NCBI GenBank assembly: GCA_963823555.1
Contig: CAWGMA010000001.1
Span: forward strand, 128,001 to 192,000
Source: Candidatus Eiseniibacteriota bacterium
Lineage (GTDB): Bacteria > Eisenbacteria > RBG-16-71-46 > CAVPCR01
Reading direction: 5' to 3'
Length of the DNA stretch: 64,000 nucleotides
How positions within the stretch are numbered: the stretch's first letter is position 1; each line of letters starts with the position of its first letter. This document shows, piece after piece, positions 1-64,000 of the stretch. The notes under the pieces are model-generated. The model made no database searches and had not been told where the DNA came from. It worked only from the letters and a program-made list of their open reading frames with translations. A program made the translations under genes and the position numbers.

Positions 1-361
1 CCACAAGCATGGCATCGCGCGCGGTGTGGTTGATGACCAGATCCATCACCGGCCGGAGCCCGAGGGAGCGGATCGCGCCGATCGTCTCGCGGAGGAGGCC
101 AAGACCCCCGTCGGCCCGAGGTCGCTCCTCGTAGTGGGCGTCGGGATGGCCGGCGGGAAGCAGAAGCGGGTCGACGCGGAAGTGATCCTTGACCGCGTAC
201 ATGCTCCCGGAGAATCCAGGGTAATGGAACGGGTTCAGATAGAGCCAGTCGAAGCCCATGTCGCGCGCACGACGGGCATGGTCGAGCCAGCGGGTCATAT
301 CGCCGGCGAGGCGAGGAAAGAGATTGTAGATGCGCGGTGGCGGGCTCGGGTCTTCCATCAT
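1..361 (-). CDS. GH13 alpha-amylase family protein, N-terminal part (runs off window edge)
   Basis: Not in ORF track. Manual translation from ATG 361: MMEDPSPPPRIYNLFPRLAG...MGFDWLYLNPFHYPGFSGSMYAVKDHF...VMDLVINHTA; DLVINHT is GH13 conserved region I. Confidence 0.85.
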   Translation of the reverse strand, partial: MMEDPSPPPRIYNLFPRLAGDMTRWLDHARRARDMGFDWLYLNPFHYPGFSGSMYAVKDHFRVDPLLLPAGHPDAHYEERPRADGGLGLLRETIGAIRSLGLRPVMDLVINHTARDAMLV

Positions 362-428
362 GAATGCCGCAGTGTACATCAACGCCGCCGCGGCCGCAGC
401 AGCGGTTCCGGCCGGCCGGGACGAGCAG

Positions 429-460
429 AAGGCCCCGCAGGCGTCGACCTGCGGGGCCTT
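429..460 (-). terminator. Probable intrinsic terminator after CHRD gene
   Basis: Perfect 13-bp inverted repeat AAGGCCCCGCAGG/CCTGCGGGGCCTT just downstream of the stop at 494. Confidence 0.65.
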
Positions 461-493
461 GGCATCGCGATAATGGGATCAGGCTTGAGCGTC

Positions 494-973
494 CTAGCGG
501 AACATCTGCTTGATCTCACCCCAGGTGCCGGACTCCACGGCGGTGGCTCCGCCCTGAATCTGGGCACGGATCTCACCGCCCGGGAACTGGGTCGTGTGGA
601 CGTTCACGTAGAGGTTGCCGTTCTGTAGATCAGGCAAGTCCGCGGCAGCGAACATGATCTGCCCCTGGAAGCCGCTCGGGAAGGGACCTGCCGAGAGCGG
701 GTAGACGACCGCGCCGTTGATCCCGGCGGGCGCGCGGTGGATATGCGATGCCGTCGTCGTGCCGAGGAGATCCTGGTAGTCGATCTGGAAGGTCATGATG
801 AGGGTGACATCGTTGAGAACCGCCGTGAAGGTGCCCGTCCCCGGTGAGGGATTCGGTGGGACCTCGTTCGTGCCGTTCAGGTTGGCGACCCAGTTGCTGG
901 CCTGGGCGGTGCCGGCAAAGCCGATGGCGACGACGGCGGTCAATACCAGGATGCGCTGAATCCTGCTGTTCAT
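494..973 (-). CDS. Secreted CHRD-domain protein with C-terminal TWG tail
   Basis: Signal peptide (AQA cleavage); CHRD motifs LNGTNEVPP, SHIH, NLYVNVHTTQFPGGEIRAQI; ends TAVESGTWGEIKQMFR. Confidence 0.88.
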   Translation of the reverse strand: MNSRIQRILVLTAVVAIGFAGTAQASNWVANLNGTNEVPPNPSPGTGTFTAVLNDVTLIMTFQIDYQDLLGTTTASHIHRAPAGINGAVVYPLSAGPFPSGFQGQIMFAAADLPDLQNGNLYVNVHTTQFPGGEIRAQIQGGATAVESGTWGEIKQMFR

Positions 974-1108
974 GATTGCCTCCGAGATGGCGATGCGAAG
1001 AGCCGGCACCAGGCGAGGCTCCGGGAGCCTGCCGGCCATGGTCGGGGGACCCGTGTCGTTGGGATCGCGCCGAGCCGGCAACCGGTTCAGATGATGAGGA
1101 CTTCGTGA

Positions 1109-1636
1109 CTAACCGGATGACTCGGTGATCTTCGCCAGGGCCTCGAGAGCGGATTGCATCTCCGCCTCGGACTTGGCGACGGTCGCCTTGCGATCTTCGG
1201 GCTTGCTCTCATCGGTATATTGCTCGATGAGGGTCACCTTGGTCCCGGCGGCGGTGGGCTGGAGCAGGATCTTGGCCTGACACAGGTAGGAGCCGTTGGT
1301 CGGCTCGTGGGCCACGCGGAGTTCCTTCTCCTTGGCCATGTAGGTGACGATCGAGCGCCCGCCATTCCCGTAATCGTCCTTGAATTCGACCGAGTCGCCG
1401 ACCTTGGCAAGCGATATCGCCTTGTTTCCCTCGCTCTTCCAGGCGGGGCACCAGACCGCCAGGCTCTGGCCCGAGGTCATGTGCTGCCACACCTTGGCGG
1501 GCGGTGCGTTGATCTCCTTGGCCACGGTGAAGCGGACCGCTGGAATCTCCTCCGCGGCCTGGCCCGCAGTGGAGAGCATCAATGTCGGTGCCATGGCAAG
1601 GGCGACAATCAGAGCAATGGGTTCGGGACCACGCAT
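1109..1636 (-). CDS. Secreted SRPBCC/START-like domain protein
   Basis: Signal-like N-terminus, then EINAPPAKVWQHMT...WCP, GTKVTLIE and a C-terminal helix typical of SRPBCC; start approximate. Confidence 0.7.
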   Translation of the reverse strand: MRGPEPIALIVALAMAPTLMLSTAGQAAEEIPAVRFTVAKEINAPPAKVWQHMTSGQSLAVWCPAWKSEGNKAISLAKVGDSVEFKDDYGNGGRSIVTYMAKEKELRVAHEPTNGSYLCQAKILLQPTAAGTKVTLIEQYTDESKPEDRKATVAKSEAEMQSALEALAKITESSG

Positions 1637-1877
1637 GATCCAATCCTCCGCGAAGCGAAGCTTCGTCATCCCTCGTTGAGAGCTCGAAACGAGGTCCGCA
1701 ACCACGGGGGTGGTGCGGCCGGAACTTGAAGATGCGAGGCTAGCCCACTCACGCCGGTCCGCGCAAGCGGCACAGCGGTATCATGCTCTTGTCATGAATA
1801 CATGATGTTCTCGCCATCGCGCGGATTCGGAGAGGCGGCTGCGAAAGTCGGTGTTGCCGGTGGCGCCTGAACACGTG

Positions 1878-2069
1878 CTAGTCGGCCCGAAGCCCGGCCC
1901 ACTTCAAGATCGACATCATCGGGCACCAGTGAGAGATGGCCGACTGGAACAGGTTGGCGCCGACGAAGGCGGTAAAGGCGAAGAACCAGGGATTCACCCA
2001 GACTCCAAGCGCGACCGAGATGAGCACGAAGATGCCGGCGATGGCGCGCAGTGCTTCGTTGATGGTCAT
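1878..2069 (-). CDS. DUF2892 / YgaP-like small membrane protein
   Basis: MTINEALRAIAG...FTAFVGANLFQSAISHWCPM; GGAGG RBS upstream of ATG 2069. Confidence 0.85.
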   Translation of the reverse strand: MTINEALRAIAGIFVLISVALGVWVNPWFFAFTAFVGANLFQSAISHWCPMMSILKWAGLRAD

Positions 2070-2114
2070 TGTATCGATTCCTCCTTGCAGATGATTCAAC
2101 CCGAGGGGCATGTC

Positions 2115-2398
2115 TCAGGCCATGCGCTCGACGGGGACGACGAAGAGCTTGGACACCCGATCCCCGGCGGCGTCGCGCCGGCGAGCCAGCTCGGTGAACA
2201 GCCGCGCCGCCTGCGCGTCCTCCTCGACGACGAGGAGCATGACGAGCCCACCCGGATGGACGCGATCTCCGGCGTGGACACCGGTCTCTCCCGCTCCCTC
2301 GAGCACCGGGCACGCGGTGTAGCCCGCCACACCGATCTCATGGAGATCGGCGCGGATGGTGTCGAGCCGGGCCGCATCGGCCATCATCATGACCATCT

Positions 2399-2402
<4 letters not shown>
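2115..2402 (-). CDS. P-II family (GlnB-like) small regulatory protein
   Basis: [38 protein letters not shown]...[20 protein letters not shown] overlap with the corrected RND stop. Confidence 0.7.
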
Positions 2403-5611
<3,209 letters not shown>

Positions 5612-5615
<4 letters not shown>

Positions 5616-6694
5616 GGCGCGGCCTCGACCGGGCGGCCGTCGGCGAGGAGATCAGGTTCGAGGGCGATCGTCTCGCCGGACTCGAGTCCGGCAAGGACTT
5701 CGATCTCATCGCCGTCCCTTGCTCCAGGGCGGATCCAGCGCAGGACCGCCTTGCCATCGCGGACCACGAAGACGCCGGTGAGTCCGCCGCGGCGGATCAG
5801 GGCCCGTTCGGGGATGCGAATGGCCGCATCCGCCGTGGCGCTGATTCCCGGTGCTTTGATCCGCACCCGGGCGAACGCGCCAGGCTCGAGCTTGAGCCCC
5901 GAGTCCGACGGGCGTAGGCGTGCCGTCCGGGAGCGGGAGGTGAAATCGACCATACCGTCGAGGCGGACGAGCGTCGCCGGATGGAAGGGGCCATCGCCGA
6001 CCTGGAAGCTGAGCTGCGCCTGGTCGAGGAGCGGGACTGCCGACTCGGGGAGGGGAACCACGATAAGGCCCGCCTCGCGCGACCGGATATCGAGGAGCGG
6101 AGTCCCGGGGCCCACGCTCGCGCCGGGGTCGACATGGCGGCGCACGACCACGCCGGCGAAGGGAGCGGTGACCGCGGTGGCGGCGGCGAGCTCGGCCAGC
6201 CCCGATCCGGCGGCGGCGAGCTCGGCCTCGGCGGCCTGCCGCTCGGCAGCGGCCATCTCGCGCTCGTGCAGGGCCACCACCCGGATCGCGTAAAGCGAGT
6301 CGAGTCGCGCTTCCTGGCGAGCCGCCAGATCGCGGTGGACCTGAGCCGCTTCGCGCCGGGCGCGCGCCGCGGCCAGCGCCTCGCGCGTCTCCGGAGCGGC
6401 GAATTCAGCCAGCACGTCGCCCTCGGCGAACGGCTCACCCTCGCGGACGAGAGTGCGGGTGAGGCGCGCAGGGATGCGGGCGGTGATCGTCACCTCCTCG
6501 CGGGCCTCGATACGCGCCGGGAGCACGATCGCTCCGCTCTCGCCGCCGGCGCCGACGGCAAAGGTGGCTGTTCGGACTGCCGGTCCGGCTTCTGCGGCCG
6601 GTTCAGGGTGCTCGCGGCCGCATCCGGTCATGAGGAAAGCGGCGGCGAGCGCGGGCCAGAGTGCGAGCTTCATCGCACCGAATGCGTGCCTCAT
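5612..6694 (-). CDS. RND membrane fusion (periplasmic adaptor) lipoprotein
   Basis: Lipobox LMTGC; VREGE and TAPFAGVV motifs; ATGA overlaps with both neighbours. Confidence 0.9.
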
Positions 6695-8076
6695 CGCAGT
6701 GCTCCGATTGAGTGCAGGTAGCGGTAATGGGACAGGATGAGCCCGGCGGCCGCATCCACCTCGTTCTGGCGGGCCCGAGCGGCGCCGGCCTCGGCGGCGA
6801 GGAGCTCGCTCTGGGGCAAGAGTCCAGCGGCATAGCGCGCAGAGGCGAGACGGAGCGCCTCCTCGGCTGCGGTGCGTGCGGTCCTCGTCACCTGGAGCCG
6901 CTCGTCCGCAATGGCGTACTCCTCGCGCGCCTGGGTCGCCGCAGTCGTCAGGTTGCGGCGGAGGATGGCGGCTTCGGCCCGAGCCACCTCGGCCCTGGCG
7001 GTGGCCATCTGCCGTTCGCGGACGATGCGCCCGCCGTCGAACAACGGCCACGAGAGCCCGAGACCCGCGCTCCAGCGGTCCTCACTCCCGCCATCGTCCC
7101 ACGGCCGGTACCAGGTGTAGGCGAAGCGGGAATTGAGGGATGGTGCGAACGCGTAGGCCGAACGCCGCGACTCGATGCCGAGGACTTCCGCCCGCTCCTC
7201 GGCCGCGCGCAGATTCCCGTGCTGATCCGCATAGGTCGATGCCAGCGTCGTGTCCGGGAGGGTGGGTAGAGACGAGGGCTCGAGCCCCGCGACTTCGCTG
7301 GCGGCGATGGGTGCGCCCACGAGCCTGGACAGCCGATCGAGAGATACCGCGTAGTTCTTGCGCGAGTCGAGCCAGCCGAGCTCCACCTCTCCGGCGTGAG
7401 CGGCGGCCAGCAGCGTGTCGAGCTCGGCGACCTGCCCTGTGGTGTGAAGTCCTACGGCTGATCGCCAGTTTTCGCGTGCCGCAGCGAGGGCGAGCGAGTC
7501 GGCTTCGAGCGCTTCGCGGGCGCGCGCCGCACCGACATAGGTCTCGACCGCACCGAGGAGATGATCGGCCTTGAGGGCGTCTTCCTGGGCGCTGGCGGCG
7601 GCGCCCAGGTGGCCGGCGAGGGCGGGGGAGGTCCATTCGGCGCCCCGGTTCCAGATCGGCTGCTCGAGGACGAAGCCATACTGGATGGCGGTCTCGGGAT
7701 CGGGGTAGTTGAGGGCGTCGAGCGCGAAGTCCTCCTGGCTGAACCGCCCCTGCCAGAGCTTCTCGGAGAAGAGGATGGCCGGATCATCGGTGCGCAGGAG
7801 CCCGGCATCGAAGCGGAGCCGGGGGAGGAGAGCCGACCAGGCGGTCCCGCCCTCGGCGCGACCGGCGCGCCCCTGGGCCTCTGCGGCCTTGACCCCGGGA
7901 TCCTCGGCCCGGACCTGGTCGAGGACGCGGTCGAGGTTCCAGGGCTCGGCCCGGGCTTCACCCTGGAGGGTGGCGGCGAGGAGGAGCGCGCTCGATAAGA
8001 GGGCCAGCGCAACCGTTTTCAGGGACAGCGCTGGCGCCCGGGCCGCGGAACCTATGGCTGGGAATTGGTTTGGCAT
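6691..8076 (-). CDS. TolC family outer membrane efflux protein
   Basis: Signal peptide; LSWPLFDGG, ARYAAGL motifs; first gene of TolC-MFP-RND operon; start approximate. Confidence 0.88.
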   Translation of the reverse strand: MPNQFPAIGSAARAPALSLKTVALALLSSALLLAATLQGEARAEPWNLDRVLDQVRAEDPGVKAAEAQGRAGRAEGGTAWSALLPRLRFDAGLLRTDDPAILFSEKLWQGRFSQEDFALDALNYPDPETAIQYGFVLEQPIWNRGAEWTSPALAGHLGAAASAQEDALKADHLLGAVETYVGAARAREALEADSLALAAARENWRSAVGLHTTGQVAELDTLLAAAHAGEVELGWLDSRKNYAVSLDRLSRLVGAPIAASEVAGLEPSSLPTLPDTTLASTYADQHGNLRAAEERAEVLGIESRRSAYAFAPSLNSRFAYTWYRPWDDGGSEDRWSAGLGLSWPLFDGGRIVRERQMATARAEVARAEAAILRRNLTTAATQAREEYAIADERLQVTRTARTAAEEALRLASARYAAGLLPQSELLAAEAGAARARQNEVDAAAGLILSHYRYLHSIGALR

Positions 8077-8180
8077 GGCACTCGGTGGGAGCCAGCTGAG
8101 CTGCAAAGGATTCAGCGGGCGGCTCGCCACGCGCCGGTGCCCCCCCGGCGGTGGATGTCGGCGATGGCGCATCTGGACTC

Positions 8181-8456
8181 CTATTCGCCCCGACCGAAGA
8201 GGAACACCGCACCGAGGATCAGGAAGAGGACTCCGGCCCCGCGCCGGATCCAGACCGGCGGGACCGCTCGACTCAGCGCTTCACCGGCGAGAACGGCAAT
8301 CGCCGATGTGGCGACCAGGGCCAGCGCGGCTCCGCCAAACACGATCAGACGCGAAGAACCGCCGGCAGCCAGCGAGAGGGTGGCCAGCTGCGTCTTGTCG
8401 CCGAGTTCGGCGAGGAAGATGGCGGCGAAGGTCGAGGCGAACAGCTTCCAGTCCAA
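8181..8456 (-). CDS. Half-size GDT1/TMEM165 (UPF0016) Mn/Ca transporter
   Basis: Signature AELGDKTQL; probable TTG start after AGGAGG RBS. Confidence 0.88.
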   Translation of the reverse strand: MDWKLFASTFAAIFLAELGDKTQLATLSLAAGGSSRLIVFGGAALALVATSAIAVLAGEALSRAVPPVWIRRGAGVLFLILGAVFLFGRGE

Positions 8457-8496
8457 TCTTGTTTCCTCCTGCGTGATATGCACGACGTGATCGAGA

Positions 8497-9024
8497 TCAC
8501 GGGAGCGGTGTGCCAGGGTTCAGAGCAACGCTCTTGAAGAGGATGGTGGCCAGCCAGCCGGCGATCGGTGGAAAGAAGAAGGTGCAGGTCAGGCGAATCG
8601 CGGTGAATCTCCATCCGAGGAGCCCGATTTCCATCGGCAGTCGAGCCACCGACCACAGCGACCAGGCGGTCAGGAAGGCGACCAGGGTTCCCACTCCGGC
8701 GCCCGTGCGCATCAGGCCGGCGACAACCGGGAGGCTGATGTAGGGCCCGCCCGGCGTCAACCCGCCGGCCACGGTTCCGATCCAGATGCCGCGCATGCCG
8801 GCCTCGGCCCCGATCCAGCGGGCCACGACCTGGCTCGGCAGGAATGCCTGGACCATGCCGGCGACGATGAAGGCGCATAGCAAGAGCGGCAGGATCTGGA
8901 TGGTCATGCTGGCGCCGGCCTTCAAGCCCACGAGGTGCTCGTGGTGTCCTCGGACCATCCCGAGCAGCACAAGGGCGGCGGCGAGCACGGCCATGATCAG
9001 CGTGGGCACGAGCATCCGTGGCAT
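8497..9024 (-). CDS. ArsP-like (DUF318) permease, short form
   Basis: Hydrophobic; PLLLCAFIVAG, GGLTPGGPYISLPV, LPMEIGLLG. Confidence 0.75.
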   Translation of the reverse strand: MPRMLVPTLIMAVLAAALVLLGMVRGHHEHLVGLKAGASMTIQILPLLLCAFIVAGMVQAFLPSQVVARWIGAEAGMRGIWIGTVAGGLTPGGPYISLPVVAGLMRTGAGVGTLVAFLTAWSLWSVARLPMEIGLLGWRFTAIRLTCTFFFPPIAGWLATILFKSVALNPGTPLP

Positions 9025-9091
9025 TCGAATTCCCTCCTTCCAGCGCTTCCCCTCACCAGCATCACGCGCCAGGCGACGATGTCAGGAGTTC

Positions 9092-9631
9092 TCACTCCTC
9101 CCGGACCTTGTGTCGGGCCGGCCGCTCCAGGTCCGACCGCCAGGCGCCGCGGCCGCGCACGTGCTCCTCGAACGCGGTATCCAGCACGGTGCGCCGTTCC
9201 CGCCATTGCCGGCGCATGGCCCACTCATCGGCGACATGGGCATACCCTGGCGAGACCAGCGGCTCAGCGCGCTCGACCGCGATGAAGATGACGGAATCGA
9301 CCGGATACTCCACGCCCTCTTCGGCAAGGACTCGCGCCACCGCCGCGCGGGAGAGGGCATCGCCCTGGTGCACCATGGCCCGGCCGAAGAAGCGATACCC
9401 TCGCCGCGAGGTCTGATCCACGACGTTGAGCTCGATCCACGGGTTGTGAGCGAGGTTGCATCGGGTCCGGGGTGACGCGATGTCGAGGAAGAAGAGGAGA
9501 TGCGCGTCCCAGACCCGGATCGTTCCCTTCGGGGAGAGGTTCGGGCGCCCATCGGCCGTGACGGTGGCCGCGAAGCAGAGATGAGCACTCTCGATCACTG
9601 CGCGCATGTCGTTGTCAATGGGGAGGTGCAT
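9092..9631 (-). CDS. Pyridoxamine 5'-phosphate oxidase-like FMN-binding protein
   Basis: LCFAATVTADGRPNLSPKGT...SPRTRCNLAHNP...RRGYRFFG; AGGAGG upstream. Confidence 0.85.
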   Translation of the reverse strand: MHLPIDNDMRAVIESAHLCFAATVTADGRPNLSPKGTIRVWDAHLLFFLDIASPRTRCNLAHNPWIELNVVDQTSRRGYRFFGRAMVHQGDALSRAAVARVLAEEGVEYPVDSVIFIAVERAEPLVSPGYAHVADEWAMRRQWRERRTVLDTAFEEHVRGRGAWRSDLERPARHKVREE

Positions 9632-9645
9632 TTCCTGGTTCCTCC

Positions 9646-9867
9646 TTACCGCTCCTGCTGGCGACGCAGCAAGGCGGGCCGCCCATCGGCGCTGGCATCC
9701 GGTCCGATCTCCCGAGTGAAGCGCAAGAAGTAGGTTCCAGAAGCGGCGTGCGGGGTGGATGCGGCGGCATCCGGCTGGATCATGACGGATGCGATGATGA
9801 GGCGGAGGATGAGAGTGGCGGCCGGAATGACATGGGACGGCCATACGTGGCGTGAACCGGCGCGCAT
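9646..9867 (-). CDS. Small hypothetical ORF or gene remnant (73 aa)
   Basis: GGAGG RBS before ATG 9867, hydrophobic signal-like stretch, fills the gap between co-oriented genes; no family recognised. Confidence 0.3.
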   Translation of the reverse strand: MRAGSRHVWPSHVIPAATLILRLIIASVMIQPDAAASTPHAASGTYFLRFTREIGPDASADGRPALLRRQQER

Positions 9868-9975
9868 CGTCAAGTCCTCCCTGCGGTGGCGGGATGGACG
9901 GCTGGCCGCGGCGGGTGAGGTCGCGGTCTCCCGCCCATCGTACCGCATCCCGATTCCCGGTGCCGGAAGGGCCGT

Positions 9976-11223
9976 CTACAACAGGACGCCGGCCACGCAC
10001 GCCACCATGCAGGTGGTGAGCAGCCCGCCGATCATGGCCCGGAACGCCAGTCGAGACAGGTCGGCGCGGCGGTTGGGGGCGAGACCCGAGTAGCCGCCGA
10101 TCTGAATGCCGATCGAGCCGAAGTTGGCGAAACCACAGAGGGCGTAGGAGGCGATCAGGCGCCCGCGTTCAGTGAGCCAAGTCGGATCCTCGGCCAGGCG
10201 CTGGCTCATGTGCGTGTAGGCGACGAACTCGTTGAGCACGGTCTTCTCGCCGAGCAGACTCCCGACCTTCATGACATCGTCCGCTGGTACGCCCATGGCC
10301 CAGGCCAGCGGCGAGAAGATCCAACCGGTGAGGGTGGCGAGATCCAGACTCGCGCCGAAGAAGCGGCTACCCATCCAGCCGAGCATGGCGTCGAGCATGG
10401 CGGTGAGCGCAAGGAAGGCGATGAGCATGGCCCCGACGTTGACTGCCAGGCGGAGTCCATCGGTGGTGCCGGTGGCGATGGCGTCGAGCAGGTTGGCGCT
10501 CGTCTTCGGGATCTCGATATCCACCTGACCCAGCGTGTGCGGCTGTTCGACCTCCGGCATCATGAGCTTGGCGATCACGATCGCTGCCGGAGCACACATG
10601 ACGCTGCAGGCGATCAAGTGCCCCGCGATCTGCGGCACGAAGGGGCCGAGCATGGCCACGTAGGCGGCGAGCACACCGCCGGCCGTGGTGGCGAAGCCGG
10701 CCGTCATGCAGGCCAGGAGCTCCGACATGGTGAGCGTGGGGAGGTAGGGCCGGATGACGAGCGGGGCCTCGGTCTGGCCGACGAAGATATCGGAGACCGT
10801 CGAGAAGCTCTCGGCCCCGCTGACGCCGAGGAAGCGCGACATGAAGCGGGCCATCCACCGGATGACGAGCGGCATGAGTCGCACGTAGTAGAGGATCGAC
10901 ATCAGCGCGGCGAAGAAGATGATCGTGGGCAGGACCTGGAAGGCGAACACATAGCCGAACGAGTCGGTGTTCGAGACCAGGCTGCCAAAGACGAACTCGG
11001 CGCCCTGCTGGCTGAAACCCAGCAGGCCTTCGACCGCATTGTTGGCGAAGAGAAAGCCGCGATTGGCGGGAGTGCGCAGGACGATGAAGGCGAAGCCGAG
11101 AAGGAGCAGGAGCCCGAATCCGATGGTGCGTAGGTTCACATGCCGCCGCCGGTCTCGGGGGCAGATCAGGTAAGCGATCGCCAGCATGACGACGACGCCG
11201 AACGCGCTGGTCAGCCGTTCCAT
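9976..11223 (-). CDS. nupC: Concentrative nucleoside transporter (NupC/CNT family)
   Basis: FAFQVLPTIIFF, IFVGQTEAPL, LNEFVAY, YALCGFANFGSIGIQIGG. Confidence 0.93.
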   Translation of the reverse strand: MERLTSAFGVVVMLAIAYLICPRDRRRHVNLRTIGFGLLLLLGFAFIVLRTPANRGFLFANNAVEGLLGFSQQGAEFVFGSLVSNTDSFGYVFAFQVLPTIIFFAALMSILYYVRLMPLVIRWMARFMSRFLGVSGAESFSTVSDIFVGQTEAPLVIRPYLPTLTMSELLACMTAGFATTAGGVLAAYVAMLGPFVPQIAGHLIACSVMCAPAAIVIAKLMMPEVEQPHTLGQVDIEIPKTSANLLDAIATGTTDGLRLAVNVGAMLIAFLALTAMLDAMLGWMGSRFFGASLDLATLTGWIFSPLAWAMGVPADDVMKVGSLLGEKTVLNEFVAYTHMSQRLAEDPTWLTERGRLIASYALCGFANFGSIGIQIGGYSGLAPNRRADLSRLAFRAMIGGLLTTCMVACVAGVLL

Positions 11224-11444
11224 GGGGTGCCTCCGGGGCGGGCCGCTCCTGGTCGCCCGGTTGAGCCAATCGAAGCGGGGACCGTAGCACAGCCCGGCTT
11301 GCGAGCCCACCTGCTGGCGAGGGCGCGGGGCTGGCCGCAGCTCTCGGCCTGGTCCGGCAGCGCTTGCCGCGAGTCGCCGATCGCGGTAGCCTCACTTGCT
11401 CTCGACTGACAGCGCGTGCGACGAGGAGCGAGGAGGTTCGATCC

Positions 11445-11720
11445 ATGGCTCGAATGGTCCAATGTGTGAAGCTGGGGCGAGAAGCGGAAGGGCTGGACAA
11501 GCCGCCGTTTCCCGGCGACCTGGGGCAGCGCATCTATGACAACGTATCCAAGGAGGCCTGGAAGCTCTGGACGCAACACATGACCATGGTCGTCAACGAG
11601 TTCCGGCTGAGCATGGCGAGTCCCGAGTCGCAACAGATCCTCATGCAGCAGATGGAGCAGTTCTTCTTCGGCGAGGGCGCGGCCCTTCCACCCGACTACA
11701 CTCCTCCCTCCTCCAAGTAG
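11445..11720 (+). CDS. yggX: YggX oxidative damage protection / Fe-trafficking protein
   Basis: [37 protein letters not shown]...NE.RL; GGAGG RBS. Confidence 0.92.
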
Positions 11721-11737
11721 CACGGTGTAACGTCGCC

Positions 11738-13201
11738 GTGCCCGGACCCGGCCGGATTCTCCTCATCTCGACCTACGAGCTCGGGCATCAGCCGCTCGGG
11801 CTGGCCTGGCCGGCCGCCTTCCTGGCCCGCGCCGGGCTCGATGCCGATGTGCAGGACCTATCCCTCGAGCCCCTCGACGGGGCGCGCGTCGCCCGTGCCT
11901 CGTGGGTCGGGATCTCGGTGCCGATGCATACCGCGCTCCGCATCGGGGTGGCGGTCGGCCGGCGTGTGCGGGAGCTGAATCCCCAGGCCCGCATCGTCTT
12001 CTTCGGGCTCTACGCGGGGCTCAACGCCGACTATCTGCTGAGCGAGGGGGCCGCCGATGCCGTGCTCGGTGGCGAGTACGAAGCCGCCCTGGCCGATCTC
12101 GTCGCCGGCTCGAAGCCCGGCACCCGTGGTCGCGGCGCCTCGCGATCAGCAGGGCCGGAGCACTTGAAGCGACTCGACTTCCCGATGCCGCTCCGTACCG
12201 GGCTACCCGACCTGCGCCGGTACGCCCATCTCGAGCGGGACGGGGAACAGATGCCTGCCGGCTACGTCGAGGCGAGCCGCGGTTGCCTCCATCATTGCCG
12301 CCACTGCCCCATTCCCCCGGTTTACGGTGGTCGATTCTTCGTCGTGCCCGAAACGGCGGTGCTGGCCGATGTGGCGCAGCAGGTCGCCGCCGGGGCGCGC
12401 CATGTGACCTTCGGGGATGCCGATTTCCTGAACGGGCCGCGTCATGTCATGCGTCTCGTGCGCGCCATGAACCGGGAGTTTCCGGATCTCACCTTCGACG
12501 TGACGACCAAGGTCTCCAACATCGTCAAGCACCGGGTGCTGTTCGCCGAGCTGGCCGAGCTGGGATGCGTCTTCGTCGTCTCGGCGGTCGAGTCGCTCTC
12601 CGATCGAGTCCTCGCGGTTCTCGACAAGGGGCACACGCGAGCGGACATCGACCGCGCGCTCGGAATCCTTCATGCCGCCGGGATCCCGCTCCGCCCGACC
12701 TTCGTTGCCTTCACCCCATGGACCACGGCCGAGGACTATCTGGAGCTCCTTGACTTCATCGTGGCGGAGGACCTGTGCCAGCACGTGGATCCGGTTCAGG
12801 TGGGGCTTCGCCTCCTCGTCCCCCCGGGCTCGCTCCTCCTAGATTCGCCTGAGCTCAGGCCGCACCTCGGTGCTCTCGATCCCGCCGCGTTCACTTATCG
12901 CTGGATCCACCCCGATCCGCGGATGGTGGAGCTCGAGACGGCTGTTGCCGACCTCGTCCAGCGTGCAGCGCGGCGACACGGCGAAGCGATGGACACGTTT
13001 GCCGCCGTGCGTGCGCTCGCCACTCGCATTCTCGAGGGGTGTGACGCTCCGGTGCCGGAGTTCCCTCGATCGCCCGCGCGCCCGCGTCCACCCCGGCTCA
13101 CCGAGGACTGGTTCTGCTGAGCGGAGCCGATGGAGGATCAGTTGATCCTCGCCACTTCGGGCTGGGACTCGGGGCTCCGCTCGGCTGCCGCCAGCGACTA
13201 G
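11738..13201 (+). CDS. CUAEP-tail radical SAM selenoprotein (TGA 13118-13120 = Sec), B12-binding-like N-terminal domain
   Basis: CxxxCxxC (CLHHCRHC); PPRLTEDWFC-TGA-AEP reads on to TAG 13199-13201 (487 aa); SECIS-like hairpin follows the TGA. Confidence 0.88.
13133..13150 (+). promoter_or_regulatory. Putative bacterial SECIS element
   Basis: GAGGATC-AGTT-GATCCTC hairpin starting 12 nt after the in-frame TGA, with G in the apical loop. Confidence 0.75.
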
Positions 13202-14481
13202 CTGGCCGCAATCGATTGCGCCGGCGTGATGGCGAAGTCGAGCCGGGTCACCGCCGCCCGGAGAGCGGCTTCCACCGCGGCCGGATCGCCGCCCCGGGCG
13301 AAGATGAAGCCGAGGTAGCGCGATCCCTCGGGAAGCGGGATCACCCTGTCGCCCGGACGTGCCGTGATCGCGACCTCGGTCACGCCCTGGACGGCGGCGG
13401 CGGCCTCGACGCCCGCGACACCGCGCAGGATTCCGGCGCGGGGGATGGGGATCATCATCACGCCGGAAGCTTCCGGCAGGCGCGACTTGTGGATCTCGAG
13501 CGGAAGGCCGATGGCCTGCCTGAGGATCAGTTCCTCGAGGGAGACGTCGCCGAGCCCGAAGCGGAGGGCGCGCGAGCAGAGTCCCCCGATCGAGCGCCCG
13601 GCGACCTCGATCACCCACGGTCCCCGGTCGTTGACCCGGAGCTCGGCATGCACGGCGCCAGCGACAAGACCGATCGCTGCCGCGGCGCGCGCGGTGGTGT
13701 CGGCGATCGCGGCCTGTGTGTCCACAGGAAGCCGTGACGGCGTGACGTAGATGGTCTCCTCGAAGAACGGGCCGTCGAGCGGATCGGGCTTGTCGAAGAT
13801 GGCGAGCGTCGTGAGCTCGCCGCGAGAGAGCAGTCCCTCGAGCGCCACCTCGCGTCCGGGCACGAACTCCTCGATCAGGATCGTGCCAAGACCGGGATCG
13901 CGGTTCCGGCTGAGATCGGGCGCCTTGAGGATGCTCTGGAGCCGTTGCCATGCCGCGGCCAGGCTGCCCGGATCGTCCGCTCGGATCACGCCGCGGCTCC
14001 CGGAGAGGACGAGCGGTTTCGCAACGCAGGGGAAGCCGATCGTCCTCGCCACCGTGCTCGCTGCCGCCTCGGGCTCCAGGCGGCGAGGCAACACCAGGTG
14101 GCGGGGAGCCGGCACCCCGCCATGGGCCAGGGCCTCGCGCATGGCCCGCTTGTCGCGAGCGGTGCGCGCCGCGGTGGGGGAGTTGTGCGGCAGGCCGAGA
14201 GCGGCGGCCACGCCGGCAGCCAGCTCCGTGCCGGTATCGTCGACGGCGATGATCGCCTCGATCGGGCGTTGGCGCGCGAACTCGACGATCTCGCGAAGCG
14301 ATTCGGCGCTGTCCTCGAACCGCACGGTGATCGAGTTCTCCCGCGGCCAGAGCTCGGCGAGCGTGTGGCAGCGATTCGAGGCGATGAGCACCTCCGCTCC
14401 CAGGCGATGCGCAGCCGCGAGAAAGGCGTCGGCACGGTAGGTTGTGGTGGGAATGAGGAGGAGGACGCGCGGAGTGGGCAT
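13198..14481 (-). CDS. ATP-grasp domain ligase
   Basis: RDKRAMR, GFPCVAKP..LSGSRGV, IEEFVPGRE, HAELR, IEVAGRSIGG. Confidence 0.9.
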   Translation of the reverse strand: MPTPRVLLLIPTTTYRADAFLAAAHRLGAEVLIASNRCHTLAELWPRENSITVRFEDSAESLREIVEFARQRPIEAIIAVDDTGTELAAGVAAALGLPHNSPTAARTARDKRAMREALAHGGVPAPRHLVLPRRLEPEAAASTVARTIGFPCVAKPLVLSGSRGVIRADDPGSLAAAWQRLQSILKAPDLSRNRDPGLGTILIEEFVPGREVALEGLLSRGELTTLAIFDKPDPLDGPFFEETIYVTPSRLPVDTQAAIADTTARAAAAIGLVAGAVHAELRVNDRGPWVIEVAGRSIGGLCSRALRFGLGDVSLEELILRQAIGLPLEIHKSRLPEASGVMMIPIPRAGILRGVAGVEAAAAVQGVTEVAITARPGDRVIPLPEGSRYLGFIFARGGDPAAVEAALRAAVTRLDFAITPAQSIAAS

Positions 14482-14494
14482 GAGTCGAGCCTAG

Positions 14495-14531
14495 CATGAG
14501 GCCCGAGAGCTCCTGGCTCCCGGGCCTCATG
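14495..14531 (-). terminator. Probable terminator hairpin
   Basis: CATGAGGCCCG...CGGGCCTCATG inverted repeat just after the stop at 14552. Confidence 0.6.
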
Positions 14532-14551
14532 GTTCAGTCCCGCAGGGACGG

Positions 14552-15166
14552 TCAGTGGTAGATCGCCTTGATCTGGCCCCACGTCGCCGGTTCGACCGGG
14601 GCCATGGTGCAGAAGGAGGCGCCCTCGAGGGCGATCGTATACGCCCCGGTCTCGTTCGTGACACCGAGCCATGCGGCGATCGGATTGGCGGCGCCAGGAC
14701 CGTCGGGTGGACAGTGCTCGATGCCGAACGGCGAGTCCAGGAACAGCTGTTCGCCGTTCGAGTCGACCGGATCGCGATCGAACTTGCTCACGGCGAGCAG
14801 GTACTGGCCCGCTGCCGGGATGCATTGCGCCGTGACGGTCGACTGCAAGCCGCAATCTCCCGGATCGTCGTCGTTGCAGCTGAGCCCCTGGCCGTCGGTG
14901 GCGAACAGCCAGAGCTGGGTGTCGAGCGCCGTGCCGCCGCACGTGGTGGCGATCAGGAAGGGAGGGGTGCCCATGACGCTGATGCAGTACATGTCGGCAT
15001 CGTTCGCGTCCAGGTTGCCGTTGATCTGGGTCAGCGCTCCTTGACCCATCGGGGTCTGCACCGTGCCCGGCAGATCGCCGGCGTCCCCGTCCTCGTTCCA
15101 GACCTGGGCTGTCGCCATCGACGAGGACAACCCGAGAAGCAAGATCAATCCGAGCACGATCTTCAT
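14552..15166 (-). CDS. Secreted DVUA0089/PPC-like protein with TWG tail (paralog 1)
   Basis: Signal peptide; EDGDAGDLPGT, DMYCI, DTQLWLF, NDDD, GQYLLAVS; ends PVEPATWGQIKAIYH. Confidence 0.8.
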   Translation of the reverse strand: MKIVLGLILLLGLSSSMATAQVWNEDGDAGDLPGTVQTPMGQGALTQINGNLDANDADMYCISVMGTPPFLIATTCGGTALDTQLWLFATDGQGLSCNDDDPGDCGLQSTVTAQCIPAAGQYLLAVSKFDRDPVDSNGEQLFLDSPFGIEHCPPDGPGAANPIAAWLGVTNETGAYTIALEGASFCTMAPVEPATWGQIKAIYH

Positions 15167-15203
15167 GGATCCCTCCCTGAGTTGTTGAGAGTGCCCTCCG
15201 CGC

Positions 15204-16883
<1,680 letters not shown>

Positions 16884-17031
16884 GGATTCTCCGCCCTGGC
16901 GGGACAGAAGGAGATGCGCCCCCGGTACGGGGCGATGCGGCCGGCAGCGTCGAGGCGATCATGGAGATCGGACGCCAAGCGGTCAACGACCAATCGCCGG
17001 CAAGTCCGTGGCGCTTGGCTGGCCGAAAGCG

Positions 17032-17066
17032 GAAGCCCGGGGATCCGTTGCGGATCCCCGGGCTTC
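17032..17066 (-). terminator. Intrinsic terminator
   Basis: Perfect 16-bp stem GAAGCCCGGGGATCCG-TTG-CGGATCCCCGGGCTTC after the stop at 17092. Confidence 0.75.
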
Positions 17067-17091
17067 GATACCGTTTGTCGGGACTGTTCGA

Positions 17092-17697
17092 CTAGCGGTA
17101 GATGCTCTTGATGCCACCCCAGGTGGCCGGCTCGACCGCGGTGGCACCGCAGTACGAGACGCTGGTCATGCTGATCCGGTAGCTGCCGGCGCTCGTGGTG
17201 CCCGTCCATCCAATAACCGGGTTCCCCGGGCACGTGCCATCGGGAGCGCGCTCGACGTTGAACGGCGAGTTCGCCCAGATGGTGCAGGCGCCCGCGCCCT
17301 GCGGATCGCGATTGTACTTGCTGACCGCGATCAGGTACTGGCCGGGGCTGGAGACGAAAACGCCGGTGATCGTCGACTGCAGGCCGCAGCCGCCGGGATC
17401 GTCGTCGTCGTGGGTCACGCCGGTGCCGTCCTCACGGAAGAGGAAGAGCTGCGTGTCATCTTGCGTGCCGCCGCATGTGGTGGCCGTGAACGACGTCGGA
17501 GCATCGATGCGGATGCAGAACATATCCGTATCGTCCGCCAGGAACGTCCCCGAGATGGTCGCCAGGGGGCCGCCACCGATCGGGACCTGGGCCGTCGCCG
17601 GCAATTCGCCCGCGTCACCCTGCTCCACCCACTGTGCCATCGCCGGGGCCGCAAGCAGCACCCCGAGAGCGACTACGTACGCTACCAAAGCCTTCAT
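17092..17697 (-). CDS. Secreted DVUA0089/PPC-like protein with TWG tail (paralog 2)
   Basis: Signal peptide APAMA|QWVEQGDAG; ends TAVEPATWGGIKSIYR; AGGAGG RBS. Confidence 0.82.
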   Translation of the reverse strand: MKALVAYVVALGVLLAAPAMAQWVEQGDAGELPATAQVPIGGGPLATISGTFLADDTDMFCIRIDAPTSFTATTCGGTQDDTQLFLFREDGTGVTHDDDDPGGCGLQSTITGVFVSSPGQYLIAVSKYNRDPQGAGACTIWANSPFNVERAPDGTCPGNPVIGWTGTTSAGSYRISMTSVSYCGATAVEPATWGGIKSIYR

Positions 17698-17774
17698 GAT
17701 GCCCTCCTATAGCTGACGCTTGGATTACACGGTCCCCCTTGCGTTGGCCGAGCTTGGGCTGACCTTCGAAAAAG

Positions 17775-17802
17775 ACTACACTGATCCGTATTCCATAATC
17801 AA
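17775..17802 (-). promoter_or_regulatory. Candidate sigma70 promoter of paralog 2
   Basis: TTGATT-N16-TGTAGT, similar to the promoters of paralogs 3 and 4. Confidence 0.45.
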
Positions 17803-17918
17803 GCAATATCTTGCGCGCGTTGAGCCCCGTGGTGGTGCGCACCCCGGGATGATAAATACGAGGGTCGGGAGGCGGCCCGCGAGGCGCTGCCGGCAACTGC
17901 CCGGGTCACGGGAAACAA

Positions 17919-17955
17919 ACCGGCCCGGGAGCCCTTGCCGGGTCCCCGGGCCGGT
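17919..17955 (-). terminator. Intrinsic terminator
   Basis: ACCGGCCCGGG...CCCGGGCCGGT stem followed on the minus strand by TTGTTT. Confidence 0.7.
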
Positions 17956-17976
17956 GCTTTCCGGGCCGCTTCAGTT

Positions 17977-18569
17977 CTAGCGGTAGATGCTCTTGATGCT
18001 GCCCCAGGTCGACGGCTCGACCGCGGTCGCGCCGCAGTAGGAGACGCTGGTGAAGGTGATCACGTAGTCGCCACCGTCTGTGGTGGTGTTGACCCAACGG
18101 CAACCGGCGCCGTGGCCGTCGCGCACCCACTCGAAGTCGGGAACAGGGTTTCGTTTGCCGGGCCGCGGGGATCCCGGTTGTACTTGCTGATGGCGATCAG
18201 GTACTGCCCGGGCGTGTTGATCGTGCAATTGCTGAAGCTGCCGATCAACGACTGGAGCCCCGGATCACAGGTGTCGTCATCCCAGGTCACGGGGACGCCA
18301 TCCTCGCGGAAGAGGAACAACTGGGTGTCCCAGGTGGTCGTCCCACACGTCTGGGCGCTGAAGGTCCCGGGATCGTCAACCCGGATGCAGTACATGTCGA
18401 CATCCATTGCGGGCATTGTGCCCTGGATCGTGGCGAGCGGGCCGCCACCGATCGGAATCTGGGCCGTCGCCGGCAGATCCCCGGCGTCGCCCTGCTCGAC
18501 CCACTGTCCCATCGCCGGGGCGGCGAGCAGCACCCCCAGAGCCACGGTGTACGCTAGCAGAGCCCTCAT
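17977..18569 (-). CDS. Secreted DVUA0089/PPC-like protein with TWG tail (paralog 3), one-base frameshift at ~18097
   Basis: Adding one base (GCC G[G]T TGG) joins the two ORFs as PVAGWVNTTTDGGDY...TAVEPSTWGSIKSIYR, collinear with paralog 4. Confidence 0.8.
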
Positions 18570-18648
18570 GTTGTCCTCCTCAAGCTGGTACCAAGCCTTG
18601 GTGAACAGACAGCCGCCAGCGCTTGAGCGGCTGTGATGAACTGTAAGG

Positions 18649-18677
18649 ACTATATCATGATGAGGTCATGAAATCAA
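18649..18677 (-). promoter_or_regulatory. Sigma70 promoter of paralog 3
   Basis: TTGATT-N17-TATAGT with extended -10 TG; spacer is TCATGA-N5-TCATGA. Confidence 0.75.
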
Positions 18678-18709
18678 GGAGTGCTCACGCCATCCCGCCG
18701 GGTGAACGA

Positions 18710-18742
18710 ACGGCCCGGGACCCCCTCGGGGGCCCGGGCCGT
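18710..18742 (-). terminator. Intrinsic terminator
   Basis: ACGGCCCGGG-ACCCCC-TC-GGGGG-CCCGGGCCGT hairpin after the stop at 18764. Confidence 0.7.
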
Positions 18743-18763
18743 GAGATCGAGGCCGGTTCGATC

Positions 18764-19372
18764 CTAGCGGTAGATGCTCTTGATGCTGCCCCAGGTCGAC
18801 GGCTCGACCGCGGTCGCGCCGCAGTAAGAAACGCCAGCCAGGGCGATCGTGTAGGCGCCACCCGCTGAGGTGTTGTTGATCCAGCCGGCAACCGGGTTCG
18901 CTGCTCCGGTACCATCAACGCAGTGTTCGGCTGTCCCGGAGAGCCACAGCGTGGCGCCCGCGGCGTCGACCGGGTCCCGGTTGTACCGGCTCACCGCCAG
19001 CAGGTACTGGCCCGGGCCGGCGAAGTTCGGGCAGGCGGTCGTGGCGGCGCCGATCTGCGACTGCAGGCCGCAGGCATCATCGTTCATTCCGATGCCGAGG
19101 CCGTCCTCGCGGAAGAGGAAGATCTGCGTGTCGTAGGAAGCGCCGTTGCATGTCCCGGCAAGGAAGCCGGCCGGGTCGTCGATGCGGATGCAGTACATGT
19201 CGACATCGTTCGCGTCGAGAGTACCCGCGATCGTGGCCAGCGGACCCCCGCCGACCGGAACCTGGGCGCTCCCGGGCAGATCGCCCGCGTCGCCCTGCTC
19301 GACCCACTGTGCCATCGCCGGGGCGGCGAGCAACACGCCCAAAGCTACGGCATACGCTAGCAAAGCCCTCAT
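18764..19372 (-). CDS. Secreted DVUA0089/PPC-like protein with TWG tail (paralog 4)
   Basis: Signal peptide; QWVEQGDAGDLP, DMYCIRID, DTQIFLF; ends TAVEPSTWGSIKSIYR. Confidence 0.83.
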   Translation of the reverse strand: MRALLAYAVALGVLLAAPAMAQWVEQGDAGDLPGSAQVPVGGGPLATIAGTLDANDVDMYCIRIDDPAGFLAGTCNGASYDTQIFLFREDGLGIGMNDDACGLQSQIGAATTACPNFAGPGQYLLAVSRYNRDPVDAAGATLWLSGTAEHCVDGTGAANPVAGWINNTSAGGAYTIALAGVSYCGATAVEPSTWGSIKSIYR

Positions 19373-19451
19373 GTTGTCCTCCTCAAGCTGGCACCAAGCC
19401 TTGATGCACGCACAGCCGCCAGCGCTGAAGCGGCTGCAACTAACTATGATG

Positions 19452-19480
19452 ACTATATCACGATGTTGTCATGAAATCAA
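19452..19480 (-). promoter_or_regulatory. Sigma70 promoter of paralog 4
   Basis: TTGATT-N17-TATAGT with TG extension, same hexamers as the paralog 3 promoter. Confidence 0.75.
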
Positions 19481-19546
19481 ATGAACACCCGAATGACAGT
19501 CGAGGACAGCAAGCTGGAAATGGGTTGGTTGTCCCGGCTGCCTGGC

Positions 19547-21919
19547 CTAGAGCTTGGCCCGGCGCAGCCGGAGCGCGTTCGAGATCACCGACACCGAGGA
19601 CAGGCTCATGGCCGCACTCGCTACCATCGGGGAGAGGAGGAGGCCGAAGGCCGGGTAGAGGACGCCGGCGGCGATAGGCACCCCGATCGAGTTGTAAACG
19701 AAGGCCAGGAAGAGGTTTTGACGGATGTTCCGCATCGTGGCCCGGGACAGCCGCCGGGCCCGGGCGATCCCCCGGAGGTCCCCCTTGACGAGAGTGATGC
19801 CGGCGCTCTCCATGGCAACGTCCGTCCCCGTCCCCATGGCGATACCCACCTCGGCTGCGGCCAGGGCCGGGGCGTCATTGACTCCATCTCCCGCCATGGC
19901 CACCACTCGACCCTGACCCTGGAGCTCTCCCACAACCTCGCTCTTTCCGGCCGGCAACACCTCGGCGCGCACGTCGTCGATGCCCAGGCGCCTGGCCACC
20001 GCCTCGGCCGCGCCCCGGCTATCCCCGGTCAGCATGAGGATCCGCATCCCCTCATCGTGGAGAATGCGGATCGCCTCCGGGGTCGTCTCCTTGATCGGGT
20101 CCGCCACGGCCAGGAGCCCGGCGACGCGGCCGTCGACCGCCAGGAAGACCACCGTGTGACCGTCGTGACGGAGGGCATCCGCATCCGGACGCAGCTTTTC
20201 CACATCGATCGTGGATTCCTGCATCAAGGGGTCGTTGCCGAGGATGACCTCGCGGCCGTCCACCGTGCCGCGGACACCCTTCCCGGTCACCGAGTGGAAG
20301 TCGGTGCTTGCCGGCACCTGGAGCCCGCGGTCCGCGGCGGCTCGCACCAGGGTGGCGGCCAGCGGATGCTCGCTCGCGCGCTCGATGGCGGCGGCCATGG
20401 CGAGCACGTCGTCCTCGCCATGGGGCGCGAGCGTCCTCACTGCGACCAGTTCGGGTCTGCCCCGAGTGAGGGTTCCCGTCTTGTCGACTATGAGCGTGTC
20501 CACCTTCTCGAGTCGTTCGAGGGCCTCGGCGTTCTTGATGAGCACCCCGGCCTGGGCACCGCGTCCGGTGCCGACCATGATCGACATCGGGGTGGCCAGT
20601 CCCAGGGCGCACGGGCAGGCGATGATGAGGACGGCGACCGCGTTCACCACCGCGTGCGCGAGTCGCGGCTCGGGGCCGAAGAGGCCCCAGATGAGCGCGG
20701 TCGCTGCGGCGACGAGAACGACCGCGGGAACGAAGTAGGCGGCGACCCGGTCCGCGAGATGCTGGATCGGCGCGCGCGATCTCTGTGCTGCGGAAACCAG
20801 GTTGACGATCTGGGCGAGAAGGGTCTCGGCTCCCACGCGCTCGGCGCGCATGACGAGGCTCCCGGTCGAGTTGACCGTGGCCCCGATCACGGGTTCGCCC
20901 GCGGTCTTCTCGACCGGGATCGATTCCCCGGTCATCATCGATTCATCGACTGCGCTCCGGCCCTCGAGGACGACGCCGTCCACCGGCACCTTCTCTCCGG
21001 GGCGGACACGGAGCCGGTCCCCTGGCTGCACCGCTTCGAGGGGAACATCCTCTTCACCCCCGTCCGCGCGGATCCGGCGCGCGGTGCGGGGGGCGAGGTC
21101 GAGAAGGGCCCGGATGGCGCCCCGCGTGCGTTCGCGCGCCCGGAGCTCGAGCACCTGACCCACGAGGACGAGCACCGTGATCACCGCCGCCGCTTCGAAG
21201 TAGACGGCGACCTCGCCGCCGTGCCCCTGGGCCGCCGGCGGGAACAGGCCGGGGGCCAGCGTGGCCGCCAGGCTGTAGAGGTAGGCGACACCGGTCCCGG
21301 CGGCGATCAGGGTGAACATGTTCGGGCGTCGGCTCTTGATCGAGATCCAGCCTCGCGCAAAAAACGGCGCACCACAGTAGAGAACGACGGGGGTGGCGAG
21401 AACGAGCTGGATCCAGGTGGCGACCCGTGGCGGGACGACTCGGCTCAGCGGGTTCCCGGGGATCATCTCCGCCATGGCGAGCAGGAACACCGGTGCGGTG
21501 AAGAGGACGCCGATCCAGAAGCGCCGCTTCATGTCGGCGAGCTCCGGGTTCGGCTCCTCGCTGGCCGTGACCGAACTCGGCTCGAGCGCCATGCCGCAGA
21601 TCGGGCAGGGGCCGGGCCGATCGCTCACCACCTCGGGATCCATGGGGCAGATCCAGACCACCTTTCCGCCGGGTGGTGGGGCCGTCCCATCCGCCATCTT
21701 GCGCTCGGCGCCAGGGGTCAGGTAGCGCTCAGGCTCGGCGGCAAACTTGGTGGCGCATCCGGCGCAGCAGAAGGAGTAGGTATGGCCGGCGTGCTCGTGC
21801 CGGTGGGGCGTCTTCCCGGGGTCGACGGTCATGCCGCACACCGGATCGACCGCCGTGCTGCTCGACCCGCCGCCCGGGCCGCCGGGGCCGGCGATGGGGA
21901 TGCTGTGCCGTGAGTCCAT
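19547..21919 (-). CDS. copA: Cu(I)/Ag-translocating P1B ATPase with YHS and heavy-metal-binding domains
   Basis: DPVCGM...[66 protein letters not shown]. Confidence 0.93.
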
Positions 21920-21945
21920 GCGCTTTTCCTCCTGGTTGGGGCTCA

Positions 21946-24900
21946 TCATAGCCGAGAACGATCGGCTTCTGCCCTGACCTCGCTGTGCCAGCGCCACAGG
22001 AGGTAGATGGCGGGATAGACGAGGAGCTCCATCAGGAACGAAGTGGCCAGCCCACCCACCATCGGGGCCGCGATCCGCTTCATGACGTCGGCTCCCGTGC
22101 CCACGGCCCACATGATAGGCAAGAGGCCGGCGAACGTGGTGGCCACGGTCATGAACTTGGGCCGCACGCGGAGGACCGCCCCATGGAGAATGGCCTCGTT
22201 CAGATCCGCGCGGCTCCGCATCCGGCCCTGCGCCTTCATCTCGTCGTAGGCCAGATCGAGGTAGAGGAGCATGAAGACTCCGGTCTCGGCATCGACGCCG
22301 AGGAGAGCGATCAGCCCGACCCAGACCCCGATCGACATGTTGTAGCCGAGCAGGTAGAGGAGCCACACCGCGCCGATCGCCGAGAACGGCACGGCAAGGA
22401 GGACGATGAAGGTCTTGGTGACCGAGCGCGTGTTCAAGAAGAGCAGGACGAAGATGAGGAAGAGCGTGAGCGGCACGACAAGCATCAGACGCGCCTCGAC
22501 CCGCTGCATGTACTCGTACTGCCCGCTCCAGCCGAGAGAGTATCCAGGCGGCAGCTCGAGCTGGTCGCGCACCGTGCGCTTGGCCTCCGCGACATAGCCG
22601 CCGAGGTCGCGCCCGGCCACATCCACGTAGACATAGCCGGCCAGGAGCCCGTTCTCGTTGCGGATCATTGCCGGCCCGGTGCGGAGCCGGATGTCGGCGA
22701 TCTGCGCCATCGGCACCTGGGCCCCCGATGGGGTGGCGACCAGCACGCGCTTGAGCTTCTCCAGGTCGCTGCGGTAGTCGGCCTGGTAGCGCACGTTCAC
22801 CGGGTAGCGCTCGCGGCCCTCGATGGTCGTCGTCACGTTGTCGCCGCCGACCGCCGCCATCACCGTCATCTCGGCGTCCTCGACGGTGAGGCCGTAGCGA
22901 GCGAGCTCGTCCCGCCGGAGGTCGAAATCGACGAAGTAGCCCCCGGCGGTGCGCTCGGCGAAGATGCTCTGGGTTCCCGGCACGGCGCGGAGGATGCCCT
23001 CGAGTCGCTCGCCGATGCGCTCGATCTCGGCCAGGTCGGAGCCGAAGATCTTGATTCCGACCGGGGTTCGTACTCCGGTCGTGAGCATGTCGATGCGAGC
23101 TTTGATCGGCATGGTCCAGGCGTTGGTCACGCCCGGGAAGCGCATCGCCTCATCGAAGCCGCCGGGGCCGTAGATGAGCTCGTCCCACGAGATATGGTCG
23201 GGCCAGAATCGCCGCAACACGGACTTGATCCAGTCCGGCGCCCAGGAGGAGTACCAGCGCGGTTTCGCCCTCCACTCGCTCTCCGGCTTGAGCGTGACCA
23301 CGGTCTCCATCATCGAGAAGGGGGCGGGATCGGTCGAGGTTTCGGCGCGGCCCGCCTTGCCGTGAACGCGCTCGACCTCCGGAAAGGAACGCAGGATGCG
23401 GTCCTGCGTCTGTAGCAGTCGCGTCGCCTCGGTGACCGAGATGCCGGGCAAGGTCGTCGGCATGTAGAGGATCGCCCCCTCGTTGAGTGGAGGCATGAAC
23501 TCGGAGCCGAGCTGCATGGCGATGGGGACGGTGGCGAGCATGAGCACCACGGCGGCGGCGATCACGAACCACGGCCTGCGTAGGACGAAGCGGGCCGCCG
23601 GCATGTACATGCGGTGGAGGCGCCGGCTCACCGGGTGGTCCTCCTCGCGGTGAATGCGGCCGACGAAGACGGTGTTGAGTGCGCGCGCCAGGAACCGCGG
23701 CCGGAAGGTGAACTCCTTGACATGGGTGAAGAGGAGCCTGAGCGCCGGGTCGAGCGTGATGGCGAGCACCGCGGCCAGCGCCATCGCGAAGTTCTTGGTG
23801 AACGCGAGCGGCTTGAAGAGCCGTCCCTCCTGCGCCTCCAGGGTGAACACCGGTATGAAGGCGACGGCGATCACGAGCAGGGAGAAGAAGGACGGCCGGC
23901 CCACCTCCTTGATCCCGGCGATGATCACCTCCCGGTAATCACCGCGGCGCCCACCGGCATCCCACTGCTCGAGGCGCTTGTGGGTCTGCTCGACGACGAC
24001 GATCGCCGCGTCCACCATGGCCCCGATCGCCACCGCGATGCCGGCCAGGGACATGATGTTGGCGGAGATGCCCATCAGCTTCATGGGGATGAAGGAGAGG
24101 ATGACCGCCGCCGGTAGGGTGACGATGGGAATCAAGGCGCTCGGGATGTGCCACAGGAAGAGGAGGATGATCAGTGCGACGATGATCATCTCCTCGCGCA
24201 GGGTGTCTTTGAGCGTGTCGATCGAGCGGTCGATGAGCTCCGAACGGTCGTAGGTGGTGACGATGCTCACCCCTTCCGGTAGAGACGGCTCGATCTCCGC
24301 GATCTTCTCCTTGACGCGCTCGATGACCTTGAGCGCGTTCTCCCCGTGGCGCATGACGACGATGCCGCCCGCCGTCTCGCCGATGCCGTCGAGCTCGCCG
24401 ATGCCGCGCCGGATGTCCGGGCCCAGGGTCACCGTGCCCAGGTTCCGCACCAGCACCGGAGTGCCGGTTGCGGCGTCGACGTCGACGACGATGGCGCCGA
24501 TGTCCTCGGTTGAGCGCGCGTAGCCGCGCCCGCGCACCATGTACTCCCGCCCCGTGAACTCGACCAGACGCCCGCCGACGTCGGCGTTGCCCTTGCGGAC
24601 GGCGTCGACAACGCGCGTGATCGGGAGGTTGTAGGCCAGAAGCGCATTGGGATCGATGTTGACCTGGTACTGGCGCACGAAGCCGCCGATCGGAGCCACT
24701 TCGGCCACTCCCGGCACGCTCTCCAGGTAGTAGCGCAGGGTCCAGTCCTGATAAGAGCGGAGGTCGGCCAGCGTTTGTTGACCGCTCGTATCCACGAGCG
24801 CGTACTGGAACACCCAGCCGACACCGGTGGCGTCGGGCCCGATCTCGGTGCGCACACCCTCGGGGAGAGAGGGTGTGATCTTCGACAGGTACTCGAGAGT

Positions 24901-25224
24901 GCGGGCGCGTGCCCAGTAGATATCGGTCCCGTCCTCGAAGATGACGTAGACGTAGGAGTAGCCGAAGTCGGAGAAGCCGCGGATATCCTTGACCCGTGGA
25001 GCTCCGAGCAGGGCGGCGACGATCGGATAGGTGACCTGGTCCTCGATGATGTCCGGGCTGCGATCCCACCGCGAGTAGATGATGACCTGAGTGTCGGAGA
25101 GGTCGGGAATGGCGTCGAGAGGAATGTTCCTGATCGCCCACACGCCGAGGACCAGCCCGCTGGCCAGAAAGAGAAGGACGACGAAGCGGTTGCGGGCGCA
25201 ATAGTCGATGATTCGCTCGATCAT
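21946..25224 (-). CDS. cusA: CusA/SilA heavy-metal RND permease
   Basis: [59 protein letters not shown]. Confidence 0.94.
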
Positions 25225-25248
25225 GGCTTGCTGCTCCTTGCGCCGCCG

Positions 25249-26562
25249 CTAGGGTCCGCCGTGCTGGTGGGCGCCGGAATGTTCTTCGGATCCTGCGCCC
25301 ATGCCGGCGAGCGCCGCCTTGAGCTGGCTCTCCGAGTCGATGAGGAAGTGGGCGCCGACCACGACCTCCTCGCCGGCCTCGACGCCTGCGAGGACGATGA
25401 CGTTCTCGCCCAGCCGCTGGCCGAGCCGTACCGAGCGGGGTTCGTAGCGACCGCCGCCGGCGGCGACGAGCACGATCTGCTCCTCACCCGAGTCGAGGAC
25501 CGCGTTCGCCGGCACCTGAAGCGCGTCCCCCAGTGGGACTTCCAGCTCGACATTGGCGAACATGCCCGGCTTGAGCTTCATCTCTCGGTTATCGAAGACG
25601 AATCGGACCTGGGCCGTGCGCGTGCGTTCATCAAGATACGGGTAGATGTAGTCGATGCGGCCGCGGAAGGTCTCGCCCGGATAGTAGGAGAGGGCGACCT
25701 TGGCCTCCTGGCCGACGCGGACGAGCGGGAGCTCGTACTCGTAGACGGCGGCGTTGATCCACACCCGGCTCAGGTCGGCGATGAGATACATCTCTTCCCC
25801 CGGCATCACGCGCATGCCGTCGAGCGCCTTCTTCTCGACCACGATGCCGCTCGAGTGGGACACGATGTCGATCGTGGTGCGCGCCTGGCCGCTGGTGGCG
25901 ATGGCATCGATGTCGCTCGGCCGGATGTCCCACAGCTCGAGACGCCGCCGCGCCGCCTGGGCGAGCGTCGCTCCGGAGTCCCCGCCCATCGCCAGGGCCC
26001 GGATCAGCTCCTCCTGGGTCGCCAGCAGCTCTGGGCTGTAGAGGCTGAAGAGCGGCTCCCCCTGCCGGACCTGTTGTCCGGTATTGGCCACGTAGGCCTT
26101 GCCGATCCAGCCCTCGACCTTGGTGTGCACGTGATGGAGCCCGGACTCGTTGTACTCGACGGTGCCCACGGCCCGGATCTGCTGCTGGGCCGGACCGCGC
26201 TCGACGTGCGCCAGGCGGACCCCGATCCGCTGCTCCATCTCCGGCGTGAGGGTGACCGGAACTCGCATCGGCATGCCAGCCGAGGAGGGAGCGGTTTCGC
26301 CGGCGGCGGTGTGGCCCGTCGGTTGGGCATCGTGGTCATGTCCGGCCGGCAGGGGATCGGATTCGATCGGCACGAGCCGCATGTTGCAGATCGGGCAGTC
26401 ACCCGGCCTGTCACTCGTGTAGGTGGGATGCATCGGGCAGTGATATCGGGTCGCGCTTGCCTCCTCCTTCTGGCCGCAGCCAGGCAGGGCGACCAGCGCC
26501 GCCAGCAAGACGGCGGCGCTGAGCGCCAGGATGAGCGGGTAGCGGGCGGTCTTGAGCTTCAT
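25249..26562 (-). CDS. cusB: CusB-like membrane fusion protein with heavy-metal-binding domain
   Basis: Lipobox LPGC; YHCPMHP..CPICNMRL; LYSPEL, LKPGMFA, FLIDSES. Confidence 0.9.
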   Translation of the reverse strand: MKLKTARYPLILALSAAVLLAALVALPGCGQKEEASATRYHCPMHPTYTSDRPGDCPICNMRLVPIESDPLPAGHDHDAQPTGHTAAGETAPSSAGMPMRVPVTLTPEMEQRIGVRLAHVERGPAQQQIRAVGTVEYNESGLHHVHTKVEGWIGKAYVANTGQQVRQGEPLFSLYSPELLATQEELIRALAMGGDSGATLAQAARRRLELWDIRPSDIDAIATSGQARTTIDIVSHSSGIVVEKKALDGMRVMPGEEMYLIADLSRVWINAAVYEYELPLVRVGQEAKVALSYYPGETFRGRIDYIYPYLDERTRTAQVRFVFDNREMKLKPGMFANVELEVPLGDALQVPANAVLDSGEEQIVLVAAGGGRYEPRSVRLGQRLGENVIVLAGVEAGEEVVVGAHFLIDSESQLKAALAGMGAGSEEHSGAHQHGGP

Positions 26563-27887
26563 GGCGTTTCTCCTGCTGCATCGGGCAGCGGCGCTGCTGT
26601 GGCGCGTGCGAGGTCGGCGATTCCCTGCATCAGGTCGGCGCGGGCGCGTGCTTCCGCCAGGCGGGCGCTCGTGAGGGCGCGCTCGGCGTCGAGGAGGTCG
26701 ATGAAGTTGGCCCGGCCGGCCTGGTAGCTGTCCCGTGCCGATGCCAGCGCCAGATCGGCCTGCGGGATGATGGTGGAGTCGTAGAGATCGGCGATGTCGC
26801 CTGTGCGGCGGACGCGGGCCGCGGCAGCGGTGATCTCGTACTGGGCGCGGTTCAGGGCGGCGGAACGGGCAGCGAGGCCCTCCTGGCGCACCGCTTCTGC
26901 TTCGCTGACCCCGGACCGCCGCGCACCCAGCCAGAGGGGAACGCTGACGCCGACTTCCACCATCCAGGCATCCGTGCCCGCTTCCGGGCTCGGCGAGTCT
27001 CCCTTGTCGATCACGAAGTACTGGAAGCCGAGCATGAAGTCGGGCCAGTAGGCGCGTCCGGCGAGATCCCGCATGGACTCGCTGGCACGGATCGATTCCT
27101 CGGCGGCAAGCACCTCGGGACGGATGGCGGCGAGCGAGTCGGCCATCGCGGGGTCCTGGTCCATCCGGTCGGCGGTGGACCGGGTCGGATGCGGGATGCG
27201 CTCGGGATCGAGATCGGCTGCGAACGGCGGCAGAGCGCTGGCCGCCGGCCGTCCCAGGAGGCGATTCATCTCGGCGCGCGTGACCTCCCGTTCTCGTTCG
27301 AGATCGAGAATCCGTCGTTCGCTCTCGGCGCGTTCCACCTCGGCGCGGGCGACGTCCTCGAGGCGGCCAACACCGGTTTCGTAGCGAACGCGCGCGATGT
27401 CGCGGATCTCCTTCAGCAGGTTGCCATCGGTTCGGGTGATGCCGATGGCCTCATCCAGATAGATGAGCTCGGCGGCCGTCCGCCGCACGTCCGCCGCCAC
27501 CTCGAGCTCGAGCGCCCGCACCTGCTCCTCGCTCATGCGCGCCGCGTGCTCAGCGGTCTCACCGGCCAGGCCGCGCTTGCCGAAGAACGGGAACTCCTGG
27601 GTGACCTTGAAATTCGACGATTGGGGGCCGCGCGCCGTGACGATGTGTTCTCCCATCCAGCCATAGGTGAAAACCGGATCGGGAAGGGTGCGCGCGAGTC
27701 CGGGGCGAGCTCTGGCCGCCTCCGCCCCGGCCCGCGCTGCCGCGAGATCCGGATTGTCGCGAAGCGCGATCCAGACCAGGCCCTCGACGGCCGGCGCCGG
27801 AGACTCCTGGGCGGTTGGTGGCGGTTCCGCGCCGGCCGGGGCCGACGCGACGATGGCGATCAGCAAGGCAACAGCGAGCGTGTGCAT
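26559..27887 (-). CDS. TolC/CusC family outer membrane factor
   Basis: ALRDNPDL, LPDP, QEFPFFGKR, YQAGRANFIDLLDA; ATGA overlap with cusB. Confidence 0.88.
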   Translation of the reverse strand: MHTLAVALLIAIVASAPAGAEPPPTAQESPAPAVEGLVWIALRDNPDLAAARAGAEAARARPGLARTLPDPVFTYGWMGEHIVTARGPQSSNFKVTQEFPFFGKRGLAGETAEHAARMSEEQVRALELEVAADVRRTAAELIYLDEAIGITRTDGNLLKEIRDIARVRYETGVGRLEDVARAEVERAESERRILDLEREREVTRAEMNRLLGRPAASALPPFAADLDPERIPHPTRSTADRMDQDPAMADSLAAIRPEVLAAEESIRASESMRDLAGRAYWPDFMLGFQYFVIDKGDSPSPEAGTDAWMVEVGVSVPLWLGARRSGVSEAEAVRQEGLAARSAALNRAQYEITAAAARVRRTGDIADLYDSTIIPQADLALASARDSYQAGRANFIDLLDAERALTSARLAEARARADLMQGIADLARATAAPLPDAAGETP

Positions 27888-28084
27888 CCGATCCTCCGGC
27901 CCTGATTGATGATCTGCGTGTCAGCGCAATCAACTACGGGCGCGACGCGCCGCGCACCGGCCAGGAGGTCGAAAGTCGGCTCGGCCAGGCTTGCGCGAAC
28001 GCCGGGTATGCCTATCTATAGCAGCAACGATGGACTGCCGCACGGAGCCCAGGCGCTGCGGCGATGAGCATGATCAGGCGGGGA

Positions 28085-28459
28085 TCAGATGAGCAGAATG
28101 CAGTGGAGGGTGCGGAGCGGTACCGCGAGCGCGAGATGAGGGCAGGCGCTCGGGGTGCCCTGGAGGGCGCGTTCCGGCGCCGGTGCGGAGACGGGGAGCG
28201 GGACCGAGAACTCGGAGATCACCAGTTCCACGCGCTCGAGCGCCTGGGTGCGCGGGATTCCGTCCTCGCCACAACGTCGCACCTCGGGGCCCTGGCATGG
28301 GCAGCCCTTGGCCATCGCGGGGGTTCCCGCGGGAGCCCCCGCCTCAGCGTCGCCGGGCAGGCAGCAGCCGCACTCCCGCCCGAACCCAAGGCAGGTCACG
28401 GGAGGCAGGAGGCTCAGCGCGAGGCCGAGCAGGACGAGAAGTGTCGGGACAGAGCGCAT
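28085..28459 (-). CDS. Small Cys-rich hypothetical protein upstream of the cus operon
   Basis: Signal-like N-terminus, CGCC and CPC, ends LHCILLI; co-oriented with the metal efflux operon. Confidence 0.5.
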   Translation of the reverse strand: MRSVPTLLVLLGLALSLLPPVTCLGFGRECGCCLPGDAEAGAPAGTPAMAKGCPCQGPEVRRCGEDGIPRTQALERVELVISEFSVPLPVSAPAPERALQGTPSACPHLALAVPLRTLHCILLI

Positions 28460-28601
28460 TCGATGATTCAGTCGTTCGGGTTCATGACACCGTTCGGGTC
28501 GCTGCCGGGGGGGGCGGACCCACCTCGAGAATCTAGCACGACTACCCGGTCATCGGCACAAAAGGTCCCGATCTTGCCGGGCGTTGGGGCCAGGCCCTAG
28601 C

Positions 28602-30866
28602 TCATGGTGTGACCACGAGTTTCAGCGATTCGCGCTGGCCTCCCCCCTCGACCTCGGCGATATAGACCCCGGGCGCCGTCCGCATGCCGCCAGCATCCCG
28701 GCCGTCCCAGACGACCGCGTGGACGCCGGCCGGGCGGGTCGAGGCGGGAACCAGCTCGCGCACCACGCGCCCCGACATGTCGAGGATGCGCACGCGCATC
28801 TGCGCAGTTGCCGCCAGTTCGAAGCGCAACGTGGTCGAGCCGGCGACCGGGTTCGGCGTGCTGGCGAGATTGAGCCGGGGCGCGGATGCACGGCCCGCCT
28901 GGTGGGTGGCCACCGCCTCGCTCTGGGGCTCGCGCAGGCCGAAGATGGACACCGGCTGCGGGCCCTGCGGAATGTTGGCGCCGCGAACCCTCACGATCCA
29001 CTCGCCCGGCAGTGGATCACCCACGAACACCTGCTCCACGTTGTTGCGCCGGTCGATACCGGTCGCCGCGGGCGCGTCAGGGACGGCGGGGTCGAGTACC
29101 CACGGCAGATACGTGGCGGCCAGCGGGTCCACGAGCTCGAGGTCGAGATCGTTGACGAGCGCGATGGCGGCACCCTCGGCGCCCGCCGGATCATCCCAGG
29201 TGATCGTGACCTTGACCGGATCGCTGCCGTCCACGGCGAGGGGGAACTCGAGGATGTCATCCTGGGCCACCATCTCCTCGCGGATCTCCAGGCTGTCGAT
29301 GACGGCCACGGCGGCGACGAGATCGATCTGGCCGTACCCGCTCCGGTAGTCGGGCCCCGGATTGAAGCGATCGGTGGCCGAATGCATGAGCAAGCCGCGC
29401 ACGGTGGACGGCCACGGCTGGTGGCCGGTGACGAGGCGGAAGCGTTCCATGACGAGTGCCGCCGAGCCGGTGCCGGCGGGAGCCGCCATCGAAGTTCCGG
29501 TGAGCACCGCGTAGCCGCCGCCCGGATTGGCCGACTTGATCCCGCCGTCGCCCTGACGCTCGTCGCCGGCGGCTACCACCTCGGGCTTGATGCGACCATC
29601 GTCGACCGGTCCCCAGCTCGAGAAATCGCTCATCGAGCCGTCATCGGAGTTGAGGGCGCCGACACAGATCAGGTTCTTGGCTGGCTTCGGCGGGTTGATG
29701 TTCCCGAAATTCACGTAGGGCGGCGTGCAGCTCATGCCGCAGTCGCAGTCGTTGCGCTCGTTGCCGGCGGAGAACGTGATGTTGATCCGCCGCCCGTGGA
29801 GTCCAGTGATGATCTCGTCGAGCGGCGGGGCATCGAAGCGGTAGTCGCCATAGATCGAGCAGTTCGAACTACTGACCCCGGTGCCCCAGGAGTTGGTCGT
29901 GATCTCGACGCCGTAGGTGTTGACGATGCCGGCGTACTTGGCGAGGTGACTGGAGTAGGTGTAGGAGTAGATGCGGGCGCCGGGCGCCATGCCGCGCCAT
30001 TGCTCTGCCGTGCCGCCGTTGGCGGCCGAGTTGATCCCGGTGCCACCGAGGGTGCCGGCCACGTGGGTCGAGTGCTGGCTGTTCGACGCGTTGTCGACCA
30101 CGGTCAGGCGGCCGGCGAAGTCAGGGTGAGCGGGATCGATCCGCCCGCCATCGATGACGGCGACGTCGATGTCGGCACCGCTCAAGCCGTAAGGCGGGTT
30201 CTGGACCGCGCCCGCGCCGATGAGCGCCCGGGACCCGTCGTTCTCGAGCTCGATGGGCGGGCCGATCTCGTCGACGAAGGCCACCCCATCCTCTGCCGCG
30301 ATGAGAAGCAGCTGACCGGGATCGGCGAGGACCGTGTAGCGATGGTGGGGGAGGAGCACCTCGACGATCTCCGTGTTCAGGGCTGCGAGCCGGGACTCCG
30401 CTTCGATCGCCGGGATGTCCGGGTAGAAGCGGACGTTCAGGAGGGCACGACCGTCGGGAGCTCGAGCCCAGTCGTCGATGCCGCTGGCGATGAGCGACGG
30501 ATGCACCTTGTCCGTCGGCGAGAGGATCGCTATCCCGGCGAGGTGCTCGGCCGCAGCGGGTGAGAGGTCGGGGGGCAGCGTCACGGCGAACGCATCGTCC
30601 GGGAGGTAGTGATGGAAGACGACGCCGAGCGCCTCGAGCGCCCGCCGGTGCGTGTCGCGTCCGTTCCGTTCGATGACGATGACGAGATGTCGCGCGGCGG
30701 GGATGCTGATCTCCCTGGCCACAGCCGCGGGCCGCCGTTCGGGTTCGATGCTTCGAGCCAGGAGGTGGATGGCGCCGCTGGCGGGTGCGCTGGCCAGGAC
30801 GAGCAGGCACAGGACTACGAGCGCGGCGACGGTCTTCTGGCGAGCGACGCTCACTGGACGGCGCAT
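28602..30866 (-). CDS. Secreted S8 serine peptidase with C-terminal FlgD-Ig/T9SS-like domain
   Basis: Catalytic triad VAVIDGG / HSTHVAGT / GTSMAAP; LVNDLDL; PNP...WDGRD..G...PGVY. Confidence 0.92.
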   Translation of the reverse strand: MRRPVSVARQKTVAALVVLCLLVLASAPASGAIHLLARSIEPERRPAAVAREISIPAARHLVIVIERNGRDTHRRALEALGVVFHHYLPDDAFAVTLPPDLSPAAAEHLAGIAILSPTDKVHPSLIASGIDDWARAPDGRALLNVRFYPDIPAIEAESRLAALNTEIVEVLLPHHRYTVLADPGQLLLIAAEDGVAFVDEIGPPIELENDGSRALIGAGAVQNPPYGLSGADIDVAVIDGGRIDPAHPDFAGRLTVVDNASNSQHSTHVAGTLGGTGINSAANGGTAEQWRGMAPGARIYSYTYSSHLAKYAGIVNTYGVEITTNSWGTGVSSSNCSIYGDYRFDAPPLDEIITGLHGRRINITFSAGNERNDCDCGMSCTPPYVNFGNINPPKPAKNLICVGALNSDDGSMSDFSSWGPVDDGRIKPEVVAAGDERQGDGGIKSANPGGGYAVLTGTSMAAPAGTGSAALVMERFRLVTGHQPWPSTVRGLLMHSATDRFNPGPDYRSGYGQIDLVAAVAVIDSLEIREEMVAQDDILEFPLAVDGSDPVKVTITWDDPAGAEGAAIALVNDLDLELVDPLAATYLPWVLDPAVPDAPAATGIDRRNNVEQVFVGDPLPGEWIVRVRGANIPQGPQPVSIFGLREPQSEAVATHQAGRASAPRLNLASTPNPVAGSTTLRFELAATAQMRVRILDMSGRVVRELVPASTRPAGVHAVVWDGRDAGGMRTAPGVYIAEVEGGGQRESLKLVVTP

Positions 30867-31053
30867 GGTCGGGCCTCCGGTCTTGGTGGAGAAGGCTGGC
30901 AACGAGCCGAACGAGCGGCCCCGTTCGCGGCGATGCGCGGCGGCCATCGCCCCGTGATTATACCGCTCGATTTGCCCTGGCGGGGCCTCATCCCTATAGT
31001 CGGCGCCGGCCCCGAAGCGAGAGCTGCGGGCCGGCCCCGAGGGAGAACCGAAC

Positions 31054-31497
31054 ATGTTGACCGATCGCCTGAGCGAGGACCTGAAGGTGGCCATGAAGGC
31101 GCGGGAGAGCGAGCGGGTCGGCGTCATCCGGATGGTGCTCGCCGACCTCAAGAACGCGCGCATCCAGAAGGGCGTCGATCTCACCGCGGATGATGAGATC
31201 CAGGTGCTCAAGCGCGGCATCAAGATGCGCAGCGACTCCACCGAGCAGTTCCGCCACGGCGGGCGCGAGGAACTCGCCGCCAGGGAGGAGCGCGAGGCCG
31301 AGATCCTGCGTGCCTACTTGCCGCAGCAGCTGACCGGGAGCGACCTGGCCCGCGTCGTCGACGAAGCCGTGAGCCGCGCCGGCGCCACCGGCCCCAAAGA
31401 CATGGGCGCGGTGATGAAGCTCGTCATGGGCGAGCACGGATCGATCGTCGACGGCAAGGAGGTCCAGGCCCTGGTGCGCGCCCGTCTCGGCGGCTGA
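31054..31497 (+). CDS. GatB/YqeY domain protein
   Basis: DLKVAMKARE, YLPQQL, GATGPKDMGAVMK, DGKEV. Confidence 0.93.
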   Translation: MLTDRLSEDLKVAMKARESERVGVIRMVLADLKNARIQKGVDLTADDEIQVLKRGIKMRSDSTEQFRHGGREELAAREEREAEILRAYLPQQLTGSDLARVVDEAVSRAGATGPKDMGAVMKLVMGEHGSIVDGKEVQALVRARLGG

Positions 31498-31536
31498 GCG
31501 GGCGCGCCTCGAGCTGGAACTCTCGACCCGGCGGGG

Positions 31537-31854
31537 CTAGGCGTGCGAGCGCTGGATCGCCCGCCGGATCTCCCGCTTCAGGCGGTGCCGCCGCTTCCGG
31601 GTTGTCTTGAGTACCTTGTGGTCGTGGGCCGCAAGCGCCTGATCCCGTTCCTTCTTCAGCTCGGTGAGTTGCTTCTTGATGGTGGCCTTGTTGATGCCGA
31701 GCGCGCCATGGGCATGGCGATCGATCCCGAGCTTGGCAACGAGGAAGTCGACGAGCTGTTCCTTCTTCAGGGCTGACACGCCCTCCAGCCCGTGCTTGGC
31801 CGCCATCTCGCGCAGTTCGATCACCCTGGTCTTGTGCAGCTGGTGGAAGTCCAT
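31537..31854 (-). CDS. Small basic protein with Rho N-terminal-like domain
   Basis: ELREMA...GVSALKKEQLV motif; basic coiled-coil tail; GGAGGAG RBS. Confidence 0.65.
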   Translation of the reverse strand: MDFHQLHKTRVIELREMAAKHGLEGVSALKKEQLVDFLVAKLGIDRHAHGALGINKATIKKQLTELKKERDQALAAHDHKVLKTTRKRRHRLKREIRRAIQRSHA

Positions 31855-31915
31855 CGCTCCTCCTGCAGGTTCGCCTGGATCGGAAGCACAATTCAACAGA
31901 AGAGCCGCCCGCGAA

Positions 31916-33223
31916 TCAAGGGGGAGTTGCGGTCGTGCCGGTTCCCGGGCCCATTGCCGCCCGTTCCGCCGCCTTGGCCATCTCGATGCGCTCGATCACG
32001 GGCGGGTGCGTCGCATTCCAGAATACGAGGAAGGGGTGCGGCAGCAGATTCGAGCGGTTGCTCCGCGCCATCTCCACCTTCATGGCGATGAAGGTGGCGG
32101 GGTCGCCGGTGAGCTCGAGCGAAACGCGGTCCGACTGCCGCTCGAAGTGCCGGCTCACGGCGTTGCCGATCGGAGCCACGGCGATCGTGGCGGCCGAGAC
32201 CAGCGCCAGGAGCACGGGCACGAGAGCCGGATCGGCCGGTCCGGTGAGGCGGGCTGCGGCGAGCAGGGAGGGGCTTGCCAGGAGCCGCCACAGGAGCATG
32301 AATCCGATCGCCATACCGGCAACACTCAGCGCCCATCCCTTGAGCACGTGCTGGCGTTGCCAGTGCCCGATCTCGTGGGCGACCACCGCCAGAACCTGCC
32401 GCACGTCGTGCTGCTCGCTCAACGTGTCGTAGAGGTAGATCTCGCGGCGGTCCCCGATGCCCGTGAAGAAGGCGTTGGTGTGCGCCGAGATGCGGCTCTG
32501 ATCGATGACGCGGATCTCCTTGACGGGGACTCCGGCACGCGCGGCGAGCTCGGTCACGCCGTCGCGAAGCGGTCCAGGTTCGAGGGGGGACACGGTGTAG
32601 AAGAGGGGCAGGATGAGCGTATGCCACGCGATCGCGAACACGAAGGTGGCCACAGCAGCGACCGGTGTGATGACCGCGGGCCATGAACGCGGGAATCGGC
32701 GCAGGACCGCGAAAAATACCGCGAACAGGAAGAGCTCGATGAGGAGGGAAACGGCATGCCCCTTGGCGAGGCGCAGCAGCCAGGGACCGAAGGCAAGCCG
32801 GCGGAAGCCGAATCGTCCCTCCAGCACGTAGCCGTGGTAGTAGTCGATGGGCAACTGCAGAAGGCGGAGCCCTGCACCCAGGATGAGCGCGACCAGGATC
32901 GCCGCGAGAAGCGGTTGGCCGCCGGAGAGGGCGAGGCTCCTGTCCGCCAGCCAGCGCCCGCCGCCCGCCAGGAGACAGAGGGCCAGGACCCCGAAGAAGA
33001 TGCAGTCGCGCGCCACCCCGCCCGGGATGAACGACTGCCGGTACTGGCGGCCGGTCTCGATGTCCTCGCTCGTGAAGTAGCGAAGGACCCGCTCTTGCCA
33101 CCCGGGATCGCGGTTGCCGCGTGCGGCCAGGCCGGCCTCCAGGAAGGACCAGAGAATCGGCAGCGCGACGATGAGAACAAGGAGCAGGCGGGCGGTGTCC
33201 AGGCCACGTGGTCGGGCGTCCAT
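31916..33223 (-). CDS. M48 (Ste24-like) membrane zinc metalloprotease
   Basis: NAFFTGIG, LYDTL, AHEIGH, SRHFERQSD, THPP. Confidence 0.92.
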   Translation of the reverse strand: MDARPRGLDTARLLLVLIVALPILWSFLEAGLAARGNRDPGWQERVLRYFTSEDIETGRQYRQSFIPGGVARDCIFFGVLALCLLAGGGRWLADRSLALSGGQPLLAAILVALILGAGLRLLQLPIDYYHGYVLEGRFGFRRLAFGPWLLRLAKGHAVSLLIELFLFAVFFAVLRRFPRSWPAVITPVAAVATFVFAIAWHTLILPLFYTVSPLEPGPLRDGVTELAARAGVPVKEIRVIDQSRISAHTNAFFTGIGDRREIYLYDTLSEQHDVRQVLAVVAHEIGHWQRQHVLKGWALSVAGMAIGFMLLWRLLASPSLLAAARLTGPADPALVPVLLALVSAATIAVAPIGNAVSRHFERQSDRVSLELTGDPATFIAMKVEMARSNRSNLLPHPFLVFWNATHPPVIERIEMAKAAERAAMGPGTGTTATPP

Positions 33224-33276
33224 GACGGAAGTCTAGCGCACGGGCCGCGGGGGCGGGAATCCCGTTGCGCAGGGGG

Positions 33277-34284
33277 CTACTTCCGGGAGCCCGAACCGAT
33301 CCGCTCGCGGGCGATGAGCCCGGCTCCCAGCGCCACGGCGTCATCGCCGAGGCGCGCCAAGGTGATGCGCACCCGGCGCTCCCGGTCGGGAAGAAGGAAT
33401 CTCTCCCGGGCGCTCCGGCGGATGCCGACCACGAAACGCGGGCCCAGCGCTTCGATGAGCCCACCGCCGAAGACGACGACACCCGGGTCGAGCAGGTTGA
33501 CGAGGTTCCCGGCGAGTACGCCGAGGGCCTTCTGGGCGCGGGTCAGCACCTCCATGGTGAGGGCGTCACGCGCCCGGTAGGCGTCAGCAATAGCGCTCGA
33601 GCGTAGGATCTGGCGGGTATCATCACCAGCCATGAAGAACGGTGAAAGCTGAGTCTCGCGTCCGGCCTCGACCGCGGCGTGAATGGCGCGGACGACCCCG
33701 CTCCGGCTGGCGATCGCCTCGATGCAACCGCGGCGCCCGCAGCCGCACAGACGATCATCCGCCACGATCGCCATGTGGCCGATCTCCCCGGCAGCCTGGC
33801 GCATCCCTTCATGGATCCGGCCGCCGAGGACGATTCCGCCGCCGATTCCGGTGCCGACGAAGATGCCGATGAGATCGCCTCTGCCCCGTCCCGCCCCCAG
33901 GCGATGTTCGGCGAAGGCTCCGGCATTGGCGTCGTTCTCGAGCGCGAAGGGAATGTCGAGTTCCTTGCCGAGCAGCTCGGGTAGCGGCACCTCATCGAAA
34001 CCGCGCAGGTTCGGGGCGGTCCGGACGATGCCGGATTCCGGGTCGATCACGCCGGGAGCGGCGATGCCCGCGGCTCCGATCCGGCGGCGTGGAACGCGCG
34101 CCCGGCGTATCGCCAGGCGGGCCGTGTGGGCGATGCGCGCGACCACCCGCTCCACACCCTCATCACCGCCGGTTCGCGCGCGGGCGCGGCCGAGCAGCCG
34201 GCCCCGGCGGTCGGTGACGAGGGCGAGGATCTTGGTGCCCCCGAGGTCGATGCCCAGCGTGAGCTTCCCGCGCTGTGGCTTCAC
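33277..34284 (-). CDS. ROK family sugar kinase (glucokinase-like)
   Basis: GIDLGGTK, ENDANA, GTGIGGG, GEIGH, CGCGRRGCIE. Confidence 0.92.
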   Translation of the reverse strand: MKPQRGKLTLGIDLGGTKILALVTDRRGRLLGRARARTGGDEGVERVVARIAHTARLAIRRARVPRRRIGAAGIAAPGVIDPESGIVRTAPNLRGFDEVPLPELLGKELDIPFALENDANAGAFAEHRLGAGRGRGDLIGIFVGTGIGGGIVLGGRIHEGMRQAAGEIGHMAIVADDRLCGCGRRGCIEAIASRSGVVRAIHAAVEAGRETQLSPFFMAGDDTRQILRSSAIADAYRARDALTMEVLTRAQKALGVLAGNLVNLLDPGVVVFGGGLIEALGPRFVVGIRRSARERFLLPDRERRVRITLARLGDDAVALGAGLIARERIGSGSRK

Positions 34285-34407
34285 GGCCGCTCCTCAATCA
34301 TGATCTTTCCTCTCAGATGGAATGGGTCGCCGCGCGTCTTGCCGTGAGATTGCCAGTCGCCAATCCCACCCTTGCCCCTGGCGGCCGGGTCCACGTAGGC
34401 TCAAGCG

Positions 34408-34863
34408 ATGACCCCAGCCGAGACGCACTCGCAGCAGGACGGCGGTGAGCGCCAGCACCGGAACCTGCAGGCCTGCGCCATTCCGTATCGTATCGAAGCC
34501 GGCACCATACAGTATCTCCTGGTCACGACCTCGAGTGGAGACCACTGGATCTTTCCCAAGGGTATCGTGGATCCTGGATTCACGCCGGCCGAGGCCGCCT
34601 TGCAGGAGGCCTTCGAGGAGGCCGGTGTGCGCGGCGAGCTCTCTCCTCGACCGCTGGCCTCTTTCGAGCGGCACAAGTGGGGACGCCAGTGGGAGGTCCA
34701 CGTGTTCAGCTTGAGCTGCGAGATCTTGGCCGAGGACTGGCTCGAGAACTGGCGCCAGCGACGCTGGGCGAACTACGACGAGGCGAGAAAGCTGCTCGAG
34801 AAGCCCATGGCCCGAGCCCTCCGTGAGGTCCATCGCACTCTGACCGGGGAGAGCGGCGAGTGA
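34408..34863 (+). CDS. NUDIX hydrolase
   Basis: WIFPKG...AALQEAFEEAGV Nudix box. Confidence 0.88.
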   Translation: MTPAETHSQQDGGERQHRNLQACAIPYRIEAGTIQYLLVTTSSGDHWIFPKGIVDPGFTPAEAALQEAFEEAGVRGELSPRPLASFERHKWGRQWEVHVFSLSCEILAEDWLENWRQRRWANYDEARKLLEKPMARALREVHRTLTGESGE

Positions 34864-34932
34864 CCGGCCGGAGGCACTCTGGAGCCCAGCACTCATGCCC
34901 ACCATCATGACCGCCTCGGCAACCGTAGCCGA

Positions 34933-35646
34933 TCAGGCGTTGCCGTAGACGGGGATCGCGGCTCCGTGGATCACGCGCGCTGCATCAGAGCACAGGAAGA
35001 CGATGACGCTCGCGATCTCCTCCGGTCGCGGCCAGCGCGTATGATCGGCCTCCGGCATCGCGGCGCGGTTTGCGGCAGTATCGAAGATGCTCGGCACCAC
35101 CGAGTTGACGTTGATCCCGCTCCCCTTGACTTCCTCGGCGAGTGAATCGAAGAGCGCAAGCGCTGCCGCCTTGGAGGCCGCATACGCGGCGGCTCCGGGC
35201 GCGCGAGCATGGCCCGCCCGCGCGGCGACCTGGACGATCGATCCGCGCCCCGCTTCAAGCATGACGGGTACCGTGGCGCGAGCGAGGAGGAAACCGGGAG
35301 TCAGGTTGAGCGCCAGCATGCGATCGAGGACCCGCGAATCCGCCGCCCAGAGGTTCTCCCCTCCCGCGTAGCCGCCGGCTGCATTGACCAGGGCATCGAG
35401 ACGGCCCTCGCGGGCCACGAGGTCGCGGACCAGCGAACGGACCGCATCGGCATCGGTCAGGTCCACGTTGGCTGCGGTGAGGCATGCGGCGTCTGGTCCC
35501 GCCGCTTCACGCAATGCGGCAACATCCTCCATCCGGCGTGTCGTGACGGTGACGCGCGCCCCGCGCGCGAGGAAGGCAAGGCTGACCGCTCTGCCGAGGG
35601 CCCCTGTCCCTCCAGCCACAAGCACGATCTGGCCCTTGGTGGACAT
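34933..35646 (-). CDS. SDR family oxidoreductase
   Basis: AGGTGALG, LVNAAGG, YAASK, DTAANR. Confidence 0.92.
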   Translation of the reverse strand: MSTKGQIVLVAGGTGALGRAVSLAFLARGARVTVTTRRMEDVAALREAAGPDAACLTAANVDLTDADAVRSLVRDLVAREGRLDALVNAAGGYAGGENLWAADSRVLDRMLALNLTPGFLLARATVPVMLEAGRGSIVQVAARAGHARAPGAAAYAASKAAALALFDSLAEEVKGSGINVNSVVPSIFDTAANRAAMPEADHTRWPRPEEIASVIVFLCSDAARVIHGAAIPVYGNA

Positions 35647-35701
35647 GGTTTTCACCTCCGGGGCGAGAGTTCCCTGCCCCCCCCTCAGGGTCGCCGATCG
35701 C

Positions 35702-38179
35702 CTAGCTGCCGCCCAGCCCGCGGGGCCCGCCACCCCTCATCTGGGCGGCGCTGCCCCCGAGCGGCCGCGCGATGTACTGATCGAAGATCCGGTTGTCGCA
35801 GAGTCGGCGCAGGTAGGCGGCTTCCAGCTCGGGAAACTGGCGGAAGATCTCGCCGACCAGGAGCTCGGTCTCCTGATCGATGGCCTTGCGGACATGTTCT
35901 GGAAGCGCCGGTGCTCCGGGCCCCGCTCCCGGTGAGCGGACGTTGGCCAGGTACTCGATATAGATGAAATCGCCCTGACGCACCAGCCCGACGACTCGAT
36001 CGAGGGCATCGGCGCGGAGCCCGTTGTTGACCGCAGTCAGTCGCTGTGCCAGTCGAGTCTGGAGCTGGGCGTCGACTTCGAGCCGAAGCTCGCGTCCAAC
36101 GCGAGGGGGAGCCAGAGCCAAGGTCTTGATCAGCGGCGTCCAGGGATCGTCCCAGGTCGGATGCTCGCTGGCCTGGTAGAAGACGGTGTAGCGCGGACTG
36201 CGTCCGAGCAAGAAAGAGGGTGGAGGCTCCCCGTAGTAGTCCGACTCATCCATGACTCCAGACCAGTCGGAGGGGCAGAAGAAGAGCTTGATGAAGGGGT
36301 GGTAGAGATATCCATCGGGGTGATGGATATTCACTGCCGCATTCTCGAGGCGGAAGTAGAGAGCAACTTGAGCGCCCTCCCATCGGCTCGGTGCGCGAGC
36401 GGCGCTCTGCGCCGCGATCGTCCATCCCGGAGGCATCACGGCGGCGAGGGTGGTGGCGATGGGGTCGGCACCGGTTGCCGCTGTCGGTACCCTCTCATCG
36501 GCCCCGGCGGGATGACGCACCAGCAGCATCGACGCGCAGCATGCCGTGACGAGCCAGAAGAGGATGCTCGGAGTGGTCCGTCTGGCGGCCGATCGGGATG
36601 CGGGTTGGTGGCTGGTACGAGCCGGATCCGGCTGGGACCGCGGATCCGAGCCGACCGGCAGCACGAGGCGCGCCAGAGCTCCGCCCTGGGGCCGGTTCCT
36701 GAGCTCGAACTGGCCATGGTGGTCATGCACGATCTTCGTGACCACGGCGACCCCGAGTCCGCTGCCACCCTTCTTCGTGGACACGTACGGTTCGCCCACA
36801 TGGTCCAGGATCTCGGGAGGCAGTCCAGGACCGGTGTCGGCGATCTCGACCACCACGGCGCGTTCCCCTTCACCGCGAGGAGCGACCTCACCGCGAACGA
36901 GGAGCTCGCCGCCGTCCGGCATCGCTTCGACCGCATTCTTGAACAGGTTGTTGAACACCTGGCGCAGGAGGCGGGCATCGCCTTCGACCGGAGGCAGATC
37001 GGGCGCCAGTTCGAGCCGGCAGCGGATGCTGGCATTGCAGTACAGCTCGATCGCCTCGCCGAGGAGCGGTGCCAGCTGGACAGGACCGAGCTCGGGAGCC
37101 GGCAGCTTGGCCAGTCGAGAGAACTCATCCGCCATGTGGCGCAAGCTCTCCACTTCGCCGAGGATCGCATCGAGCGACTCATGAAGGCGGGTCTGCCCCT
37201 CACGACCGACGTCCGCGTCAGGGACCGGGGTCGATCCCAGCTCCTGCTTCAGGCGATGGATGGCAAACTGGATCGGCGTTAGCGGGTTCTTTATTTCGTG
37301 CGCAACTCTTCGTGCCACGTCCTGCCACGCCGCGAGGCGCTCGGCGCGTCTCAGATCGCGCCGCGAGCGCTCGAGCTCAGCGGCCATGCGGTTGAAGGAG
37401 TTGACGAGGTACGCCATCTCTTGATCGCCGGAAGGCGCGAGGGCGGGCGTCTGTTCGCCGCGCCCCAGTCGCTCCATGGCCAGGACCAGATCCTCGATCG
37501 GACGTGTCAGGCCGCGCGCCATGAAGCGGGCGAGAACGATGGCGGTGACCAGCACCATGAGGGCCACGAACCCGGTCGAGATCCATACCCATCCTTTCGA
37601 CACGGCCAGGTATAGCTTGAGCCGGTCGAAGAGGCTTGCGCCACGGCGCGCCTCGGCAATCTGCGCGAAGAACTCGGGAGGAATGGCGTAACCGCCGACG
37701 ATGACGCGCAGTGCCGCCGAGTCAGCAGCGGCGATGGCGATGAGGAAGCCCTCCGGCTTCTCGATCAAGCGGCTGGCATCGAGAGCGGCCGCGATCTCTT
37801 CCGAGGTCAACAGGAGGCCCGTGGCCGAAGCCTCGGCCTGGCGCAGCGCATAGCGACCGTCCTCGCGCTCGTAGACCCGGAGGATATCGAGACCCCCGGG
37901 TGCGGCCTGGCCCTCGGCCATGCCCTCGACGGCTTCCAGCAGGTGTTCCTTGAGTGCGCGGAGCGCAACGCGCGCCGCTCCCATCGAGCTGTCCACCGTG
38001 CGCTCGACGCCTGGATTGCCCCAGAACTCGATCGAGCGCGAGAGTCGCTGCGAGATGACGAGGGTGAGCGTGAGGCAGGGGATGACGGCCAGGGCAATGA
38101 AGGCGGCAAGGAGCCGTGTGCGCAAGGAGATGGGTGGCAACCACCTCCGCCTGTGACGTGCCGGTCGCTGTCCGGACAT
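35702..38179 (-). CDS. NtrY-like HAMP sensor histidine kinase with a long C-terminal extension
   Basis: Two TM segments, HAMP, AHEIKNPLTPI, NLFKNAVEA, DTGPG, GSGLG; ~310 further residues after the HATPase domain. Confidence 0.85.
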   Translation of the reverse strand: MSGQRPARHRRRWLPPISLRTRLLAAFIALAVIPCLTLTLVISQRLSRSIEFWGNPGVERTVDSSMGAARVALRALKEHLLEAVEGMAEGQAAPGGLDILRVYEREDGRYALRQAEASATGLLLTSEEIAAALDASRLIEKPEGFLIAIAAADSAALRVIVGGYAIPPEFFAQIAEARRGASLFDRLKLYLAVSKGWVWISTGFVALMVLVTAIVLARFMARGLTRPIEDLVLAMERLGRGEQTPALAPSGDQEMAYLVNSFNRMAAELERSRRDLRRAERLAAWQDVARRVAHEIKNPLTPIQFAIHRLKQELGSTPVPDADVGREGQTRLHESLDAILGEVESLRHMADEFSRLAKLPAPELGPVQLAPLLGEAIELYCNASIRCRLELAPDLPPVEGDARLLRQVFNNLFKNAVEAMPDGGELLVRGEVAPRGEGERAVVVEIADTGPGLPPEILDHVGEPYVSTKKGGSGLGVAVVTKIVHDHHGQFELRNRPQGGALARLVLPVGSDPRSQPDPARTSHQPASRSAARRTTPSILFWLVTACCASMLLVRHPAGADERVPTAATGADPIATTLAAVMPPGWTIAAQSAARAPSRWEGAQVALYFRLENAAVNIHHPDGYLYHPFIKLFFCPSDWSGVMDESDYYGEPPPSFLLGRSPRYTVFYQASEHPTWDDPWTPLIKTLALAPPRVGRELRLEVDAQLQTRLAQRLTAVNNGLRADALDRVVGLVRQGDFIYIEYLANVRSPGAGPGAPALPEHVRKAIDQETELLVGEIFRQFPELEAAYLRRLCDNRIFDQYIARPLGGSAAQMRGGGPRGLGGS

Positions 38180-38182
38180 CGT

Positions 38183-39343
38183 CTAGGTCTCCGCCTGCTT
38201 CGCCTGGGCTCGCCGGCTGCGTCGTGGCCTGCGGGGAACGGACTGCGCGAGCTGGCCGCACGCCGCGAAGATATCCTTGCCCTGACTACGCCGCAAGGTG
38301 ACCGCCACCACTCGCGGCTCGAGAAGGTGGGCGAAGTGCTCCATGCTCTCGGTGCTCGCTCGCTCGAAGTCAGGAAGCCCGGTGGGATTGTAGGGGATCA
38401 GATTGATCTTGCTCGCAGTACGGTTGGCGAAGCGAGCGAGCCGCCGGGCGTCGTCGGCCGAGTCGTTGACTCCGGCGAGGAGCACGTACTCGATCGTGGA
38501 CCGTTCACCGCTGCGTTCGGCATGCTCGCGCATCGCCGTGGCGAGCGCTTCCATCGCGTAGCGACGGTTCACCGGCATGAGCTCGTTGCGCTGGGGATCG
38601 GTCGTTGCTCCCAGGGACACGGCCAGTCGGACCTTCGGCCGCTCGCGGGCCAGGCGTCTGATCCCGGGGACGACACCAACCGTCGACAAGGTGATGCGCC
38701 TTGCGCTCAAGGCCAGACCTTCCTTGTGCGTGAGAATGTCGATGGCCCGGATCACCGCATCGAGATTGGCCATGGGCTCGCCCATGCCCATGAACACGAT
38801 GTTGAACCGCTCGGGGAGGGGCGCGATCGCGTCCAGGCCATAGACCTGGTCCACGATCTCGGCGGGGCTCAGGTTGCGCACGAATCCCATCTGTGCGGTG
38901 CGACAGAACCGGCAGCCAAATCCACACCCGACCTGGGACGAGAGACAGAGCGTGAGTCGGCCTGGCGTTGCGATCCGAACCGTCTCGATGCGGGCCCCGT
39001 CCGCCGCGACCAGGACGAACTTGCGGGTCTCGGTCTCCTGCGATCGTTGCTCTTCGACCACGGTGAGCGCCGGGATCGAGAACTCGCTGGCGAGGCGCTC
39101 GCGGAGGAGCGCGGGTAGATTCGTCATCGAAGCGAAGTCGCGGGCGCGCCGGGCATGCAGCCAGCCGAAGAGCTGGCGGGCGCGGAAAGGGCGGTCGCCG
39201 GCGGGAAGCGGGGCGATGGCGCGCACGAGGTCATCAGGCAGCGCCCCGAGCAGGCTGGGTCGTGTCTGAGAACCAGCCGCGGCCAGCGGCTCGATCGATA
39301 CCGCAGGCGAGTCTGATGCCGGCAGTGGCGGGCGATGGATCAC
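38183..39343 (-). CDS. rlmN: 23S rRNA (A2503-C2) methyltransferase RlmN
   Basis: SSQVGCGFGCRFC, VFMGMGEP, NLIPYNP, DIFAACGQL; start uncertain. Confidence 0.93.
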   Translation of the reverse strand: MIHRPPLPASDSPAVSIEPLAAAGSQTRPSLLGALPDDLVRAIAPLPAGDRPFRARQLFGWLHARRARDFASMTNLPALLRERLASEFSIPALTVVEEQRSQETETRKFVLVAADGARIETVRIATPGRLTLCLSSQVGCGFGCRFCRTAQMGFVRNLSPAEIVDQVYGLDAIAPLPERFNIVFMGMGEPMANLDAVIRAIDILTHKEGLALSARRITLSTVGVVPGIRRLARERPKVRLAVSLGATTDPQRNELMPVNRRYAMEALATAMREHAERSGERSTIEYVLLAGVNDSADDARRLARFANRTASKINLIPYNPTGLPDFERASTESMEHFAHLLEPRVVAVTLRRSQGKDIFAACGQLAQSVPRRPRRSRRAQAKQAET

Positions 39344-39568
39344 GTGAACGTCTGGTTCGAGGTCGGCGCCCGAATGGGGAGCACGGGCGCGATGATGGAT
39401 GATGGATGCGGAAAGGACCACCTCACTCGCAACGCCAAAGGATATCACACCTTGTCAAAGCTGGCCGGTTCCGCCGGCCGGCCTGATCGCCTTGGAAGGG
39501 ACCCGCCTCTTTGCCCAGGGCCAGGAAGGTCCTGTTACAGGCAGGTATAAAAAAGCTTGCGAACCCCG

Positions 39569-39596
39569 TTGACCCCCTCCGTTCCTGGGCTATGCT
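39569..39596 (+). promoter_or_regulatory. Candidate sigma70 promoter of the peptide/activator operon
   Basis: TTGACC-N16-TATGCT in the divergent intergenic region. Confidence 0.6.
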
Positions 39597-39732
39597 GGTG
39601 CTGAGGGAGAAGTTCGCTCACTGACGGCGAGTGACTCCTCCGCGAGGTCCCCACATCCTCTCGAGGTTGTTCCCGGTGGTGCCGTCGAGCGAAAGCCGCA
39701 GTTCGCTGCGGGCGAAGGAGTTGACTTACCCC

Positions 39733-40068
39733 ATGTGTCGCCGAACGAGGTACTTGCTAATCCCTGCGTGCCTCCTCCTTCTCACGGCCGTGGTGCCCCC
39801 TCAGCCGGCCTTGGGCAATGGTGATCCAGACGAGGTCATCGAAAAGACCGAACCGTTTCCGCCGCTTCCACCCTTCCAGATTCCACCCTCGTCACCACCC
39901 GCGCACGGGTTCCAGGGAGACCCGGACGAGCTACCGGACGGGGGCTACGACGATGAGGGGGGCTCCGGAGGGCCGACGCTCCCCGGAGACAGCGGTATGC
40001 GCGGAACCGGAGACTGGATCTTCATGATGCTCAACGTGATGAGGCTCGCATTCTCGGCCGCGTATTGA
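39733..40068 (+). CDS. Small secreted peptide precursor with two GDPDE motifs (111 aa)
   Basis: GAAGGAG RBS; signal peptide MCRRTRYLLIPACLLLLTAVVPPQPALG; GDPDE at 39820-39834 and 39916-39930; hydrophobic C-terminal helix. Confidence 0.75.
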   Translation: MCRRTRYLLIPACLLLLTAVVPPQPALGNGDPDEVIEKTEPFPPLPPFQIPPSSPPAHGFQGDPDELPDGGYDDEGGSGGPTLPGDSGMRGTGDWIFMMLNVMRLAFSAAY

Positions 40069-40123
40069 TCTCGTCGCTGTTCCACGACCCCGTGGCTAGC
40101 TCCCAGAGGTGCATGGGCACCGA

Positions 40124-43100
40124 ATGTCGGAGATCAAGGTGAGGAAGGGGAAACCCGCCGCCCCAGAGGTCGCAGCCTGCGCCCCCGGCTCCCGGGCCGA
40201 GTTCGAGAAGCTTCTCCAGCTCGGCAATGGGCAGTTCGAGTGTGATAACCGCAAGGAGGCGCTTGCCTTCTATGCCCAGGCCTGGGAACTCCTGTTAGCG
40301 GCGGACCGGGCAGCAACTTCCGACCCCGGAGACCTCCCGGGGATGGCCGGAGAGGCCGTCTTCCTGTGCCGCCGGATGGGCGAGGTCCATCAGCTGCGCG
40401 GCGACTTCGAGGCTGCCCGCCATGTCCTCGCCGAGGCCGAGCGCCGGCTCGAGGAGCATCCTGACGACCATGAGCTGGGACAAGTTCTCGCCATCCGGGG
40501 CTCGATCGCGATCGACCTCGGCCGGTTCTCCCAGGCTCAACGCCTTCTGAAGCGGGCATATGAGCTCCTCAAGAGCTCGCCCGACCATCACGCCTTCGGC
40601 GCCCTCGAGCGCCGCCTCGGCAAGCTGTACCTGCGCATGGGACGGCCACAGGAGGCCCGGACCTACTTCGAGAGTGCGCTCGCCACCTTCCGTCGCATCG
40701 GCGACCAGCGCGGCATCGCCGGCACGCTCAATAACCTCGGCCTCATCCACAAGCTCGCCTGCGAGTGGATGGAGGCGGTCCGGGTCATGGAGAAGGGCCT
40801 CGTTCTGAACGAGATCCTCGCTGACGAGGCTCAGATCGGCGCCCTGTGCATCAACCTCGGTGTCGTGCACATGAAGATCGGCCAGTGGCAGCGGGCTGAG
40901 GAACGCCTCGACCGGGCCATCGCCTGCAATGCGCGCATCGGCAACCGCCGTGGCCTTGCCAACGCGTACATCGCCCGGGCCAATCTGGCGCTCCGCCTTC
41001 GTCAGTGGCGGGATGCCGAGCGCTGGCTCGAGCAGGCGCTCGAGATCGCGCACCCCCTCGGCCTCGTGCGGGCCGAGGGCTTGGCCCTCGAATCCCTGGG
41101 CGATCTTGCCGCCGATCGCGGCGACTTCGCACGTGCCGAGGAGCATCTGCGCGCCGGCCTCGAGCTTGCCCGCCCGCTGGGCGCGGACAACGAGCTCATC
41201 GGGGAGCTCGGGCGGCGTCTGGGGGAAGTGTGCGCTTCCACGGATCGTCCCGACGAAGCGCTGGCCCTCGTTGAGGAAGCCATCCATATCGCGCGCAAGG
41301 TCGGTGATCTCTACGAGGAGGCACTCTGTCATCGCCTCTTCGCGCGGATCCACGGTCTCCGGGGAGAGATCAAGCTGTTCCGCGAGCATGCGGCTCAGAT
41401 CATCGGTCGTCTCTCGCATATGGGGGAGAGGCGCGAGCAAGCGCGCACCTTCCTGGCCCTCGGCGATGTCTGGATGGCCCAGCGCTCCGCCCTTGCCGAG
41501 TCATGGCTCGAGGAAGCGCAGGTTTCCTATCAGCGGGCCGAGACCCTGGCGCTCGGCCTCGAGCTGCGCGGGGAGGCGGCGCTCGCCTCGCTCCGACTCG
41601 CCGAGCTCGAGCGCGAGCAGGGGCGGCTCGACCAGGCGCTTGTACGCATCGGGAGCGCGCTGCACCAGGCCGGGGAAGGAGAGCCGGCGATCCGTGAGGA
41701 GCTCGTTCGCCTCCGGGGCGAGGTCGAGGACGCCATGGCGGCCGGCTACGGGCCGAAGGCGGCCGAGCGCGAGGCCTTCCAGGAAGTCACGAAGCTCTAT
41801 TCGGGTCGCGCCGATGTCGATGCTGTGCTCGAGAACCTGATTCGTCTGATCGAGGAGCGGTCGGGGTCCGACCGGGCCTTCTGCGCCTGGGCTCCCAAGG
41901 AAGCGCCGCCAGCGGTCTGCGCGACCACCGGTTTCCGGCGGAGCGAGGCCACACGGATCCTGAACGGGCTCGGGCGCGGGCTCGTGGCCGAGCTCATCGC
42001 CGATGATCGTCCGCTCATTGCCACCGATCCCGAGGATGATCCCCGACTCCAATTCATCGGCCATCGCGATGGCAGCTCCGCTCTCTCCATAGCCGTCATG
42101 CCCTTCCAGATCCCGGATCAGGTACAGGGCATCGTCTATGTGGAGCGCTCACCGGGCAATCATGCCGGCCCCTATCGCGCCGCCGATATCGCTCTGCTCT
42201 CGATGCTCACGAACGTCGTAGCCATCGCCGCCGTCGAGGCAGAACGCGCGCGCCGGCTCACCGAGGGGGTAGCGGCCGCCGACCGTCCGCCGGCCCTGGC
42301 AAGCATCATCACCGGCAACTCGGAGATGCTGCGCATCCTGAACCTGCTCGAGCGTGTCGCATCGACGCCGGCGAGAGTCCTCTTGCTGGGCGAGACCGGA
42401 ACCGGCAAGGGGCTTCTCGCCAGCGCATTGCATCACTTGAGCCCACGGGCGCAGGAGCCGTTTCTGCAGATCAACTGCGCGGCGTTGCCGGAGCCGCTCC
42501 TCGAGAGCGAGCTCTTCGGGCACGTGCAGGGAGCGTTCACCGGCGCCATCCGGGAGAAGCTCGGGCTGTTCGCGGAAGCAGGGGCCGGTACCATCTTCCT
42601 CGATGAAATCGACAAGATGACGCCTTCCATGCAGGCGAAGCTCTTGCACGTTCTCGACCGCCAGGAAGTGCGGCTCGTCGGCGACACCAAGTGGCGCCAG
42701 ATCCACTGTCGAGTGGTGAGCGCTGCCAACGTCGACCTCCGCGAGCTCATTCGCAAGGGCGAATTCCTGGAGGATCTCTACTACCGGCTGAATGAGTTCT
42801 CGGTGCTGGTGCCCCCGCTTCGCGATCGCCCGGATGATGTTCTGCTCCTGGCGCGGCACTTCATCGAGAAATCAGCGGTTCGGATGGGGCGTCATCCGCG
42901 CGGCATGGATCCGGAGGTCGAGCGCCTGCTCGTGAGCTACGAATGGCCGGGTAACGTGCGCGAGCTCGAGAAGACCGTCGAGCGTATGGTCGTACTTGCG
43001 ATGGACGATGCCCCGCTCGGGCTCGACCTCCTGCCCGAGGGTCTTGTCAGCCCGTCCTCATCGCTCAAGGCGGGCACGACGTTGCGCGAGGAGATCCGTC

Positions 43101-43285
43101 GACTCGAAGCCCGGATGATCGGCCAGTCGCTCCGCGAGAACGGATGGAACAAGCTGCGCACGGCGCGCGCGCTCAAGCTGTCCTATCCCGCTCTGCTCAA
43201 GAAGATCCGCGAGTATGATCTCGATCGTCGCCGAAACGGCGGCAGCGCTCCCTCCCGACGCAAGAGCGTTAACAGTCAGATATAA
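40124..43285 (+). CDS. Sigma54-dependent enhancer-binding protein with TPR and GAF domains
   Basis: Many TPR-like repeats (TLNNLGLIH), GAF region, GETGTGKG, ELFGHVQGAFTGA, FLDEID, WPGNVRELE, Fis-type HTH. Confidence 0.93.
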   Translation: MSEIKVRKGKPAAPEVAACAPGSRAEFEKLLQLGNGQFECDNRKEALAFYAQAWELLLAADRAATSDPGDLPGMAGEAVFLCRRMGEVHQLRGDFEAARHVLAEAERRLEEHPDDHELGQVLAIRGSIAIDLGRFSQAQRLLKRAYELLKSSPDHHAFGALERRLGKLYLRMGRPQEARTYFESALATFRRIGDQRGIAGTLNNLGLIHKLACEWMEAVRVMEKGLVLNEILADEAQIGALCINLGVVHMKIGQWQRAEERLDRAIACNARIGNRRGLANAYIARANLALRLRQWRDAERWLEQALEIAHPLGLVRAEGLALESLGDLAADRGDFARAEEHLRAGLELARPLGADNELIGELGRRLGEVCASTDRPDEALALVEEAIHIARKVGDLYEEALCHRLFARIHGLRGEIKLFREHAAQIIGRLSHMGERREQARTFLALGDVWMAQRSALAESWLEEAQVSYQRAETLALGLELRGEAALASLRLAELEREQGRLDQALVRIGSALHQAGEGEPAIREELVRLRGEVEDAMAAGYGPKAAEREAFQEVTKLYSGRADVDAVLENLIRLIEERSGSDRAFCAWAPKEAPPAVCATTGFRRSEATRILNGLGRGLVAELIADDRPLIATDPEDDPRLQFIGHRDGSSALSIAVMPFQIPDQVQGIVYVERSPGNHAGPYRAADIALLSMLTNVVAIAAVEAERARRLTEGVAAADRPPALASIITGNSEMLRILNLLERVASTPARVLLLGETGTGKGLLASALHHLSPRAQEPFLQINCAALPEPLLESELFGHVQGAFTGAIREKLGLFAEAGAGTIFLDEIDKMTPSMQAKLLHVLDRQEVRLVGDTKWRQIHCRVVSAANVDLRELIRKGEFLEDLYYRLNEFSVLVPPLRDRPDDVLLLARHFIEKSAVRMGRHPRGMDPEVERLLVSYEWPGNVRELEKTVERMVVLAMDDAPLGLDLLPEGLVSPSSSLKAGTTLREEIRRLEARMIGQSLRENGWNKLRTARALKLSYPALLKKIREYDLDRRRNGGSAPSRRKSVNSQI

Positions 43286-43416
43286 CTCGGATTGCCATTC
43301 CCAGTTTCTTTGAACACAACTGGTTGTGGCTGTCGTTTCGTTTCGATGGAAATTAAGTTGATAGTTTGCGGCCGGTACTTGAAGACAAGGTCCACCCGCA
43401 GCAGCCGCCCCACATG

Positions 43417-43445
43417 CTCAACTCGTTACAAAGGATAGAGTTGAG
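43417..43445. promoter_or_regulatory. Inverted repeat upstream of the first sigma54 promoter (IHF-like or activator site)
   Basis: CTCAACTC-N13-GAGTTGAG; GAGTTGAG recurs at 43931-43938 before the second promoter. Confidence 0.55.
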
Positions 43446-43471
43446 GCTCAGGACGCAATCCCCAATCGGAT

Positions 43472-43487
43472 TGGCATGCTTCTGGCT
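43472..43487 (+). promoter_or_regulatory. Sigma54 -24/-12 promoter 1
   Basis: TGGCATGCTTCTGGCT, exact GG-N10-GC; predicted +1 near 43498. Confidence 0.72.
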
Positions 43488-43496
43488 GAGGACAAT

Positions 43497-43782
43497 GCGT
43501 GGAGTGGGGACCTCCTAGGACTCCCTGGGGTATTCGGAGTCTCGAGGCCTCCGGACAGATCTCTTCCTCAACTGCAGCCTGGGCTGTCCGGAGTATCTCG
43601 AACCCGAATACCTCGGGGGTCCGAATTCATCATCTTGGTGTGGATGAGCTGAACCGCCTGCTCATCCGATCACCTCTGAATTCGCCACTCCCCGCATGGC
43701 CAAGGCTCCGGCGGTTCAACAAGCGTCTTGGCATCGGGGGGTGTGACGCGGCCTCGGGTTCGTCGACCCGAGGCCGTTTTCT
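43497..43782 (+). ncRNA. Unrecognised structured ncRNA (~285 nt)
   Basis: Closing stem 43495-43507/43685-43697, two long internal hairpins, a further hairpin, 9-bp loop-loop complementarity, flanked by a sigma54 promoter and a terminator. Confidence 0.75.
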
Positions 43783-43785
43783 TCT
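43749..43785 (+). terminator. Intrinsic terminator
   Basis: CGGCCTCGGGT-N6-ACCCGAGGCCG followed by TTTTCTTCT. Confidence 0.88.
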
Positions 43786-43963
43786 GGATTCTCCAATCCT
43801 CCTGCTCTGCCCACCCCAGTGGTTTCGTGTGGCGAGCGCGCTACGTGGCGTGACCTCGCTGCCGCGCTGATTCCTCGCCTGCCTGTCTCTCCAGGTTCCA
43901 TGTCCTTCCCGTATCCATTGTCCCGATAATGAGTTGAGTCTGTCCATCGGCCCTTCGGGAGGC

Positions 43964-43979
43964 TGGCATTCGAAATGCG
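43964..43979 (+). promoter_or_regulatory. Sigma54 -24/-12 promoter 2
   Basis: TGGCATTCGAAATGCG, GG-N10-GC, upstream of the lipoprotein gene. Confidence 0.68.
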
Positions 43980-44103
43980 TTGGGGGATCGGTGCGGGTGG
44001 CCGCAGGGCCACCCGACCGCACCGGCAAGGTGCCGCGCGGGGAAGGGCAAGCATCGCCTGCGGGCGGCCCGTTCAGGCCCGTCCGCGAAGGGAGGTGACC
44101 CCG

Positions 44104-44937
44104 ATGGCGATCCGCCAGGAACCTGAGAAGATCGGCGACACCGCTCGCGGCCGCGCCCGGCTCGTGCTCGCGGCGCCTCTCGTCGCCGTCCTCCTCCTTC
44201 TGAGTTCGGGTTGTGGGCTCGACCTCGACGATGACCCGGTCGTCGGTCCCCGCGACGTGACGCCGCCGGCGATCCCGACCGGAGTCCGTTCCGTCACCGG
44301 TGACAGCCAGGTGCAGCTCGTGTGGAACCCCAATGTCGAAGAGGATCTCGCCTGCTACCGCATCTACTGGAGTCCGGCGCCGGCAGGTCCCTACGAGTTC
44401 ATGGCCGAGACCGACATCCCCCGCTTCGTCGATCGCGATGTCGACAACGGCGTGACTTACTTCTACGCGGTGACGGCCGTCGATGTCGCAGGGAATGAGA
44501 GCGAGCTTTCGCTGGAGCTGATTCATGACACCCCTCGCCCTGCGGGGACCGATCTCGTCCTCTGGCGCGCGTCCGGCCCGAGCTGGGAGCTCTCCGGCTA
44601 CGACTTCAGCAGTTACGTGCGGCGTCCGTGGAGCTCGGTCGACGCCGACATGTACTTCAACCTGGAGAGCGGGCGTCCGGCCATGGTGGCCTCGGATCCT
44701 GCTACCGATCTGCAGGATGCCGGCTATGCCCAGCTCGATGATCTCGACTGGGCACCCCCCGCGGGCTGGACGGGCGAAGACCGCGTGACCCTCATCGAAG
44801 GCCACTGCTACTACGTCTGGACCCGCGACGACCACTACGCCAAGTTCCGTGTCACCGATCTGAATCTCGAGCGGGTGGTCATCGACTGGGCTTACCAGAT
44901 CGACAAGTCGAACCCCGAGCTCGTGAGAGGTAGGTGA
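44104..44937 (+). CDS. Lipoprotein with fibronectin type III-like domain
   Basis: GGAGG RBS; lipobox LSSGC; DVTPPAIPTG..QVQLVW..YRIY..YFYAVTAVDVAGNES. Confidence 0.8.
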   Translation: MAIRQEPEKIGDTARGRARLVLAAPLVAVLLLLSSGCGLDLDDDPVVGPRDVTPPAIPTGVRSVTGDSQVQLVWNPNVEEDLACYRIYWSPAPAGPYEFMAETDIPRFVDRDVDNGVTYFYAVTAVDVAGNESELSLELIHDTPRPAGTDLVLWRASGPSWELSGYDFSSYVRRPWSSVDADMYFNLESGRPAMVASDPATDLQDAGYAQLDDLDWAPPAGWTGEDRVTLIEGHCYYVWTRDDHYAKFRVTDLNLERVVIDWAYQIDKSNPELVRGR

Positions 44938-46316
44938 TTGCCATGCGCGCGCGACTTTCTCAGCTCGCGGCCGCCACTCGTGTCCTCGCCATCACGACGA
45001 TGTTCGCAGCCGCGGCCGGTGCCGCTGCCGCCGGTCCCCTCGGACCGGAGGCGCTGACGGCGGTCCCCGCCGGGTCCATCCAGGGTCCTCCGCTCAGGGT
45101 CAAGCTGTGGGTCGATCGCGGTGCCGAGGCGGTCTACTACCCGGGTGATCCGGTGTGGGTGACCTTCACGGTCAATCACGATGCCCATGTCTGCATCTAC
45201 AACATCGATACGGGGGGCAGCGTGCAGGTCCTCTTCCCGCCGCCCGGGGATCCGGGATTCGTCCGTGCCCACGAGGTCGTGGAACTGCCACGCATCGACA
45301 GCGATTTCGAGTACGTCGTCTCCGGACCGCCAGGCATCGAGACCATCGAGGCGATTGCCAGCCGGGCCCGTCTTGCGCCCTGGGATGAGGGCTGGGGTTG
45401 GGAGTGGGAGACCGAAGATTGGGACGAGCGCGACTGGGAGAACGGCCGGCACAGCGAGGACCCTGAATGCGATGACTGCGATCCTGAGCTCGAGGAGTGG
45501 GAGGAGGACTGGGATGACGGGGAAGGCTGGGGCGAGGGGGTCGGCGGGCGCAGTACTCGGCTCGATGCCCGCCCCATCGCGCCGCCGCGCCCGACGGGCA
45601 TCACGGTGTCCGGTGATCCGTTCGTGGCCATTCGTCGCGTGAACCGGCGGTTGCTTCCAGCTCCCTGCCCGGCGCGCGATTACGATACGGCGGTCCTGAC
45701 CTTCTACGTCGGGCGCCGGGTGCACTACCCCCGCTACGCCTGCAATGACTGCCATGGGCCCGTCCATGGGTTCGATCCCTACGGGGACCGGTGCTCGGTG
45801 TTCTCAGTGCGGGTGAACGTCGGCTGGGTGTACACGCCACACCACGTCGTCGTGCGCGATGTGCACGTCATCGAGCCGCGCTACGTCTACGTGCGGCATC
45901 CCGTGGTCCCGCCTCGCTACAAGCACCTGAAGCGAGCCTGGCCATCGCACGATCGCTACAAGCTGAAGAAGGAGTTCGCCGGCACCCCGACCTGGAAGGC
46001 CGTGCCGAAGCCGCCCACGACCAAGGGAATGCCGGCTACCTGGCCGGAAAAGGGGGGCTCCGAGCGGACCGGTCTCCTGTGGAAGGGGAAGGTGCGGGTC
46101 GAGCATCCGATCGAGAACGGGACCATGATCCGCGAATCAGGTGGCAAGTCGCCCCCCGCGGCGACCAAGAAGGTCAGGGGATCCGGTTCGACCAAGTCAT
46201 CCGGTGGAGACAAGGCGGCCGCCAAGTCGCAGAAGTCCGGTGCCAAGAAGAGAGCGGTCGACACGTCGGCGCAGCAGCAGAAGAAGACGGGCGGATATTC
46301 GGACAAGAAGCGCTGA
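44934..46316 (+). CDS. Secreted DUF4384 domain protein with CxxCH motif and Lys-rich tail
   Basis: Signal peptide; VKLWVDRG..YYPGD..IYNIDTGGSVQVLFP; CNDCH at 45741-45755; GTGA overlap with the lipoprotein gene. Confidence 0.75.
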   Translation: MIAMRARLSQLAAATRVLAITTMFAAAAGAAAAGPLGPEALTAVPAGSIQGPPLRVKLWVDRGAEAVYYPGDPVWVTFTVNHDAHVCIYNIDTGGSVQVLFPPPGDPGFVRAHEVVELPRIDSDFEYVVSGPPGIETIEAIASRARLAPWDEGWGWEWETEDWDERDWENGRHSEDPECDDCDPELEEWEEDWDDGEGWGEGVGGRSTRLDARPIAPPRPTGITVSGDPFVAIRRVNRRLLPAPCPARDYDTAVLTFYVGRRVHYPRYACNDCHGPVHGFDPYGDRCSVFSVRVNVGWVYTPHHVVVRDVHVIEPRYVYVRHPVVPPRYKHLKRAWPSHDRYKLKKEFAGTPTWKAVPKPPTTKGMPATWPEKGGSERTGLLWKGKVRVEHPIENGTMIRESGGKSPPAATKKVRGSGSTKSSGGDKAAAKSQKSGAKKRAVDTSAQQQKKTGGYSDKKR

Positions 46317-46359
46317 TGTCTCGCCTGAGCGAGAACGGGCCGCTCGTTCCCGGCGGCCC

Positions 46360-47322
46360 TCACCTGGCGCGCACGGCGTCCGGGGCGGCGGCGATGAGCG
46401 CCGCCCCGAACACTCCGGCGGCGTCGCCCAGGGCCGGGCGGAGAATCGGGGTCGTGAGCTCATCGGAAAAGAGATGCGCCGCCACGCATGCGGGTCCCTC
46501 GCGGTACAGGCGCTCGATCCGGGAGAGCCCACCCCCGACGACGACGCTGTCGGGATCGAGCATGTTCATGATCGCGGCGATCCCGCGGCCGAACCACTCC
46601 AGGTAGTCGTTGCAGGCCGCGGCAGCCGCCCGCTGGAGCGGGTGCCCGGCATCCTCCGCAATCGACCAGATCCCGATGGCGTCGAGCTCGTGCCCGCTCC
46701 GGGCGGCGAAGCGGCGGGCCATGCCCGGGCCGGAGAGGAAGGTCTCGAGACACCCGCGCCGCCCGCAGTAGCAGGGCGGTCCCTGGGGATCGAGGACGAC
46801 GTGACCCCACTCGCCCGCGATGCCCTGCGGCCCCTCATGGACGCGTCCATCGATCACGATCCCACCGCCCATGCCGGTGCCGAGGATGATCCCGGCCACG
46901 ACCGACGCCCCGCGTCCGGCGCCGAAGCGCGCCTCGGCCAGTGCGAAGCAGTTGGCGTCATTGGCCATTGCCAGGGGCCGTCCCAGCTCGCCCGCGACGT
47001 CCTCGTAGAGCGGCATGCCGTTGAGCACCGTCGAATTGCAGTTCTTCATGCAACCCGTCGCCCGCGAGCGTGCCCCTGGTGTCCCGAGGCCGATCGCGAG
47101 CACGTCGGCTCCCGGCAGGGCCGCCATGGCCTCGCGCGCCAGGGAGGCAACGAGCGTCACGGTGCCTCGGTAATCCCCGGCCGGAGTGGCGGCGCGTTTG
47201 CGGAAGATGGGCGAAGGCAGTTCGTCGCCAGCGAGGTCATGAGCTCGAACGACGACGACCTCGGTCTTGGTCCCGCCGAGATCGATGCCGACGTAGGCCC
47301 GTGTGCCTGGTTCGGATGTCAT
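46360..47322 (-). CDS. ROK family sugar kinase
   Basis: GIDLGGTK, ANDANCFALAE, GEWGH, CYCGRRGCLE. Confidence 0.92.
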   Translation of the reverse strand: MTSEPGTRAYVGIDLGGTKTEVVVVRAHDLAGDELPSPIFRKRAATPAGDYRGTVTLVASLAREAMAALPGADVLAIGLGTPGARSRATGCMKNCNSTVLNGMPLYEDVAGELGRPLAMANDANCFALAEARFGAGRGASVVAGIILGTGMGGGIVIDGRVHEGPQGIAGEWGHVVLDPQGPPCYCGRRGCLETFLSGPGMARRFAARSGHELDAIGIWSIAEDAGHPLQRAAAAACNDYLEWFGRGIAAIMNMLDPDSVVVGGGLSRIERLYREGPACVAAHLFSDELTTPILRPALGDAAGVFGAALIAAAPDAVRAR

Positions 47323-47332
47323 GCCGGTTCCG

Positions 47333-48163
47333 TCAGCGCGGCCCGAAGGCGATGGGGCCGATCGTCACCACCGAGAGCACGACTGCGCCGAGCGAGGCCA
47401 CGGCCAGGACGACGGCGAAGATCTGCGCGCCGGGACCTTCGGCTCCCTTGACCCCTCCGCCGAGCACCATCGCCGCGGCGTAGCCCCCCGCGAAACCGCC
47501 GCCGTGGGCGAAGTTGTTGATGCCGGGCATCATGAATCCGAAGAGGAACAGGATAACTGCCCAGGTCCAGACCTGGGCGGTCATGTGCGAGCGCCCGGCC
47601 CGCCGCCCGTGGACGATGAGGGCGGCCAGGAGGCCGAAGATCGCGCCCGAGGCGCCGATCGTCGGAGCGTTCCCCATGAGGTTCGACACCAGGAACCCCA
47701 CCGCGCCGGCGACGATGAAGATGATGAAGGCCCGGGCCGGGCCGTAGAGCTCCTCGACGGCGGGGCCCAGGTTCCGGATCCACATCACGTTGAAGAAGAT
47801 GTGGAGGAGACCGCCGTGCAGGAAGGTGGCGGAGAGGATGGTCCAGAAGTGTCCCTGAGCCCAGACGATCCCCCCCGTCATGCCGAGAGTATAGAGAGCG
47901 CGCGAACTCGGCGAGAGGAAGCTCATGATCCCACGTGACGCGAAGGCCCCGCGCAGATCGATGGCGAGCGAGAGGACATACAGCACGATGCACGCTGCAG
48001 CGATCAGGCTCGTCGGGTCGATGCCGCCAAGGAGGCGCGAGAGTCCCGGGCCGAAGCCCCAGAGCCCGGGCTGGATCCGGCCGCAGTAGGGGCAGCGCGG
48101 CTCCGAAATCGAGATCAGCTTGCGGCAGCCGGGGCAAATGATGGCTCCGGACGTCTGGCGCAT
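47333..48163 (-). CDS. Rhomboid family intramembrane protease with N-terminal zinc ribbon
   Basis: CPGC..CPYC; FLHGGLLHIFFN, GASGAIFG, AHGGG; AGGAGG RBS. Confidence 0.9.
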   Translation of the reverse strand: MRQTSGAIICPGCRKLISISEPRCPYCGRIQPGLWGFGPGLSRLLGGIDPTSLIAAACIVLYVLSLAIDLRGAFASRGIMSFLSPSSRALYTLGMTGGIVWAQGHFWTILSATFLHGGLLHIFFNVMWIRNLGPAVEELYGPARAFIIFIVAGAVGFLVSNLMGNAPTIGASGAIFGLLAALIVHGRRAGRSHMTAQVWTWAVILFLFGFMMPGINNFAHGGGFAGGYAAAMVLGGGVKGAEGPGAQIFAVVLAVASLGAVVLSVVTIGPIAFGPR

Positions 48164-48633
48164 GGTGGTGATCCTCCTGGATCCTCTCTTGACCCTCGAG
48201 TCCATCCCGCCGGGGGATGCCTGGAGGTCCGTCCCGCGGGCCGGGTGAATGGCGGCGTCTGGACGATTCCGGGGGAACCTGAGCCCACGCCGGCGGTTTA
48301 ATGGACAGCGGACTCCTGGCGTGGGGGTGAAGATCCCCGGTCGGGTCATCCGCAATCCGGCGCATCATAAGGCTTGGCGGCGCCTGAACGGTTGGAGGTT
48401 CTTAGGGGGATTGAGCCTCCCGCCGGGAAGGCGCCGCCAAGCCACTCCTCGATCCTCCGCGGGACAAGTCGATTGACCCGACGAGGGCTCTTCCCTAAGC
48501 TTCAACCTTCGACTTTGCAATTGATTGCGTGCCTCAGCATGGAGCCTGCTGCGACCAGTCGATCCTGGCGGCTCACGGTGCATGCCGCAAGTTGCCACTC
48601 GCTATCCATTCCAAGCCGAGCCCTATCGAGCCC

Positions 48634-51600
48634 ATGATTCGATCCCATTCGTCGCCTCGCCGGCTGTCCGCCTTCCTGGCGGCCGCGTCATTGCTCGTTC
48701 TTCTCCTGGTCCTGGGCCGGCCTGCCGAGCACTCGGCCCCGCCCCGGCACCCGGATCGAGAGGATGGACTCTCCGCCGAGACCGGCTTCTGTGCCGTGCC
48801 GCCGGTACCCATGAAGGCCGGCTTCCGGGCCGCGAGTCGATATGCTCCGGCGCGCTCCGAGCGTCCGCTGCGCCTGGCGGGGGAGCCGGCGGCCCGGAGC
48901 GCGGTGCCCGACACGCTCGAGGTCCTGGCCATCCGCACCGATTTCGAAGACCAGCCCATGGATTCGACCCTGGTCTATTTCGAGCGCGCCTTCCTGTTCA
49001 TGGAGCAGTACTGGGAACAGGTGAGCGTCGGCCAGCTGGTCGTCCACACGACCGTGAGCGATTCGGTCTACCGCTTGCCGGAGACCATGGCTTACTACGG
49101 CTACGATCCCCTGTTCGAGGAACGGCAGACACTCTTCATCCGTGATGCCATTCTCGCCGCGGACGATGACATCGACATGTCTGCCTTCGATGCGCACATC
49201 TGCGTCCATGCCGGTGCCGGGCAGGAGTCGGACGTGCTGGGCAACAGCCCCGAGCAGCTGTGGTCCGTGTTCGCGCCCTTCGAAGTGCTGTCGGCCTATC
49301 TGCCCGACTCGACAGGCGTCAACGGCATCCTCACCAATGATCGGACGCCGGAGGGGGATCCGTACTACGTCAAGTTCGCGCTGGTGCTGCCCGAGGTCGA
49401 GTCCCAGGACGAAACCCCATCGGGGCAGCCCTTCGTGTTCGGCATGACCGGGGTCTATGCCCACGAGTTCGGACACGTGGTGGGCCTGCCCGATCTCTAT
49501 GACACGACCCCGGCCGATTTTCCGGATTCGCAAGGTCTTGGGGCCTTCGACATCATGGCGGCCGGCACCTGGAACGCCAACGGTTTCGTGCCGGCACGGC
49601 CATCCGCGTGGTGTCTCTACGATCTCGGTTACCTCGATGCCGAAGTGGTGACGCGCTCGCAGCGGGTCGAGCTGGGGGCGGTGGCGGGCGACGCCGGCGC
49701 GCCGGCCGGTTTGCCTAGACTGGCGGCCATTCCCCTCGGCGGCGACGAGTATTTCCTGGTCGAGAACCGAGTGCAGGATCCGAACGAGAACGGGCTCTTC
49801 GACTGGAACGACGTCAACGGGGACTCGCTGTTCGATTACTACATCGATGACTACGAGGGTGCGGAGTTCGATTTCTTCCTGCCCGGGGACGGCGCGGGCT
49901 CGGGACTCCTCATCTTCCATGTCGATCCCTCGGTGATCGCGGCCAACTTCGTCGCCAACACGGTAGTGGGAGACCCCAAGCACAAGGGCGTCGATCTGGA
50001 AGAGGCCGACGGCATCGAGGACCTGGACGGCTACCCGCGCTCGATCGAGAGCTTCGGCAGCCCCAATGATGCCTTCCGCGCGGGCAACCGCGTTCGCTTC
50101 GCGCCCGATACCGTGCCTTCCACGGTATCGAGCTTCGGCGTACCGACCTTCGTCACCATCGACTCCGTGAGCGCTGCCGGTCCCGTGATGTCCTTCACGG
50201 TGGCCTTCGATCGGCGCAAGGGTGGAAGCTGGCCGGCCGTGATCACGGGGCCGTTGGGCGGGAACCATCCGGTGGCCGTCGATCTCGACCCCGAGATCGA
50301 AGGCCTCGAAACCGTGGTCGTCGACACCACCGGGGGTGTCTGGATCATCGCTGCGGACGGCACGATGCCTCACGGGGCTCCGTTTGCCCGGATCGGTCCC
50401 GACGCCGATACCACGCCCGCCATCGGTGACGTGGACGGCGACGGGGCGGCTGATCTCGTCGTGGTCGCCGCGGACGGCACCATCTACGCCTGGCATGGGG
50501 ACGGGACCGAAGTGGTGGACGGGGACATGGATCCGGCGACCACCGGGGTCTTTGCCCGCGTCGGCCGCTCGCTCAAGGACGCGGTCCCCGTGCTGGCCCG
50601 GCTCGGAGGGCCGGTCGATGCGGTGATCGCCGGTACGCCGGCCGATGCGGACGGGATGGGAGAAGTGGTGTGGGCCGAGCTTGTGGGCGACGACCCGGCG
50701 CATCCGGTGCGCCTGGGGCGGGCCGAGGTGCCTGGAGACGCCACCGCGCCGGCTCTCGTCTTCGCGACCACCGAACCCACGATTCTCGTGCCGGCGGTCG
50801 CCGCCGGCCGGACCCGGTTCTTCGCCGTCCGGCCCGATCCGCTCGGCGGCCCGGCGTCATCGACCGAGCTTCCGCGCGAGCGCGCCGAGCTCCAGTACGC
50901 GGTGCGCTCCGTGGTCGCCGGCGATCTGGACGGCAATGGCCGGCTCGATGTCGCGGCCTCCGATGACCACGGGCAAATCGAGCTCTACTCGACGGACGTC
51001 CCGCTCGCCGGGGGCGGCGAGCTCACCACGCTGTCCGCGCTTCCAGGCTGGCCGCTCCAGCTCGGCCTCGGGGTGGCGCACGATCTCGCGCTTGCCGATA
51101 TGGATCATGATGGCCGTGTCGAGGTGCTGGTCTCCGCCTTCGACGGTCGTCTCTATGCCGTCAATTTCAACGGTACGCCGCAGCTTTCGTTCCCGCACCC
51201 GACCGGAAGCCCGGATCGATCGATCCCCCGTCTGGTGCCCTCGCCGCTGGCGGTGGATCTCGAAGGGGACGAGCGCCCCGAGATCCTCTTCATGGCGGGC
51301 GACGGCCGCGCCTTCGCCGTCGGTGCCGACGGGCGCGTGCTCGATGGCTGGCCGCTGCCGGGACCGGCGGGCAAGGGGGCGCTCGCCATCCTCGCCGATC
51401 TCGAGGGTGACGGGCGCCTCGACTGGGTGGTGCCGAGCGAGATCGGGGCGTCGACCAGCCTCGTGGCCTATGATCTGGGTCCGGGCACCCTGGCCGGAGC
51501 CTGGACCGGATACCGGGGTGGCCCCACGAACAGCGGGATCCTGACTGTCCCGGCCCCGCCCTCGATGCCGCAGGAGTTCTTGCGTGAGTTCTATGTCTAT

Positions 51601-51858
51601 CCCAACCCTGTCGCCGGAGGTCGGGCCACGATCCACTTCTCGCTCGGAGATCCGGCCACCGTGGACGTGGAGATCCTGGATGCGACCGGCCGCGTCGTCG
51701 CGCGGCCGGCGGCCGGCGAGGCCTTGCCCGGCCGTACCGATCATGAGGTAAGATGGGACGTCCGCGATGCGGCCAGCGGCGTCTACCTCGCGCGCCTGAG
51801 CGTGAAGGGCGATGGCGCCGAGGTGGTGCAATTGAAGCCGTTTGCCGTCACCCGCTAG
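48634..51858 (+). CDS. M6 (immune inhibitor A-like) metalloprotease with FG-GAP/VCBS repeats and T9SS-like CTD
   Basis: HAGAGQE, HEFGHVVGLPDLYD, EYFLVENR, GDxDGDG repeats, YPNP...ASGVY; start approximate. Confidence 0.88.
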   Translation: MIRSHSSPRRLSAFLAAASLLVLLLVLGRPAEHSAPPRHPDREDGLSAETGFCAVPPVPMKAGFRAASRYAPARSERPLRLAGEPAARSAVPDTLEVLAIRTDFEDQPMDSTLVYFERAFLFMEQYWEQVSVGQLVVHTTVSDSVYRLPETMAYYGYDPLFEERQTLFIRDAILAADDDIDMSAFDAHICVHAGAGQESDVLGNSPEQLWSVFAPFEVLSAYLPDSTGVNGILTNDRTPEGDPYYVKFALVLPEVESQDETPSGQPFVFGMTGVYAHEFGHVVGLPDLYDTTPADFPDSQGLGAFDIMAAGTWNANGFVPARPSAWCLYDLGYLDAEVVTRSQRVELGAVAGDAGAPAGLPRLAAIPLGGDEYFLVENRVQDPNENGLFDWNDVNGDSLFDYYIDDYEGAEFDFFLPGDGAGSGLLIFHVDPSVIAANFVANTVVGDPKHKGVDLEEADGIEDLDGYPRSIESFGSPNDAFRAGNRVRFAPDTVPSTVSSFGVPTFVTIDSVSAAGPVMSFTVAFDRRKGGSWPAVITGPLGGNHPVAVDLDPEIEGLETVVVDTTGGVWIIAADGTMPHGAPFARIGPDADTTPAIGDVDGDGAADLVVVAADGTIYAWHGDGTEVVDGDMDPATTGVFARVGRSLKDAVPVLARLGGPVDAVIAGTPADADGMGEVVWAELVGDDPAHPVRLGRAEVPGDATAPALVFATTEPTILVPAVAAGRTRFFAVRPDPLGGPASSTELPRERAELQYAVRSVVAGDLDGNGRLDVAASDDHGQIELYSTDVPLAGGGELTTLSALPGWPLQLGLGVAHDLALADMDHDGRVEVLVSAFDGRLYAVNFNGTPQLSFPHPTGSPDRSIPRLVPSPLAVDLEGDERPEILFMAGDGRAFAVGADGRVLDGWPLPGPAGKGALAILADLEGDGRLDWVVPSEIGASTSLVAYDLGPGTLAGAWTGYRGGPTNSGILTVPAPPSMPQEFLREFYVYPNPVAGGRATIHFSLGDPATVDVEILDATGRVVARPAAGEALPGRTDHEVRWDVRDAASGVYLARLSVKGDGAEVVQLKPFAVTR

Positions 51859-51869
51859 GAGACCTGAGG

Positions 51870-52811
51870 ATGCTGACCACCTGCCACGCTCTCTGCCGCT
51901 CATCGGCCACGATCATCCTCGCCGCCGCACTCGTCGCGGCCGGCCTGGTCCCGGCGGCAACGGCTGCCGAGCGGCCGGGGATCGTCTCGCTCGAGCTCCC
52001 GATCGGCCCGCGCGCCGCCGGAATGGGCAGCGCCTACGTCTCGGTGGTGGACGATCCGACGGCCATGCACTGGAATCCGGCGGGGCTCTCGCGCCTCGAC
52101 GTGGCCGAGAAGCACTTCGCCATCCTCTTCCAGCACAACGAGTGGATCTCCGACTTCCGCCAGGAGTACGTGGGGGGCGGCACGCGTTTCGGCAAGCATG
52201 CGGTCGGCGGGAGCTTCTCCGGCTTCTACATCAACGACATCGATGGCCGCGACGAGTTCGGGCAGCCGACCGTCACCTTCGGCGCCTACGATGTGGTGGT
52301 CACCGGGTCCTATGCCTACGCGCTGACCGATCGCGCTTCGCTCGGGGGTTCGCTCAAGTACATCGTCGCCAACATCGACAACCTCTCCCGCTTCGCCTTT
52401 GCCGGCGATATCGGAGCCCAGTACGAGATCTACCCCGACCTGCACGTGGGCGGCGCCGTGACCAATCTGGGAAGCGGGCTCACGTTCGTCAGCGAACAGG
52501 ACGATCTGCCGACCGCGGTCCAGGTCGGCGGCTCCTATGTCTTGCCCTGGCGACTCGGCAACGGGTCGATCCTCACCGCACTCGATGTACGCAAGGCGCG
52601 CGGTGACGACACGCATGTCCTCTTCGGCGGTGAGTACGACTATGCCGGCGTGGCTCAGGCGCAGATCGGGTACGGCACGGGTTATGATAACGCGGGTGTG
52701 AGCTTCGGTCTCGGCGCCAACGTCTCCGGCTGGCGGGTCGGCTACGCCATCGTGCCCTTCGATTCGGACCTCGGCTCCACGCATCGCATCGCCCTCGGCT
52801 TCCACCTCTAG
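51870..52811 (+). CDS. PorV/PorQ family outer membrane beta-barrel
   Basis: PIGPRAAGMGSAY...DDPTAMHWNPAGL; ends DLGSTHRIALGFHL. Confidence 0.85.
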   Translation: MLTTCHALCRSSATIILAAALVAAGLVPAATAAERPGIVSLELPIGPRAAGMGSAYVSVVDDPTAMHWNPAGLSRLDVAEKHFAILFQHNEWISDFRQEYVGGGTRFGKHAVGGSFSGFYINDIDGRDEFGQPTVTFGAYDVVVTGSYAYALTDRASLGGSLKYIVANIDNLSRFAFAGDIGAQYEIYPDLHVGGAVTNLGSGLTFVSEQDDLPTAVQVGGSYVLPWRLGNGSILTALDVRKARGDDTHVLFGGEYDYAGVAQAQIGYGTGYDNAGVSFGLGANVSGWRVGYAIVPFDSDLGSTHRIALGFHL

Positions 52812-52821
52812 GAGCCCGAAG

Positions 52822-55800
52822 ATGGGCGGAGCCCCTGCGCGCCGCTCGCGGCCAGGCCGCGCCGGATGCGCGATAGGGCTTGTCGCTCTCCTCCTCGGCA
52901 GCGCCCTGGTCCCATCCGCGGCCCACGCCGGTCCAGGCGAGCTCCTGATCCGGCTCCGGCCGCCGGCTCGCCCCGAGGGTGCAGCCAAGGAGGGAGGCCG
53001 CCTCGTTCCCCTCCTCGAATCTTCACGTCTCATCGCCGAAATCAGCGCCGAGCTTCCGGATGCCGTCGCGGCCACGCTCGTCGGCGCGGAGCCTCTGCTC
53101 GCCGCCCGCCGGGTGCCAGAAGGGTTTTCGGCAGCGGCCGAGAACGCTCGTGAACCGCTGGCTCGCACCTTCGTCCTGCGCCTTGAGGCAGGGACGGATC
53201 CAGAACCAGTGGCCGCCGCGATCGCCGGTCTGGCGGCCATCGAGATCGCGATCCCCAACCGTGCGATCCCGGTGGATGATGCGCGCCAGGCAGCCGCGGA
53301 TTCCGACCCTCGCCGTAACGAGCAGTGGTACCTGGATCGCGTCGGGGTGGCGGAGGCATGGGCCGTGACCCGCGGCGATGCTTCGGTCCTGGTCGCGGTC
53401 ATCGATACCGGCATCGATCCGCATGGCGACCTTGCCGCCAACCTGTGGCGGAACGATGACGCGCCAGGCAATGCCAGTCCCCTCGACGATGGATTCGACC
53501 AGGATGGAAGCGGGATCGTCGAGGACTGGGAGAAGGATGACGACGACGACAACGGTTATGTCGATGACGAACGCGGCTATGATTTCGTCGATGCCCCGCG
53601 AATCGGCGGGCCCGGGGATGCGGTCGACCGGGATACCGATCCCAGCGACGATTCGGGCCATGGGACGGCCGTGGCCGGAGTCATCGGAGCGGTGGCGGAC
53701 AACGGCATCGGCATCGCCGGCCTCGCCCCCGGATGCACGCTGATGCCGGTGCGGGCCGGCTTCAACCCCGGCCTCGGCGCCTTTGCCGGGGTCCTCGAGG
53801 AGGACGACGCAGCGGCCGCCATCGTCTATGCCGCAGAGAACGGTGCCCGCGTCATCAACATGAGCTTCGGCGACACGCTCAGCTCGCCGATCCTCGCCGA
53901 CGCCATTGCCTACGCGCAGTCGCTGGGCGCCGTGCTCGTGGCCTCGGCCGGGAACTCCGGCACCATGGGTATGCACTATCCCTCCGGGCTCGCGGGAGTG
54001 CTCGCGGTCGGGGCCAGCGATTTCACCGAGCGGCGCGCGGCCTTCTCGAGCCATGGCGCCACCCTCGATCTCCTGGCGCCGGGAGAGGGAATCCTCACCA
54101 CCGCGCGAATCGGTGGCGGCGATGACTATGTGCGACTTTCCGGCACGTCATTTGCGGCGCCGCTCGCGGCCGCCGCCGCAGCCCTCTTGCTCTCTCATGC
54201 TCCCGAACTCACCGCCGAGGATGTCGTCGCCAGTCTCACCGGCAGCACGGCCGATCTGGGAGCCCCGGGCTTCGATCTCGACACCGGGCACGGGCGGCTC
54301 GATGCGGGGCGGGCGCTCACGCTATCGCGCTCGGCCTCGGTCGCCATTCACTCCCCGGCTGCCGGCAGCGGGATCGACCGCACCGTTCCGCTCGTCGTCA
54401 CCGCGGAGGGTCTCAGGCTCCGCGAGTTCGTGGTCGAGGTGGGGGAGGGGCGCGAGCCCGCGAGCTTCGAGGAGGTGGTCCGGGCGAGCGGCCGCCAGGT
54501 TGTGGCTGACACGGTCGCGATCTGGGATGCCACGGGGCTTCCGGCCGGCGAGTACCAGCTCAGGCTCCGTGCCCTCGATGCGGTCGAAGGCTGGCGTGAG
54601 ACGCGCGCGCTCGTGACCGTGGATCACACGGCGCCGTCCATCCTGCATGCGGGTGCGGTGCCGCTGTGGGTCGAGGATCGAGTCCAGCCTTTCATCTTCT
54701 TCACCACGGATGATCTGGCCCGCGGGGTCGTGGATCTCGTACGAGCGGGCGGGGCGGAGCGGCGGATCGACGAGGCCTTCTTCACGCAGGACCATGTCCT
54801 GCGCGTTCCCGAGGATGTGAGCCCGGGGGCGCTGACGGCCACCGTCGGGGCGGCGAACGCCGCCGGCCTCAGGAGCACCGGACCCGAGCTCGCGTTCTAT
54901 CTGGGAGCCGAGCGTGCGCGGACCCACGCTCTCACCGACACCGGGGCCCGACTCCCGCCGGGCGAGACGGCCCCGGCGATCGCCGATCTCGACGCCGATG
55001 GCGCCGGCGATCTCGTCATGATGCTGCCACCCGCCGACCCGGGCTCGATCTTCGGGCCGCTCGCGATCTTCGAGCAGGAAGAGGGTGCTGCCTGGGTCGA
55101 GCGCCTGGTGCTGCCCTACGATCTCCTGCCGCGCGCAGTCGGCGACGCGGATGGTGACGGCCGCATGGAGATCCTGGCCAGTGCGGCGGGCACCTCCTGG
55201 CTCCTCGAGAGCTCGCACCCCGGCGGCTATCCCGATCGGGTGGTGTGGGCGGATACGACCGCGAGCGCCGGGTTCGCCATCGGGTTCGCCGCGCTCGGCG
55301 ATCCGGCGGGGCCGGCGCTCCTCGCCATTCGCGGCGATTCCCTGCTCGTCCACCGACCGACGGGGGACTCCGGTTCCTGGCGGCGTACCGCAGTCGGCAA
55401 TTTCAGCGGTCAGCCATGGAGTCTTGCGCCGACGTTCTTCGCCGGAGACGTGGACGGGGATGGGGTGGTCGAGCTCGTCATCGGCGACGCCGGCGGCAAT
55501 GTGCTCGCCTATCGAGCAGGGGCCGACACGCCGAGCGGTCTCATTCCGGCCTACTCATTCGCCTTGCCCGCGCGGGCCAACCCGCGTCTGGCGGGGGGCG
55601 ATGTGACCGGTGACGGGCGCCCGGAGATCGCGGTCGATCAGGGGCTCGATCTCGAGATCTCCTCGGAGGCGCTGCTCGAGCGGCGGCGGCACCTGCTCCT
55701 GGTGCTGGCTGCCGAGCCGATCTCCGGCTTCACCGTCGTCGAATCGATCGGGATCGCCGGCGCCGAAGCCGGCGGCAATGCGCTGCGCATGGCCTCGATC

Positions 55801-57150
55801 GATGAGGACCCCGAGGCGGAGATCCTCCTCGTCGCCGCTCCCGACCTGTACGTCTTCGACGCGGGAGAGGAGTGGTATCCCGTCTACTACCAGGGCGGTG
55901 TACGCAGCACGAGCCTCGCGCTGGGGGACGGAAACAACGATGGCCGCGTCGAGGTCGTGGTGCGGTCGGGAGAAGAGACCATCGTTCTCTCGGCCCGGGA
56001 TGCGTCGGTCCCGGGGCCCGTGCCGCCCTCCGGCCTGCGCGCCCGAATCGCCGCCGACGGCGCCGTCGAGCTGGCCTGGAATGCCAGCGCCGAGCGCTTC
56101 CGTGTCTACCGTCGTGCCGGGCCCACAGTCGATTGCGCTGAAACGCCGTTTATTGCGGAGGTGCCAGGACCCGCTTTCCGCGACACCGCGGTCACTGCCG
56201 TGCCCGAGGTGACCTACCGCGTGAGCGCTCTCGCCGCCGACGCCGAGGGCCCATGTTCTCCCCCGCTCACCGTGGTGCGGAGCGCGGCACCGCGTCTGCT
56301 CGAGGTCGTTCCCGAGCAGGCGCGCCTCCTCAGGCTGGTCTTCTCCGAGCCGATGGATGGGACGGCCGACCGGCTCGAGAGCTATTCCCTTGCCGATGGC
56401 GGTGGCGAGTCGGTCCCGCTGTCGTCGGTGCTCGCGGCGATGGGGGGCCGGGCGCGTCTCCTCGTCACCGCGCGCGACCTGGAGCCGGAGGAAGCCTACG
56501 CGGTCCGCCTGGGGGCGTTGCGTTCGGCATCCGGCGTGCCGCTGGCCGGGAACACGGAGATCGAGTTCACGGTGCCCCGCGAGGTCCGGCGTCTGACTCC
56601 GCTGCATGTGATCTCGGCCACCGGCGTGGCCGGGACCGGGGTCATCCGTCTGGCGCTCTCGGCGCCGCCAGATCCGCTCCTGGGCACCGATCCGGCAAGC
56701 TACCGCGTGGGCGGCGATCTCCGCGTGACCGCCGCCGCCGTCGACGGCAGCGCGGTGCGCCTGGAGCTGGATCCGGCCACGGTGCTCCACCCGGGGATCT
56801 TCGCCGTCGGCCTCGACCCGGCGCTCAGGGGGGTGGGTGGTGAGGTCGTGGTGCCCGGCCAGGGAGACCAGGTCGAGCTCGTGATCGGCGGCGAGATCGT
56901 GGCCTATCCGAACCCCTATTCGAGCGCACGCGCGGCCGCTGGTGGGGTGACCTTCGTCGGCCTCGGTGCCGGCGATCGGGTCATCCTGCTCGATGTCCTG
57001 GGTCGGGAAATATTGCGAGTGGACGCAGCCAACGACGGAACGGCGTTTCTCTCCGTGCGCGGGAACTCGGCCCTGGCCAGCGGCGTCTACGTCTATCGCG
57101 TGGAGGGATCCGGCGGCACACGCACCGGGAAGCTGGCCATCGCCCACTGA
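52822..57150 (+). CDS. Large secreted S8 peptidase with FG-GAP repeats and T9SS-like CTD
   Basis: VAVIDTG, HGTAVAG, SGTSFAAP; GDxDGDG repeats; YPNP...LASGVY...GKLAI. Confidence 0.9.
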   Translation: MGGAPARRSRPGRAGCAIGLVALLLGSALVPSAAHAGPGELLIRLRPPARPEGAAKEGGRLVPLLESSRLIAEISAELPDAVAATLVGAEPLLAARRVPEGFSAAAENAREPLARTFVLRLEAGTDPEPVAAAIAGLAAIEIAIPNRAIPVDDARQAAADSDPRRNEQWYLDRVGVAEAWAVTRGDASVLVAVIDTGIDPHGDLAANLWRNDDAPGNASPLDDGFDQDGSGIVEDWEKDDDDDNGYVDDERGYDFVDAPRIGGPGDAVDRDTDPSDDSGHGTAVAGVIGAVADNGIGIAGLAPGCTLMPVRAGFNPGLGAFAGVLEEDDAAAAIVYAAENGARVINMSFGDTLSSPILADAIAYAQSLGAVLVASAGNSGTMGMHYPSGLAGVLAVGASDFTERRAAFSSHGATLDLLAPGEGILTTARIGGGDDYVRLSGTSFAAPLAAAAAALLLSHAPELTAEDVVASLTGSTADLGAPGFDLDTGHGRLDAGRALTLSRSASVAIHSPAAGSGIDRTVPLVVTAEGLRLREFVVEVGEGREPASFEEVVRASGRQVVADTVAIWDATGLPAGEYQLRLRALDAVEGWRETRALVTVDHTAPSILHAGAVPLWVEDRVQPFIFFTTDDLARGVVDLVRAGGAERRIDEAFFTQDHVLRVPEDVSPGALTATVGAANAAGLRSTGPELAFYLGAERARTHALTDTGARLPPGETAPAIADLDADGAGDLVMMLPPADPGSIFGPLAIFEQEEGAAWVERLVLPYDLLPRAVGDADGDGRMEILASAAGTSWLLESSHPGGYPDRVVWADTTASAGFAIGFAALGDPAGPALLAIRGDSLLVHRPTGDSGSWRRTAVGNFSGQPWSLAPTFFAGDVDGDGVVELVIGDAGGNVLAYRAGADTPSGLIPAYSFALPARANPRLAGGDVTGDGRPEIAVDQGLDLEISSEALLERRRHLLLVLAAEPISGFTVVESIGIAGAEAGGNALRMASIDEDPEAEILLVAAPDLYVFDAGEEWYPVYYQGGVRSTSLALGDGNNDGRVEVVVRSGEETIVLSARDASVPGPVPPSGLRARIAADGAVELAWNASAERFRVYRRAGPTVDCAETPFIAEVPGPAFRDTAVTAVPEVTYRVSALAADAEGPCSPPLTVVRSAAPRLLEVVPEQARLLRLVFSEPMDGTADRLESYSLADGGGESVPLSSVLAAMGGRARLLVTARDLEPEEAYAVRLGALRSASGVPLAGNTEIEFTVPREVRRLTPLHVISATGVAGTGVIRLALSAPPDPLLGTDPASYRVGGDLRVTAAAVDGSAVRLELDPATVLHPGIFAVGLDPALRGVGGEVVVPGQGDQVELVIGGEIVAYPNPYSSARAAAGGVTFVGLGAGDRVILLDVLGREILRVDAANDGTAFLSVRGNSALASGVYVYRVEGSGGTRTGKLAIAH

Positions 57151-57198
57151 GCGGAACGCGGGCTTGTCCCGTGGTTCGCTCCCGGCCTAGAATGTCGC

Positions 57199-58317
57199 GT
57201 GGGATTCTCCGATATCCTCGAGCAGGATGGCGCCAAGCGCCAGCTCCAAGCCGCCCTCCGATCCGGCCAGGTTCCCGGGGCGCTCCTCTTCCACGGTCCG
57301 TGGGGCGTGGGCAAGACGCGAACGGCCCTGGTCTTCGCGCGTGCCCTCAACTGCGAAACCGAGACCGGGGACGCCTGCGAGGCCTGCCCCTCCTGTCGGA
57401 AGGCGGCCAAGTTCAGTCACCGCGACTTCCGCTTCGTCTTCCCCTGGCCCGCTTCCGGCAAGCCGGAGGAGATCGAGAGCGAGGAGACCGAGGCCCTCCG
57501 CGGGTGGTCGAGCGATCCCTTCTATCTGCCGCCCGCCGATCGCTTCGCCTCGATCACGATCGACAAGGTGCGTGAGCTCAAGCGACTCGCCGGGTTCAGC
57601 CTGGCGGAGGGCCGCCACAAGATCTTCGTCGTGCGAGAGGCCGATCGCATGCTCGCCGTGCAGCAGAATGCGCTCCTCAAGCTGCTCGAGGAACCGCCAC
57701 CGGATACCCACCTCGTCCTCACCACCTCGCGCCCGCAAGCTCTTCTTTCGACCATTGTCTCCCGCTGTCAGGGCGTGGCCTTCGCGCCGCTTGCGACCGC
57801 GACGATCGCCGCGGTCCTCGGTCGGGAACGAGGGTTGGGTCCGGCGCGAGCCCTGGTGGCGGCGGGGATGGCCGCAGGGAGCCTGGGCCGCGCCCTGCTC
57901 CTGGCAGGGGAGGAGGTCGAGCAGGTGAGGGAGGCCGCGCTCGAGCTCCTGGCAGTTGCTCTCAAGGGCGGACCCCGAGTGGGCGCGCTCGCCCAGGAAC
58001 TGGCCCAGGGGAAGGACCGCGGGCGGCTCCGGCTACTCGCCACCGTGCTCGCCCTCTGGCATGGGGACCTCTTGCGGGTGCGTGCAGGCTTGCCTCCGGA
58101 TCGGCTGACCAACTCCGACCTCGCGCGGCGGCTGGCCCTCGAGGCGGCCGATCTCGATCTCCCGCTCATCCGGCAGCGCGTTCAGCTCTGTGAGGCAATG
58201 ATCGAAGCGGTTGACCAGAGCGCCAACCTGGCGGTAGCGGTCCACTGGTTCCTGGTCGGCCTCGCCGACCCGGCCTCGGCCCGGATCTCGCTGCTCGAGA
58301 TGGGCGTGGGGGGGTGA
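57199..58317 (+). CDS. holB: DNA polymerase III delta' subunit
   Basis: LLFHGPWGVGKT, ALNC..ACEACPSC, NALLKLLEEPP, TIVSRCQ. Confidence 0.9.
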   Translation: MGFSDILEQDGAKRQLQAALRSGQVPGALLFHGPWGVGKTRTALVFARALNCETETGDACEACPSCRKAAKFSHRDFRFVFPWPASGKPEEIESEETEALRGWSSDPFYLPPADRFASITIDKVRELKRLAGFSLAEGRHKIFVVREADRMLAVQQNALLKLLEEPPPDTHLVLTTSRPQALLSTIVSRCQGVAFAPLATATIAAVLGRERGLGPARALVAAGMAAGSLGRALLLAGEEVEQVREAALELLAVALKGGPRVGALAQELAQGKDRGRLRLLATVLALWHGDLLRVRAGLPPDRLTNSDLARRLALEAADLDLPLIRQRVQLCEAMIEAVDQSANLAVAVHWFLVGLADPASARISLLEMGVGG

Positions 58318-58389
58318 GGCGGTCCCGGGGCTCGGTGGCCCTCCGGGATCCCACTGGCCCCCAAGTCTTTGGAACCCGGCCGGTTAGGG

Positions 58390-58418
58390 TTGACGGCGGG
58401 GCGCCCCTATGGTAAATT
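58390..58418 (+). promoter_or_regulatory. Sigma70 promoter
   Basis: TTGACG-N17-TAAATT with extended -10 TG. Confidence 0.7.
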
Positions 58419-58563
58419 ATCGACCGAGCGGAGGAGCTTTCCCCGAGCGTGGGGCCCCGGCCACTCCGCACCTGCGGCTCAGTCGATGTCGATCCTGGCC
58501 TTGCCTTCGTCGATCCCGGCCGTAGCATCCAGTCCGAAGTCACCAGCATCTAAGGAGACAGCA

Positions 58564-59601
58564 ATGCGCGCTTTGTTTGCGGTTGCCCTGGGCTTGGTCA
58601 TGAGCACCTCGGCCTTCGCAGTCTTCGATGTCCAGAATCCCGGCGATGCCAATCCTGGCACCATGATTCCGGATGCCCTGGTTCCCTGCACCGACGATGT
58701 CTTCTGCTCGAGCTACACGGAGCAGGCTGGCGGCTACGTCGCCGACGGCGAGTGGAACCCGGCCTCCAACTCGAGCGGCTTCATGACGACCGGCGGCATC
58801 CTCGTCATCGTCGACGCGATCTGCCAGCCTCTGGTCGAGATCCCCTGCTCGGGCCCGAACTTCGATCTCAGCGTCCCCCGCGGCTTCGCCTGGGACAAGG
58901 ATGCTGCGAGCGGCAAGTTCTGGGTCGGCAGCTGGGTTGGCGCCACGACGGTCGGTCTCATGCACATGGACGCCCTCGGCAACGAGATCGCTTTCTATCC
59001 GATCCCGGATCCGGGCACCGGGCTCAACATCCAGCCCTCGGGCCTGGCCATGGACTATTCGACCGGGTACCTGTGGGCCATCCTCCGCAACAACCCGGCC
59101 GGAACGGTCTCGCGCTTCATGGTGTTCGATACCAACGTTCCCGATGGCACCCAGCCCGTCGTGCTCGGCGGCCCGTGGGATACGCCATGGAACGGCGGCC
59201 CGAGCGCGGTGAGCTCGGCCGGTCTCGAGTACCGCCAGGAGGACTGCACGATCGTCGCCCTGCGCCAGGATTCGAACAACCTCGGTGTGACCGAGCTCAC
59301 CAACTTCCAGGACGTTGGCATTGCGGCGCCCACGCTCCTTGGCTTCTGCAGCGTCGTGAACACGCCCTGCACGGGTGCCGGCGCTGGTTCGAACCGCCCG
59401 TGGGGGATCTCGCTCTCCGAGGATCCTGCTTTCGGTGCCTACGTGCTGTACTCGGATCTGAACCTCGCCGTGGGGTGCGGAACGATCGATCAGCCGCAGG
59501 ACTTCCACATCATCGCGCTGCCTCCGTTCCCCGGCGAGTGCGGGGCGACGGCGGTCGAGCCTTCGACCTGGGGCAAGATCAAGCACGACTACAACAGGTA
59601 G
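58564..59601 (+). CDS. Secreted Cys-containing hypothetical (possibly beta-propeller) protein with TWG tail
   Basis: TAAGGAG RBS; signal peptide ..SAFA; GFAWD/GLAMD/GLEY repeats; ends TAVEPSTWGKIKHDYNR. Confidence 0.78.
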   Translation: MRALFAVALGLVMSTSAFAVFDVQNPGDANPGTMIPDALVPCTDDVFCSSYTEQAGGYVADGEWNPASNSSGFMTTGGILVIVDAICQPLVEIPCSGPNFDLSVPRGFAWDKDAASGKFWVGSWVGATTVGLMHMDALGNEIAFYPIPDPGTGLNIQPSGLAMDYSTGYLWAILRNNPAGTVSRFMVFDTNVPDGTQPVVLGGPWDTPWNGGPSAVSSAGLEYRQEDCTIVALRQDSNNLGVTELTNFQDVGIAAPTLLGFCSVVNTPCTGAGAGSNRPWGISLSEDPAFGAYVLYSDLNLAVGCGTIDQPQDFHIIALPPFPGECGATAVEPSTWGKIKHDYNR

Positions 59602-59640
59602 TCGCCTGAGAGCACGGAGCGAGAGCTCCGGGCGAAATGC

Positions 59641-59672
59641 AGAGCGCGGCGGGGGTGACCCCGCCGCGCTCT
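59641..59672. terminator. Terminator between convergent genes
   Basis: Perfect 14-bp stem AGAGCGCGGCGGGG-GTGA-CCCCGCCGCGCTCT. Confidence 0.78.
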
Positions 59673-59698
59673 TGCTGTTGGCGCTCGCTTGCGATCGG

Positions 59699-61402
59699 TC
59701 AGGCCGGCGCCGTCTCCTCGAGCGCTCCCTCGAGCTCCTCGCCGACCCGCGTCTCGATCTCAGCGGCCGCGTGCTCGGCGCGAGCCAGAGCCTCGTTGGC
59801 CTGGGCCAGTGTTTCCTGTGTCCAGCCCGCGTCGCGAATCGACTTCAGATTGATGAGGACGTTGTAGTAGGCGCCGCGCGCCGCGGCGCGTGCGGCCAGG
59901 GCCGCCACCCCGGCGTCGCTCCGCGCGTTGGGGTTGCCGTGCTCGGCGGCGCGGCGGGCGAGTGCGAGCACGGGGATCGTGCGCTCGAGGACGGAGAGGG
60001 GCACTCGCGTGGCATCCTTCGTTGCCTCCTGGACGGCGCTCTCCCGGGCGGCCTTGTCCTCGGCGCTGGCTCCCGGCAGGCGGAAGGCCGCCATCACGGC
60101 GTTGAACGCATCGGTGTCGCGATCGACGGCAGCCAGGAAGAAATCCTTGTGCTCCTGGCCGGCGACGGCGAGTGCTTTCATCTCCTCCGACACGTCCTCG
60201 TGCCCCTTCTTGCCGACCGTCAGGTTGGCCACCATGGCGGCGAGCGCCGCGGCGAGGCCGCCCATGAGCGCGGCGACACTGCCGCCGCCCGGGGCCGGGG
60301 CGTCGGTCGAGAGCTCATCGACGAAGTCGCCCACGGCCATGGTCACGAGCCGGCCGCGTTCACCGGCCGCGACCTGGTACTCGATGATCTTCTTCGTTGC
60401 ATCGAACGGGCCGAGGTCATCGAGGCCGAGTGACTGGACCGCGACCCGCACGAGTTCGGCCTCCGGCACCCCCGGCGACTTGCCCTGCGCCTCGAGGTAG
60501 AAGCGTCCGGCCATGAGCATGGCCTCCTTCGGGATCAGCCCGACCAGCTCCGATCCGGTGACGCGAAGCCCACGCCGGCGCGCCTCCTTGCGCACCTCCT
60601 CGAAGGCGATGTGCGGCGGCGTGGTCTTGAAGTCGATGAGATTGATCGAGACCTGGGCCAGCTTCTTCTCGGCGATCACCCAGCCCACCGCCTTGACGGC
60701 GCGCAGGGCGCCGGGGACGCGGAGCGCCGCGCCGTTGACGTCGCGGAGAATCTCGCCCTTCTCGTTGCGCTTCACCCGTCCGGTCTCGCGGATGGTGAGC
60801 GCGATGTCATGGGCGAGGGCACGATCCATGGTGTTCAGGTTGACGTTGTAGGCGATCAGAAACTGCCGGGCACCGATCACGGTGGCGCCGCTCCGCGCGT
60901 TCAGGCGTGCCGGCCCGAAGTCGGGCTTCCACTCCGGGCGCTCGAGCTTGGCGGCCAGCCCCTCGTACTCACCCTCGCGAACGACGGCCAGGTTCTGCCG
61001 CCCGGGACGCGACGCGGCGTGCTCGTAGAGATAGACCGGGATTCCGAGCTCTTCGCCGACCCGCTTTCCGAGGCGGCGCGCCAGCTCGGCGCACTCCTCC
61101 ATCGTCACTCCGGAAACCGGCACGAAGGGGCAGACATCGGTCGCTCCCATGCGGGGGTGGGCGCCGCGATGCTTTGTCATGTCGATGAGCTCGGCGGCGG
61201 CGGCGATGCCGCGAAAGGCTGCCTCGAGCACGGCATCCGGTGCGCCGACCAGCGTGACCACGGTGCGGTTGGTATCGGCGCCGGGATCCACGTCCAGGAG
61301 CTTGACCCCCTGAGCCTGGGTTATGGCCCGCGTGATGGCATCGATGATGCCGCGATCGCGACCTTCGGAGAAGTTGGGAACGCACTCGACGAGCTTGAGC
61401 AT
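59699..61402 (-). CDS. ftcd: Glutamate formiminotransferase / formiminotetrahydrofolate cyclodeaminase
   Basis: LVECVPNFSEGRD, HPRMGATDVCPF, AYNVNL, PAPGGGSVAAL, GNPNARSDAGV. Confidence 0.94.
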   Translation of the reverse strand: MLKLVECVPNFSEGRDRGIIDAITRAITQAQGVKLLDVDPGADTNRTVVTLVGAPDAVLEAAFRGIAAAAELIDMTKHRGAHPRMGATDVCPFVPVSGVTMEECAELARRLGKRVGEELGIPVYLYEHAASRPGRQNLAVVREGEYEGLAAKLERPEWKPDFGPARLNARSGATVIGARQFLIAYNVNLNTMDRALAHDIALTIRETGRVKRNEKGEILRDVNGAALRVPGALRAVKAVGWVIAEKKLAQVSINLIDFKTTPPHIAFEEVRKEARRRGLRVTGSELVGLIPKEAMLMAGRFYLEAQGKSPGVPEAELVRVAVQSLGLDDLGPFDATKKIIEYQVAAGERGRLVTMAVGDFVDELSTDAPAPGGGSVAALMGGLAAALAAMVANLTVGKKGHEDVSEEMKALAVAGQEHKDFFLAAVDRDTDAFNAVMAAFRLPGASAEDKAARESAVQEATKDATRVPLSVLERTIPVLALARRAAEHGNPNARSDAGVAALAARAAARGAYYNVLINLKSIRDAGWTQETLAQANEALARAEHAAAEIETRVGEELEGALEETAPA

Positions 61403-61526
61403 GGGTCTCCTCTGTGCCAGACCGGTCCCCGAATCCTTGGCGCGGCCCGGGTCGACAGGCATGTTACGGAGGCCAAGCGGGATGTCAAGGCGGCGGGAAT
61501 GCGATACCGGCGCCGATCGCGACGCG

Positions 61527-63440
61527 CTAGGCGGTGGCCCGGGCCAGCGTGCGCTCGCGCCCGGCTTCGAACTCTTCGAGGACGAAGATCTTGTACCAGA
61601 CCGCCAGGTTCACCAGCGACCACAGGATGTGGTTGTGGTTGTGGGTGCGAGCCAGATGCTGGCTGATCAGGCGGTTCACCACCTCGACGTTCAGGTGGTT
61701 GCGGATGACCGGTGATCCATTGAGGAGGTCGCGCATGTAGTCGCGAAGCTCCTCGCGCAGCCAGTTCTTGATCGGGAAGCTGTAGCCCTGCTTCTTCCGA
61801 TTCACGATGTTCTCCGGCAATCGGCCCTTGAGCGCTTCGCGCAGGATCGCCTTGGTGGTGAGGCCCTTCAGCTTGTAGCGTCCGGGAATCGAGGCCGCGA
61901 ACTGCACCAGCTCGAAGTCGAGGAGCGGCACGCGCACCTCGAGCGCGACCGACATCGACATCTTGTCCACCTTCATGAGGATCGAGTCGGCCATGGTGAG
62001 GCGGAGGTCGACGTAGATCTCGCGGTCGAGCCGATCCCGCCCGCCGACGTGGGTCAAGCAGCGGGCGACCGGCTCGAACGGGCTCTCGTCGATGACGTCG
62101 AGCACGTGCGGCTGGAAGAGCTTCCTGGCGAGCCCGGGCTCGAGGAAGTACTGCCAGCGCATGTGGCCGCCGGCCGCCGGCATCTCCGCTCCTTGCACGA
62201 AGCGCTTGACGATGTTGATCGGGCCCTTCTTCTGCCGCTGGTCGGGGAGCGCGTGCACCAGCGGCGAGATCAGATAGCGGCGGAGCGCCGCCGGCACCCG
62301 CGAGTAGACCTGCTCGTTGAAGCGTGCCGCCCGGAAGCGATCGTAGCCGACGAAGGACTCGTCGCCGCCCTCTCCGGAAAGGCAGACCGTGACCTCCTCC
62401 CGGGCCCGCCGGCTGATGAGCAGGAAGGGGATGGTCGAGAGGTCGGTCATCGGCTCATCGAGGAAATAGGCGGCGGTCTCGATCAGCGGGATCGAGATCG
62501 GATCGATCATGAGCTCGCGGTGCGTCAGGTTGAACTGGCGAGCCACCTGCCGGGCGAAGGGTAGCTCGGAGAAGGTCGGGTCGGCATAGCCCAGCGAGAA
62601 CGCCTTGAGCTCCCCGGCGATGTACGGGCGCATGAAGGCGACGATGGCGCTCGAGTCGGTGCCGCCGGAGAGAAAGACGCCGAGGGGCACGTCGGCGATC
62701 AGCCGCCGCTTGACCGCAGCATCCAGGTGGGCGGCAAGCCCGTCGCGGTAGTAGGCCTCGTCGTGGCCGTCGCCCTCGAACTCGACATCCCAGTAGCGGA
62801 CGATCTCCGGAGCGGCACCCGGCTTGAGGATGAGGTAGTGGCTTTGCGGCAGCTTGTGGATACCCTCGAACATCGTGCGCGGCGCCGGCACGAACTCGTA
62901 GCCCAGGTAGTCGAATACCGCCTGGGGATCGGGGGTCCGCGGCACCTCCGGCGCGCAGAGGATGGCCTTGATCTCGGAAGCGAACAGGAATCGGCCACCT
63001 TTCCACCAGTAGTAGAGCGGCTTGATGCCCAGGCGGTCCCGAGCGATGAAGATCTCACCCGTGCGCGAGTCGTGGATGGCGAAGGCGAACATGCCGTTCA
63101 GGCGGGCCAGGCAGTCCTTCCCCCACTCCTCGTAGGCCTTGAGAATGACCTCGGTGTCGGTGCGCGAGCGGAAGGTGTGGCCGCGAGCCTCGAGGTCGGC
63201 GCGCACCTCCTGGAAGTTATAGACCTCGCCGTTGTAGATGATGCGGAGGGTTCCCGAGTCGTTGACCATCGGCTGGATTCCGGCAACCGACAGGTCGAGG
63301 ATGGAGAGTCGGCGGTGACCCAGGGAGACACCGCTGCCGACCCAGATCCCATCCTGGTCCGGGCCGCGATGAGCGATGGCATCGGTCATCCGCGCGCACA
63401 GGCCACGATCTTCCCAGTTGAAACCGGCGATTCCACACAT
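61527..63440 (-). CDS. asnB: Asparagine synthase (glutamine-hydrolysing) / amidotransferase
   Basis: MCGIAG, HRGPD, GHRRLSILDL, FLSGGTDSS, LSGEGGDE, LEVRVPLLD. Confidence 0.93.
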   Translation of the reverse strand: MCGIAGFNWEDRGLCARMTDAIAHRGPDQDGIWVGSGVSLGHRRLSILDLSVAGIQPMVNDSGTLRIIYNGEVYNFQEVRADLEARGHTFRSRTDTEVILKAYEEWGKDCLARLNGMFAFAIHDSRTGEIFIARDRLGIKPLYYWWKGGRFLFASEIKAILCAPEVPRTPDPQAVFDYLGYEFVPAPRTMFEGIHKLPQSHYLILKPGAAPEIVRYWDVEFEGDGHDEAYYRDGLAAHLDAAVKRRLIADVPLGVFLSGGTDSSAIVAFMRPYIAGELKAFSLGYADPTFSELPFARQVARQFNLTHRELMIDPISIPLIETAAYFLDEPMTDLSTIPFLLISRRAREEVTVCLSGEGGDESFVGYDRFRAARFNEQVYSRVPAALRRYLISPLVHALPDQRQKKGPINIVKRFVQGAEMPAAGGHMRWQYFLEPGLARKLFQPHVLDVIDESPFEPVARCLTHVGGRDRLDREIYVDLRLTMADSILMKVDKMSMSVALEVRVPLLDFELVQFAASIPGRYKLKGLTTKAILREALKGRLPENIVNRKKQGYSFPIKNWLREELRDYMRDLLNGSPVIRNHLNVEVVNRLISQHLARTHNHNHILWSLVNLAVWYKIFVLEEFEAGRERTLARATA

Positions 63441-63450
63441 GATCGAGCGC

Positions 63451-64000
63451 TCAGCGATCCAGGTACTTGTTGTCGCGGTACCAGCGCCCGGTGGCGGCAA
63501 GGCCGGTCGCCAGGTCGACTCGCGGCTCGTAGCCGAGTTCGGCGCGGGCGCGCGCGATGGAGAAGGCGCGGTTCTGGCGGAACCAGTCGACGCGCCGGCG
63601 GAACAGGGGCGGTTCGACGCCGAAGGGCAGGCAAACGCCCTCGCAGGCCAGCGCAGCGAGCCACAGCGGCCGGAACGGGAGCTTGATGATCTTCACCGGC
63701 ACATCGATGGCGACGCCGACGGCCCGCACCAGGTCTTCGAGCGTGTAGTACTTCTCGTCGGCAATGAGATAGGTGCGGCCGCGTGCGCGTGGAGTCTCGG
63801 CGGCAAGCTCGAAGGAGTCGACCAGGTTGTCGATGTAAACCGGGTGATAGTGCGTCTGGCCGTTCCCGAACATGTAGAAGCGGCCCTTGGCTGCTTCCCG
63901 GAAGAGGATCAAGAACCGTCCGGGATCACCGGGGCCATAGATAGCCGTGGGGCGGATCACCGTGGCATCGAGACCCTTGGCGAAGTAATCGACAAGCACC
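63451..64000 (-). CDS. NAD-dependent epimerase/dehydratase, C-terminal part
   Basis: VIRPTAIYGPGD, VYIDNLV, ARAELGYEP; runs off the window edge. Confidence 0.85.
   Translation of the reverse strand, partial: VLVDYFAKGLDATVIRPTAIYGPGDPGRFLILFREAAKGRFYMFGNGQTHYHPVYIDNLVDSFELAAETPRARGRTYLIADEKYYTLEDLVRAVGVAIDVPVKIIKLPFRPLWLAALACEGVCLPFGVEPPLFRRRVDWFRQNRAFSIARARAELGYEPRVDLATGLAATGRWYRDNKYLDR

Follow-up and report, generated by a model that had tools for sequence, protein, structure and literature searches.

Organisation of the locus

To begin with, a stretch of 64,000 nucleotides from an Eisenbacteria genome was analysed (hereafter the window, whose numbering is used unless a contig is named), in which a small-protein gene, the gene of a sigma-54 activator and a small RNA gene were found one after another on the forward strand (Table 1). 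The small protein matched no family in a Pfam search, and its 37 homologues showed an invariant G and a nearly invariant D in the GDPD motif, with an otherwise low column identity (16%). Judged by these features, the exported-looking 111-aa protein is a candidate signal precursor. The TPR-GAF-sigma-54 activator had a strong match in 197 of the 206 genomes of the class, a set that makes up the whole Eisenbacteria phylum sample. Moreover, −35/−10 boxes comparable to those preceding the small-protein gene were recognised, by sequence only, upstream of the small-protein leader in many loci. A second sigma-54 promoter-like site was located downstream of the RNA, which is therefore a unit of its own.

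Two other features of the surroundings were recorded. The segment 43964-46316 holds a lipoprotein-like gene without a Pfam family and a DUF4384 gene, which are found 3′ of the RNA in most families and have their own sigma-54 promoter-like site with no enhancer palindrome nearby. The same genome also carries a second, shorter TPR and sigma-54 activator-like gene at G000:C1:1719568-1721718 (−).

Table 1. Predicted features of the small RNA locus, in window positions
Feature	Position	Strand	Remarks
Activator-binding palindrome (predicted)	39546..39562	n/a	Just 5′ of the small-protein promoter
Sigma-70-like promoter of the small-protein/activator genes	39569..39596	+	Found by eye; 16-nt spacer
H1 target site (predicted)	39644..39658	+	In the small-protein mRNA leader; C-rich hairpin loop ~90 nt before the start codon
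Small-protein gene	39733..40068	+	111 aa; signal-peptide-like start, G-D-P-D motif, amphipathic C-terminal end
Sigma-54 enhancer-binding protein gene	40124..43285	+	TPR-GAF-AAA+-HTH by Pfam; ORF open from 40109
Upstream activating sequence of the RNA promoter (predicted palindrome)	43347..43363	n/a	Motif search
Sigma-54 promoter of the RNA	43472..43488	+	−24 GG at 43473-4, −12 GC at 43485-6
Small RNA	43498..43785	+	About 285-288 nt; 5′ end inferred from the promoter
H1	43501..43515	+	Near-invariant 5′ hairpin, G-rich loop; predicted pairing seed
H2 (= P2)	43518..43622	+	Long imperfect hairpin; shape conserved, sequence family-specific
H3 (= P3)	43623..43683	+	Hairpin in this genome only; loop complementary to the H4 loop
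H4 (= P4 extended)	43686..43743	+	7-nt loop core common to G001 and L119 only
Terminator-like hairpin and U tail	43748..43785	+	Hairpin 43748-43777; similar one in 6/9 order-level homologues
Second sigma-54 promoter-like site	43964..43980	+	Serves the downstream lipoprotein-like gene, likely start 44104

Distribution and control elements of the RNA gene

A strict pattern comprising the sigma-54 promoter and H1 at near-fixed spacing was found in 173 of the 206 Eisenbacteria genomes, in 172 of them as a single copy, while the reversed pattern used as a control gave no match in any of the 206. Furthermore, 90 loci were selected by the activator alone (30 matches returned by the activator search and 60 picked from its match list), and all 87 with enough downstream DNA had H1 3′ of a sigma-54 promoter, recognised by pattern in 84 and by eye in 3. 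An earlier sequence-only reading had proposed gathering homologues downstream of orthologous activators, and both searches returned them. No paralogue of the RNA was found within its own genome.

A palindrome scoring at least 8 was present 150-260 nt 5′ of H1 in 84 of 86 loci, with a motif that had been trained on those same regions, and the mean best score was 17.7 vs. 0.2 in shuffles. In the genome of 4.6 Mb only three sites reached a score of at least 13, two of which lie at the RNA locus, one 5′ of the RNA and one 5′ of the small-protein promoter, the latter (39546..39562) scoring best. Before the small-protein gene, a palindrome of at least 8 was detected in 18 of 86 loci and in none of the controls.

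Transcription and fold of the RNA

Two sediment metatranscriptomes from two studies yielded contigs 100% identical to the locus over 43515-43698 and 43561-43757, of which the second bridges H2 to H4; these are unstranded RNA-library contigs without ends or level, of depth <3, that may hold DNA. In the same two runs, no other part of 19.9 kb had a covering piece longer than 24 nt; the runs were chosen via the RNA stretch, so that this comparison has no ranking value.

The region folds far better than its shuffles (z = −6.6, 0/100), in line with the sequence-only reading, which had held that GC content alone would hardly explain its structure. That reading had also proposed a series of helices (P1, P2b, P2c, P3a-c and P4), all of them pairable where it had placed them; its P2 helix appears in the folds once bulges are allowed, and its strong U-tailed terminator corresponds to the terminator-like hairpin and U tail detected here. 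On the other hand, the arrangement of these helices as a multi-stem junction closed by P1 was not upheld. When the transcript is started at 43495-43501, five consecutive hairpins (H1, H2, H3, H4 and the terminator) are favoured in the ensemble, with a P1 probability of <1% and 43686-43743 forming one extended hairpin. The P1-closed fold is 3.3 kcal/mol worse than the five-hairpin fold, yet it is the minimum free energy structure when 43490-43790 is folded; in the folding model the two are nearly equal, and this holds for this genome alone. Among the homologues, P1-like pairing was better than with shuffled 5′ ends in 0/9 order-level sequences (in the best case, 2/40 shuffles did as well) and passed the shuffle test in 1 of 82 others. 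P1 was also considered as a conserved internal anti-seed and rejected, as it did not rise above shuffles.

With regard to known classes, no match at the gathering score of Rfam was obtained in the window, an outcome that the same reading had named as favouring novelty, nor in 20 homologous loci with Rfam 15, whose families include Qrr, Pxr, CsrB/Rsm, 6S and SRP; at E ≤ 10, Rfam 15 gave five weak unrelated matches in the window, none of them credible. No tRNA or tmRNA was found in the window either. A divergent 6S or SRP RNA was discarded, the genome having a normal 6S RNA (88 bits) and a small SRP RNA (72 bits) elsewhere. Two coding explanations were likewise set aside: a 7-codon leaderless peptide over H1, because third positions are invariant, the G run gains or loses single bases and the start is not conserved; and a 123-aa ORF (43499-43870), which has an early stop in G001. 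The proposal of an undescribed, sigma-54-driven and highly structured non-coding RNA of ~285 nt is thus supported, and on comparative grounds it is an uncatalogued small RNA gene that occurs phylum-wide in Eisenbacteria.

Conserved and variable parts among homologues

In H2, 19 of 36 pairs had changes on both sides among nine order-level sequences, a number reached by 0/500 shuffles, and controls with slid partners gave 1-7 such pairs. H2 followed H1 in the loci read, with a family-specific sequence. From these comparisons, the conserved parts of the RNA are H1, which the sequence-only reading had buried in P1, and H2. What comes after them varies in length: many homologues show a U run after H2, and others are 100-350 nt longer.

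Several families presented further elements. In f4-f7, f10, f14, f16 and f17, the RNA ends, 150-530 nt after H1, in another conserved hairpin, whose G-rich loop contains GGA (L043, L049-L070, L088-L099, L285-L291); this hairpin is absent in this order and is similar to a CsrA site or to a second seed. Family f12 (L032, L034, L038, L045) has a remodelled H1, no CsrA was found in it, and about 250-400 nt after the promoter there is another conserved hairpin RNA, which has a U tail of its own. In f8 and f14 (L026-L028, L030, L031, L033, L036, L044, L047), the RNA lacks a clear terminator and continues into an AAA-type ATPase gene, which takes the place of the lipoprotein-like gene.

Complementarity of H1 to mRNAs of the same locus

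When the locus was scanned for self-complementarity, recurrent matches of 10-13 nt to H1 were found 3.3-3.9 kb upstream. In the window, the 11-mer complement (39644-39654) occurs at only two places, H1 and the leader of the small-protein mRNA, and the predicted H1-leader duplex has 14 bp with one bulge and a net cofold energy of about −17.5 kcal/mol. The target tests were performed on the 86 loci with both the small-protein and the activator genes in view. Across them, the complement of the 6-mer core had 41 matches at −125 to −76 of the small-protein start, no other 25-nt bin having more than 5, and a second cluster lay over the ribosome site or the first codons of the activator gene. The mean best duplex reached −20.4 kcal/mol in the leader and −19.6 in the activator start region, compared to −16.0 in coding blocks and −17.6 further upstream.

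The best duplex beat all of the ~11 coding blocks of its own locus in the leader for 43/86 loci, at the activator start for 39/86 and at either for 56/86, ~1 in 12 being expected per window; this test was passed in 14 of 17 families. The real seed beat 20 shuffled seeds in 28/86 leaders, 13/86 start regions and 1/86 control blocks; the small-protein leaders are C/U-richer than the coding controls. Moreover, 20 held-out loci were fetched afterwards, of which 17 were usable: 14/17 beat the coding blocks, and the result against shuffled seeds was weaker (5/17 and 2/17, control 0). In f13, a family previously unsampled, the site was present in 3/3 held-out loci. These counts overstate independence, as family f10 alone supplies 30 of the 86 loci, and the same applies to the codon test below. 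At 30/86 loci, including all five of f15, f3, f4 and 11/16 of f9, neither site rose above background. The activator start region of this genome does not rise above background (−16.5), so that the leader site is the only one that applies here.

Changes in the seed were followed by changes in its sites. In seed-swap tests, the own variant was the best on its own locus for the f1 U-variant (2/2), both f6 variants, f11 and the f12 start region (4/4), and the AA seed variant of f16 has its match between the Shine-Dalgarno sequence and the ATG in L285 and L286. The exceptions, where the own seed was not the best, were G003 (a near tie), L098 and the best-of-both score of L032. In addition, three single-genome seed variants, L094 and L095 (G008, G015) and L096, each have their own matching site and are, as sequences, the clearest natural compensatory pairs. 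A G-U wobble occurs at the leader site of G001. In f10 and f17, whose loci are kin to one another, the prolines at activator codons 5-8 were encoded by CCC in 63/69 cases vs. 352/1035 elsewhere (35 loci). Overall, the conserved pairing looks like an intermolecular one, predicted between H1 and mRNAs of the same locus.

Targets elsewhere were also sought. Genome-wide, no enrichment of seed complements near starts was found among 3425 crude gene calls, and the small-protein leader site would rank about 8th in such a scan. An RpoS-like sigma-70 gene (G000:C1:1398786-1399934 (−); L245, L248-L277) was noted as a candidate output target: a site complementary to H1 occupies +15 to +27 in G000, G001 and G002, as a 13-nt island over codons 6-10 in these three f1 genomes, where neighbouring codons vary; a similar site lies near the start in G003 and another beside the Shine-Dalgarno sequence in G009. 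Of its orthologues, 8/30 loci beat all 20 shuffles, and most other families do not. A rubrerythrin-like candidate was rejected, its gene being present in only 2/41 genomes.

Proposed mechanism and alternative explanations

These comparisons point to a sigma-54 small RNA encoded behind a TPR activator, the H1 seed of which is predicted to bind the small-protein leader and the activator start, likely repressing both in a negative feedback; we regard this reading as the probable one. As H1 matches the sites in the activator and small-protein messages and changes together with them, the RNA likely dampens its own signalling circuit. The activator would drive transcription of the RNA, and the G-rich loop of H1 would nucleate on the C-rich loop of the leader, after which the weak 4-bp stem of H1 could open to give an 11-14-bp duplex with the target. 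Pairing at the activator start would mask either the Shine-Dalgarno region or the first codons, and small RNA sites in such positions point to repression. At the leader, a duplex ~100 nt 5′ of a partly folded ribosome site could block a standby site or invite cleavage, as in the case of IstR-1 on tisB. H2 and the 3′ hairpins might contribute stability and additional family-specific contacts. The least certain parts are the role of the small protein, which the TPR domain may sense as an exported signal in a quorum-sensing-like manner, and that of the RpoS-like sigma factor as a possible output target in this order. A wider version is speculative and, taken as a whole, rather unlikely: peptide quorum sensing of a new build throughout the phylum, in which an exported GDPD peptide would act within the cell on the TPR-GAF activator, whose almost sole output would be one Hfq-independent small RNA with a G-rich loop that kisses C-rich loops of the peptide and activator messages and switches off the RpoS-like sigma factor, seed and targets co-evolving phylum-wide.

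The same pairing could have the opposite sign at the leader, the RNA stabilising or activating the signal mRNA (autoinduction) while repressing the activator. In this genome the leader site (39644..39658) lies near the mRNA 5′ end and adjoins an anti-Shine-Dalgarno stretch that pairs with the Shine-Dalgarno sequence, and the cofold with H1 rearranges that helix. However, blocking the leader site opened the predicted Shine-Dalgarno sequence in only 1/58 leaders and closed it in 5/58, so unmasking (anti-antisense activation) is unlikely at the leader, and this positive feedback is improbable. By analogy, we infer repression through blocking of the standby site as the leader effect.

Still less probable is that the RNA serves mainly as a CsrA sponge through the GGA in the H1 loop, together with the 3′ GGA hairpin of several families. 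CsrA, which binds GGA in hairpin loops (PMC13443453), occurs in 179/206 genomes and FliW in 9/41, though not in this one; H1 has one exposed GGA, and f4-f7, f10, f14, f16 and f17 add the GGA-containing 3′ hairpin. Against this, f8 keeps H1 intact in 8/8 genomes with CsrA in 0/8, and three near-complete f8 genomes gave no CsrA match over the cut-off at E ≤ 10. Moreover, only one of the seven GGA triplets is mostly unpaired in this RNA, and a sponge leaves the co-varying complements unexplained. CsrA binding may nevertheless be a second role of the RNA. In f12, where H1 is changed, CsrA was found in 0/5. As a separate observation, a single-copy csrA gene (G000:C1:192979-193128, L111) is located ~21 kb downstream in this genome, in which no fliW was found, and CsrA without FliW is common in the phylum.

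The sequence-only reading implied a compact folded RNA with a function resting on the P1-closed junction and an internal 9-bp kissing loop. The loop-loop complement itself stood: 43650-43658 and 43710-43718 match by Watson-Crick pairs throughout, the two loops are mostly unpaired (0.88 and 0.79), their duplex has −15.4 kcal/mol, and the RNA-library contig that bridges H2 to H4 spans both of them. By permutation, such a match arose in 20/200,000 trials for these loops and in 28/50,000 for any loop pair. Its conservation and the covariation expected of the helix did not stand, as the complement is confined to this genome and no covariation was seen in homologues. In 132 homologous transcripts, with ends set by a crude rule and nine chance pattern matches outside the family dropped, the longest complement between unpaired stretches measured 6 nt in 23 cases and 7 nt in five, with no case of 8 nt and the 9-nt match here only; an extrapolation of this tail by the analyst gives ~0.3 nine-mers by chance. 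Neither of the two closest relatives, G001 (cut after H2 in that set and examined separately at full length) and L119, has the H3 loop, despite both retaining the H4 loop core. From this distribution, H3 is a lineage-specific insert. Many homologues also stop at a U run immediately 3′ of H2, and P1 shows no conservation. A function built on this fold is therefore very unlikely; the kissing loop is not the defining feature of the RNA, to judge from its relatives, and may form in this one species.

It is just as unlikely that a single regulator binds H1 and its complements as DNA sites just after both promoters, with the hairpins as a by-product, even though H1 forms an inverted repeat immediately following the start and the leader site lies 15-30 nt after the promoter in many loci. 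Such sites would hardly have the strict orientation of the leader sites, antisense on the mRNA strand in 38/86 loci vs. sense in 2/86, nor the G-U-compatible changes, nor would they track start codons and lie inside coding sequence, and H2 covaries. Finally, the RNA might act in cis on the downstream gene, as a leader or attenuator, a reading suggested by the AAA-type ORF that begins shortly after H2 without a clear terminator in f8 and f14. This is the least likely explanation of all, since here and at most loci the RNA is set apart from the gene that follows by a terminator and another sigma-54 promoter, and the downstream gene changes between families while H1 stays.

Comparison with known systems

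The negative feedback by H1 pairing was compared with known circuits. Searches of the open literature returned no such RNA by title or abstract start for Eisenbacteria (small RNA, non-coding RNA, quorum sensing, sigma-54), and only unrelated work for the combination of sigma-54, small RNA, TPR and peptide. If the reading is right, this is the first candidate regulatory small RNA with named targets for an uncultured phylum, and the natural compensatory changes across families are rare evidence for an RNA-mRNA pair. The circuit may also link peptide signalling to sigma-54 in a two-membrane bacterium.

A small exported-looking protein gene beside a TPR regulator recalls RRNPP systems, and an RNA as the output of a peptide circuit recalls agr/RNAIII. 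In contrast to both, the phylum here has two membranes, the activator is a sigma-54 AAA+ protein and peptide binding is hypothetical. The CsrB/RsmZ sponges likewise have GGA in hairpin loops, and CsrA is present in most of the phylum; however, the RNA has one or two loop GGAs rather than many, and H1 persists in genomes that gave no CsrA match. On tisB, IstR-1 blocks a standby site located about 100 nt upstream; as is predicted for the RNA here, it pairs ~100 nt 5′ of a structured ribosome site on a neighbouring small-protein mRNA (PMC6690012). The differences are that the protein here is predicted to be exported and has a conserved acidic motif instead of being a membrane toxin, that the predicted pairing is 9-14 bp, and that the RNA is transcribed from the same strand further downstream.

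Pxr of Myxococcus xanthus (PxrK/PxrR) is also a small RNA downstream of a sigma-54 regulator gene, with conserved 5′ stem-loops, a variable 3′ stem-loop and longer and shorter forms (PMC10217877; PMC5684412), although its input is a two-component system and the RNA described here has no Rfam match to Pxr. The Vibrio RNAs Qrr1-5 share with the present RNA the sigma-54 promoter, the enhancer-binding protein and a multi-hairpin structure. Beside the enhancer-binding-protein gene, a sigma-54 promoter and an enhancer site were indeed found, as was conserved complementarity to the activator and signal-pathway mRNAs, in this genome at the leader site only. Qrr RNAs depend on Hfq, and Hfq (PF17209) was not found in this genome, which is 92.5% complete. 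LuxO together with sigma-54 directs the synthesis of the Qrr RNAs, which repress luxO and luxMN (PMC3730234); this feedback on the mRNAs of the activator and of the signal pathway has its predicted counterpart here. Unlike Qrr, the RNA shows no Rfam or sequence match to that class, is single-copy, has a small protein as its candidate signal and has a TPR-GAF input in place of a phosphorylated receiver. By analogy, the RNA works most like LuxO-Qrr and its layout resembles PxrR-Pxr, being a member of neither by Rfam; the layout would repeat the feedback logic of Vibrio LuxO-Qrr with unrelated parts, apparently without Hfq.
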